DNA of 64,000 nucleotides from Ranitomeya imitator (taxonomy: Eukaryota): NCBI RefSeq assembly GCF_032444005.1, contig NC_091285.1, positions 22,134,001 through 22,198,000 of the forward strand, written 5' to 3'. Below are positions 1 through 64,000 of the stretch, in pieces. A program made the position numbers and the translations under genes. The notes under the pieces were generated by a model, which saw only the letters and a list, made by a program, of their open reading frames with translations, was not told the origin of the DNA and ran no database searches. Position 1 is the first letter of the stretch. Each line of letters starts with the position of its first letter.

Positions 1-646
1 CCTCCACCCGATATATCTACCCTATGCCTCAATTATCAGGATCCCTCTCTACTTTTTCCGCCCTCATGGTACCATCAAAGCTTCAGATGAGCATTAGTCT
101 ACACGTAACAGTCAAAAATTTACATAAACAAAAATCTCTTCTTCATCCAGACAAATAAATACACAAGCAGCCATTCGCGTCATCGTCTTCACTCCCACCA
201 TCCATCAGACACAGTGAATAATAATATTGTACAATCTCATCCAATGTCAGAGCCAAGGACACATTGACAGAGGAGCAAGAAACGCGTTACATGTTTTCGG
301 AATCGGCCAAATGTCCTCATTTGAAAACCAAATTTCAGATACAAATTAAGTCATCAGGATAAACAATGACATGGGCGAAACCAAGATGTCAGCCAACTGG
401 TTGATGAGGGATAAACATGGACATTCTTACATCATGCCCTAAACGCATTTCGGTCTACAGCTGTCTTCGACTTGAATGATTTATCCCATTGTATGCTTGA
501 TCGCGTGGAGAGGTTTAGGGCCAAATGGCAGACACTTTACAATAATGACATGAATCTTTGGCAAATCAAGAGGAGCCAGAGATTGTTACATGTCTGCCAT
601 AGAAGGAAAGAACGATGATAGTATAAAGCTAAGCCGGAAGAGAAAG

Positions 647-1505
647 GATAAGTAATGTAATGTATGTACACAGTGACTGCACCAGCAGAATAGTGAGTGC
701 AGCTCTGGGGTATAATACAGGATGTAACTCAGGATCAGTAATGTAATGTATGTACACAGTGACTGCACCAGCAGAATAGTGAGTGCAGCTCTGGAGTATA
801 ATACAGGAGGTAACTCAGGATCAGTAATGTAATGTATGTACACAGTGACTGCACCAGCAGAATAGTGAGTGCAGCTCTGGAGTATAATACAGGATGTAAC
901 TCAGGATCAGTAATGTAATGTATGTACACAGTGACTGCACCAGCAGAATAGTGAGTGCAGCTGTGGAGTATAATACAGGATATAACTCAGGATCAGTAAT
1001 GTAATGTATGTACACAGTGACTGCACCAGCAGAATAGTGAGTGCAGCTCTGGGGTATAATACAGGATGTAACTCAGGATCAGTAATGTAATGTATGTACA
1101 CAGTGACTGCACCAGCAGAATAGTGAGTGCAGCTGTGGAGTATAATACAGGATGTAACTCAGGATCAGTAATGTAATGTATGTACACAGTGACTGCACCA
1201 GCAGAATAGTGAGTGCAGCTCTGGGGTATAATACAGGATGTAACTCAGGATCAGTAATGTAATGTATGTACACAGTGACTGCACCAGCAGAATAGGGAGT
1301 GCAGCTCTTGGGTATAATACAGGATGTAACTCAGGATCAGTAATGTAATGTATGTACACAGTGACTGCACCAGCAGAATAGTGAGTGCAGCTCTGGGGTA
1401 TAATACAGGATGTAACTCATGATCAGTAATGTCATGTATGTACACAGTGACTGCACCAGCAGAATAGTGAGTGCAGCTCTAGAATTAGTACAAGATAAGT
1501 AATGT
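647..1505. repeat. 86-bp tandem repeat array (~10 copies)
   Basis: Unit AGTAATGTAATGTATGTACACAGTGACTGCACCAGCAGAATAGTGAGTGCAGCTCTGG...CAGGATC. The ORF track recurs every 86 nt. Confidence 0.95.
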
Positions 1506-3424
1506 TTTTTACAAAGTCCAACATGCCCGCTCCCTACAAATTACATAGGCAGAAGGTCCTATTGAAATCAGCACGCTCGGACAACTTTTGTGTAATATGT
1601 TTCAGACCCTCCGTCCCCCTCGTTTGGCCTCTTACTTGGACATCCTTCAGCTGACACTCATCTCCTACTTTTGAATATCAGTTTTCTAAGCTTTTTCTAA
1701 TGATTTTTAGACAAACCATACACCAACGTTCTGTCATGAGGCTTATTCTGAAGGACACGTTCTGAGCCCGTAAAACCTCAGTCACCGGAGAGGACGTGTT
1801 TGAAGATTGTCAGACATTTCCTTTGAGTTTGCTCTTAGATGCAGGTGTTCAAAGGGTTTTGTGTCCTTGTCATTCACTTTGGCTTCAAAGAAGCCACCGT
1901 CATCTAATCTGGAGTAATGGCTGACCGTTTAGGACAAGTGGTTGTTTTGAAATTTGTGATCAAAGCCCGAAAAGAAAAAATAGGTTTTGACTTAACAATA
2001 AAGGAAAACTTCCCAAAATCAGGACCTTCAGAACAAGAGATAAAGCAGATGGAGAAAAACTGTCTGAACGAGGGATGTTCCTAAAAAAAAGTGTTTTCGA
2101 AATTTCGAGAAACAAATTTTAAAGGCCACCATCATGAAAGCCACTTTTACAGTCTAGGAACTTATATATACAAGTCCCCCAAAATCCTCTGCAAATCCCT
2201 CAAAATTCCTCTATAATTCCCCCCATATGGTGCCGTCCGGTCCAATGTCTCCTCTCTCCTCATCCTCCTTCCCTTATTCCTACAGATGCTTTGAAAAGTC
2301 TCAGAAAAGTTTTTTTTTTCAACCTTGTGATTGGACTGCAGCAAAAAAAAAAGTGAGCAAAATGCCGACCAATGTAAAACTAACAGAGAGGGATTTTTTT
2401 ATTACGAGGTTTTGGAGCAGAAACTCTCAAAATCCTTCTTGACAATTCAAGACCCCTCAAGATCTTGGAGGATCTGCTCAGTTTCTGCTGCGAAAAGTCT
2501 GATAAAAGGCTCCATGTGCAGATAAAGTTAGGGTACGTACACACAACGTCTTTCTCCCGGAATTCGCGTGATGACGTACCGTCCCGTAAAATGACATTGC
2601 TGTGCACATGTTCCATCTTACATCACTTCTTCGACAACCTCGGAGCGGCTTAAAGAAGTGACGGCCGCCGGGGAAGGAGTCTTTTTTTGCCGACTTTTCA
2701 GAACAAAAACTGAGATTTGGACATTCTATGCCCAGTTTCTCCTAAGTTTCTGTTCCAAAAACTCCTGGAAAAACTCAACTTTTTCAGGCGGATTTCTTGT
2801 GGATCTTAGTCAAACACCAAAAGCTCCAGGTTTTCGAGAAGTCTTGATTTTTTTAGGAGACTTTGCGCACCAAAAACTCTTAAAAAAAGTGTGAAACTCA
2901 CAAGTTTATCAAGAGGAAGACATTTTGAAGCTTTTTTTTGCCGACTTTTCAGAACAGAAACTGAGCAGAAACTCATAACTCATAAGTTTTTAAGACGTTA
3001 AGGAGACGTTAAGGAGAAATGTTTCCCCTTAGACTTCATTAAACTATGGAAACTTTTGCAAAATTGCCCCAGCAATGACTTCCATGGAGAGCTGAGGACT
3101 AGCGGTCAGACAGCCCCATATTAAACATGATGTGGACATCCGCCATATAATTCCTCTGCAGAAAGAATATAAGCTCTGGCTGATAGAGAGGAGAATCATC
3201 ATCAGGAAATGCGATATTGGTTAAATGAGGTTTTTATGTTACATGGTAAAGTTATCTTCCCATATTCCTCTGAATAAAGAAAAAGTGTTATTTTCCCTCT
3301 GGAATAATAGACACACTTCCTGTTCTGATCAGAAGACCATAAGACTTTTCCGCAGTTTCATTATCGTCAAAGACAGGATTATAAAAATGATAAAATCTCT
3401 TTATAGAGCAGAAACACAATTCTC

Positions 3425-3865
3425 AATAGGTGATGTCACAGCTCACCTCCTCTTCCTCCTGTACAATGACTGATAACACCTCTATATACAGTAGATAACA
3501 CAGGATCCACCATTCACAATAGGTGATGTCACAGCTCACCTCCTCCTCCTGTACAATGACTGATAACACCTCTATATACAGTAGATAACACAGGATCCAC
3601 CATTCACAATAGGTGATGTCACAGCTCACCTCCTCTTCCTCCTGTACAATGACTGATAACACCTCTATATACAGTAGATAACACAGGATCCACCATTCAC
3701 AATAGGTGATGTCACAGCTCACCTCCTCCTCCTGTACAATGACTGATAACAGTTCTATATACAGTAGATAACACAGGATCCACCATTCACAATAGGTGAT
3801 GTCACAGCTCACCTCCTCCTCCTGTACAATGACTGATAACACCTCTATATACAGTAGATATCACA
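3425..3865. repeat. 90/93-bp tandem repeat (~5 copies)
   Basis: AATAGGTGATG starts at 3425, 3518, 3608, 3701 and 3791. Confidence 0.95.
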
Positions 3866-4924
3866 GTTTGGTGTGAGGATTAGTGGGGGCGCAGTCAGTT
3901 CCCGGTGAAATCTGGTGAGTTATGCTCCTCGGTGAGATCATCGGCAGATCCTGACCTCTGACCTCTGGATGTCGCCTATATGGTGGGAGCTGATGTCAGA
4001 TTATCTAATCTTGTCAGGTTCTTGGAAGTCGCACATGAAGATCTGGAATAAAAATCTCACATCTGGCTGAATGTATAATCCACTCTCCATCCAGAAACCC
4101 TCCCGAAAACCCACACTCACCTAATACTTCTCACAGCTGAGGGTTTGCTACAGTTGTATCCAATGTAGAAAATCCTCCATGAGCTAAAGAGACGCTCAGA
4201 TATCTTGGAATGATGGTTTGTTACAATGTATCAGTGCAAGCAAAAGAGTTCTGGACTGGAGTCCACTCTGTAAAGCTGATATTGGAGCAAATTCTCAGCT
4301 CTGAGAAGGATCGGGCTCCATTCTGGATATAAATAAGATGGTTCCCATTCACTGACAGCAAGAAGAGATCCTGAAAATTAAGATTTAAAGCATACTGTGC
4401 CGAAACGTCATCAGAAAAATCTCACAGCTGAGGGTTTGCTGCAGTTGTATCCAGTGTGGAAAATCCTCTGATCAGTAGAAGAAAATCTATATACAGTATA
4501 TATATCAATCCTATAGGAACAGGTGATGCCCTAAGGTGTAACACTTGGGGCGAGGAAGTCTCCAGCTCTGGACCTACAGTGTTATTCACACACCAGGTGT
4601 AAACAAACGAGAACCTGACAACTTCCTCCGGTTCCTGCACCACTTGTCACAGATCTGCGCCGGCTGCTCAGATTTTCCATTACTTTATTGAGACTGAATG
4701 TTACAAGGAATCTACGACCCGGCCCCGAGTCATCCTCCAGCTCCAGTCTCCGATGTCACAGAATTCTAAATTATCCCGAAATATCGGACGCTGTTTTGAT
4801 TGTCCGCATCCATATTTTTTTTTTCTCACACCCTTCAGATTTCGGGCTGAAATCGCAGCATGTAGAATAAATATACAGATCTGCACTGATTCAATGATTT
4901 TTTTTATCGGATTGCACTCGTCCA

Positions 4925-5149
4925 TAGGGTTGAGCGAAACGGATCGTTCATTTTCAAAAGTCGCCGACTTTTGGCAAAGTCGGGTTTCATGAAACCCGAC
5001 CCAATCCGTGTGTGGGGTCGGCCATGTGGTACGCGACTTTCGCGCCAAAGTCGCGTTTCGTATGACGCGCTTGGTGCCATTTTTTCAGCCAATGAAGGAG
5101 CGTGGGCAGAGTGATGACATAGGTCTTAGGGGCGTGGACGCCTATCGCC

Positions 5150-5191
<42 letters not shown>

Positions 5192-5346
5192 AAAAATATC
5201 CCATTGACTTTGCATTGGGTTTCGTGTTTCGGTCGATCCCCGACTTTTCGCCATAATCGGCCGATTTCACTCGACTCGACTTTTGAGATAGTCGAGTTTC
5301 GCGAAACCCGACTCGACCCTAAAAAAGTAAAAGTTGCTCAACCCTA
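4925..5346. mobile_element. MITE-like element with short terminal inverted repeats and an internal (GA)n tract (5154-5186)
   Basis: TAGGGTTGAGCGA at the left end and TTGCTCAACCCTA at the right end (1 mismatch). Confidence 0.65.
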
Positions 5347-8300
5347 CTCGTCCAAGTTATTCGCCAGTGTGAGCGAGCCCTTAAAAAAAATGAAGAATTA
5401 TCTAACTATTAACTATCTATTATCTGTCTACCTTTCCTTGTTGCATGTCCCACCCAATAAAATGTAGGTCAAGCCCCAAACTGCCTCAAAACTTATTCCC
5501 ATTACACCTCCATAATAGTAACAGCCTTGTTGCTGTCGAGGAAGCGACATGATGCCTGCACAACACTGTCAGCCGCAGCACCCCAGGATAGTGCCAGCCA
5601 TTGTGCCCCAGAATAGTGCCAGCCATAGTGCCCCAGAGTAGTGCCAGCCACAGCGCCCCAGAGTAGTGCCAGCCATTGTGCCCATGAATATTGAAGGCAA
5701 CAATGCCCTCCAAGCTATATGTCTCCGCTGTCACAGTTCCGGTAGCTCTACTGTATTACATGGTCCTACAGGAGCTCAATCATCTTAATAATACAGTAGG
5801 AGATATCCTAGGAGACACCCCGGGGCCTCTTATAAATCTAATCAATGATGACGACTGGCGAGAGGATAAAATCATAATAAACGTTTTAGAAAGCCTGTGT
5901 GTAATCACTACCTGAAGGCCTCGCTCCTCCCAAAAATATGACTTTCTTTGAAGATAAGTTAAGTTTCTCTGTAACTTTTTGATGAAGTCTTTTGGTGCCA
6001 GAGGGACTTGAGAAACGTGACCCACTGAACTGTCAAGTGTTCCTCACTTTTTTCTTTTACAGGATCTTCTAAGGGTCTTTGATGTGAGGACAGGATGTAA
6101 ACTGACACTTAAACCTGCCTTTAATTTCCCCCCTCAGTCAAGCACTCAATTTCCGCAGGCATTGATGGTCCAGGCTCTATAAACAGTAGTCAGCAGGAGA
6201 TATTCATCACACAGTCCCCTGAATAGCCATTAATTGTAATTAAGTGGGAAGATTGTCATCATCAAGGAGAAGAAAATACTCAAGATGAACCTTAATTGTA
6301 TGTCAGCCATATTACCAGAAGGGTAGAGGTTTTGACAAATTAGTAGTTGACCAGATCCCAGGTGAGGCTGACAGAAATGACGTATAAGTGTCTCCAAAAA
6401 TTGGTCATAGTTGTCAGCAATTCATGGACGTTTATTGCCCCGGTTAAACAAATAATTTTGTCGTTAATTAGCGACTAGGACATGTGTTCCTTTTATTAGT
6501 AGTCTTCTTTTAAGTACGGACAGTTGTCAGGCTGATGCAAAAGGCGGTCGTTTCGACCATTCTAGTGGTGGGTTCTTCTAAGTCAACCTAGTCTTGGTGG
6601 ACCATTCTAGTTGAGATGGTGGTTTCTTTTAAGTCAACCAAGTCTTGGTGGATCATTCTAGTTGGGGTGGTTTGTTCTTTTAAGTTAACTAAGTCTTGGT
6701 GGACCATTCTAGTTGAGGTGGTGGGTTCTTCTAAGTCAACCTAGTCTTATTAGAGAACCAGGTTGACAAGATAACCATAAGTGAAAGACAGTTACCTATT
6801 TTGCGGTAAAATTGAGGAACTCATTAAATTGTCTTCTCAAGATGGTCATGGACAATCCAAAGATTGCAGAATGATGTATCCATATGTGGGGCTGGATCAC
6901 CTTTGGTAAAGCTAATAGGGATTTTCAAGGAGATCAAGCAGAAGAAAATACTTTAGGTGGACCACAACTGAATATTTGCCATACTTCTAGAAAGTTGGTT
7001 TTGACGAACTAGCACTAGATCAGATTATAGCTGAGACAGACAGAGATGACATATAGGTGGCACCAAAATTAGGTATAATTGTTACCAGTTCCTGGATGTT
7101 TATTGCCCTGGTAAAAAAAAAGCCATGTCTTTATTAGAAATCTTCTGTTTAATACATAGGGTTGTCAAGCTGGTGGCAAAGGTGGTCGTTTGGACAGCTC
7201 TAGTTGAGGTAGTGAATAGCAATTTAATTTTCACTGTCCTTGTCCAGTATCCAGCCCAGTCCTCCCACCATCTCTTGAAAATTACACTAATCACCTTGTC
7301 AACCTGGTTCTTCACTGAGAATAGGATTACTCTGGATGCCGAACCAGTCGAAATGTTTAGTGTTGAGTTAATCTAAGTCAACATATCGGTCTAGAACCAG
7401 GTTGACGGGGTGCTCCATGTAATTCCAGAGAGGACGGTCAGTTACACTTTTTTTTAGTCAGAAGAAGAAACTCAATCAATTGTTTTCTCAAGATGGTCAT
7501 GGACGGCCCAAAGACTGGATATTTATGGAGCTATACAATGGATTGAATCACTGCCAATAGGGAACATAGGGATTTTCAGATATGTGGGAAGATGTCTGAA
7601 GGGATATCTGCCCTTCAACCATCCTAAGACATCGGGGTGGTGCTGGGTATGGAGGAGAGTCAAGTTAACCCAAAAGATATGTCAGCTGATCCTGCCAAAA
7701 TAGGGGTCGATTATCTAATCTGTATGGCTAAAGTAAAGGTAGCCATGGACAAAAGATATATGCTCTCTAAATTTGGAGTCTAAGTTTTTTCATTTTTTAA
7801 GACCAGTCATTCCCTGTTTGTTCTCCGATCAAAAGGTTGAGCCGATGAAAATCTAAGAAGACAGGTGGAGTTTTGGCTAATAGGGTCTTCCAATACTCTG
7901 CGGGAGAAGTTAGACCCCATACACATAACAGCAAACTCATCCAAAGGTGAAGATATTATCAACAACCATTTTACGTGTATGGTGGCCTCCAGACTCTGCC
8001 CCGAGAAGGAGAAAGAGGGAAGGGACATGTTGAATTTAAGCATATAGGTAAGGCTTATGTCCTCATCCCCATTGAAACCAAATGTATGCCTAGTCAAGCC
8101 CAGCATGTTCATGTATGGATCGTCGGGAGGGAGGAGCGTTCAGCAAACAGCTATTGATGATGCATGGATATTTTGAATGGGAGGTCCAGGACTGGCCTGC
8201 TATAGTGTACGGAGTGGTGGTGTCCCAGTTCCGTACACTACCTACTTACAGAAGTCATGGGACCACGGTGTCGAAGCACCACCGATCTGATATTGATGAC

Positions 8301-9969
8301 CTAGTCTCCAATATCTTAAACAACCTTTTTAAGATTCCTGTTATTTGCTGTCATTGATAAGAACCATCATAAGATTCCTCATAACTAGGTCTTATATCCC
8401 AAGGTTTATTGTTGAACCCATCTTGGCAAGACATGAAACGTATTCCTGTAAAGTCCCTTTAATGGCTAATAAGTCATCTTCTGTATGGTCATCTTTCCGT
8501 GAATCCTTCACCAAACCACCAGTGCCTTCCAATGTATCTATCAAGGCTCATTCAGCCATCAGCTATTCCTTCCCACCTTCCCAGACACATGCACACTGTT
8601 TGACAGAGAGTACATGTTTTTTTTAATAGGGAGAGGGGGGATAGACACATTTTTGCCCTTGAGAACAAAATATGCTCAATGCTTCTTTCCCCTAAAAACA
8701 TCCATCAGGGGAGAGTCGGGAGACCCTTGAACACATGAGATAGTCATCCTGTCCTACCAAAGTCGGCACGTTTGTCCTGGGCTTCAAGGCAAAATTTACT
8801 TAATTTGCTAAAATATTGCAGAGGGACTATTGATCCCTTCGGGCCCCAGGTCCACCTTTATTTGGCCCCCAAGAATAAGGAAGACTGTCTGCCATTCTTA
8901 ATGGGATGTAAGTTTGGGACCCTTTTTAATGGCTTTTGCCATAGTATATGCCCATATATTCAGCTGGAAGAAGGGGGGTACCCCATGCATACCCCCCAAT
9001 AGCAGAAATCAACAGATAATACAGTAATAGTAGACTGGACTATGATGATAGCACCAATATTCTGCACCATGGGGTACATAATGCACTGTTGTCAGTCCCT
9101 ATACTAGTATACTGTATATCATGCAAACATATGGAGAATGTTTTTTTTTTTTACATAGGACTGCTAAAACTATGCAATAGCAAACTAAGCTCTGCTACAT
9201 CTGGATGAATAAACATCGTACTGTGTATATATATGCAGCTATACCCAACAGCCCATCACAGGGGCATCGGAAGCCAAGAAATTCCTTTATCCATTAACGA
9301 TGATGATGACGATATTTCCGAATCGCACACTACTCCACTCTGGCACAGAGCGGCAAATGGATGTAGCAGCGCTGAATTTGCTGACTCTTTAGAGTTGCGT
9401 CATTTGTGTGTAGTGATAGATGCAAGACATTGCGCCGTTCAGTTGTGCCAAATGGCCATTTCAGCTCTGCTACATCTCTAAAATTACCAGTGTGAGATTT
9501 TGGAGGCAAAAAAGAAAAGTTCCCATCTTCGCAAACCTCTAGTGATTTTATTTGTCTATCCCATCAAGATAGGTCATAAATACAACTCTTAATACTTAGA
9601 TTGTAAGCTCTTGGGGAAGAGTCGTTTTCCAAATAAACCACCTTGATGCGTTGCAACACTTTAATGGTGAGAGTCTCATGTCACGTGGCTTAGATATTAC
9701 CTGATGTCATTTAGCTGCTATTTCTTGCCATAAATTAGCAAAATTAGTGCAAAAAAGTTCCATTAAAAAAAAAGCTCAAATCCGATAGGTAAAAAAATAA
9801 TCCACAAAAAGTAGAAAATTCCTACTTAACGCACAAGGACAATGGAGACCTCTCGCTGCTCCAAGGAATTTATAAGGATTATTCCCAAGTCCACAAATAA
9901 TAAAATGCCTAATAGAGGTAACTTTAGGGTCCCGCTGTGGGCACGTTTACTACCCCCCTGTGGACTCAC

Positions 9970-10027
9970 CTCTGTGAAGCAGAAAGGGGAGAAGACTCAG
10001 TAGCAGCATCATTTCTGGAAGACTCAT
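9970..10027 (-). CDS. Candidate first coding exon (signal peptide) of a secreted-protein gene, probably fibulin-1
   Basis: ATG-MSLPEMMLLLSLLPFLLHR+G, then a consensus phase-1 donor GTGAGT. It has a hydrophobic core typical of signal peptides. FBLN1 lies downstream of RIBC2 in the same orientation in amniotes. No exon 2 was found in the window, so the identity rests on synteny. Confidence 0.45.
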
Positions 10028-10649
10028 TCTGAAATACAGAAGAAGGAGACCTGGAATTGGGATCAGTCTGAGCTCAGTGTAGGAGGAGCAGGAGGAAAAA
10101 AGAGGAGGCAGGGACATTTCGAAAGCAGCAGGAGAGAGGGCTGCCTCCCTCTCCCAAATCCTCTTCCCTACAAACACTCAAGAGGGATCTGAAGAGGGGG
10201 ACAGAAAGATACACAATGCAAAAGTCACTGCAAAATAACCCCAGAGTGTCAGTGTATGTTTCCTATGATCTACAACTATTAAGTCACTTTCCAAAAAGTT
10301 TCCAAAAAGACTAAGAACTGGTGAGGCAGGGAGCAACCCATCCACCGACTCTAGACCAGACCACATCAGTTTGCATGGATTTTCCCATTCATCACCTGTG
10401 GGCACTGCAAAAATCTCCAAACCACCCTTCAGCTGGTAATTATTGCCACATAGAGAAAAACTGGATCGGAGTACGACCCCCAAATTATTTAACTCTACCC
10501 CAGAGTCACAGATACATCCATTAGAGGAAAGTGAAAAATAAAAAAGGAAGGTAGCACTCCATAGATTCCAAGGTGAAAAAAGTGGATTTTATTCAGACCC
10601 ACATAGCATGGCGACATTTCATCTCACACTGAGCCTTTCGCCAATCTCC

Positions 10650-11290
10650 AATATCTATTAGCTATCTATTATCTATTGATCTATTTATCTATTATCTATC
10701 TATTAATCTATCTATAATNNNNNNNNNNNNNNNNNNNNNNNNNNNNNNNNNNNNNNNNNNNNNNNNNNNNNNNNNNNNNNNNNNNNNNNNNNNNNNNNNN
10801 NNNNNNNNNNNNNNNNNNNNNNNNNNNNNNNNNNNNNNNNNNNNNNNNNNNNNNNNNNNNNNNNNNNNNNNNNNNNNNNNNNNNNNNTATCTATCTCTCT
10901 ATTATCTATCTATTATCTANNNNNNNNNNNNNNNNNNNNNNNNNNNNNNNNNNNNNNNNNNNNNNNNNNNNNNNNNNNNNNNNNNNNNNNNNNNNNNNNN
11001 NNNNNNNNNNNNNNNNNNNNNNNNNNNNNNNNNNNNNNNNNNNNNNNNNNNNNNNNNNNNNNNNNNNNNNNNNNNNNNNNNNNNNNNNNNNNNNNNNNNN
11101 NNNNNNNNNNNNNNNNNNNNNNNNNNNNNNNNNNNNNNNNNNNNNNNNNNNNNNNNNNNNNNNNNNNNNNNNNNNNNNNNNNNNNNNNNNNNNNNNNNNN
11201 NNNNNNNNNNNNNNNNNNNNNNNNNNNNNNNNNNNNNNNNNNNNNNNNNNNNNNNNNNATCTTTCTTTCTCTTTCGTTCTTTCTCTCTAT
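10650..11290. other. Two N runs (10719-10887, 10920-11258) within a TCTA/TATC microsatellite
   Basis: N characters flanked and separated by (tcta)n-like sequence. Confidence 0.95.
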
Positions 11291-12319
11291 CTAAACATCT
11301 AGTCAGTTCTTCTGTTTTTTGAACACATCACAAGTGATTCAGATTCTTTCTTCTTCCCCCATCTTGGATCCCTTCTTTTAGTTCAGAATGGAGAACGTAC
11401 TCCCACTGATCTTGATTTGGCTGCACTTTTCCAAAAGTAGCAGGGACTCCGCTTATAACCTGGACCCCAAAATCCGCATTGTGAATTATGGCCCAATTGG
11501 GGATATTCCTGTCATCCCTGGGGGTCCATGACTGACAGCTGCTGTCTACTTTTTCTATGAGGTGAAGTCTACCCATTCCACCCTGAAGACCATATGTGCT
11601 GTAGAGGCTCCCCATGATGCAGCCGGTATGAGCCGGGCCCAGGTTGGCCGTATACCTCATTACAATGGGTGGTGATCCCCTCTACCTGCCAACCCGCACC
11701 ACGTCCTTCTGCCCCATAGGGTTAGGGGGGTGGTAATGGTAACCATCTCAAGGCAGGGGTCCAATTACCCATTTCCTATGGCCCCCTCCTCACCTCCATG
11801 TTGACCACAAGTCTCAAGTGACTAAGAAATGAAATCTTTGCGATTCCAAACCCCCCATGAGACCCCGAGCTGCTGTTTGTGTCTCCATAGGTGGTAGCCC
11901 CTCTTTATAATCGGCGACCCTGGCAGAGAGCGCCGGCATGGCTTCTGTGTTAGGACTGAATGTGCAAATAGTCTCCGGGCTCTGGAGCAAGATTTAATTC
12001 ACTCAAGCTGTTTCCGTGTGGAGTTTGTGACTTCAGCTTTGCCCTCACTTGAAATGCGGCCTGGAATTTACTACCCACCGGCCGAGCGGAATCACGTGTG
12101 GGACATTTCTGGTGCCACAGACGAGGACCGATGGCAGCGACAATAGCCGTAAGGTTAGGTCAGGAAATATTGACAGAAATACCCAAAAATGTGACGGAAA
12201 ATATTTCAATCTGTGGAAAATGTAAAGAAGATTTTTATGGAGGAGATTTCTGCTCCTAACGAGGGCTGAGTGATGATATAACAAGATGATCGCTGCTCGT
12301 CTAAAAGGCTCTTTTACAT

Positions 12320-15300
12320 GAATGTTTATACTTTTACACAATGGTTCGGTCCCCACACAGTTACACAATTGTTCGGTCCCCATACAGTTACACAATGGTT
12401 CGGTCCCCATACATTTACACAATTGTTCAGTCCCCATACATTTACAGAATTGTTCGGTCCCCATACAGTTACACAATTGTTCGGTCCTCATACATTTACA
12501 CAATTGTTCGGTCCCCATACAGTTACACAATTGTTCAGTCCCCATACATTTACACAATTGTTCAGTCTCCATACATTTACACAATTGTTCGGTCCCCATA
12601 CAGTTACACAATTGTTCGGTCCCCATAGTTACCCAATTGTTCAGTCCCCATACATTTACACAATTGTTCAGTCCCCATACATTTACACAATTGTTCGGTC
12701 CCCATACATTTACACAATTGTTCAGTCCCCACACAGTTACCCAATTGTTCAGTCCCCATACATTTACACAATTGTTCGGTCCCCATACATTTACACAATT
12801 GTTCAGTCCCCATACAGTTACACAATTGTTCAGTCCCCATACAGTTACCCAATTGTTCAGTCCCCATACATTTACACAATTGTTCAGTCCCCATACATTT
12901 ACACAATTGTTCGGTCCCCATACATTTACACAATTGTTCAGTCCCCATACATTTACACAATTGTTCAGTCCCCATACATTTACACAATTGTTCGGTCCTC
13001 ATACATTTACACAATTGTTCAGTCCCCATACAGTTACCCAATTGTTCAGTCCCCATACATTTACACAATTGTTCGGTCCCCATATATTTACACAATTGTT
13101 CAGTCCCCATACAGTTACACAATTGTTCAGTCCCCATACAGTTACCCAATTGTTCAGTCCCCATACATTTACACAATTGTTCAGTCCCCATACATTAACA
13201 CAATTGTTCGGTCCCCATACATTTACACAATTGTTCAGTCCCCATACAGTTACACAATTGTTCAGTCCCCATACAGTTACACAATTGTTCAGTCCCCATA
13301 CATTTACACAATTGTTCGGTCCCCATACATTTACACAATTGTTCAGTCCCCATACAGTTACACAATTGTTCAGTCCCCATACAGTTACACAATGGTTCGG
13401 TCCCCACACAGTTACACAATTGTTCGGTTCCCATACATTTACACAATTGTTCAGAGTCCATACATTTACACAATTGTTCAGTCCCCATACATTTACCCAA
13501 TTGTTCAGTCCCCATACAGTTACACAATTGTTCAGTCCCCATACAGTTACACAATTGTTCAGAGTCCATACATTTACACAATTGTTCAGTCCCCATACAT
13601 TTACCCAATTGTTCAGTCCCCATACAGTTACACAATTGTTCAGTCCCCATACAGTTACACAATTGTTCAGTCCCCACACAGTTACACAATTGTTCAGTCC
13701 CCATACAGTTACACAATTGTTCAGTCCCCACACAGTTACACAATTGTTCAGTCCCCATACAGTTACACAATTGTTCAGTCCCCATACAGTTACACAATTG
13801 TTCGGTTCCCATACAGTTACACAATTGTTCAGTCCCCATACAGTTACACAATTGTTCGGTTCCCATACAGTTACACAATTGTTCAGTCCCCATACAGTTA
13901 CACAATTATTCGGTTCCCATACATTTACACAATTGTTCAGTCTCCACACAGTTACACAATTGTTCAGTCCCCATACAGTTACACAATTGTTCGGTTCCCA
14001 TACATTTACACAATTGTTCAGTCTCCACACAGTTACACAATTGTTCAGTCCCATACAGTTACACAATTGTTCGGTTCCCATACATTTACACAATTGTTCG
14101 GTCCCCATACAGTTACACAATTGTTCGGTCCTCATACAGTTACACAATTGTTCGGTCCCCATACAGTTACACAATTGTTCGGTCCCCATACAGTTACACA
14201 ATTGTTCGGTCCCCATACAGTTACACAATTGTTCGGTCCCCATACAGTTACACAATTGTTCGGTCCCCATACAGTTACACAATTGTTCGGTCCCCATACA
14301 GTTACACAATTGTTCGGTCCCCATACTGTTACACAATTGTTCAGTCCCCATACAGTTACACAATTATCAGATCCCCATACAGTTACACAATTGTCGGTCC
14401 CCATACAGTTACACAATTGTTCGGTCCCCGTATATTTACACAATTGTTCGGTCCCCATACAGTTACACAATTGTTCGATCCCCATGCAGTTACACAATTG
14501 TTCAGTCCTCATACAGTTACACAATTGTTCAGTCCCCATATATTTACACAATTGTTCAGTCCCCATACATTTACACAATTGTTCGGTCCCCATACAGTTA
14601 CACAATTGTTCAGTCCCCATAGAGTTACACAATTGTCAGATCCCCATACAGTTACACAATTGTTCAGTCCCCATACATTTACAGAATTGTTCAGTCCCCA
14701 TACAGTTACACAATTGTTCGGTCCCCATACAGTTACGCAATTGTTCAGTCCCCATACAGTTACACAATTGTTCAGTCCCCATATATTTACACAATTGATC
14801 AGTCCTCATACATTTACACAATTGTTCGATCCCCATACAGTTACACAATTGTTCGGTCCTCATACATTTACAGAATTGTTCAGTCCCCATACAGTTACAC
14901 AATTGTTCGGTCCCCATACAGTTACGCAATTGTTCAGTCCCCATACAGTTACACAATTGTTCAGTCCCCATACATTTACACAATTGTTCGGTCCTCATAA
15001 TTTTACACAACTGTTCGGTCTCCATACATTTACACAATTGTTCAGTCCCCATACATTTACAGAATTGTTCAGTCCCCATACAGTTACACAATTGTTCGGT
15101 CCCCATACATTTACACAATTGTTCAGTCCCCATACATTTACAGAATTGTTCTGTCCCCATACAGTTACACAATTGTTCAGTCCCCATACATTTACACAAT
15201 TGTTCAGTCCCCATACATTTACAGAATTGTTCTGTCCCCATACAGTTACACAATTGTTCAGTCCCCATACATTTACACACACAATTGTTCGGTCCTCATA

Positions 15301-16195
15301 ATTTTACACAACTGTTCGGTCTCCATACATTTACACAATTGTTTGGTCCCCATACATTTACACAATTATTTGGTACCCATAATTTTACACAATTGTTCAG
15401 TCCCCATACAGTTACACAATTGATCAGTCCTCATACACTTACACAATTGTTCAGTCCTCATAGTTCCACAATTGATCGGTCCCCATACATTTACATAATT
15501 GTTCGGTCCCCAACCTTTTACGCAACTATTCTGTCTCCATACCTTTACACAAGTGTTTGGTCTCCATAGTTTTTCACAATTGTTTGGTCTTCTACATTTA
15601 CACAATTGTTCAGTCCTCATACTTTAACACCATAGTTCGGTCCCCAGAATTTTACACAATTGTTTAGTACCCATACTATACCACAATTGTTCAGTCTCCA
15701 TACTTTTACATGATCCTTAGGTCTCCATACTTTTACATGACCGTTCAGTCCCCGTACATTTACACAATCATTTAGTCCTCATACATTTACACAATCATTC
15801 AGTCCCCATACTATTACATGATCTTTAAGTCTCCATACTTTTAGATAAGCGTTCAGTCTCCATACTTTTACATGATCGTTCATTCCCCATACTTTTATAT
15901 GATCCTTCAGTCTCCATACTTTTACATGATCATTCAGTCTCCATACTTTTACATGACCGTTCAGTCCCCATACGTTTACACAATCATTCAGTCCCCATAC
16001 ATTTACACAATCATTTAGTCCTCATACATTTACACAATCATTAAGTCCCCATATTATACCTGATCATTCAGTCTCCATACTTTTAGATGATCCTTCAGTC
16101 TCCATACTTTTACATGATCATTCAGTCTCCATTCTTTTACATGATCATTCAGTCTCCATACTTTTACATGATCGTTCAGTCCCCATACTTTTACT
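12320..16195. repeat. 27-bp minisatellite, ~3.9 kb (~140 units)
   Basis: Unit CCCCATACA(G/T)TTACACAATTGTTC(A/G)GT. It produces 9-aa periodic ORFs in several frames. Confidence 0.97.
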
Positions 16196-16996
16196 GCTCC
16201 AAGTCCTGTGTCTTCCATCAATCTCTTGTAATTGTTTATGTCATGTGAGCGCTGCAGCCTATCAGTGTCTCCTGATGGGTTGCAGCGGTTACAGTTTTCT
16301 CAGTTCAGGAGGTAAGTATGCTCTTTTTTCTCTTATATTCGGAAGCACACAGGGCCGTACACATATACTATACACTGTATGGGATACAGGACAATGCCTC
16401 ACACGTAGCTGCTCAGACAAAAACCAGGCTGGAGGGATTTATTGGCTCGGTCCCAGAATGAATCAGCAGTGCTTATAGGTATGAGGGGAGTCAGAGTCAT
16501 CTGCAAGCGATTAACCAACAGATTTACTCATAGTTATGCAGAAAGGATGTTAACTCTTTGCAAGCTCAGAAACAATTTTATAATACCTAGCAAAGATTCA
16601 CATTAAAGGGGCTCGATCAGGAACGCAGGAGATTTTTTTTTTTACTTTCCCCAATATTGAGCAGGGAGACACCATAGTTTGGTTGACAGCTTTCAATATC
16701 GTATCATAGACACCCTTGTAAATATTCCAGGGTTGGAAGAGTGACAACCTATGTAAATCAGAAATGTGCTCACCACAGTTGTCAATCCACTGACATCCCT
16801 CCTGACAGCAGCTTCACGGTATATCAGTCAGCAGGGGGCGACAAGGAGCGCACAGGACCTGTTACTGCTCCATATGTGACTATTTGTATTTACGATTTTT
16901 GGTTCCTCCTTATGGTTTTACAGACATGAGACCTTGAGCCTCTACATGAAGTCTCTTAAGGTTTTGCTCCCGAAAAAAGTCACACTTTTATTCTAA

Positions 16997-19001
16997 ACTA
17001 GCTGAAGAGCCCGGCGTTGCCTGGGCAAAGTAAATATCTGTGGTTAGTTATAGCACGTCACTTCTCTTATTTTCTCATCACGCCTCTCATTTTTCCCCTC
17101 ACACCTCTCATTTTCTCTCTCACACCTCTCATTTTCTCCCTCACTCCTCTCATTCCCCCCTAACACTTGTCATTTCGACCTCACATCTGTCATTTTCCGA
17201 TCACTCCACTATTTTCCCTCACGCCTCTCATTTTGCACTCACACCTTTTCATTTTCACCTCACACCTCTCATTTTCACCTCAGTATATACATGTTTGTCA
17301 TCTCCCTTATATATAGTATACACCTGTATGTCATCTCCTGTATATAGTATATACCTGTATGTCATCTCCCCTGTATATAGTATATACCTGCTGTGTGTCA
17401 TCTCCCCTGTATATAGTATATACCTGTATGTCATCTCCTCCTATATATAGTATATACCTGTATGTCATCTCCTCCTATATATAGTATATACCTGTATGTC
17501 ATCTCCTCCTGTATATAGTATATACCTGTAGGTAATCTGCTCCTGTATATAGTATATACCTGTGTGTCATCTCCTCCTGCATTTAGTATATACCTGTATG
17601 TCATCTCCTCCTGTATATAGTATGTACCTGTATGTCATCTCCTCCTCTATATAGTATATACCTGTGTGTTATCTCTCCTGTATATAGTATATATCTGTGT
17701 GTCATCTCCCCTGTATATAGTATATACCTGTGTGATCTCCTGTATTAGACCTCGTTAACACGTTATTTGCTCAGTATTTTTACCTCAGTATTTGTAAGAT
17801 AAATTGGCAGCCTGATATATCCCCAGCCAACAGGAAGCCATTCCCCAGGCAGTATATATTAGCTCACACATACACATAATAGACAGGTCATGTGACTGAC
17901 AGCTGCCGTATTTCCTATATGGTACATTTGTTGCTCTTGTAGTTTGTCTGCTTATTAATCAGATTTTTATTTTTGAAGGCTAATACCAGACTTGTGTGTG
18001 TTTTAGGGCGCGTTTCGTTTGTCAAGTTGTGTGTGTTGAGTTGTGTGTGGCGACATGCATGTAGCGACTTTTGTGAGATGAGTTTTGTGTGGCAACATGC
18101 GTGTAGCAACTTTTTGTGTGTCGAGTTGCATGTAACAGGTTAGTGTAGCAAGTTGTGTGCAGCAAGTTTTGCGCATGGCGAGTTTTGCGCGTGGTGAGTT
18201 TTATGTCTGGTGCCTTTTGAGTATGTGCAAGTTTTGTGTGAGGCAACTTTTGCATGTGTTGCAAATTTTGTGCATATGGCAATTTTTCCGCGTGTGCAAG
18301 TCTTGCGTGTGGCGAGTTTTCCATGAGGTGAGTTTTGCACTTGTGGCGAGTTTTGCGTGAGCCTAGTTTTTGCATGTGGCGAGTTTTGCGCGTGGCGAGT
18401 TTTGAGTGGCGACTTTTGTGTTTCGACTTTTATGTGGCGAGGTTGGTGTATGTGTGGTGAAATGTGTGCTGAGGGTAATATGTGTTCAAGCACGTGGTAG
18501 TGTGTGGCGCATTTTGTGTGTGTTCATATCCCCGTGTGTGGTGAGTATCCCATGTCGAGGCCCCACCTTAGCAACTGTACGGTATATACTCTTTGGCGCC
18601 ATCGCTCTCATTCTTTAAGTCCCTTGTTCACATCTGGCAGCTGTCAATTTGCCTCCTACACTTTTCCTTTCATTTTTTCCCATCATGTAGATAGGGGCAA
18701 AATTGTTTGGTGAATTGGAAAGCGCGGGGTTAAAATTTCACCTCACAACATAGCCTATGACGCTCTCAGGGTCCAGACGTGTGACTGTGCAAAATTTTGT
18801 GGCTGTAGCTGTGACGCCTCCAACACTTTTCATTTCACTTTTTCCCCATTATGTAGATAGGGGCAAAATTGTTTGGTGAATTGGAACGCGCGGGGTTAAA
18901 ATTTCACCTCACAACGTAGCCTATGACGCTCTCAGGGTCCAGATGTGTGACTGTGCAAAATTTTGTGGCTGTAGCTGCGACGGTGCAGATGCCAATCCCG
19001 G

Positions 19002-19041
<40 letters not shown>

Positions 19042-19060
19042 TCAGCTTTATATAGTAGAT
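16997..19060 (+). mobile_element. Non-autonomous Helitron/Helentron (DINE-like) element carrying internal tandem repeats
   Basis: 5' ACTAGCTGAAGAG-CCCGGCGTTGCCTGGG hairpin; 3' (CA)n then TTCAGCTTTATATAGTAGAT|TT. Contains ~33-bp and ~18-20-bp arrays and a ~175-bp direct duplication. Confidence 0.6.
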
Positions 19061-19649
19061 TTCTGTGAAATGTGACACCGTAGGTAAAGTCTGGAGAAAA
19101 CACTGGCAGCTAAGTAATACCATCTGATATATAAAATGGAGGCTTTGAAAGACCCCAACAATTGGAGATTGGTGAAGGCCAATTACAGAGATCCTCATCG
19201 ATGGGTGGAAAGGAATAAGGGGGTCTTTTGTCATTTTACCAGCAACAGCGCCCCTCTCTTCCATAGGATGTGTTTGGAATTGCAGACAACGATGAGCTGT
19301 GACACCAAAAATAAGGATAAAAGTGGTGGCCCTTTATTCTTTCTTGGGATTGGTGGAGGTCCTAGTGGTTGACTCCCACCATGTACACATAGGTGGGAAA
19401 TTTCCAATAGAATATGTGTGCAATCCAGTGCTTATAGTGATAACCGATCTTATGGGCTATAAATCAGAATAGTAGTCACTTCCCTTTCTACGCACTTTTT
19501 TTAGTATTTCCTACAAAGCATACTGGACAGCAGGGGCAACTATGAGCAAATAAGAAAGATCCAACCTGAATAATGGTAGGTACGATGGGAGGAACATCAA
19601 CCAGGGCATTATTCAACAGCGGTCTAGCTGCAAAGACACTGATATGGAT

Positions 19650-20295
19650 TACCGGAAGTAAGGGAGGGTCTTTATGTCTCTACAGGAAGTGGAGGAGGGT
19701 CTTTATATCTCTACAGGAAGTGGGGGAGGGTCTTTATGTCTCTACAGGAAGTGGGGGCGGGTCTTCATGTCTCTACAGGAAGTGGGGGCGGGTCTTCATG
19801 TCTCTACAGGAAGTGGGGGCGGGTCTTTATGCTTCTACAGGACGTGGGGGGCGGGCCTTTGTCTACAAGAAGTTAGGCGTGTCTTTCTCTTTCTACAGGA
19901 AGTGAGGACGGGTTTTTGTCTCTCTACAGGAAGTGGGGAAAGTCTTTATTTCTCTACAGGAAGTGAGTCTGTATCTCGCTACAGGAAGTGATGACAGGTC
20001 CTTGTCTATAAGAAGTGGGGAGGGTCTTTCTCTTTCTACAGGAAGTGAGGATGGGTTTTTGTCTCTACAAGAAGTGAGGACAGGTCTTTATCTCTCTTAA
20101 AGGAAGTGAGTACAAGACTTTATCTCACTACAGGTAGTGATGACAGGTCTTTGTCTACAGGAAGTGGGGGACGATCTTTATCTCACTACAGGAAGTGAGG
20201 ACAAGTCTTTAACTCACTACAGGAAGTGATGACAGGTCTTTGTCTACAGGAAGTGGGGAGGGTCTTTCTCTTTATACAGGAAGAGGGGAAAGGTC
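19650..20295. repeat. Degenerate 29-31-bp tandem array (CTACAGGAAGTGGGGGCGGGTCTT...)
   Basis: About 20 units, each built around CAGGAAGTG. Confidence 0.9.
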
Positions 20296-20340
20296 TTTAT
20301 TAGTGATGAGCAAATACAAACTCTTTGTAGATGTTGTCCT

Positions 20341-20406
20341 GGGTGGGATTAGAGCCCAGGACCCCAGCGCTGCAAGGCTGCTGTGCTAACCACTGCGCCA
20401 CCGTGC
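20341..20406 (-). mobile_element. tRNA-derived SINE head fragment
   Basis: GCACGGTGGCGCAGTGGTTAGCACAGCAGCCTTGCAGCGCTGGGGTCCTGGGCTCTAATCCC, with an A-box and a degenerate B-box. Confidence 0.7.
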
Positions 20407-21361
20407 ACTGATAAAAAAAGAACAGCCCACTGATATAGCGGGAGAATCAGGACAGTGCCATAGACGTATGGTATGGGCAATAATAGTAGTTTTATCTTGT
20501 TGACAGTGGTGAGGGCAGTAAGACCAAGCTTTTCGACAGGTTCTTTTTGTGATAGGAGAGGGATGTTTTAAGTATTCCTCCTATTATTACTGTATTTGTA
20601 TGATTGTGTGGAGTTGTCCTTTAACCAGTGCCAGGCTTTCTTCTAGGTGGGACAATGCACGAGTTTGCTCCCATAATCCTGGCCAAGACAAAGTGGCTTG
20701 GTTAGTGCCCTCCTGGCTATAACCCATCACATGGACACCGTTTAAGGGACAGTAAACTTGTCTTAGGATTATATGATAGTTTATGGCATATCCCCAGCAG
20801 CACGACACCCCCCAGATCAGATTCACTCTGCCTTAGGTGACACGACAGCGCTCAGAAGTGATGACTTGGCTGCCAAGTCTCTAAGTCCCACACACTGGCA
20901 CTTCATAAAGCCCATACAGTACTAAACTTTATACCAGGACACTATTTACCTTGGAATTGAAGAAATGGAAAAAAATCTTTAAAATGTTGTCCATTGAAGA
21001 AAACATCGTAAATGTGGCGTATAAATTTTTCAAGTAATTATACGACTGATACTGTAAAATTTTGGCAAAATTTTTTTAAACATTTTTGTATTAGTTTAAT
21101 GAAATTCTTCTTCCCTCTGCTTATACCACAGTCAACAAAATGAATGCAGGCATGAAGCTGAATACAAATATACAACGTGGGGAAATGCTAGGGTCCATGA
21201 CAGCCTTCTCCGCGGTTCTCCGCATTGCACAATCTGGCAGCAGCTTGATCCGCAGATACGAGGCGGACGTCTGGTAACACTTAAATGACGAAACCAGACT
21301 GTGAGGCCACTTATTGTAAGGCAAAGGATTTCAGACTTCACGGATCTAATCTGGAGGGAAT

Positions 21362-23140
21362 TGTGGAGATAAAATGTCTCCCCCGGGTTATATTTGTCAT
21401 GTAATAAAATCCTACCAAGAAGAATCATTTCAAAACTTTAACGTCGCCCATAATCTGAACAAATCCATTGAAAGATAAGCTAAAATATTTTCAGATGGAA
21501 AAAGAAAAATAAAGAAGTAAAATTATGTGGTTGCATAAATCTGCACACTAATTCCTTTTTGGTAGGAGATCCAGTGCTGAGCTCGGGCTGGACCATTCCA
21601 AAACTTTGGTATTCTTCTGATGATTTTTTTTTTGTTGATTTGGAAGTCGTTGTCATGCTGAAAGGTGAAACTCCTCTTCATGTTCAGTTTTTCAGCAGAG
21701 GCTTTTGTTGCAAAATTGACCGATATTTGGAACTGTTCCGAATTCCCTCCACATTCACTAAAGCTCTAGTTCCAGTTGGCGAAAATCAGCTCCAAAGTAT
21801 AATGCTGCTTCCACCATGCTTCACTGTGGGTATAGTGTTCTTTTGGTGATAATCGGTGTTGGCTTTACATTAAACATACTTTTTGGAATTACTGACAAAA
21901 AGTTCAACATTGTTCAAACCATACCATGTTTCTCCACATGCTTTTGGCAGAGTTGATGTAGGTTTTGGCAAAACATAGTCGAGCTTTACAAGAGTAAGCT
22001 TCCGTCTTGCCACCCTACCCTACAGGCCAGAAAAATGAGGAATATGGGAGATTGTTGTCACATGCAGTAAACAACCAAGACTTGTCAGAAATTCCAGCAG
22101 CTCCCTTAATGTTACTGTTGGCCTCTGTGCAGCCTCACAGATATTTGGGACTGTTCCGAATTCCCTCCACATTTACTAAAGCTCTAGCTCCAGCTGCCGA
22201 AAAACAGCTCCAAAGCATAATGCTGCTTCCACCATGCTTCACTGTGTGTATTGTGTTCTGTTGGTGATGCTTGTTGTAGGCTTTATGCCAAACATACCTT
22301 TTGGAATTACGGCCAAAAAGTTCAACATTGTTCAAACCATACCATGTTTCTCCACATGCTTTTCACAGAGTTGATGTAGGTTTTGGCCAAACATAGTCGA
22401 GCTTTACAAGAATAGGCTTCCATCTTGCCACCCTACCCTACAGGCCAGAAAAATGAGGAATATGGGAGATTGTTGTCACATGCAGTAAACAACCAAGACT
22501 TGTCAGAAATTCCTGCAGCTCCTTTAATGTTACTGTTGGTCTCTATGCAGCCTCACGGACCATCTTTCTTCTTGTCTTTTCACTAATTTTTGAGGGATAT
22601 CCAGTTATAAGTAATATCACTCTTGTGCCAAATAGAAGACAATTCTTCATGACCATCTTCAGTGTTTCATGGTATATCTAATGCCCTGGAAATTTTTCTG
22701 TACCTTTCTCCTATTTGACAAATTGCAAGAATGAGATCCCTTTGCTGTGTTGTAAGCTGTTTACAGACCATGGCTTTTGCTGTAAAATGCAGCTAAGAAA
22801 ATGTCAGGAAAATCCTCCTAGAACAGTAAATCTTTATACGAGGTTAATTAGAATCACTGTAAATGATGGCAGCTATGTACTGACTACTATGTAACATGAG
22901 GTTAAATGTGATTGGCTAATAATAAACACAACCGCATCCCCAATTATAAGAGGGTGTTCACACTTATGCAACCACAGTATTTTAGTTTTGTTACTTTTAT
23001 TTTCCCATCAAAATTATTTTAATTTATCAATTGATTTGTAAAGATTATGGGTGACATTAAAGGTGGAAAAGGCTCTTAAATGATTCTTAAATGATTTTTT
23101 TTTTACATGACAAAGATGTGTAGACTTTTTATATCCACTG
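21362..23140 (-). mobile_element. Degenerate Tc1-like transposon with a ~418-bp internal tandem duplication
   Basis: Transposase fragments (TVKHGGSSIMLWSCFSA). Right end GTAGACTTTTTATATCCACTG|TA; inner repeats TGTGGTTGCATAA/TTATGCAACCACA. The left end is approximate. Confidence 0.8.
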
Positions 23141-23419
23141 TAAATGTCGATATGTCATTAATTTCCCAGTGTACACCACCGACTCCAGTAATTGAGTTTA
23201 TTTTTTATGGGCTTTAAGGTTGTATTGACCCACAAGCGGACTAGTAGATGGGCCAAGGGCATACTTGCCAACTCTTCAAGGATTTTTGAGAGGGTCCTAG
23301 AAAAAGAGGAGACATCCAAGACTCGGCAAATCTTTTTCTATGCTGGATCTTCTCAAAGACTCTTGGAAAGCAAAACTTTCAAAAGGATTCTCCTGCGGAG
23401 GAGGCTCAGAGAGGTTGTG

Positions 23420-24900
23420 GAAAAAGCTCAAATGGGGCATGGAAAAAGGTTAGAGGGCACATGGAATAGGCTCAGTGGGGGCGATGAAGAGATTCTCATG
23501 GGGTCTGGAAGTGATTCAGTGGGGATATGGAAGATCTCTGAATGGCCATAGAAAAGGATCAGAGTGTGGAAGATCTCAGAAGGAGCATGAAATAGGCTCA
23601 GCATTAGCATGGAAGAGTCTAATAAAAGGCAAGAAAATGGCCCAGAGGGGGCATGAAACAAGCTCAGAGGGGGATGTGATACAGGCTCATAGGGGGTATG
23701 TCTTACGTTTCTGTACCTGACATTACCTCATGGATCTGACCCGGCGGCCTGAATATCCTTCTTGTCAGCTTGCATCACCAACCAGTAGCTGACTCTGTGG
23801 CCCTTTCTCAGGGACCCTTGTGTAAGTCCAGATCCCTGTATAGGGGTTTAAGGGTGAAGGCCAGGGCAACCTGTGTGCTCTTGGAATCAGAGTAGTTTGC
23901 ACTGAAGCCTGTTTGCGGTTGCCTTGGAGCTGCCAGGTGACTCCAAACAGTGTCCGCGTTGTCACGCCGCAGCTATGCAGGTAGATGCACGCTCCACTAG
24001 ATGGCAGTAGAGTGGAGGGAAGACTGCAACCCTTGCCAGAGCAGACCTGCAGCGCTGCAGCGAGGCCACCACCAGGTGGCAACAGGGAAGTCAAACAAGC
24101 CGCGTCAAAACCTGGAGAGTAACGTCGTAAAAAGGGGGAAAATCAACTCAGAGTCAGAGAGGCGCCAGAGGGTCAATACCAGATGGAAGCAGAAGTACCA
24201 GGAGCAAAAGAAAGAGTCAGGTCAGAGTCAAAGCCGAGTCAAGTACCAGAGAGTCCAAACACGAAGGGAAAACACGGAGTCGGAATGGGGGAATGAACAG
24301 ACACGGGAACAGTTAGGAATTCCTCATTCCTTAGGCTACTCATGCCGTAGGCAGAAGCTATAACTGACACCGCCTGCAGGATGCTGCGGAGATAAATAGC
24401 AAACCTGAGACCAGACTGAAGCTGAGAAAAGTTAACCCCTGACATGATCAGACCAGGAAAAGGGAAGACAAGACTCAAAACCCGGTCTTGATCATGACAC
24501 GCGTGATGGGAAGAGAATAATAAGGGGCATGGAAGAGGCTCAGAGAGGGTGTGAAAGATGCTCAGAGAGGCATTGAAGATACTCAGAGAGGGTGTGGAAT
24601 AGGTTCAGTGGGGGCATGGAAGATGCGAAGTGGGGGCATGGATAGGGGATTAAGCTCAATAGGGGTGTGGTATAGACTCAGTGAGAGCATGGAAGGGGCT
24701 CATAAAAGACATGACAGAGACTAAAAGGGGCATGGAAGAGGCTCAGTGAGGGCGTGGAAGAAACTCAGAAGGGGCGTGAAATAGGCTCAATGGAGGTGTG
24801 GTATAGACTCAGTGAGAGCATGGAAGAGGCTCATAAAAGGCATGACAGAAACTAAAAGGGGCATGGAAGAGGCTCAGTGGGGGAGTGAAAGGTGGTGTGC
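23420..24900. repeat. Degenerate purine-rich short-unit repeat (GGGGCATGGAAGAGGCTCAG) split by insertions
   Basis: The same motif recurs at 23420-23700 and 24520-24900. Confidence 0.55.
23960..24499. mobile_element. Solo LTR (540 bp)
   Basis: TGTCA...TGACA termini flanked by a perfect 5-bp TSD, CGCGT (23955-59 and 24500-04). Confidence 0.8.
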
Positions 24901-25676
24901 AAAGACATGGAAAAGGGTCAGAGGAGAGTGGAAGAGGTTTTTTGTCATCTCCCAGACAGTCTTGCCTCAGAGTTGGCAAGTGTGATCTAGGATTTAAATG
25001 ATAGCCGGGCCCTGGCATAAAACACCCATGAGGACCTTACAGCAAACAATTCTGGATGTTAAAGGGAGTCATTTATTTAGCAAAAACGATAAGAATATAA
25101 AGACATTGCCACACCCCCACAGTGACAGATTGGATGGAGCTGTGTGCACAGTCCAATCAGTGCATCCTATAGAGACACGCCCCTTTTACAAGGAGAATGG
25201 TAACACCCAGATGTCAATTTATTCATATATTTCTAATAGGAATAACAGAGAAATTGGACAAAACTGGGGTTACTCGGCACCACGTTAAAGATGAAGATGT
25301 TCCTGTAAGCCGATGTCTTTTATTTTGTCAAATTATGTTCCCCTGCACCGGCTGTGGTGTGAAAAGAAAGTTTAGAACAGTTCATTTGTATTTGCTGATA
25401 ATTTGGATCAGTCTGTGATTTTTTTTTATTCTTCGAGACCTTTCCTTGGCTCAGAACAATCCAGTCTAGCCTCTGTTTACATCCTTCATGAGCCAAGGAC
25501 TAATCAGATGGAAGAGTCACTTCCAGAAATTGTGTAATCCGTAATCCCAGCTTGAAACGCTCAATGAAATGACACAACCAGAAACTATTGTATGGCAGAT
25601 AAGATGTAGAAAAACACCAAAATCATTGTCAGTGGTTTCAATGAGAACAGCCTTATACAAGCTTTCTATATACATT

Positions 25677-27304
25677 CAGTACAGACCAAAAGTTTGGACA
25701 CACCTTCTCATTAAAAGATTTTTCTGTATTTTCATGACTATGAAAATTGTACATTCACACTGAAGGCATCAACACTATGAATTAACACATGTGGAATTAT
25801 ATACTTAACAAAAAAGTGTGAAACAACTGAAATTATGTCTTATATTCTAGGTTCTTCAAAGTAGCCACCTTTTGCTTTGATGACTGCTTTGCACACTCTT
25901 GGCATTCTCTTGATGAGCTTCAGGAGGTAGTCACAGGGAATGGTCTTCCAACAATCTTGAAGGAGTTCCCAGAGATGCTTAGCGCTTGTTGGCCCTTTTG
26001 CCTTCACTCTGCGGTCCAGCTCACCCCGAACCATCTGGATTGGGTTCAGGTCTGGTGACTGTGGAGGCCAGGTCATCTGGCGTAGCCCCCCATTACTCTC
26101 CTTCTTGGTCAAATAGCCCTTACACAGCCTGGAGGTGTGTTTGGGGTCATTGTCCTGTTGAAAAATAAATGATGGTCCAACTAAACGCAAACCGGATGGA
26201 ATAGCATGCCGCTGCGAGATGCTGTGGTAGCCATGCTGGTTCAGTATGCCTTCAAGTTTGAATAAATCCCCAACATTGTCACCAGCAAAGCCCCCCCACA
26301 CCATCACACCTCCTCCTCCATGCTTCACGGTGGGAACCAGGCATGTAGAGTCCATCCGTTCACCTTTTCTGCGTCCCACAAAGACACAGTGGTTGGAACC
26401 AAAGACCTCAAATTTGAACTCATCAGACCAAAGCACAGATTTCCACTGGTCTAATGTCCATTCCTTGTGTTCTTTAGCCCAAACAAGTCTCTTCTGCTTG
26501 TTGCCTGTCCTTAGCAGTGGTTTCCTAGCAGCTATTTTACCATGAAGGCCTGCTGCACAAAGTCTCCTCTTAACAGTTGTTGTAGAGATGTGTCTGCTGC
26601 TAGAACTCTGTGGCATTGACATGGTCTCTAATCTGAGCTGCTGTTAACCTGCGATTTCTGAGGCTGGTGACTCGGATAAACTTATCCTCAGAAGCAGGGG
26701 TGACTCTTGGTCTTCCTTTCCTGGGGCGGTCCTCATGTGAGCCAGTTTCTTTGTAGCGCTTGATGGTTGTTGCCAATGCACTTGGGGACACTTTCAAAGT
26801 TTTCCCAATTTTTCGGACTGACTGACCTTCATTTCTTAAAGTAATGATGGCCACTCGTTTTTCTTTACTTAGCTGCTTTTTTCTTGCCATAATACAAATT
26901 CTAACAGTCTATGCATTAGGACTATCAGCTGTGTATCCACCAGACTTCTGCTCACTACAACTGATGGTCCCAACACCATTTATAAGGCAAGAAATCCCAC
27001 TTATTAAACCTGACAGGGCACACCTGTTTAGTGAAAACCATTCCCGGCGACTACCTCTTGAAGCTCATCAAGAGAATGCCAAGAGTGTGCAAAGCAGTCA
27101 TCAAAGCAAAAGGTGGCTACTTTGAAGAACCTAGAATAGAAGACATAATGTCAGTTGTTTCACACTTTTTTGTTAAGTATATAATTCCACATGTGTTAAT
27201 TCATAGTTTTGATGCCTTCAGTGTAAATGTACAATTTTCATAGTCATGAAAATACAGAAAAATCTTTAAATGAGACGGTGTGTCCAAACTTTTGGTCTGT
27301 ACTG
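25677..27304 (-). mobile_element. Near-full-length Tc1/mariner transposon with long TIRs; transposase disrupted
   Basis: TIR CAGTACAGACCAAAAGTTTGGACACACC at both ends, 3' TA. The transposase (26890-25840) has one frameshift near 26610. Motifs WSDE, QQDNDPKH and SPDLNPIQ are present, with the third catalytic E read as Q. Confidence 0.95.
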
Positions 27305-29379
27305 TAGTTCCAAATCTCCTACAAAAGGCAGTTAAAGGCGTTGTCCGGCTACAAAAAATTACCCCTATAAGATTTTTCCACAAAATTAAAAGTTATCACC
27401 TAGCCAAAGGCAGCTTCACTTTTGCCTTGTGCTCATCACAGGTGAGCGTTTTCGTGTTCATTTCAGTTAAACCAAAAGAATGGTGACGAGATCAACTGAC
27501 ATTATTTGATTATTTAATCTATTTGCGTAGTTTTTCCTCCTCTGTTTTGCAAGTTAGCAAACTGGCTGACCTGAACAATGTGTAATCAACATATCAGCAA
27601 TTATCCTGCATCTCTAGTTATCCAGGATAACAACACAATATCTTACATCAAATGTCAACTTACAAGTCAATATTACAGGCGTACACAAAGAGAGGGGCTG
27701 GCTTAGCTATTAAAATGAACCAATCAGCTAGCTTTTTCTTACAAGTCACAGAGATGGGAGGAAGCTCTCTACTGTGTTGAAAAGAAGCTGCAAGTGCTGT
27801 TGCTCAAATTTTGAGATTGGTGTTGCTTTTTTAATTATAGTATGTTAGTAAGTGTCAAGAATTTTGCATTAATCACACAAAAAATACTTTTTTTTCCATC
27901 TAGAAATCCCTTTTAATGCAGAGGGACTATATTTCTTATGCTAGAACAGATTACTGTCTCAATAGATCAGACATGTCTCTTCTCTCCTTCTCACTGTCCT
28001 GCGTATGGCTGTTAGACAACTGGCTGCAGCAGCAGCCTCCACACCTCTTCTCTAAGTGTGGAGACACAGGGGGTCAGCGGGTGCCCTAGTCTGCTTGCCG
28101 AAACCGCATGGACCAGGGATCATCCCACCGAACGCCCGCTATCCTTTTACTGTGGGCGTAATACTACTCAGACAACACAGGGTCAGGGTAAAACAGTGTG
28201 GCAATACTTTATCGAACCACAGCACAAGTAAATAAAACAGTCCCAGCAAAATACCCAAGATGGTGCAAATTACAGAGTCTCACCCTTCCTCTGACTGGCC
28301 GGGATAAGAGCAGCTGTGACTTCACACCTTCCAGGGCTGACTAACCCACCTGCTTAGGCAGCTTGGTACATTAGGAAGCTGACAGTCCATTGAGGTACAA
28401 GGCCAGTTGTCCGAAGGGTCACAATCTGGCTTCTCCGAACATGTCCATGGAGCCAGGTGACCGGTGTGTCCTATTTCTGGCTTTCACAAACGTATCTATG
28501 GAGCTCAGATACCAAGGGGTTCCAAATCCTGACTACCCCAAATGTATCTATGGTTCAACGATGGTCAATGGAGAAGATCTGTATTCTGTCGGGGCTGTGG
28601 TCCCCTAAGCTGGTATCCTGTGTCCCTCATGATGGAGCCATGATGTCTTGAACGCTGTTCTGTAGAGAGTCTCTTCTTTGGATGTCTGGGATAAATATCT
28701 GTCTGTTGTTACAGAGGCATATAACCTCTTTTGATAGTTAACAACTGTCCTTCAAGCCAGCATTCACATGTTAAGGGGAAGAATGGTGACAAGATCAACT
28801 CACATTATTTGATTTGTAATCAATTTGATAAAGTTTTTCCTCCTTTGTTTTGCATGTCAAACTGGCTGGCCTGGACAATTTGTAATCAACATATCAGCAA
28901 ACATCACTGTTCAATTATTCTGCATCTCTAGTCATCCAGGATAACAGCACAATATGTTACATCAAATGTCAACTTACAAGTCAATATTACAGGCTTATAA
29001 GAACAAAAGTCTGTTTTATTGATCAACCAAAAAGAAACACATAAATTCAAAAATTAACATATAGATAACAGTCTATTTCTCCTGGCTTGCTGAAAATAGA
29101 CAACTGGTTAATTAAAATAAAATGCTGTGCCATCACAGTAGGACACAAGGATTAAGGCCTGCCTCTAGATATGTCTTTTAATGCAGGGGTATATATTAGT
29201 TTGGCTAGATCAGATTAAATCTATGGCCATTGTGCATCCTTCATTAGCTTCTCTTCTGCATGCTGTCTCTAATTTTCAGTTTTCGCCAAGCTGGTGGGTG
29301 GAAACTAGCTGCTATGACCGCACACACACAGACATGAACAATTCCTATAATTCAGTCTCGAAATAGAACATGTTCAAAA

Positions 29380-29980
29380 GCAGCAGCAGCATGGAGGGCA
29401 TTATACAGCAGCACTGAGCAGAATAGCTGTGAATCCAGCTCTGGGATGAAAGAAACAGTTTTAAAAATATCAGCAGAATGGAAGACACTATACAGTAGCA
29501 CTGACTAGTAGCTGTGAATCCAGCTCTGGGATGAGGTAAACCCTTTCTAAAAAAACAGCAGCATGGAGGACATTATACAGCAGCACTGAGCAGTGTAGCT
29601 GTGAATTCAGCTCTGGGATGAGATAAAACCTTTCAGAAAAGCAGCAGCATGGAGGACAACATATTGCAGCACTCTCTAAAGTAGCTTTGAATCTAGCTCT
29701 GGAATGTGATACACCCTTTCTAAAAAGCAGCAGCATGGAGGAATGGAGGACATTATACAGCAGCCCTGGGCAGTGTAGCTGTGAATCTGGCTCTGGGATG
29801 AGATACATCCTTTCTAAAAAGCTGCAGCAGTATGGATGACATTATACAGCAGTGTAGATGTGTATCCAGCTCTTGATCGAGATACACTCTTAAAAAAAAA
29901 AAAAAGCAGCAGCAGCAGCATGGAGAGCATTACACATCAGCACTGAGAAGTGTAACTGTGAATCCAGATCTGGGAAACGA
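29380..29980. repeat. Degenerate ~75-85-bp tandem repeat
   Basis: Recurrent GCAGCAGCATGGAGGACATTATACAGCAGCACTGAG...TGTGAATCCAGCTCTGGGATG. Confidence 0.8.
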
Positions 29981-30764
29981 TAAACCTTTTCCAAAAAAAC
30001 CTGTCTATCCCATTTCCCTCCTTCACCACCTTCACTTCTCCATAGAATTTCATTGGCAGCTTTAATCTGATACCACAGTGAGATGGCAGTCTCTCTTGTT
30101 TTGAGGACAGATTTTAGTTCAGAAATAAGAAGTGGCTCATAAGTGGAGAAAGAAGATAGATTACAAAGTTTCTTAAGTTTGATTGTACTACCATTTAAGG
30201 GAAGGACTGAGAAATGATAAAATCCTGAGTACTGTCCTCCTCTGGCATGAGCAAGTTCCAAGAAGAAGGGATGTAATAAATAATCACAGACCTTCCGAAC
30301 CCTCGGTGCTAGCAAGGCTGCGGAGAGCGGAGTGACTTGTCTGGGGATATAGTTTCATGGTCATTCTGTCTGGCCGTAGAACTAAGACAACAATGAATTT
30401 CACATCTACGTAGGATCCAGAAATTCGACACGGGTTAAGTCAAGAAACCAGAAGAAGTTTCTTAATTCTTAAGTGTTTTATTAATGATCTGCGGTTACAT
30501 AATAAAATGACTTGTGCAATAAGACAAGATGTTGTTGAAGTTGGCAAGAGAGTAAAAAAACATGCAAGCTGAGAATTTGGAGACAGGACCGCTATGGCTG
30601 CCAGATTATAATGACCCCTAGCACGACACATCGCGGCAGGAAATGAGAGGACAACAAAGTCCCCAAGATGCCAGGTTGGAATCAGCACTAACACATTGTA
30701 GCATGTTGGGTCGAAACAGCAAAAGATTACAGAGGATCTCTCACTTGACCTAAATGTGTCACTT

Positions 30765-31067
30765 TCTACCTGGTGTAAATGCCGCTGTTCTCCTGAATCC
30801 GGCAATGTTTTTCTTTTCTTCCTGCGCCTCTCCGTTCCTGAGATATGGTCCTCTCTTTTCTGTATAGAAATCTTGTCTTGCTTACAAATGGGCGTGGTTC
30901 TAAAGAGCACGCCCACAAAGAACAGTTAATGGGGCAACACCCACTTGGCTAAAAAAGACCAGATTTATTTATGTAACAGAAGGGGCCATATCTCAGGAAC
31001 GGAGAGGCGCAGGAAGAAAAGAAAGACATCGCCGGATTCAGGAGAACGGCGGCATTTACGCCAGGTT
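30765..31067. mobile_element. Foldback MITE remnant with ~85-bp inverted arms
   Basis: ACCTGGTGTAAATGCCG...GAGATATGG is mirrored by CCATATCTC...CGGCATTTACGCCAGGT. Confidence 0.7.
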
Positions 31068-31691
31068 AAACAATTACAGTTATGACAAGTGACTGGTCCT
31101 CCTTAAAGGTAACTTTCTATTGATTTTCTAACCCGTAATCCCCCATCCCGTGCTTCTGCTTCTCTTCGTCCGCTCTCTTCCTGCACATTGTAAAGCAGAT
31201 TGATAGTGAGGATCTGGCGCTTCTTGTACGTCGGTGGTGACATCCGGAAAGCTTGTAACCTCTACACTTTGCCAAGAATGAGAACACTTTTCTGGGCCGG
31301 AGACGGACCGACGTCATGGCCCCAGTTATGGTATCTCCATTTATAGGAGTAAAAATCAGCAATTTCCAAAATTTTTGAAAAAAAAAAAAAAAAAGCCAAT
31401 TTTCCGACAGAGAACTTTATAGGTTTAGTTGCTTCGTTTCTATGATTTTATCTTTCCTGGAATATCGTTAACTTTTGTCCTTATGTCGTTGTCTTGGTAT
31501 TTTATGAGTTGTGGGTTTTACTAGGGGGATATATGAAAATGAATGGCAGATGTCAGTGCAGCTCAGATAATACGTTCATAAAAAAAAAATACCCCACCGT
31601 TTTGTGTACACAGCTCCAACACAGACCAATGTGTCCCCATAAAATAAAAAATCTCCTACCGTTTTGGGTATACAGCTCCAATACAGACCTA

Positions 31692-33284
<1,593 letters not shown>

Positions 33285-35554
33285 TATGTGTCGGTGTGTA
33301 ATGAAAAATTCCCTTACCATTTTGTGCTTACAGCTCAAATGTAGACCTATGTGTTTCTGTATAATGAAAAGTCCCCTGCCGTTTTCTATACACAGCTCCC
33401 ATGCAGACCAATGTGTTATCAGTTAACCCCAAAAGAGAAGGACCCTGTACATGAGTTATATGTGACTCTGGTCTATATACATTGTCTGTTGGAGTCTGTG
33501 TGAGTCAAAACTGAACTGCTGGCTAATTTTTTTCATGTTGTCAGGGTCTCAGGCTGCTGACAGTTTCCTTACGCCATGCTTTACACTGCATTTTTCAACA
33601 TAGAATAGGTGATTGCTGGCTAGTCAGCACCTATCCGGATATTTTTGGTGGTGTATTTAGTAAAAAAAAAGGAAACCTGTCTGATTGAACAGGCAGACCT
33701 ATTTTAAATGTATTCTTATTATGAGTCCAGTGGGCGGTCCTAATCAGAGAGAAGGACCGCCCACTGGACTCCAACAGAGCAGAGAATAAAAATGTGAAAT
33801 ACTGAATCTTTTCCCTTAAACCTGCGCATCATTCTTCTCACGCCGCCCACAGATCGGACTACACGTTCAAAGTGACAGGTTCCCGATAACAGGGAAAAAT
33901 GAATATAATGTATCAGTGCAGGACCAGAAGGGGCGGGGCATGGAACACCAATGAGAGAAGCCCTGTGAAGAGCTCCGCCCCCAAGTGTCCCGCATTGAAT
34001 AATAGGACCAAACGGTTTTATTCGGAGTGTTCACTTAATAAACCTTAGTAGAAAGAGTTAAAAGAAATCTGTTTGTCTTAACAGGATAAAAGATATTTAC
34101 TTACGAGCCGAGTGACCTAGATTCCGACAGTAAAAATGTTTGTGATCTCGGTCTGCATGTAAAAGGATCAAAGCTTCCTTAGTAGAACTCCGACGTCGGC
34201 TGATGAGACCCCGCTGATATCTGGCCGCAGACCCGGAGATGACTTATAAAAAGTCAGTGGGATCCTGATCAGAAACCGCAACCCCAAGACACAAAAACAA
34301 CCCGAGTCGTCTCCAAACCATAAAGTGTGGGGTTACAAAACACAGATTTTTATATTATTTATCATACAGTATATATTTTTACATATTTTATACTTTTATT
34401 AATGTATTACAGACTGGACAAAAAAAAAAAGGTTCCGATTTCCCTACAGCACTCCCGCAGGCGGCTTGAAGTATTACATGGCTATAGAAATCAGTGGCTA
34501 TTACACTGACATGGAGGCATCTTCAGGGCATTAGATTCACAGTGATTGAGAGTCCTAAGAAAGAACCCATTGTCAAGGGAGGAGGATGTGCTCCTGATTG
34601 GTTGACGCAGACGTGCCGAAACGCGTGCACTCCAATGGAGGAGGACAGGGGGACTGAAGCTGGCAGGGATTGGGCACTAACAGTGCGCTTCAGCTTAAAC
34701 TGTGCTTTGTGCCTAGGTGACTAGTCACTGCTGATAGACGGCAGAGGTGGTCGGTAACTAAAGCAACAAGCAGTAAACTATAGAATTAATATATATATAT
34801 CCGGAGATTTGTAACGCTGCATGTTTTGCAATTTTACCCATTTAAGCTAATGAGACGACACCTTTAAGATTCTCAAAGAGAAGCCAGTAGCTCACTAGAC
34901 CCCTCCACTGCAAATCAAGGTATTGTTATTTAGAATAAAATCCCCCCCCCCAAAAAAAAACTAAGGACAGTTTTTCATAATCCTAATTAAAATCTCCTAT
35001 TGATCTGTGTCCACAGCTCCTATGCAGGGTAATACGTCTCCGTGGTAACAGACTACAGAACAAACCCTGCGTAGTCTGATCCTGCAGCCATATTATTTTT
35101 TTACTAATGTATGTTAGAAAACATTTTAAGAGGATGGGGGGGGGGGGTAATTTCCAAATTGCTGGGGGTCTGACTGCGCGGATCCAAGAATGGAGCCCAC
35201 CTCCCGCTCTAGTCAATAAGAAAGTAGAGCGCAGAAGCGCAAATGATCGACCACAAAAAGCCCTCCTTCCCCCCATTTTCTGGGGATCGGTAAGGACCCC
35301 GGCGGCGAGACCTCTATCCTACAGGTACGGGATGGTTTCCAAACTTGTAACTTTCCCTTTAAGGAAGAAAGACAGTGAGCGTGGCTGCTAGTTGTTGTGG
35401 CATGGGAATGCACAGGAGCTGCATACACGAAACGACAGGGGATTTTTTTCATTACGATTACTTACAAAGTTGCTCAGATGCATTGGAACAATGAGAAAGA
35501 AAGGGTTAAAAGAATGTAAAGAGAGATCTGTTACGCTGCTTTCAATCTCCATTT

Positions 35555-35636
35555 TCATCGGCTGGTGGTGTTGAACTGATCAAAATATTCATCTGTCGGA
35601 GTGTTGGAAAAAACATCTTGGTCTATGTAGTTCTTC
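35555..35636 (-). CDS. RIBC2: RIBC2 exon 7 (terminal coding exon)
   Basis: tttccag|G+[29 protein letters not shown]. Confidence 0.9.
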
Positions 35637-38600
35637 CTGGAAATGAGAGCGATGAGGGTCATAAGAGATCAAGATCAAAATCTAATTATTAAAGGGGTTG
35701 TCCTAGAGAAGGAGGGGTGCTAACGAAGAGCGACCCATCCATCCGATTATGTAATACCACCTTTGCCCTGTAGTGGCCGCTGCAGGAAAATCCAGAGCTT
35801 TTCTGCTGATTGCAGCTGATCACTTGGAGATTTTCAAGCTGGACCCGCAGTGATTTATGTGTCCCCCCCCCCCAAGACTAATAATCGAACCCTATGTAGT
35901 AATTCCCAGTAAAGGAAACTTCTTTCCATTTTTTACCCCCCAACGTTTTGTTAACAGCCTTCTGGTAGAGTTTGTTTGAAATGTGTCACCATGGAAACAC
36001 ATAGGTCTGTATAAGGGCTGTATACAGAAAATGTATTAGACATTTTTTTTTTAATCCAGCCTTTACGTCAAATTGCTTCAACCTAGGCCAAATAGGACTA
36101 TGTTTGGTTATAACAGCCGGCCTGGTTTAACCCCCCCCTTTAAAATTTAAAGGGGATGTTATTAAAAAACAAAACATTTGTGCCATGTCCCTCTATAGGC
36201 TGTATCTGGTACTGCAGCTCATCTCCATTCACCTGTGACACTATTTTGGGAAAAATATGCACCTTCATTGTGTTGTGGCGCTACTCACTGGGCTTTATGT
36301 GCCTGGACCAGCTGCAGGTTGATGTGATCCTGTTCCTTGCGGAGTTCTCGCTCTTGCCGTTTTTGCTGCCGTTCCAGGAGAACCATGGCCCGGGCCTCCT
36401 GCACCCTCCTCCTGTCCCACTCCGCTTCTCTCTGCCGCTCTTCCTCCTTTAGTCTCTGTGGAGGGATTCCATTATTAGGACCCCCCCCTGATTGCCCCCA
36501 GCGTAGCCCCCCGCACACCTCCGTACCATCTTCTCCTGGATCTGCAGCTGCTGGACACCGGTCACGTCCTTCAGCTGCTCGGGGCTCATTCCCTTCCAGC
36601 GATCGGTAGCCACGCGGTGAGGGCCAAAGGCGCTGGTAGCCTGCGCGGGGTCCTCCGAGAGAAGGTCCCCACCAGTACTGTTGGAGATCTCCGCCGAGTT
36701 CTCTTCTTCTTCTAGTTGTTTCTGTAGCTTTTTTCTTTCTAAAGACTCTTCAGCCTGAATAACGTGAAAGAATCCATAAATAATGATGTATGTACTGCAC
36801 GAACGTACATTGTAACATGGTATATATATATATAAGACACAAAAAGAATTTTAGACATCTCTTATATGTGAAGGCGCCTTCTCCCAACAGCAATTTTAAG
36901 ATCTCTCCACAGGTGATCAATGGGATTTAGATCCAGACGCATTGTTGCCACTTGAAAACTCTCCAGAACTTTGTTTCTAGGGTCTTATTAAAGTATGTTT
37001 GGGGGTCATTCACCTGATAGAACACCCATGACCTAGGACGCAAATTCAGCTTTCTAACACTGCGCACTACATTGAGACCTACAATCCTTTGCTAATCTTC
37101 AGATTTCATCATACCTTGCACACAGTCAAGCCACCCCGTGCCAGAGGCAGCAAAATGAACCCAGAACATCTATGAACCTCCACCATATTTGACTGTAGGT
37201 ACTGTGTTCTTTACTGAAAACGGAATGAGGCCTACAAAGTAAACAGTAGAATGACGCACTTTACCAAAAAGATCTTTCTTGGTCTCATATGTCCACAAGA
37301 TGGACTTTGGCTTACTCACGTGCATTTTGGCAAACTGCGGTGTAGCTTTTTTATGTCTCTGTATCAGCAGCGGGGCGCTGCTGGGTCTTTTGCCATAGCG
37401 TTTCATTTCTTTCAAATGTGGACGGATAGTTCACGCTGACACTGATGCACCCTGAGACTGCAGGACAGATTGAATTTCTTTAGACCTTGAATGGGGCTGC
37501 TTATTCACCATCCGGACTATCCTGCGTTGCAACCTTTCATCAATTTTTCTCTGCCGTCCATATCCAGGGAGATTAGCTATAGTGCCATGGGTTGTAAACT
37601 TCTTGATTATATTGGGCACCGTGGATAACGGAACATCAAGATCTCTGGAGATGGACTTGTAACCTGAGACTGTTGATACTGTTCAAAAGTTTTGGTTCTC
37701 AAGTCCTCAGACAGTTCTCTTCTCCTCTTTCTGTTCTCCATGCTTAGTGTGGCACACACAGACACACAATGCAAAGATTGAGTCAACTTCTCTCCTTTTT
37801 ATCTAGTTTCAGGTGTGATTTTCATATTGCCCTCACTTGTTACTTGCTATAGGCGAGTTTGAACAAGCATCACATGCTTGAAACAAAGTTGTTTACTCAC
37901 AAGTTTGGAAAGGTGCTGAGTCATTTTCGGGGTTTAGTGTAAAATTATGTCCAATTTATCTTTTTTTTTTGCGCTGTTCCAATACACACAAAGAAAATAG
38001 ACATGTGTATAACAAAACCTGTGAACTGCTCCCTATCTGCCGGCATCCATGGTGCCTTTTCTGATTACTAGCTTTGTTGTTGTCGCACCAGATCTACCAC
38101 TCAAAATAGTTGGGAGATACCGGCAAGTAGGACGAGGCCTTCAGGGCTTATGTTCATTGGCCACGGACAACTGACCCGGCAGCTGGACAAGGGTGCTGCC
38201 ATCTAATCTATCAATCTAAGGACTAGAAACATCAAACTGCTCTGTAGCTGTATACACAAAATGGTAAGAGATTTTTAATGTGACGCCCGTCACCAGGATG
38301 CCGGGGATGGAGGGAACAGGTAATGACTGATCGTCTGTAGTCTGATCATAGCTCTGCAGAGAGGCTGTGTACACAATACGGGGTGATGCATGGAATTCTG
38401 CCACTTGTGAAGTATTTTTGTACTTTAGATGAGTTAAGATATGATTCTTTCTCCGTAATCGCCGACTTCAAAGTCATCAGATGATTCGCTTGTGTCTACG
38501 AGACGTCGATTTCTTGACTCAACGATGGAGTAAACTCTCCGCAGCGGCCCTAAGTGGAAGATCTCCGATCGTTAGCGGGGAGGATGAAGGGCCGGTAATT

Positions 38601-41600
38601 AGCCGGGAATGTTTCCGTGGAAGTCTCGGATCTTCGGTTAGAGCTCTGCGAGTCGGTAATGAGCATGCGGAAACACTTAAGCTTTACGATGAGCTGGAGG
38701 CGCTGGATATAGAGGGAGGGTGCACTGCATGCCGGGAAACGTTAACCACTGTGGACCCAGGAGAAGACGCTTTGTGGGGGGCATGAATGTGTACCACCCC
38801 ATGCATCCCTATACCAACGATAGCCCCCCAGTGTCAATCACTAGCCCCGGTATGCCCACATAGACCAATATTGGCCGCAGAGCCCCCCGCCGGCGCCTTA
38901 CCTGAGCTCTGTTGAACTCTTTGGTGAAGATGCACATCTCTCGCTTCACTTGTTCTTCCATCTTCTGCAACTCCGTCGCCTTCTTGTCAAGTTCCAGTCT
39001 CGTTTTGTCGTAGAGGCTTTCTATGGGGGGAGGTGAAAATTAGGGATGCGGAATAATCCTATAAGGGGTACAGTGCAGAGGGGGGGCACCCAAACACATC
39101 CCACCCATGAGAACTGTGAATAGGCAATGTTCCCCCCCAACCCCCAGCCTGTCTTCTTCTCACCTGCAAACCTCTGGTCCTCCAAGGCTTTGGCCCACAC
39201 GTGCTGCTGCTGGAGGGACCATTCTCGGAGCTGCTTTTGCTGTTCTTTTTTCCGGATCTTCTCCGTCAGATCCTCTCCCATCAGCCGCTGGACCCCGGAT
39301 ACACCGCAGCGGGGGTCGTCATCAGACACTCGCGGGGGCAGATCTTTCTTTAAGGCCAGTGGGTCGTACAGGTCGTATTCTCGTCGGTCTTCCTTCTTCT
39401 GGTACTGGAGTCTGAACTCGTTGATGGCCGCGTTCAGGTTCCGGATGTCGTCCTTTTGCCGCTGGTCCAGTAAGCGGAGAGTTTGGTCGTTTTGCACCAT
39501 CTGTGCATCTGGAAATTAAAGGGAAAGGACGTGAATGTCGAAAGCTCCCATCGCGCACCACCGTGGGCCAACGGGTCTCGTCACTCCACCCCATAATCGA
39601 AGTCCATCCCCCCCATACTTATGGCAGTTTCCCCGACTTCCCTTGTGATAGATACGGACTCTTTTATTTTAAACCGTTTTCATTAAACCCCTCATATTGT
39701 ACTTGTTGCAACATACTTTATTAACCCCTTCACCTCAGGCCATTTTCCGTTTTTAACTCCTCCTTTTCCCAGAGCCACAACTTTTTTTTAATATTTCCAT
39801 TAATATGGCCATATGCGGGATTGTTTTATGCGGGACGAGTGGTACTTTTGAATGACACCATTGATTTTACCATATAATGTACTAAACAACTATAAGTGCG
39901 GTGAATTTGCAAAAAGAGTCCAATTCCACAACTGTTTTTTGGGTATTTTATTTACCATGTTCACTAAATGATAAATCTGACCTGTCATTATGATTCTCCA
40001 GGTCATTGCGAGTTCATAGACACCAAACATGTCTAGGTTATTTTTTTATTTAAGTGGTGAGAACAAAATTCCGAAATTTGTTTGAAAATTTTTTTTGTTC
40101 TTGTCGCCATTTTCCGAGTCCGGTAGCGTCTCCATCTTTCGTGATCTGGGGTTGGGTGAGGGCTTATTTTTTTGCGCACCGTGCTGACGTTTTTATTGAT
40201 ACCATTTTGGGGTAGATACGATGTTTTATTGTAATGTTGCAACTGCCAAAAAAAAGGTAATTCTGGAGTTTTTATTTTTTTTTTCGTTACACCCTTTACC
40301 GATCGGATTACTTTATTTTATATTTCGACAGACTGGACTTTTCTGAATGCGGCGATAACAAATATGTGTATTTTTTTTATTGTTTTATTTTCAACAGGCA
40401 AAAGGACAACGATTTGAACTTTTAATTTTTTTTTTTAATTTTTCCCACGTTTTACTTTATTTAATAGTCCCCTTAGGGGACTTGAAGCAGCGATCGTCCG
40501 CTGATGGCATCCGCAGCTCTTCTTCTGATTAGCCGTCCTGGCCATGACGTCCCACCGCAGCGATGATGATGCACCAGGCCGGCTAATCAGAAGAAGAACC
40601 ACAGATGCCATCAGGTAGGAGGTGGAACCTCAGGGATCTGGTCCACCTGATGCACCAGGTCCGGCGAAACGTCAACGTGTAGATCAGGTGGTGAAACTCT
40701 TCACGTACCGAACGCCTCCTGCCGCTTATTTTCAATCTCTTTCTGGATCTTTTTGTCGTGCACTTGAGAGTCCAAGGCCTCCGAATCCACCTGGGAAAAT
40801 AAAAGCAGCGATATTTCATGAATATAACACCTTACGTCAGGATTTCTCCCACGGTAACACGGACACGGGCGACTTCTAGCCCAAAAAGTTAAAAAACATG
40901 TGACATCCTGTGGATCCGCATCATACAGATTTCTGGCGCCCTCTACTGATTATGACAAAATAAAGCGGCCTGCAACTTTCAAGCTTTTAGGAAACTACAA
41001 CTCTCAGCATACCCTAATAGCTGGATGGGAGTTGTAGATTCGCCAACAACTAGAGAGCCGCGGATTACTGAGCGAATGCCGCCGTCTGCATATTGTGGTC
41101 GCAGCGTCGCACACACAGAGGTATTATTAGACCTTTCGGGGGATCCCAGGGTCTCGGGTGGCAACTATGTGGTCTATGACAATATGACAATACAGCAGCA
41201 GCCGCCAACGTGTTTACCCAGAACCCCGGAAAGTGTGGGAGACTTCCAGAAAGGGCGCAGGTCTCACAGACTCCCCGAAAATCTCAAGAGCGGTGCCAGG
41301 AAGGGATCTGGGAATGAAGAGAGAGGTACACGGATGGGGAGAGGGTAGTAATAGCCGTATGCCAGGGCTGAAGTCTGTAAGTAGGGGTGGGGGAATGGCC
41401 TGGGGTCTGTATGAAGGAGGGGGCTGGTATGGGGTCTGCATGAACGAAGGAGTCTGGTATGGAGTTTATATGAAGGAGGGGGCTGGTATGGGGTCTGTAT
41501 GAAGGCGGAGGCTGGTATGAGGTCTGTATGAAGGCAGAGGCTGGTATGAGGTCTGTATGAAGGAGGGGGCTAGTATGGGGTCTGTATGAAGGAGGGAGGC

Positions 41601-44600
41601 TTTTATGGGGTCTGTATGAAGGAAGGGGCTGGTATGGGGTCTGTATGAAGGCAGAGGCTGGTATGAGGTCTGTATGAAGGAGGGGGCTAGTATGGGGTCT
41701 GTATGAAGGAGGGAGGCTTTTATGGGGTCTGTATGAAGGAGGGGGCTGGTATGGGGTCTGTATGAAGGCGGAGGCTGGTATGGGGTCTGTATGAAGGCGG
41801 AGGCTGGTATGAGGTCTGTATGAAGGCGGAGGCTGGTATGAGGTCTGTATGAAGGCAGAGGCTGGTATGAGGTCTGTATGAAGGAGGGGGCTAGTATGGG
41901 GTCTGTATGAAGGAGGGAGGCTTTTATGGGGTCTGTATGAAGGAAGGGGCTGGTATTGGATCTGCATGAAGGAGGGGGCTGGTATGGGGTCTGCATGAAG
42001 GAAGGAGTCTGGTATGGAGTTTATATGAAGGAGGGGGCTGGTATTGGGTCTTTATGAAGGAGGGGGCTGGTATGGGGTCTGTATGAAGGAGGGGGGTTGG
42101 TATGGGTCTGTATAAAGGAGGGGGCTGGTATGGGGTCTATATGAAGGAGGTGGCTCTTATGGGTATGTATGAAGGAGGGGGCTGGTATGGGGTCTATACG
42201 AAGGAGGGGGCCCTTATAGGGTCTATATGAAGGAGGGGGCTCTTATGGGTATGTATGAAGGAAGGGGCTCTTATGGGTATGTATGAAGGAGGGGGCTCTT
42301 ATAGGGTCTATATGAAGGAGGGGGCTGGTATGGGGTCTATATGAAGGAGGGGGCTCTTATAGGGTCTATATGAAGGAGGGGGCTGTTATGGGGTCTATAT
42401 GAAGGAGGGGGCTGGTATGGGGTCTATATGAAGGAGGGGGCTGGTATGGGGTCTATATGAAGGAGGGGTCTGGTATGGAGTCTATATGAAGGAGGGGGCT
42501 GGTATGGGGTCTATATGAAGGAGGGGGCTGGTATGGGGTCTATATGAAGGAGGGGGCTCTTATAGGGTCTATATGAAGGAGGGGGCTGGTATGGGGTCTA
42601 TATGAAGGAGGGGGCTCTTATAGGGTCTATATGAAGGAGGGGGCTGTTATGGGGTCTATATGAAGGAGGGGGCTGTTATGGGGTCTATATGAAGGAGGGG
42701 GCTGGTATGGGGTCTATATGAAGGAGGGGGCTGGTATGGGGTCTATATGAAGGAGGGGGCTGGTATGGAGTCTATATGAAGGAGGGGGCTCTTATAGGGT
42801 CTATATGAAGGAGGGGGCTGTTATGGGGTCTGTATGAAGGAGGGGGCTCTTATAGGGTCTATATGAAGGAGGGGGCTCTTATAGGGTCTATATGAAGGAG
42901 GGGGCTCTTATAGGGTCTATATGAAGGAGGGGGCTGGTATGGGGTCTGTATGAAGGAGGGGGCTCTTATAGGGTCTATATGAAGGAGGGGGCTGTTATGG
43001 GGTCTATATGAAGGAGGGGGCTGTTATGGGGTCTATATGAAGGAGGGGGCTGGTATGGGGTCTATATGAAGGAGGGGGCTGGTATGGGGTCTATATGAAG
43101 GAGGGGGCTCTTATAGGGTCTATATGAAGGAGGGGGCTCTTATAGGGTCTATATGAAGGAGGGGGCTCTTATAGGGTCTATATGAAGGAGGGGGCTGGTA
43201 TGAGGTCTATATGAAGGAGGGGGCTCTTATAGGGTCTATATGAAGGAGGGGGCTCTTATAGGGTCTATATGAAGGAGGGGGCTCTTATAGGGTCTATATG
43301 AAGGAGGGGGCTGGTATGGGGTCTATATGAAGGAGGGGGCTCTCCACCCTCCTGTCAAGATCACACCTCACCACCTGCACGCTTGACCCGCTCCCATCCC
43401 ACCTCATCCCTAACCTTTCCACGGTCTTCATCCCAACCCTAACGCACCTCTTCAACCTCTCACTCACAACAGGTGTCTTTCCCTCATCCTTCAAGCATGC
43501 CAAGATCACACCCATCCTCAAAAAGCCCTCCCTCGACCCATCCTCTGTGTCTAGCTATCGCCCAATATCTCTTCTCCCTTATGCCTCCAAATTGCTGGAG
43601 CAACACGTCCATCTTGAACTGTCCTCCCACTTCTCCTCCTGCTCCCTCTTTGATCGGTTACAATCAGGCTTCCGTTCCCATCACTCAACTGAAACTGCCC
43701 TAACTAAAGTCACCAATGACCTACTAACTGCCAGGAGCAAGCGACACTACTCTGTCCTCCTTCTCCTGGACTTGTCTTCTGCCTTTGACACTGTAGACCA
43801 CTCCCTTTTGCTACAAATCCTCTCATCCCTTGGCATCACAGACTTGGCCCTTTCCTGGATCTCGTCATATCTGACAGACCGAACATTCAGTGTCTCCCTC
43901 CCCCACACCACCTCCTCACTTCGCCCCTTGTCAGTTGGTGTTCCTCAAGGCTCTGTTCTAGGACCCCTACTCTTCTCCATCTACACTTTCGGCCTGGGAC
44001 AGCTCATAGAATCCCACGGTATGCAGTACCATCTCTACGCTGACGACACGCAGATCTACCTCTCCGGACCTGACCTCTCCTCCTTGCTTACCAAAATCCC
44101 GCACTGTCTGTCTGCCATTTCAGCCTTCTTTTCTGCTCGCTTTCTACAACTGAACATGGACAAAACAGAATTCATCATCTTTCCCCCATCTCACTCTACC
44201 CCTCCACCAGACCTATCCATCAATGTCAATGGCTGCTCACTTTCCCCAGTCCCACACGCCCGGTGCCTCGGGGTGATCCTCGACTCTGCCCTCTCTTTCA
44301 AGCCACATATCCAAGCCCTTGCCTCCTCCTGTCGTCTCAAACTCAAAAATATTTCCCGGATCCGTGCTTTCCTTGACCGCAACACTGCAAAAACGCTAGT
44401 GCATGCCCTTATCATCTCCCGCCTCGACTACTGCAACCTCCTACTCTCTGGACTCCCCTCTAGCACTCTGGCACCACTCCAATCCATCCTACACTCTGCT
44501 GCCCGACTAATCCACCTGTCCCCCCGCTATTCCCCAGCCTCTCCCCTATGTCAAGCCCTTCACTGGCTTCCTATCGCCCAGAGACTCCAGTACAAAACCC

Positions 44601-46567
44601 TCACACTGACATACAAAGCCATCCACAACCTGTCTCCTCCATACATCTGTGACATGGTCTCCCGGTACCTACCTACACGCGACCTCCGATCCTCCCAAGA
44701 CCTCCTTCTCTACTCCCCTCTCATCTCTTCTTCCCATAACCGCATCCAAGACTTCTCCCGTGCTTCCCCCATACTCTGGAACTCTCTACCCCAACACATC
44801 AGACTTGCGCCTACCATAGAAACCTTCAAAAAGAACCTGAAGACTCATCTCTTCCGACAAGCCTACAGCCTGCAGTGATCCTCAACCTACTGAACAGCCG
44901 CACAGCCAGCTCTTCCCTCTCCTAGTGTATCCTCACCCACCCCCTGCAGACTGTGAGCCCTCGCGGGCAGGGTCCTCCCTCCTTATGTACTCGTGTGCCT
45001 TGTTATCTGCTCATGTTTAATGTATTTGTCTATATTTGCCCCGTATTCACATGTAAAGCGCCATGGAATAAATGGCGCTATAAAAATGTATAATAATAAT
45101 AATAATAATAGGGTCTATATGAAGGAGGGGGCACTTATGGGTATGTATGAAGGAGGGGGCTGGTATGGGGTCTATATGAAGGAGGGGGCACTTATGGGTA
45201 TGTATGAAGGAGGGGGCTGGTATGGGGTCTATATGAAGGAGGGGGCTAGTATGGGGTCTATATGAAGGAGGGGGCTCTTATAGGGTCTATATGAAGGAGG
45301 GGGCTGTTATGGGGTCTGTATGAAGGAGGGGGCTGGTATGGGGTCTATATGAAGAAGGGGGCTCTTATAGGGTCTATATGAAGGAGGGGGCTGGTATGGG
45401 GTCTATATGAAGGAGGGGGCTCTTATAGGGTCTATATGAAGGAGGGGGCACTTATGGGTATGTATGAAGGAGGGGGCTGGTATGGGGTCTATATGAAGAA
45501 GGGGGCTCTTATAGGGTCTATATGAAGGAGGGGGCTGGTATGGGGTCTATATGAAGAAGGGGGCTCTTATAGGGTCTATATGAAGGAGGGGGCTCTTATA
45601 GGGTCTATATGAAGGAGGGGGCTGGTATGGGGTCTATATGAAGGAGGGGGCTCTTATAGGGTCTATATGAAGGAGGGGGCTCTTATAGGGTCTATATGAA
45701 GGAGGGGGCTGGTATGGGGTCTATATGAAGGAGGGGGCTCTTATAGGGTCTATATGAAGGAGGGGGCACTTATGGGTATGTATGAAGGAGGGGGCTGGTA
45801 TGGGGTCTATATGAAGGAGGGGGCACTTATGGGTATGTATGAAGGAGGGGGCTGGTATGGGGTCTATATGAAGGAGGGGGCACTTATGGGTATGTATGAA
45901 GGAGGGGGCTGGTATGGGGTCTGTAAACAGATGGTGTCTATCACCATGAGGGGTCTCTAAATATGGGAGTTCTGTAAACAGGAAGGGGTGGTGGTCTGGG
46001 CTCTGTATAAAGGAGGGGGTCTGGTACTTGGATCTGTAAAAAGGGAAAGTTTATAAATATGGGGGTCTGTTAATTATCGGGAGGAGGTATATATTAAAGG
46101 GAAGGGGTCTGGTCTGCAGGGGCGGTGGTCTTGGATCTGTAAACAGGAGGGGTTGGGTCTGAATACAGGAGCCTGGGGTCTGGACTGGGGTCTGCTTAAA
46201 GGGGAGGTGTAAATATGGAGGGTCTGCACACAGGAAAGGGCGGCGCTCTGGGGTCTGTACACATGGAGGGTCTGGTCCACAGCGTCTCGTCATTTGGGGG
46301 GACGTAGATATACGACCTAGGCTGCTGAAGTCTGTGGACACGTAGCCATCCAGCTTTTCCAGGATCCTGACTCATTTTGCAGCGCTGCCGTAAACAAAGC
46401 TTTGCAGATTAGAGGGGGTTCTTCCTCACCCCAATGGTCCTGGCTCTGGTGTCAAACACCCGGCTCTGCCTCTGCTGCTCGGCATGCCTCCTCCTCTGCA
46501 GCACGGCGGCCTCTGCCCGGTCCTGCTCGAACATGTCGCCTTTTTCCCTTCTCTCACTCAGCAGCAT
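35555..46567 (-). CDS. RIBC2: RIB43A-like coiled-coil protein 2 (ciliary microtubule inner protein), complete 7-exon gene
   Basis: Exons 46567(or 46534)-46430, 40790-40709, 39508-39164, 39020-38902, 36754-36527, 36455-36289 and 35636-35555 join in frame with GT-AG introns. Product is 375 aa from 46534 or 386 aa from 46567. Recognisable RIB43A motifs: [68 protein letters not shown]. Head-to-head with SMC1B, as in other vertebrates. Confidence 0.93.
36289..36455 (-). CDS. RIBC2: RIBC2 exon 6
   Basis: ccacag|[24 protein letters not shown]...HKA+CA|gtgagt; 167 nt, preceded by a 71-nt intron. Confidence 0.92.
36527..36754 (-). CDS. RIBC2: RIBC2 exon 5
   Basis: attcag|AEESLERKK...[28 protein letters not shown]...QEKM|gtacgg; 228 nt. 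Confidence 0.92.
36870..38030 (-). mobile_element. Truncated, degenerate Tc1-like transposon in RIBC2 intron 4
   Basis: [24 protein letters not shown] and [12 protein letters not shown] fragments. Ends are approximate. Confidence 0.75.
38902..39020 (-). CDS. RIBC2: RIBC2 exon 4
   Basis: catag|..[22 protein letters not shown]...KEFNRAQ|gtaagg; 119 nt. Confidence 0.9.
39164..39508 (-). CDS. RIBC2: RIBC2 exon 3
   Basis: ttccag|..AQMVQNDQ...[13 protein letters not shown]...LEDQRFA+G|gtgaga; 345 nt. Confidence 0.92.
39722..40500. mobile_element. TTAA-CCCCTT (piggyBac-like) non-autonomous element remnant in RIBC2 intron 2
   Basis: Begins TTAACCCCTTCA. The AT-rich body resembles 49785-50540. No clear right end. 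Confidence 0.5.
40709..40790 (-). CDS. RIBC2: RIBC2 exon 2
   Basis: ttcccag|[27 protein letters not shown]+G|gtacgt; 82 nt. Confidence 0.9.
41395..45922. repeat. 29-bp G-rich minisatellite in RIBC2 intron 1, split by an L2 insertion
   Basis: Unit ATGAAGGAGGGGGCTGGTATGGGGTCT(A/G)T with a CTCTTATAGG variant. Segments are 41395-43343 and ~45106-45922. Confidence 0.95.
43344..45110 (+). mobile_element. 5'-truncated L2-clade LINE with an uninterrupted reverse-transcriptase frame
   Basis: The frame is open from ~43331 to TGA 44878. Motifs [33 protein letters not shown] and YADDTQIY. The 3' UTR ends TGTAAAGCGCCATGG..GGCGCTATAAAAATG(TAA)n. Confidence 0.95.
46430..46567 (-). CDS. RIBC2: RIBC2 exon 1 (start codon either 46567 or 46534)
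   Basis: ([11 protein letters not shown])[35 protein letters not shown], then donor GTGAGG. Confidence 0.85.
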
Positions 46568-46708
46568 CACGTCTCCTTGGAAACCAAGAACTCGGTTGCT
46601 AGGAGTTGGGTACTTCCGGTAGCTGTGGCGACGCATGCGCGCTGTGGATGAAGAAGACGCGTGACGTCACCGTTGTCAGCGGCGCTTTGGCGGGAAGGTC
46701 TGGCAGCC
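46535..46708. promoter_or_regulatory. CpG-rich bidirectional promoter shared by RIBC2 and SMC1B
   Basis: The divergent ATGs are 141-174 bp apart. Motifs: X-box-like GTCTCCTTGGAAAC (46571-84), GTTGCTAGG (46595), ETS ACTTCCGGT (46612-20), NRF1-like CGCATGCGC (46632-40), CRE TGACGTCA (46662-69), E2F-type TTTGGCGGGAA (46686-96). Confidence 0.8.
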
Positions 46709-46817
46709 ATGGGCTTCCTCCACCTCCTCGTACTGGAGGACTTTAAGTCATGGCGGGGCCGGCGGATCATAGGGCCCTTCAAAAGGTTCAATTGTATAAT
46801 CGGCCCTAACGGTTCAG
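46709..46817 (+). CDS. SMC1B: SMC1B exon 1
   Basis: gcagcc[39 protein letters not shown]+G|gtaacg. Confidence 0.95.
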
Positions 46818-47401
46818 GTAACGGTGTCCCCTCCAGCGCCCTCTGGTGGCGGCGCCTCAGCTTTTGCCTCTGGGCGCCATCTTGTATTCCAGTCAGTGAC
46901 CTGTTGCCATAGTGTCATGTATGATGGAGCTCCCTGGAGTGTCTGTGACAGTTTTTACTCTTTCATGTTTTCTTCCCCTTAAACCATCATTTTTTTTTTT
47001 TTTTCATTTTTCCACCCACTGGCGTACGAGGGCGCTGGGTTATTTTTTTTAGTTAACCATTTTGAGGAACATGGTACGATTTGTATATTTTCAGTGAAGC
47101 AGCGAGCGAAAACCGACAATTCTGACATTTTACATTTTCTTATTTTCTTTACGCGTCATCCGAAGGGATTAATTAATTTTCTGCCTTGTAGATTGGACGC
47201 GGCCATAACAGATTTTTTATATTTTTTTTATTTGCTGTTATCCTGTGAAAATTCTTATATATAGAAAACAATAGAGAAAATTATATAATGAAAATAAAAA
47301 AAATAAAGAACAATTATTTTTTTATGAAAAAAAACCTAGAAATTGAAAAAAGGGTTTAAAAAATGACAAACAAATATAATAGGAAAAATGTGAAACAATA
47401 A

Positions 47402-47448
<47 letters not shown>

Positions 47449-50400
47449 AAACAAGTTTATTTTTTTCATATGTAATTTTTTTAAACTTTTATTTTTTTTC
47501 AAACTATATATATATTTATATTTTTCGGTCTGGAGACTGTGTGTATATATAATATATATCGTATTTTTTGGACTATAAGATGCATCGGACCATAAGACGC
47601 GCCTAGGTTTTAGAGGAGGAAATTAGGGGGAAAAAAATTGAAGCAAAAAATGTCAATTCTGTACTGTAATATTCCCTATCCTGGTATATATGGCCCCCTC
47701 ATCCCCATCCTGATACACATGGCCCCCTCACCGCTACCCTGATATGAATAGCTCCCTCCTCCCAGTATGCATGGCCCCATCCTTATCCTGGAATGTATGC
47801 CCCCCTTATCACCATCTTGGTATGCAGGGTCCCCCATCTCGTCCTAGTATGCATGGCCCCATCCTTATCCTGGTATGCAGGACCCCTTCCCCGTCCTGGT
47901 ACGCATGGTCCCATCCTTATGATTAGCAAACCATCCTGGTATACACAGCGCCATCATTATGATTGGATCCCACCCCTATCCTGGTATGCATGGCCCCATC
48001 AGAAAACCAAAAAACCCATTATACTTACCTTTCTGCGCTCCCTCGCAGCATCCTGTTCCGATGCCAGCAACTGCTTTATGCTTGTAAGCAGCGCATGGCA
48101 GGGAAGTCATGTGTTCACAAGCAGAGCACAGCTGCTGGAATACTCAATGCTTTGCACGTTGGGACTGTGTGCACGCAAAGCAGTGAGTATTCATTGCTCT
48201 CTAGTGAGCACAGTGTCAGCTGGAGACTTCCTACCGCTGCCGGGGGTCACGTGTGCCAATACTTAAGAGAAATTAATAAGTATCGAGGGAGGGAGCGAAG
48301 GAAGGTAAGTAAGAACAGGATGCTGCGAGGGAGCGCAGGAAGGTAAGTAAGAACAGGATGCTGCGAGGGAGCGCAGGAAGGTAAGTAAGAACAGGATGCT
48401 GCGAGGGAGCGCAGGAAGGTAAGTAAGAACAGGATGCTGCGAGGAAGCGCAGGAAGGTAAGTATGATGTGTTTTTTTTTTAATGTTTTCTGATGGGGCCA
48501 TGCATACTAGGACGTGGGTGGTGGCTAATCATAAGGATGGGGCCATGCATATCAGGAGCGGATTTTGGGGCCAATCATACCAGGGTTAGGATGGGACCAA
48601 TCATACCAGGATGCCATTAAGAAAGAAGAATATTCATTGCCCTCCACGCCCATGGGCGTGGAATGTAGTGAATATTCCTTTCTCTTTAGCAGCGGGCACA
48701 GGACTTAGCCACAGCAGCCGGCTCCTGCCTCTGTGACCCTCTGCTCCTCCGAAACCGCTCCCCCACCTCCCCTCCATAGCCAGAATCGGTACATCCGGAC
48801 TATAAGACGCCCTTCCCCCTCATTTTCCTCCACATTTTTGGAGGGAAAAAAGCGCGTCTTATAGTCCAAAAAATGCAGTATTTTTTTTTTTTTTTTCAGA
48901 CTTTTTTTTTTTAAATGTTTCCAACCTTTTTCTTAACTGTAGTTTTCCACTCCTCCCTAAAACCAGGCTTACACATGAGTAGGCCACTGTCCGTATACAG
49001 AGCACATTACCCGGTCTGACAGTGGGCCTCATGGCCCTAACTTACAGCCTCATTTGTGTCTGGGTCAGTGAGACCCTCTATCAGTCCAGCCTACCCACAG
49101 ACGCGGCTTCATAGGAGGACCTTTATAAGGTCCCTGGCTGTCATGGTGATCCATCAGCGTCTCGGGGAGGTGTTGGAATGATTGCGCCGGGCAGTAGCAC
49201 TATTTATATGCCGCTATCAGAGATGGTACGGTTTTATGGGCTGTCCACTACCTATATTTAAAGACGAGTTCATGGGTGTCTTAAATGTAAGAACAAACAC
49301 CTACCGGAACCTCCGCCTCCTCGCTCTACTGGCGGTGTCCCCCATTGGTCTTCTCGCAGTTGACGGCGGAGAGGTAGTGAGGAGACCAGGGAGCCAAAGA
49401 AGCGGCAGAAGTCCAGTAGGCGGTATTTCTTTTTAGTGCCGGTTTTAGCTGAAGTAATAAACTGTTTTTTGGTCAATTCAGGAAAATCCAACTTAATGGA
49501 CGCCATCAGTTTTGTGATTGGGGAAAGAACGGCCAACCTGAGGGTGAAGAGCGCCCGAGAGCTCATCCACGGAGCCAACATGGGGCAGCCTGTGTCCTCC
49601 ACTGCCAGCGTGCACCTGGTGTACTGCGAGGACGACGGCAAGGAGAAGACCTTCTCCAGGATCATTGCCGGTAGGGAGGACACACATGAACAATAAGGGT
49701 GGAGGGGAAAACAACCGCTTAGGGCAAAACTATCCATCCACTGATCTAATGTTTGATACCTGTTCTGAGGACAGCGCATTTATTTTAACCCCTGACCAGG
49801 CTATTTTCTGTTTTTTCCTCGCTTCTTCCAAAAGCCATACGTTTTTTATTTTTTCTGTTAATCTGGCCGTATGGGGCTTGTTTTTTGTAGGACAAGTTGA
49901 ACTTTTGATTGACACCATTTTATCATGTGATGCAGTGGAAAGCAACAAAAAAAATCCAGGTGCATTTAAATTGCAAAAAAAAGTGCATTTCCTCAATTTA
50001 AAAAAAAAAAAAAAATTTAATTTACAAAATGTCGCCATTTTTCAAGAACGATGAGGCTTTCATTTTTCGTGATATAGGGCTCATGTTTTGCACCCTGAGC
50101 TGATGTTTTTTTTACTGATAAAATTGTGGGGTAGATGCGATGTTTTGATCGCCTTTTATTGCCCCAAAAAATAATTCTGGAATTTCTGTTTTTTTTTTTG
50201 TTTTGTTTTTTTTTCCTTGTTACGCCATTTACGCCATTCCAAAGACATACTGATAGGAATTCTAGATTGTGAGCCCAATCGGGGACAGTGATGATAATGT
50301 GTGCAAACTGTAAAGCGCTGCGGAATATGTTAGCGCTATATAAAAATAAAGATTATTATTATTATATTATTATTATTTACCCACTGAGGGTATTTATTCT

Positions 50401-53400
50401 GTATTTTAATCAAACTTTTCTGAACTATATATATTAGTGGACTTTGAATCTGCAATCATCCGACCTCTTGTATTATACATAGCAGTGCATCAGCCCTTCG
50501 CGACATATGACGTAAGTGTACGTTATGTCGGGAAGGGGTTAAGTAGGTCAAGACTGGGCTCCTTCCACTTCTCCATCTTTTAATAATTTATTATATTATT
50601 TGTTTCTAGGGAACTCGTCAGACTATTGCCTGAATAGTCGGTCGGTGGGACGTGCCGCGTATGTCTTGGAGCTGGAAAAAATTGGGATCATTGTAAAGGC
50701 CAGAAATTGTCTAGTGTTTCAGGTAAGGATATATATGAGGAGCTGAGTGTAAAGGGTCACCTTTTAGTCTTTGCTCATAAATTATTTTAACACGATGTCA
50801 GGGAGAAGTGGAGTCTATCGCGATGAAGAAGCCTAAAGAGAGGACGCACCTCTTCGAGCAAATAAGCAATTCCTTAGAATTTGCCGATCAGTACGAGCAG
50901 AAGAAAAAGCTGATGTTACAGGCGGAAGAAGACGCACAGTTCAGCTACAACAAGAAGAAGAACGCAGCCGTGGAGAGAAAGCAAGCCAAGCTAGAAAAGG
51001 AGGAGGTGGGTCTCCGAAGACTACGACATATAGTCTGGAAAGTGATGGCCATAGATGGAAAGAAGATGATCATCCTTAGTGCCCTGTATTCGAGGTGGCT
51101 ATAAATTAGTGTCTGACCCCTTTATAAAAAAAGCTTGATGAGAGCTGTAGATAGGTGTCTGGCTTCATTTATGCCCCCAGTCATGTAAAAAGGTCAGACA
51201 TTGTCTTATAAGACGGTGAGAGGGTTTTTATTACTGTGCCCCCTTTTCCAGCCCCAATGCTGAACTGTTAAATTGGGCCACTGCAACTTTGGGTACGACA
51301 CACATCGCATGTTCAAAGGTGTCTCTGCAGGATAATGGGTCCCGTTGCATGTTCTGGTTGCAACCATTCCAGCGAGACCCCGTGAACTTACATTACTCTG
51401 CGTGATCTTCGAACATGCGATTTGTCTCTTTTCCAAAGTCGTCGTCTGTTCCCAGCCTTATTCTTCAGGCCAAGGGTCAAAAGGGTCATATCTTGGCGAT
51501 AAGGCCCCTTTCACACATCAGTTTTTTTGCCGTCAGTCACAATCTGTCGAATTTTGTAAAAAAAATGGATCCGGCGACTGATGCCGCCGGATCTGTTTTT
51601 TCTCATAGACTTGTATTAGCGACGGATTGTGACGGATGGCCTCACGTTTCATCCGTAGTTTGGTGGATCCGTCGAAAATTGTTTTTCCGGTGGCCGGAGA
51701 CAACGGACAAAGTAAAATTGTTTGTGCCTGTCGAAAAAACGTACAGCGACGGATCCGTCGCCCTCCGTTGTTTACTAGAATGCAAGCCTATGGCGCCGGA
51801 TCAGTCAAATGACGGAATCCGGTGATGATTTCCTTTTTTTTTAAACTGAGCATGCTCCAATTTTTTTTAGGATCCAATTAGCCGGATCAGCTAGTCGGAT
51901 CCGGCGAAAAAACGGATCCATCGCATCAGTTTTTCACAATCTGCGGCAGATCTGTTTTTTTTTTTTTCAAAATTCGACATATTGTGACTGATGGCAAAAA
52001 ACTGATGTGTGAAAGGGGCCTAAATTATCACCTTGTAATACCTCTTTAAGGGAAGGTCCAGTAAGGTTCACTGTTATCTGACTAAATGTGTTGCACAATA
52101 TTATGGGCCTTCCGCAGGCAGACCTGTACAAGGACCTACAGCAGCAAGTCCGTGTCGGCAAAGCAAAGCTGCAGCTCTTCCAGCTTTTCTATAACGAGAA
52201 TAAACTGGACTCATTATCAAGGACCTTGGAAGAAAAACAGGTTGAGACGAACATCCAGAAAGAGAAAGTCACACATTGCGAGAAGGAGCTGAAAACAGCC
52301 AAGAGGGACTCCGGGAGGATGAGCAGAGAACTGCAACTAATCGAGAAAGAAATTAAGTAAGTCTCGATGAGCCGAAATGTCACCTTGGTAATATGATGTA
52401 AGAGGCTTTAAATTACTACATACTGATCCCTTGAGTTTAAATGAGATTGGATAAAAAAAAGGTGATAGCCTTAGGTAGGCCACAACAATGAAGAATTTCT
52501 ACCTGAACCCCCCATAGACTTATAAACATCCGAGTGGTCTGCATTGTACTCTGCACTGATGCCCTAAAACCTCACTGCATAGTAGAGCAGCTGCACAAGA
52601 TGTGTGACAACTAGACTCTTCATAGATAGGCAGAGATGGTTTATTACCGTCTCTGCCTTCCCGATTGCTTTATACAGTATGGGATGGGCAGATAGCTTTT
52701 CCTCCATGTAATCACTGAGTATAGGAAAGGAGCTGCTGGGCCATAATAGACCTAGAATAGCTCTGCCGTGCAGCCAGGAGGCTGAATTCCCCCTGTAACT
52801 GGGACATAAAGGGAATCTGTCACCCCCAAAATCGAGGGTGAGGTAAGCCCACCGGCATCAGGGGCTTATCTACAGCATTCTTTAATGCTGTAGCTAAGCC
52901 CCCAATGTATCCTAAAAGATAAGAAAAAGAGGTTACCGTATATTATACTCACCCAGGGGCGTTCCCTCTGTTGGTTCGGCGCCTCCTATCTTCATCAGAT
53001 GACGTCCTCTTGTCTTCAAGCTGCGGCTCTGGCGTACTTTGTCTGCCCTGTTGAGGGCAGTGCAAAGTACTGCAGTGTGCAGGCGCTGGGCCTCTCTGAC
53101 CTTTCCCGGTACCTGCGCACTGCAGTACTTTGCTCTGCCCTCAACAGGGCAGACAAAGTACGCTGGAGCCGCAGCCTGAAGACAAGAAGAGGACGTCATC
53201 TGATGAAGATAGGAGGCGCCGAACCCGAACCAGCAGTGGAATCGCCCCTGGATAAGTATAATATAACCTCTTTTTCTTTTAGGATATATCGGGGGCTTAT
53301 CTACAGCATTCCAGAATGCTGTAGATAAGCCCCTGATGCCGGTGGGCTTACCTCACCCTCGATTTTGGGGGTGACAGATTCCCTTTAATATACCAGCCCT

Positions 53401-56400
53401 AGTTACAGGAGAAATCTGCAAAAATAAAAAAAATATGTACATTTTGAAATGCCAACAAAGGTCTTTCATGACCTTATGGGGCGCACAAGGTGTGAAACAA
53501 AAAAAAAAGTCACTGCATATCTAATTCTCTGTTACTAGCCCTTCCCCCATTTTGGATAAAAAAAAACATCCGATACATAAATTATTTTAGTAGTGCTTTC
53601 TGTTCATAAAAAAATATATTAAAAAATTAGAAACAGACACGACTGTCCTTTATTTTCCTAATGATATCGATTAAAAAAAACCAATAGTGTGAAAATAACA
53701 TTTAAATTAGATCCCACGTATAATGAAAAAAATTTGATTATCCGATTGTGAAAATATTATTTTACAGCTCTTTAGACCGTATATAAGAAAAGTCAAAAAT
53801 GTGCCCAATTAGGACTAGGGGGAAATGGTCTGGTCTTGGAACTGTTTACAGAGAATCTATCAGGAGGGTAACACTGTCTGCAGAAATAGGGAAGGTGCTT
53901 GGCCGTTATACTAAAAGCATGGCTTTCGGGAGAAAATGATCTCCTGGACACCGCCGGCTTTCTGTCGCGTGAGTGGGGGCTCTAAGAAGCCCCAGCACTG
54001 TGACTTATCCAATATGTAGACAACCCACCAACTTGGGCGAGAGTGGCCGAACACGAAATGTGTATGGAGGCCTCCTGTCTGTCAGGTGATGTGAGGAGTG
54101 AGATAGATCTTTTTTGTTCGAGGTGGAGATGGAGTCTAGTAGCAGAAAACAGAATCTCTTTGAGCCTCGTGACGGTATCTTCCCAAAGTTCCTTTTGCAG
54201 AAGATAACGTTTCTGGTGGTCATAATTTTCAGCTCGCTGCTCTTTCCTTGAGGGCTCCATTCCTCGTCAATCCAACAGGACAAGATGGTCTTATGGTACA
54301 CTAAACGACTTGCCAGCGATACGACCTGGCCGTGATCGTTGGTAAGTCGTTGTGTGGTCGATGGGGAGCTGTCACACAGACTGCTCTCTCCAGCGACCAA
54401 CGATCCGGGGAAAGACTTCGGCATCGTTGAAACTGTCTTCAACGATGCCGAAGTCCCCCTGCAGCACCCGGGTAACCAGGGTAAACATCAGGTTACTAAG
54501 TGCAGGGCCGCGCTTAGTAACCCGATATTTACCCTGGTTACCATTGTAAAAGTTAAAAAAAAAAACCAGTACATACTCACATTCCGATGTCTGTCATGTC
54601 CCCCGCCGTCAGCTTCCCGCACTGACTGTCAGCGCCGGCCGTAAAGCAGAGCACAGCGGTGACGTCACCGCTGTGCTCTGCTTTACGGCCGGCGCTGACA
54701 GTCAGTGCAGGGAAGCTGACGGCGGGGGACGTGACAGACATCGGAATGTGAGTATGTACTGTTTTTTTTTTTTTTTTTTTAACTTTTACAATGGTAACCA
54801 GGGTAAATATCGGGTTACTAAGCGCGGCCCTGCGCTTAGTAACCCGATATTTACCCTGGTTACAAGTGAACACATCGCTGGATCGGCGTCTGACGCCGAT
54901 CCAGCAATGACAGCGGGTGATCAACGACCAAAAAAAGGTCCTGATCATTCCCCAACGACCAACGATCTCCCAGCAGGGGCCTGATCGTTGGTCGCTGTCA
55001 CACATAACGAGATCGTTAGCGGGATCGTTGCTACGTCACAAAAAGCGTGACGTTGCAACGATATCGTTAACAAAATCGTTATGTGTGAAGGTACCTTTAG
55101 ATCCAGTGCCATCCTTTTTTGGCTCTTCACCTCAGCAATGACATTGTCATTCCATCCGTTTGCTTGTCTCCCATTCATCCCCAGAAGCGTTCTTTCCGCC
55201 TTCTTGAACTCTGTGCTATTTTCGGCAATGAATGCCTTTTTTTGTGATTTTGTTGGACCACACAATGTGCGGTCAACCTTCAAGGCAACCATTTCCAAAT
55301 GGATCACACTGCTTGTTTGTGGAAGTCAATGAGACCAAGGGCAAACCTCCAACTTTGTGGGGCAGTCAGGCAGGGCCTCCTGGGGGAGCTTTGCAGAAGG
55401 TGGCGGAACCTTATAAAGCTTGATACAGGCTTCCTAGGGGTGAGCTTTGCAGAAGGTGGCAGGGCCTTACAGAGCCTGACACCAGCCTACTAGGGGGCAG
55501 CTTTGCAGAAGGTGGCAGGGCCTTACAAAATCTGACACATTTATCATGATTTACTATCAGTTGTACAAATTTATACCAAACTACAGCTTGCATTGATATT
55601 TTTGGCAAACGCACAGCAAGTGATAAACCAAATATATTAAAAGTCGTGTGACTCTAATGCATTTTATGCCAGCGTGCTTTTCTTCTTCGTTTTAGAAGTC
55701 GAGAAATATTATTAAATAACCTAAGACCCCAGTACATCAAAGCAAAAGAAAATACCGCCCACCGGCTGAAGAAATCCGAGTCCACTAAATCTGCTAAGAA
55801 GAATAACGAGAATCGCTACCACAAACTGGAGCAGGAGATTACGGAACTGGTGACAGAAATCAGCGCCATCCAGGAGGCACGGAGGGAATTCGAAAGGAAG
55901 GTGGAAGAGGATCATTCGAGACGACAGGTGGATGTGGAGCTGGAGCAGAGTCAGGTAATAGCAGACCGCAGAGTCGGTGTCAGAGCTGATGGTCGCATTG
56001 TGTTTTCGACCATATAAATGCATCGCAACCTCGTTCTACCTTTTTCTTTTATTGTGTGAGGTGATTGCTCGGTTTTATACTTTTACAGCTAGAAGAGTAC
56101 AAGTCATTGAAGGACACTGCAAGGAAGAAAAGCGCCGTTTTGCAACAGCATTTGGAAAAACTGCATTGGGAACAAAAAGCGAACCAAGAGAAGCTGATGA
56201 TAGGCGAAAGGAGGCAGAAGGAAATAGAAGTAAATACGTTGAAGTTGAGTCCAAGTGGTGATCTGACATTTACTGCCGTAATAAGAGGGTGATCATTCCT
56301 TCTTTTACAGGGGAATGTGAAATGTGTGGAGGATCAGGTAGAAGAATACCACAGACGCAGAGGGAAATTGTCAGATTACATTAACACGTGCATGTACGTA

Positions 56401-57321
56401 TTACATTACTAAGCATCGTGTCATAACTTGGTCAGAGCAATAAAACAGTCAAAGCTGCAATCATTGTCCTCTCAATCTTTTTTTTCTTACTGTTATTGAT
56501 CCTGGTAGTAAAACGACTGCAATATGTTTTACAGCAAATCTCTGGACGAGCACAAGAAGCAAGAGGAGAATCTCGTGCATGAAATCGAATCCGGAAAGCA
56601 GAGAATGTCTGAAGTCAACGAAGAACTGAACAGCACGGTCATCGACCTGCAGAACGCCCGAATCGATTCCCACGAAGGAAGCCGTCAGAAGAGGAAGACC
56701 GAAATCCTGGAGAGCATGAAAAGAATGTATCCTGATGCCGTGGTAAAACATGGCTGCCTACTTTCCTGAAAGCAAAATTCGCTAACCCCCATTGTGTATG
56801 GGTGTCGCAGTCTTAATTGTAACTTTTTACTTTGCAGTACGGGAAATTATTCGAACTGTGTAACCCAATCCACAAAAAATATCAGCTCGCTGTTACCAAA
56901 GTGTTCGGCAAATACATGTACGCCATCGTCGTGTCTGCCGAGAAGGTGGCAAGAGACTGCATCAAGTTTCTGAAAGAGGAGAGGGCAGAGCCAGAGACCT
57001 TCCTTTCTTTGGACTACCTGGAAGTAAGTTTTAATTTTGCATAAAATAACCCGGTAACAGGTATTATAGTATCAGCGATAGAAACAATGTCCTTTCGTCA
57101 TCTATCTACAGATAAAGCCGATAAACGAAAAGCTAAGAGAAATAAAAGGTGCAAAAATGATGATTGATGTGGTGCAGTGCTCCAGCCCCTCATTAAAAAA
57201 AGTGATTCAGTTTGTATGCGGCAACGGACTGGTATGTGAGACGGTAAAAGAAGCAAAACACATTGCGTTTGATGGACCTCAAAGGCACAAAGTAAGTTAT
57301 CGATTCATTGCTTAGAAAGAA

Positions 57322-57352
<31 letters not shown>

Positions 57353-60300
57353 AAGGTGATATCCAGCCATCCTGTCTGACCTCATCTGGGCTTGGAGAGT
57401 CGAAAGTGCACTCCCATCATTCGCAGGGTGGTGGATGATCACCGTGCAGTCGTCTCTCCACATCAAGTGTCAAATCATATAGAGGAGATTTTGCCTAGAA
57501 AATCCATTTAATTCCAAGTATTTAACTTTTTAGTGTCAGCAGCGGAAATGTACAGCATTAATGCCGGATATGTATAACAAGTACTAGATAAGCGGAGAGA
57601 GATGTGTCCACCGCGTCTGCTAGCGGCTTGACACATCTCTCTCCGCTTATCTAGTACTTGTTATACATATCCGGCATTAACTTAAGACGCTGCTCCTTTA
57701 GTGCCCCGTGACCGTATGGTCTCATATTCTATACACTAGTACGTTTACTGATGAAGGTCCGTTATGCAGGACCGAAACGTTTGGGTACTACTACAATAAA
57801 TTACGCACTAAAAGCATCCAGTTGAGTGCTAGGTTCTTTTATCATACTGTAGTGGGGTAAGAACTGGTGAAAAAGAGTAAAAGTGAGTGTATATATATAT
57901 ATTATATATTATTATACTAGATGGTGGCCCGATTCTAACGCATCGGGTATTCTAGAATGTGCATGTCCACGTAGTATATTGCCCAGCGACGTAGTACATT
58001 GCCCAGCGACGTAGTATACAGCACAGGGCCACGTAGTATATTGCCCAGCCACGTAGTATATTGCCCAGTGATGTAGTATATTGCACGGTCACATAGTATA
58101 TTGCCCAGCGACCTAGTATACAGCACAGAGCCACGTAGTATATTGGCCAGTTACATAGTATATTGCCCAGTGACGTAGTATATTGCCCAGCCATGTAGTA
58201 TACAGCACAGAGCATATTGCCCAGCCACATAGTATATTGCCCAGCTACGTAGTATATTGCCCAGTTACGTAGTATATTGCCCAGCCACGTATATCACAGG
58301 TTACAAAATAAACATACTCACCTTCCGATCCAAGGGCCCCTTGTAGTTCTGTCGGCAGCTTCCGGTCCCAGGGTGTGATGACGTCGCGGTCACATGACCA
58401 TGACGTCATGGCAGGTCCTTCTCGCGCAGGCACGCAGGACCTGTGATGACGTCGCGGTCACATGCATAGGCAGCATCAATTGTAAAAACTTGGTCACACA
58501 GGGTTAATAGCGGCGGTAACGGAGTGAGTTACCCATGGCATAACGCGGTCTGTTACCGCCGGCATTAACCCTGTGTGAGCGGTGACCGGAGGGGAGTATG
58601 TGGGCGCCGACTGCGGGGGAGTAAGGAGTGGCCATTTTCTTCCAGTCTGTGCCCGTCGCTGATTGGTCGTGGCTGTTTTGCCGCGACCAATCAGCGATTT
58701 GGATTTCCTTGACAGACAGAGGCCGCGACCAATGAATATCCGTGACAGACAGACGGAAGTGACCCTTAGACAATTATATAGTAGATATGTATGACCCCCT
58801 AATCACCATCCTTGTATGCGTGGCCCCCATCCTGGTATACATTTTGTCCCCTCATCCCCATCCTGGTCTCTATCGTATAAATACTTATTTATTTGGAAAA
58901 AAACGGGGCCTAAATAGCCTTTTTTCTCTGTCACTCCCATGTTCTAAAAGATACAGATTTAATAAGAACTTTATATTAAAGGTACCCAATCAACTTCATT
59001 TGTTGAACTAGTGACCAGGGATCCCTGTTTCCTCAATTTCCTGTTTTTCCTCTTTGTCATGTATTGATATGAAATAATCCCCAAAATCACAAAAGAAGAG
59101 AAAGCTTTAACTGCAGTTTCATGTATGTGGTGTTTATCTTTCCAGACCGTTTCTCTGGATGGAACTTTATTCATGAAATCCGGGGTTATTTCCGGAGGTT
59201 CAAGCGATTTGCGATTTAAAGCAAAACGCTGGGACGATAAAGAGATAAATGAGTTAAAAGAGAAGAAAGATTGCCTGATGAGTGAGTTGAAGGTAAGTGC
59301 ATTGTGGTATGAAGTTTTTCCTCCTATTGTCTCTTTATTGTTTTGATTGTTTGTTTTTTAACTTAGGAACTAATGAAGATAAAGAGGAAGGAGAGCGACC
59401 TAAAACAGCTTCAGGCCCAGTTACAGGGAACGCAGACTCGTCTTAAGTATTCCCAAAGCGAGCTCGAAGTCATCATGAAGAAACAACTCGTGAACTGCTT
59501 TGCAGTAATAAAACACTATTACAAGTTTCATCTTCTTTTGTGTATAATAACGATAAAGTATTTTTTTCTTGCTGTGTTTATTGGGGGGGGGGGGGGACAG
59601 AAGACCATGGGTGACTATTGCTACCATGCAGCTGCGGGCAAATGTTAGCTCCTTCTCTACAAGCTATAACACTCCTACAGCCACTGAACTAATAAGCGTG
59701 TTCACAAGAAAGAAGGAGAAGCCAAGTGATGGTTGTTGATGGTTGGAACTGAAAAAAAGCCATGCAGATGAAGAAATTCTGTTTCCTCTTCTGTATAGTT
59801 GGAAGACTAAGGGTTTTCCTAAAAGCAGAGTCTGGGGACAGATAAGCCAACCAGCTCTCTGCTGCGTGAGAACATTGCGACTAAGAGAAGCAACCAAAGC
59901 TCAACGTGTTCCTTGAAGAGTAGACGCCCACCCAAAGCAGCTCCTACCTGAGGAGCAGACACTTCTGTTGCATCATCCTCCATAGAAAATGTGCAAGAAC
60001 TTGCTTTCGCAAAAATTGCTTTACAAATCCTGATCTGTTAAACGATTGGAGCTTTAGACGCCCTCTAGGTGACGAAAAGAGAGCCTAAGCGGTGAAGCAA
60101 GGGTGTTTCAGGCATCCAGATTAAGCAAAAGGCATTTTCTTGGATGGGAAGGAGATGGGGAAAAACATGACTTCTTCATAAGGACTGAAGGTATAGGGGG
60201 AAAGCTCTACATGGAGAGTGGCAGTGACAAAAAATGGTGACTACAAACCTGGATGTTGTAAAATAGCCACCCAAAAGAAGCCGTAAAGAGGCAAATACAT

Positions 60301-62352
60301 GGCCATGGTAGAGTGCCTCTTCTTGGGAGAAAACTGGTTTGTTTGATAAATGTTAATAAAAGAAGACTGGGGAAGGTCATTCCTTACTCCACGTGGAAAT
60401 TTAGGATACCAATGTGGAGAGATGTTTTTGTACTTGAAAATGGGCAATTCTAAATTTTGGTGGAAGACTAAGGCAATTCTAGCAATCAACATCAATTTGC
60501 AGAGCCAAAAGATCCCATATCTGGGCCTCTTACTGGGAAAGTTGGGATTGAAATGCAATCGAAACCTAAGTCTAGGTTCTCCACCAGATGCAAGACTGAT
60601 AAATTAAGGAACTTCTCTCTTGAATTCTGACTGTTTCTCCTGAGGGAGTCTGATATCAATTTGTTCACTACCAAGATATGGACCCCGGGAAGAGCCCCAC
60701 TATGGAAGGCGACTTATCTGGTTGACACATCGATGCTGAACTGTGGGTCCCAACTTTGATGGTTCACAACTCCTTTGGCCGAGTGGCTCCAGATATGATG
60801 TCCGTCTCATAGTGGAGACAAAGAATTCGTCCATGGATTCAGAATATTGGTTGGAAATACCTGTACAAGAGTATAAAAGACAGCAAAGCAGAACAGGATT
60901 CAGAGTCTTCATTGGAGTGCGTGATGTATAGTCAAAAGGAAGGGGGCGGGTGTGAAAAATAGAGCAAGGGACGTGCTGTGCTTGGGAAGAAGGACCTGGT
61001 CTAACGTAGCAGAGGATACCATTGCCAAGAAGGTTATTTGGGTTGATAAGAAGAAAAAGACTTAAGATGATTAGAAGGTTGAAAAGACTTTCAGAATAAG
61101 AAAGAACGATCAAGTCGACCAAGTATAATGACAGCAATGGCGCAGACTTCCCTTTGGCAATATGTCATGTCCTAGAGGACATGAGCATTCTTCAGGCTCA
61201 AGGAAAGATCCATAAAGTGATGAACTTCAAAGACACTGATGGAACTGGCTTATTGGGATGTGGCATCCTTGTTCTCCAAAGAGGAAGAAAGTTGTAATGC
61301 TTTCCAGAAGTGATCACTATACCACAAGAACTTAAAACAAGATCAATGCATATTGGTATCCTGATGGGGGAAGGTTTAATCGCAAAGGTGAAAAAGGCTG
61401 CAAAATACTGTCAAAAAGAGGTTTCAGGAAAGCCAGGATCTGTATTTGAAACTGACCCATGTCACAAGGAGTGGGCTCAGCCAGTAAAGTAAGGATATTT
61501 TCCAGGAGATCAATCGATGGAGGGAATTCGAGCACCACAACGGAGGACTCTGACCACCTGTGAGGGAGATTTGGTAAGAGAAGAGACCTTGTTGAAGGCC
61601 TCCATAGTGTTGGGAGAGTAATCATTCTCCAGATGAATTCCCAAGGAATGAAGATGGCAGAGGACCCATGGTATTGGCATGGTGCTATACTCACTATAGC
61701 TATCGTATGCAATCTTCATGTTCTTTTCTTTGGTGTCCCCGGAGTCCTAGTCTACACACCATTGGTGAGACATACTCCCCTCAGTTGATCTGACAGTAGA
61801 GATGCAAAACCTCTTTTTGTTTACAAGGCTTGTCATACCTTTTTTAGTTCCAGATTTTCTTTTTTATATATCTATATATTTTAATTTTTCCTCACATTCT
61901 AACAATCTTCCTATGCAGGAAAGATCCAGGCTAGAAAGTGAGTTCTCCAACATGGCATCTCAGGTCACAATGGAAAAGGAGGAGATCGAAAGGAGAAGAA
62001 TCGAAATAGAGGAAATTCAAGAACAAATGAATAAGGTGTGCCACGTAATGTTTATATAAGTATCTGTATGAGGACATGCTTGGTTTTACCTTGTTTGCGG
62101 AGGCTCTTCAGGAAGGACAACATGGGCTCTCTCTATACAGAGGGGAGCACTGGAGGGAACATTTTGGATCAAATATGTATGTACAAGCTATATACATTTT
62201 CATAATGTGAATGTTGTACGTTCCTATTAACTTTTTTTTGTTAAGGTGGAGGATACAGTGTTCAGAACTTTCTGTGAAGAGATTGGTGTGTCTAACATTC
62301 GGGATTATGAGGAGGAATATTTAAAACAGCATCAAGAAACTGATAAGAAGAG
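46709..62352 (+). CDS. SMC1B: Structural maintenance of chromosomes 1B (meiotic cohesin subunit), exons 1-15; 3' part lies beyond the window
   Basis: 15 GT-AG exons of 109, 189, 113, 204, 239, 259, 141, 83, 208, 186, 180, 147, 138, 117 and 107 nt (2420 nt) are in frame. Walker A is GPNGSGKSN and a hinge region is present ([32 protein letters not shown]). [28 protein letters not shown] and [13 protein letters not shown] are SMC1B-type rather than SMC1A-type. Confidence 0.95.
47559..48878. mobile_element. pogo/Tigger-like non-autonomous DNA transposon in SMC1B intron 1
   Basis: TIR CGTATTTTTTGGACTATAAGA...TCTTATAGTCCAAAAAATGCAG|TA, internal inverted repeats, and a 38-bp tandem repeat. Confidence 0.75.
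49482..49670 (+). CDS. SMC1B: SMC1B exon 2
   Basis: attcag|[22 protein letters not shown]...TFSRIIA+G|gtaggg. Confidence 0.95.
49785..50540. mobile_element. piggyBac-like MITE remnant with a nested L2-type 3' tail (~50262-50378)
   Basis: TTAACCCCT at the left and AGGGGTTAA at the right. The inner tail reads GATTGTGAGCCC...TGTAAAGCGCTGCGGAATATGTTAGCGCTATATAAAAATAAAG(ATT)n. Confidence 0.6.
50610..50722 (+). CDS. SMC1B: SMC1B exon 3
   Basis: ttctag|NSSDYCLN...[17 protein letters not shown]|gtaagg. Confidence 0.95.
50802..51005 (+). CDS. SMC1B: SMC1B exon 4
   Basis: gtcag|[22 protein letters not shown]...AKLEKEE|gtgggt. Confidence 0.95.
51503..52020. mobile_element. T2/Kolobok-type MITE in SMC1B intron 4
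   Basis: TIR GGCCCCTTTCACACATCAGTTTTTTGCC / GGCAAAAAACTGATGTGTGAAAGGGGCC with TTAA-like flanks. Confidence 0.8.
52118..52356 (+). CDS. SMC1B: SMC1B exon 5
   Basis: ccgcag|[10 protein letters not shown]...[10 protein letters not shown]...IEKEI+AA|gtaagt. Confidence 0.93.
52810..53384. mobile_element. T2/Kolobok-type MITE with ~75-bp near-perfect TIRs in SMC1B intron 5
   Basis: AGGGAATCTGTCACCCCCAAAATCGAGG... / ...CCTCGATTTTGGGGGTGACAGATTCCCT|TTAA. Confidence 0.85.
54293..55096. mobile_element. Foldback MITE with a central palindrome in SMC1B intron 5
   Basis: Right end TTATGTGTGAAGGTACCTT, degenerate left end, and ~200-bp inverted arms around 54663/54664. Confidence 0.75.
55696..55954 (+). 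CDS. SMC1B: SMC1B exon 6
   Basis: ttttag|..[13 protein letters not shown]...DVELEQSQ|gtaata. Confidence 0.93.
56089..56229 (+). CDS. SMC1B: SMC1B exon 7
   Basis: ttacag|LEEYKSLK...[10 protein letters not shown]...QKEIE|gtaaat. Confidence 0.93.
56311..56393 (+). CDS. SMC1B: SMC1B exon 8
   Basis: ttacag|[27 protein letters not shown]+AT|gtacgt. Confidence 0.9.
56535..56742 (+). CDS. SMC1B: SMC1B exon 9
   Basis: ttacag|..[32 protein letters not shown]|gtaaaa. Confidence 0.93.
56838..57023 (+). CDS. SMC1B: SMC1B exon 10 (hinge)
   Basis: ttgcag|[24 protein letters not shown]...[11 protein letters not shown]|gtaagt. Confidence 0.95.
57112..57291 (+). CDS. SMC1B: SMC1B exon 11 (hinge)
   Basis: ctacag|[13 protein letters not shown]...[10 protein letters not shown]...GPQRHK|gtaagt. 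Confidence 0.95.
57737..57790 (+). ncRNA. Minimal type I hammerhead ribozyme motif (Penelope-like element type)
   Basis: CTGATGA (57748-54), stem II GGTCC-gttatgca-GGACC, GAAA, palindromic ACGT helix III, then H=T(57781). Stem I is TAGTAC/GTACTA plus A-U and U.G pairs. AATAAA follows at 57795. Confidence 0.65.
57916..58786 (+). mobile_element. Second Helitron/Helentron (DINE-like) non-autonomous element in SMC1B intron 11
   Basis: 5' ACTAGATGGTGG-CCCGATTCTAACGCATCGGG hairpin, internal ACGTAGTATATTGCCCAG repeats, and 3' TTATATAGTAGAT. Confidence 0.6.
59146..59292 (+). CDS. SMC1B: SMC1B exon 12
   Basis: ttccag|[33 protein letters not shown]...SELK|gtaagt. Confidence 0.95.
59367..59504 (+). 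CDS. SMC1B: SMC1B exon 13
   Basis: cttag|[14 protein letters not shown]...[14 protein letters not shown]...NCFA|gtaata. Confidence 0.92.
59680..61750 (-). mobile_element. Highly decayed retroelement remnant, possibly DIRS-like, in SMC1B intron 13
   Basis: Minus-strand GGRLLF near 59930 recalls the VGGRL start of DIRS1 pol. No long ORF; boundaries are uncertain. Confidence 0.25.
61919..62035 (+). CDS. SMC1B: SMC1B exon 14
   Basis: atgcag|[11 protein letters not shown]...IQEQMNK|gtgtgc. Confidence 0.9.
62246..62352 (+). CDS. SMC1B: SMC1B exon 15
   Basis: gttaag|[24 protein letters not shown]...DKK+AG|gtattt (AAG acceptor). Confidence 0.92.
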
Positions 62353-63777
62353 GTATTTTTTTTTTTTAAAAATTATATATTAGCACCTTAAAGTGGTTCA
62401 TGTAGGACTTGGTCATCGATCACCTGACCTTAGGACAGATCTCCACTATCAGTTCGACACCTTGTACACCCATCGATAAGCTGTTTTAGGTCTCCCCACG
62501 GGCTGGTGGATGTATATTGTGTAGGTGCCGGTCTCTAGTCTTTGATGCTTGGATCACGTACAATAGAAGCTGAGTTGCATACACAAGAGCGGCCATTATT
62601 CTGTTACAGAGCCGTGATGTCCCCGCTCTTTAACATTGTGTACTTGTTAACTGTGTGGGGTACTGAGTGTCCGACGCACACAATCTCAAGGTTAAGTGAT
62701 TGATATTGTGGTCACAAATAAGTGGTCATACACATTATAAGAAAGTTGTCCTCACCCCACTGATTTTGGCGGTATTAGCTCACCATCTAATGTATTAAGG
62801 TGTCTCTGCACTTACCATTTTCTTCATAGTTGGAAAGAAGGATCGGTCATGTTGGATTTCAGTATGCCTGATCCTTCAACATACAGAGTTCATGCCCATT
62901 TGGAGTATTGGTGTCAGACGAACATTTTGCCACCAACTAAGATGCATGGCTTTCCTTAGTTGCAGTTGATGCAAGGCAAACCAAATCTCCGCCATCTGTA
63001 TCATGTATTTAATTTTTCTTCTGTCAACCTCCATGACCGCACCTTAGGAGGGGGTTGAAGGATCGGAAATATGAAGAGGTTATAGTCTGCCCCCAACCTC
63101 CTCCATCTCTTTTTTCCCTGTCCCTTTGGGGCATAGAGAGGTAAGCTATCGAAGCTCAAAGCTGATGACTGAGTGTTAGTAGTGTTGTCTTATACTCACA
63201 TGGCAGCTGAGGGCCATCACCCAGCCTTCTTCCTCATCAAGCTGCTCCTGTCTCCTCTGGATTCAGAACCTACCATCTTTCAATTAGTATTTAGCTTTTG
63301 GCTTCGGACCACCAAGATTGCTGAGTCAGAGCCGCCTCCTCCCCTCCCCCTGAGATATTGGTGCCGCACAACCTGGACAACGCACAACGCTGCGGTCAAG
63401 TGACTTCTTGGGCCAAAATCGCGTTTGAGCTGGGCAAGATGATGTAGTTTTCGATTGTGTGGGAGGATTGCATTTCGAGCGTTTGAGCTCTGTTGGCAGT
63501 AATAGCGCTCATGGTTTTTATTTTCTGACCTGCTTATTGCCTGGAGGTCTGGTTTGGTCAGAAGGAGACTCATAATCACTGATTGTATGAACGCACGCTA
63601 AGTCCTGGAGGCTGTCTCTTAAGCTTCCCCCGACTGAAGAAGAAACCCTTCAAAGAAAGGTAGGACTGATTGTTGAGGTATAGCTCCATCATACCTAAAC
63701 TTGAGGGCACGTCATCCCACACTGATCTGCAGGCTTCAGCGCGAATTCCCGGCTCAGTAAGTGCAACTTTTCTTTAT

Positions 63778-64000
63778 TAACCCCTTCCCGACCTGTGACG
63801 CCACGTAGGCATCATGAAAGTCGGTGCCAATCAGACCAATGACGCCTATGTGGCGTCATGGCAGGATCGCGTTCCTGCAGATCGGGTGAAAGGGTTAACT
63901 GAAATTTCACCCGACTGCAGGGACAGGGGGAGTGGTAGTTCAGCCCAGGGGGGGTGGCTTCGCCCCCTAAACCCCCCACCCCCACCCCGTGGCTACGATC
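63778..64000. mobile_element. Start of a piggyBac-like TTAA MITE, running off the window
   Basis: TTAACCCCTTCCCGAC start mirrors the GTCGGGAAGGGGTTAA end at ~50540. Confidence 0.55.

What the first reader, a model, noticed from the sequence alone, without database searches (positions are those of the whole stretch)
57737..57830. Intact-looking hammerhead ribozyme on the sense strand of SMC1B intron 11
Seen: CUGAUGA-A-GGUCC(guuaugca)GGACC-GAAA-CG-U-U, with a 5-bp stem II, a loopless palindromic ACGU helix III, and a bulged stem I (UAGUAC/GUACUA plus A-U and U.G pairs). AATAAA follows at 57795 and GAGTGCT at 57824. Established: Penelope-like retroelements carry minimal type I hammerheads with a palindromic helix III that often act as dimers, and amphibians carry hammerhead-containing repeats. 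Inference: every SMC1B pre-mRNA includes this motif, so cleavage after U57781 (GUU triplet), together with the adjacent intronic poly(A) signal, could truncate germline transcripts just after the hinge-coding exon.
Basis: partly seen in the sequence, partly recalled or inferred. Interest (0 to 1): 0.72.

Follow-up and report, generated by a model that had tools for sequence, protein, structure and literature searches.

The report
Lone Penelope-type hammerhead relic in intron
The hammerhead-ribozyme motif is really there and is too good to be chance, but it is an ordinary single leftover copy of the small, dimer-dependent hammerhead carried by Penelope-like jumping genes in frogs, and nothing suggests that it cuts the SMC1B transcript.

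Summary
On the + strand at 57737-57790 all hammerhead core bases are present. There is a 5-bp helix II, a bulged helix I and a loopless palindromic ACGU in place of helix III. The predicted cut lies between 57781 and 57782.

Chance expectation is about 1.6e-5 per window before helix I is required, and below 0.1 per 6-Gb genome with it.

The motif carries the published hallmarks of the minimal hammerhead of Penelope-like elements (PLEs): an extra base between A9 and G10.1, a G10.1-C11.1 pair, and a palindromic 15.2-16.2 pair with no loop 3. A metagenome scan found the same core in a genuine animal PLE family, which has a GIY-YIG ORF upstream, head-to-head copies and the PLE "tail".

Rfam finds nothing here. 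It also misses the genuine PLE control at its gathering score, so its silence says nothing.

The functional reading is not supported:
- These motifs cut only as dimers, and weakly.
- No second motif exists in the 64 kb on either strand.
- Modelled intermolecular dimerisation is very weak.
- The AATAAA lies 3' of the cut, so it cannot polyadenylate the upstream exons once the RNA is cut.

This scan already holds 524 hammerhead notes on this poison-frog genome, including similar lone intronic motifs. No reads could be examined.

The parts
57737..57747 (+). Helix I, 5' strand: distal UAGUAC (57737-42), 2-nt bulge (57743-44), proximal U, U, A (57745-47)
   Evidence: Sequence. Pairs with 57782-57790. 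The MFE fold keeps the distal 6 bp. A duplex this stable occurs in 2-5% of random flank pairs.
57748..57755 (+). Core box C3-A9 (CUGAUGA), plus one extra A between A9 and G10.1
   Evidence: An extra base at this position is a stated hallmark of PLE minimal hammerheads (PMC4209133).
57756..57773 (+). Helix II: 5 Watson-Crick pairs starting with G10.1-C11.1, closed by an 8-nt loop
57774..57781 (+). G12 A13 A14, then the palindrome A15.1-C-G-U16.1 (helix III only in a dimer), then U17. Predicted cut after 57781.
   Evidence: Dimer model. The same GAAACGU-U junction occurs in a genuine PLE family.
57782..57790 (+). Helix I, 3' strand: U, G, G, then GUACUA
57704..57890 (+). Presumed retroelement fragment that carries the motif. 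It runs from the right-hand duplication of the nested MITE to the (TA)n run. Both ends are inferred, not shown.
   Evidence: No second copy in the window. CpG observed/expected is 0.90 here against 0.49 for the whole window (only 7 CpGs). The (TA)n run starts 109 nt after the cut; reported PLE 3' ends lie about 85-125 nt after it in Anolis (my arithmetic from PMC11167929) and 53 or 86 nt in the metagenome family.
57536..57696 (.). Nested palindromic MITE-like insert just upstream. Not part of the ribozyme.
   Evidence: Perfect 51-nt arms at 57558-57608 and 57630-57680. Outer inverted AGCAGCG/CGCTGCT, flanked by the direct repeat TTTAGTG at 57529-57535 and 57697-57703 (read).
57795..57800 (+). 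AATAAA hexamer, 3' of the predicted cut
   Evidence: There are 43 such hexamers on the + strand of the window and 2 in this intron.
57292..59145 (+). Host intron between an SMC-hinge exon and the next exon of an SMC1-type gene
   Evidence: Exons searched one by one: SMC_hinge at E 1e-10 and 3e-7; matches SMC1A residues 578-637. GT at 57292 and AG at 59144-59145.

Best explanation
This is a solitary relic of the minimal type I hammerhead carried by Penelope-like retroelements (PLEs). In those elements the motif sits at the junction of the pseudo-LTR and the ORF.

Most likely a 5'-truncated PLE copy, or a non-autonomous derivative of one, landed in an AT-rich or (TA)n spot of this SMC1B-type intron. 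A small palindromic MITE was inserted just upstream of the motif.

In its parent element the motif works only when two copies pair. The palindrome ACGU of two RNAs forms a 4-bp helix III, and the helix I strands swap between the two copies. Here there is one copy and no partner. It is therefore transcribed passively as part of the intron, removed with it, and has no effect on the host mRNA.

Shown: the motif itself, its improbability by chance, its match to the published PLE hallmarks, the same core in a genuine PLE family, and the absence of a partner in the window.
Inferred: the boundaries of the fragment, its parent family in this genome, and its inactivity in vivo.
For: - All core bases and helices are present.
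- Chance expectation is 1.6e-5 per window without helix I, times 0.02-0.05 for helix I.
- The four features that Cervera and de la Pena list as unexpected, recurrent traits of PLE minimal hammerheads are present or can be judged: a base between 9 and 10.1, a G10.1-C11.1 pair, a palindromic 15.2-16.2 pair, and family structure (PMC4209133). That paper counts about 9,000 such motifs in Xenopus tropicalis, mostly as single truncated copies.
- The metagenome scan found 16 loci with the same core. Fourteen are one animal repeat family with a perfect 6-bp helix I, head-to-head copies, and two classes of 3' end 53 and 86 nt after the cut. These two classes match the optional 30-40 bp PLE 'tail' (PMC11167929). 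The family also has a GIY-YIG ORF about 210 nt upstream (L013:1927-2550:-, E 9.6e-6).
- The window has no second motif on either strand.
- The dimer model is weak.
- Single motifs are reported inactive and dimers weak.
- Earlier notes of this scan describe many PLE hammerheads in this same genome.
Against: - No PLE ORF (RT or GIY-YIG) lies in the window. The only RT (43547-44878) is LINE-like.
- No other copy of the 57681-57905 stretch could be found: none in the window, and this genome could not be searched. Family membership in this frog therefore rests on the shape of the motif.
- Outside the motif, similarity to the metagenome loci is limited to about 18 nt in one locus, L008.
- Rfam gives no hit even at E<=10.
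- Helix I next to the core is weak: one A-U pair and two U.G pairs.
- Inactivity in vivo is inferred, not measured.
Confidence: 0.82

Rival explanations
1. The motif is an active intronic ribozyme that cuts SMC1B pre-mRNA at 57781|57782 and lowers or truncates germline transcripts.
For: - The core is intact and lies on the sense strand of the intron.
- Intronic hammerheads with a likely host role exist in amniotes (HH9/HH10; own knowledge).
- The block has kept its CpGs.
Against: - A loopless helix III requires a dimer, and no partner lies in the window.
- Single minimal hammerheads show no detectable cleavage, and dimers are weak.
- The modelled dimer gains only about 2.9 kcal/mol, which is negligible at the concentration of one nascent transcript.
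- The AATAAA lies downstream of the cut, so it cannot serve the upstream exons. It is also a common hexamer.
- In Anolis no RNA-seq reads start or end at the PLE hammerhead cut site, even for an expressed element (PMC11167929).
Confidence: 0.04
2. The motif is a chance look-alike that never belonged to a ribozyme-bearing element.
For: - No Rfam hit.
- No second copy and no PLE ORF in the window.
- The scan has read very many windows, so rare chance motifs will turn up.
Against: - Expectation is below 0.1 per 6-Gb genome.
- It carries traits that a naive hammerhead search would not demand: the extra base at 9/10.1 and the palindromic 15.2-16.2 pair.
- Frog genomes hold thousands of real copies, so the prior strongly favours descent from one.
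- The Rfam negative says nothing, because a genuine PLE hammerhead scores only 20.2 bits against a threshold of 48.5, and on the wrong model.
Confidence: 0.04
3. The carrier is not a PLE proper but a solo monomer of a non-LTR retrozyme or another non-autonomous, PLE-derived repeat. This is a sub-case of the best explanation.
For: - Retrozyme monomers are spread evenly along Xenopus chromosomes, and about 44% overlap introns (bioRxiv 10.64898/2026.07.22.740005).
- Earlier notes report a 384-nt retrozyme family in this genome.
- No ORF remnant lies next to the motif.
Against: - There is no tandem repeat of the unit.
- Animal retrozymes usually carry canonical type I hammerheads with a short looped helix III. 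The extra base at 9/10.1 with no loop 3 is the PLE signature.
Confidence: 0.15

Closest known systems
Minimal hammerheads of metazoan Penelope-like elements (Cervera and de la Pena 2014, PMC4209133; Lunse, Weinberg and Breaker 2017, cited in PMC6765202; the 2017 paper itself could not be read here)
   Same: - Type I topology with a full core.
- One unpaired base between A9 and G10.1.
- G10.1-C11.1 pair.
- Palindromic 15.2-16.2 pair with no loop 3, so helix III forms only in a dimer.
- Short proximal helix I, followed by an irregular loop 1 and a closing stem.
- Mostly found as single truncated copies; abundant in amphibians.
   Different: - Helix II has 5 bp here, against 7-8 bp in the Schistosoma families described.
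- No PLE ORF or pseudo-LTR could be recognised beside it.
- The parent family in this genome was not identified.
Animal PLE family recovered from metagenome contigs (L001-L007, L009-L014, L016)
   Same: Identical core, extra A, helix II stem GGUCC/GGACC, and the GAAACGU-U junction with U at position 17 and U at 1.1.
   Different: - That family has a perfect 6-bp helix I and a 6-nt loop II.
- It has many copies, head-to-head pairs, two tail classes and a GIY-YIG ORF.
- Its flanks are unrelated to the window. The shared stem II is partly forced by the search pattern.
Poseidon element of Anolis carolinensis, PAc (Frangieh et al. 2024, PMC11167929)
   Same: - The hammerhead lies at the junction of the pseudo-LTR and the ORF.
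- Copies end a short distance downstream of the cut, at AT-rich targets.
- Here a (TA)n run begins 109 nt after the cut.
   Different: - Here the reading frame from the ATG inside the core box closes after 24 codons.
- The 3' end of the fragment is inferred only.
Conserved intronic hammerheads HH9/HH10 of amniotes (Rfam RF02275, RF02277; own knowledge)
   Same: Sense-strand hammerhead inside an intron of a protein-coding gene.
   Different: - Those have a closed, stable helix III and loop-loop tertiary contacts.
- They cut as monomers and are conserved across species.
- This motif matches neither Rfam model and needs a dimer.
Non-LTR retrozymes / newt satellite 2 (Cervera and de la Pena 2020, PMC7229834)
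   Same: Amphibian repeats with type I hammerheads whose short palindromic helix III favours dimers.
   Different: Those are tandem arrays of units of a few hundred nucleotides. Here there is one unit and no tandem copy.

Membership tests
Hammerhead ribozyme (general) | Conserved core: C3 U4 G5 A6 N7 G8 A9, G12 A13 A14, the A15.1-U16.1 pair, and H17 | tested here: met
   All are present at 57748-57754 and 57774-57781, with H17 = U.
Hammerhead ribozyme (general) | Three helices around the core | tested here: inconclusive
   Helices I and II form within one molecule. Helix III has no loop and can exist only between two molecules. The modelled double hammerhead (-24.1 kcal/mol) is not favoured over two monomers (-25.6 kcal/mol).
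Hammerhead ribozyme (general) | Mg2+-dependent self-cleavage at H17 | not testable with these tools
   Needs an in vitro assay. No reads were available.
PLE minimal hammerhead | One base between A9 and G10.1 | tested here: met
   A57755. Feature listed in PMC4209133.
PLE minimal hammerhead | G10.1-C11.1 pair closing helix II | tested here: met
   G57756-C57773.
PLE minimal hammerhead | Palindromic 15.2-16.2 pair, with loop 3 absent or palindromic | tested here: met
   C57778 and G57779 lie between A15.1 and U16.1, giving ACGU.
PLE minimal hammerhead | Lies in the pseudo-LTR of an element that encodes RT and GIY-YIG | tested here: inconclusive
   No PLE ORF in the window. Most genomic copies are truncated, so absence is expected. 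The control family does have the GIY-YIG ORF.
PLE minimal hammerhead | Belongs to a multi-copy consensus family in the same genome | not testable with these tools
   No copy in the window. A by-sequence look-up in earlier notes was blank. The genome itself cannot be searched.
PLE minimal hammerhead | A second copy nearby to allow the active dimer | tested here: not met
   The relaxed descriptor finds only this site in 64 kb, both strands.
Rfam hammerhead families (RF00163, RF00008, RF02275, RF02276, RF02277) | Score at or above the family's gathering threshold | tested here: not met
   No hit at gathering score, nor at E<=10 on 601 nt or 81 nt. As a control, a genuine PLE hammerhead reaches only 20.2 bits against 48.5.
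Non-LTR retrozyme | Tandem repeats of a short non-coding unit, each with a hammerhead | tested here: not met
   No direct repeat of the unit around 57700-57900.
Conserved intronic hammerhead (HH9/HH10 type) | Stable closed helix III and conservation at the orthologous intron | tested here: not met
   Helix III is loopless. Conservation could not be tested.

The most novel reading that the evidence does not exclude
In germ cells, PLE transcripts may be abundant and four chromatids may be transcribed side by side. This lone sense-strand minimal hammerhead could then pair with sister SMC1B transcripts, or with RNAs of its own repeat family. It would cut a fraction of SMC1B pre-mRNA, and a transposon relic would so become a dosage brake on a meiotic cohesin.
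Probability: 0.03. Interest if true: 0.6.

Novelty: new member of a known kind. Interest (0 to 1): 0.12.

Why it matters
It matters little. It adds one more copy to a class already counted in the thousands in frog genomes, and noted hundreds of times in this genome by this scan.

Three points may be useful:
- Rfam's hammerhead models miss genuine PLE minimal hammerheads as well. A negative Rfam scan is therefore no argument against them.
- A lone copy in an intron should be taken as inert until RNA ends are seen at the cut site.
- A poly(A) signal downstream of a ribozyme cut cannot rescue the upstream fragment.

Tried and rejected
- **Rfam.** Searched at gathering score over the whole window and at E<=10 on 601 nt and 81 nt. 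No hammerhead hit. This is uninformative given the control.
- **Sequencing runs.** There is therefore no expression, copy-depth or RNA-end evidence.
- **Earlier notes.** Look-ups by place and by sequence were blank. Look-ups by words gave only context.
- **Viral contigs.** The motif pattern gave 0 hits.
- **Second copy in the window.** I looked for a second copy of the flanks and for a PLE ORF. Neither exists. The 443-aa RT ORF is LINE-like.
- **The other core match.** The match at 32424-32458 is rejected as chance, because it lies inside a Tc1 transposase frame.
- **L015.** This metagenome hit has G after U16.1 and no helix I. It is probably a chance or decayed match.
- **Lunse et al. 2017 (PMC5785218).** Not held in the library, so it is cited only through the review.
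- **Supplement of PMC4209133.** Not held.
- **51-bp perfect hairpin at 57558-57680.** I considered that it could be a PLE fold-back joint. I rejected this because it has its own outer inverted ends and a flanking TTTAGTG duplication, so it is a separate nested insert.
- **Exons.** They were searched one by one by reference.
- **Metagenome contigs.** None was taken for human. They carry a PLE, which mammals lack according to PMC4209133.

Full report
**1. What is there**

- The hammerhead core box CUGAUGA occupies 57748-57754. One extra A follows at 57755.
- Helix II is five Watson-Crick pairs (57756-57760 with 57769-57773), closed by an 8-nt loop.
- G12 A13 A14 follow at 57774-57776.
- Next comes the four-base palindrome ACGU (57777-57780). 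This is A15.1, C15.2, G16.2 and U16.1 with no loop between them.
- U17 is at 57781, so the predicted scissile bond is 57781|57782.
- Helix I has three proximal pairs: A57747-U57782, U57746.G57783 and U57745.G57784. A two-base bulge follows, then six distal pairs (57737-57742 with 57785-57790).
- The single-strand fold keeps helices I and II (-16.1 kcal/mol, z = -1.6, unremarkable in itself).

**2. The host gene**

- Exons 56838-57023 and 57112-57291, searched separately by reference, are SMC hinge. The second matches residues 578-637 of SMC1A structures.
- The intron runs from GT at 57292 to AG at 59144-59145. The motif is on the sense strand.
- A RIB43A-domain exon lies on the opposite strand at 39021-39500. 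This fits the divergent RIBC2/SMC1B gene pair known in human (my own knowledge), so SMC1B is a reasonable name.
- I did not check the intron number and built no joined coding model.

**3. Is it chance?**

- With the window's base composition I computed the expectation for this combination: core box, optional extra base, a 5-bp helix II starting G-C with any loop of 3-20 nt, GAAA, a palindromic dinucleotide, U, and a non-G base. The result is 1.6e-5 per window, or about 1.5 per 6 Gb.
- A helix I at least as stable arises in 2-5% of random flank pairs. The whole motif is therefore expected less than 0.1 times per genome of this size.
- A much looser descriptor finds this site and nothing else in the 64 kb on either strand. 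It allowed CNGANGA, helix II of 3 or more pairs including G.U, up to 12 nt inside helix III, and helix I of 3 or more pairs.
- The only other CTGATGA...GAAAC match lies in a Tc1 transposase frame and lacks a proper helix II.

**4. What kind of hammerhead is it?**

Cervera and de la Pena (PMC4209133) defined the minimal hammerhead of Penelope-like elements (PLEs). They listed traits that emerged without being part of their search descriptor:
- a base between positions 9 and 10.1;
- a conserved G10.1-C11.1 pair;
- a palindromic 15.2-16.2 pair, with loop 3 absent or palindromic;
- a short helix I with an ill-defined loop 1.

All of these are present here. They counted about 9,000 such motifs in Xenopus tropicalis, mostly as single copies taken to be truncated PLEs.

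Earlier notes of this scan say the genome is a poison frog. They already hold 524 hammerhead notes on it, including PLE hammerheads and lone intronic motifs judged inert. I did not test those notes.

**5. Related sequences from elsewhere**

- An exact-pattern scan of metagenome contigs returned 16 loci. The pattern was the core, the extra A, the helix II stem and GAAACGT, with a free loop.
- Fourteen loci are one repeat family of some animal host. The contigs also carry TRAF, RING and Ig-domain ORFs.
- In this family helix I is a perfect 6-bp duplex, and the junction GAAACGU-U is the same as here, including U17 and U1.1.
- Several copies sit head to head (L003, L010, L012, L016).
- Downstream of the cut the copies stop matching one another at two points, 53 nt and 86 nt after it. 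This is the optional 30-40 bp "tail" that Frangieh et al. traced to two internal start sites of reverse transcription (PMC11167929).
- In L013 an ORF with a GIY-YIG domain ends about 210 nt upstream on the same strand (E 9.6e-6, above Pfam's cut-off).
- The very core found in the window therefore occurs in a genuine endonuclease-bearing PLE.
- Outside the motif the window shares only about 18 nt with one locus, L008. These loci are analogues, not the parent family.

**6. Why Rfam is silent**

The window gives no hammerhead hit at the gathering score, nor at E<=10 on short stretches. As a control I ran the genuine PLE hammerhead of L013. It gets only 20.2 bits against a threshold of 48.5, on the type III model and with a wrong fold. 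The Rfam models expect a closed helix III, so they are blind to this class.

**7. Context in the intron**

- The 51-bp perfect inverted repeat just upstream is a separate element. It has outer inverted ends AGCAGCG/CGCTGCT and is flanked by the direct repeat TTTAGTG (57529-57535 and 57697-57703; read). It is therefore a nested MITE-like insert.
- The block that carries the hammerhead (57704-57890) has CpG observed/expected of 0.90, against 0.49 for the window. With only 7 CpGs this is a weak hint that the insert is fairly young. Youth would also explain why the core looks intact without invoking selection.
- (TA)n runs lie at 57320-57352 and from 57891. PLEs are reported to target AT-rich DNA.
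- The distance from the cut to the right-hand (TA)n is 109 nt. In Anolis the 3' ends lie about 85-125 nt after the cut by my arithmetic from the positions reported in PMC11167929, and in the control family 53 or 86 nt after it. The ends of the fragment remain inferred.
- No PLE ORF lies in the window. The RT ORF at 43547-44878 is LINE-like.

**8. Does it act on SMC1B?**

Nothing supports this, for five reasons.
- The literature read here states that single minimal hammerheads show no detectable cleavage. Dimers or trimers cut weakly, mostly at non-physiological Mg2+.
- In Anolis no RNA-seq reads begin or end at the cut site, even for an expressed PLE.
- The active form needs a second RNA with the same helix I strands, because in the double hammerhead both helix III and helix I are intermolecular. 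No partner exists in the window.
- In a nearest-neighbour model the double-hammerhead fold has -24.1 kcal/mol, against -25.6 for two open monomers and -32.2 for two MFE monomers. The whole dimer ensemble is only about 2.9 kcal/mol better than two free monomers, which means a millimolar dissociation constant. The model ignores tertiary contacts and Mg2+.
- The proposed cooperation with AATAAA cannot work as stated. The hexamer lies 3' of the cut, so after cleavage it is on the other fragment. It is also a common hexamer, with 43 on this strand of the window.

**9. Verdict**

It is a real, PLE-type, dimer-dependent minimal hammerhead, present as one lone and probably inert copy in an intron. This is an ordinary finding for a frog genome, and the functional inference is unsupported.

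Activity in vivo therefore remains untested rather than disproved.

Noticed in passing
window 57536-57696: A palindromic MITE-like insert. It has perfect 51-nt arms (57558-57608 and 57630-57680) around a 21-nt loop, and outer inverted ends AGCAGCG/CGCTGCT. It is flanked by the direct repeat TTTAGTG (57529-57535 and 57697-57703). CpG observed/expected is 1.06, so it looks young. As RNA it would form a very long hairpin inside the SMC1B intron.
   Followed up: partly
window 57917-58790: Another repeat-rich insert in the same intron. It holds an array of a 20-bp unit (about 57945-58311), two exact 23-nt repeats containing TGACGTC at 58374 and 58442, an 84%-matched 38-nt hairpin at 58494-58578 whose arms resemble the MITE arm motif (TTAATGCCGG), and an 18-nt hairpin at 58656-58697.
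   Followed up: no
window 12318-15301: Overlapping ORFs of 200-826 aa in several frames on both strands, with no Pfam domain of note. This pattern suggests a long stop-free repetitive or low-complexity tract, not a gene.
   Followed up: no
window 43547-44878 (+): A 443-aa ORF with an RVT_1 domain (E 1e-34). Its best solved relatives are LINE-1 ORF2 and R2 proteins. It is a LINE-type retrotransposon fragment, not a PLE.
   Followed up: partly
window 25840-26622 (-) and about 32400-32520 (-): Tc1/mariner-type transposase remnants (HTH_Tnp_Tc3_2 and DDE_3 domains). The second one contains a chance CTGATGA...GAAAC match.
   Followed up: partly
window 39021-39500 (-): An exon with a RIB43A domain (E 1e-37) on the strand opposite to the SMC1 hinge exons. 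This fits the divergent RIBC2/SMC1B gene pair.
   Followed up: no
L001-L016 (metagenome contigs): Host-derived animal contigs in metagenomes carry a PLE family whose copies end in two classes, 53 and 86 nt after the hammerhead cut. This is a clean natural example of the PLE 'tail'. Several copies are head to head, with the two hammerheads facing each other.
   Followed up: partly
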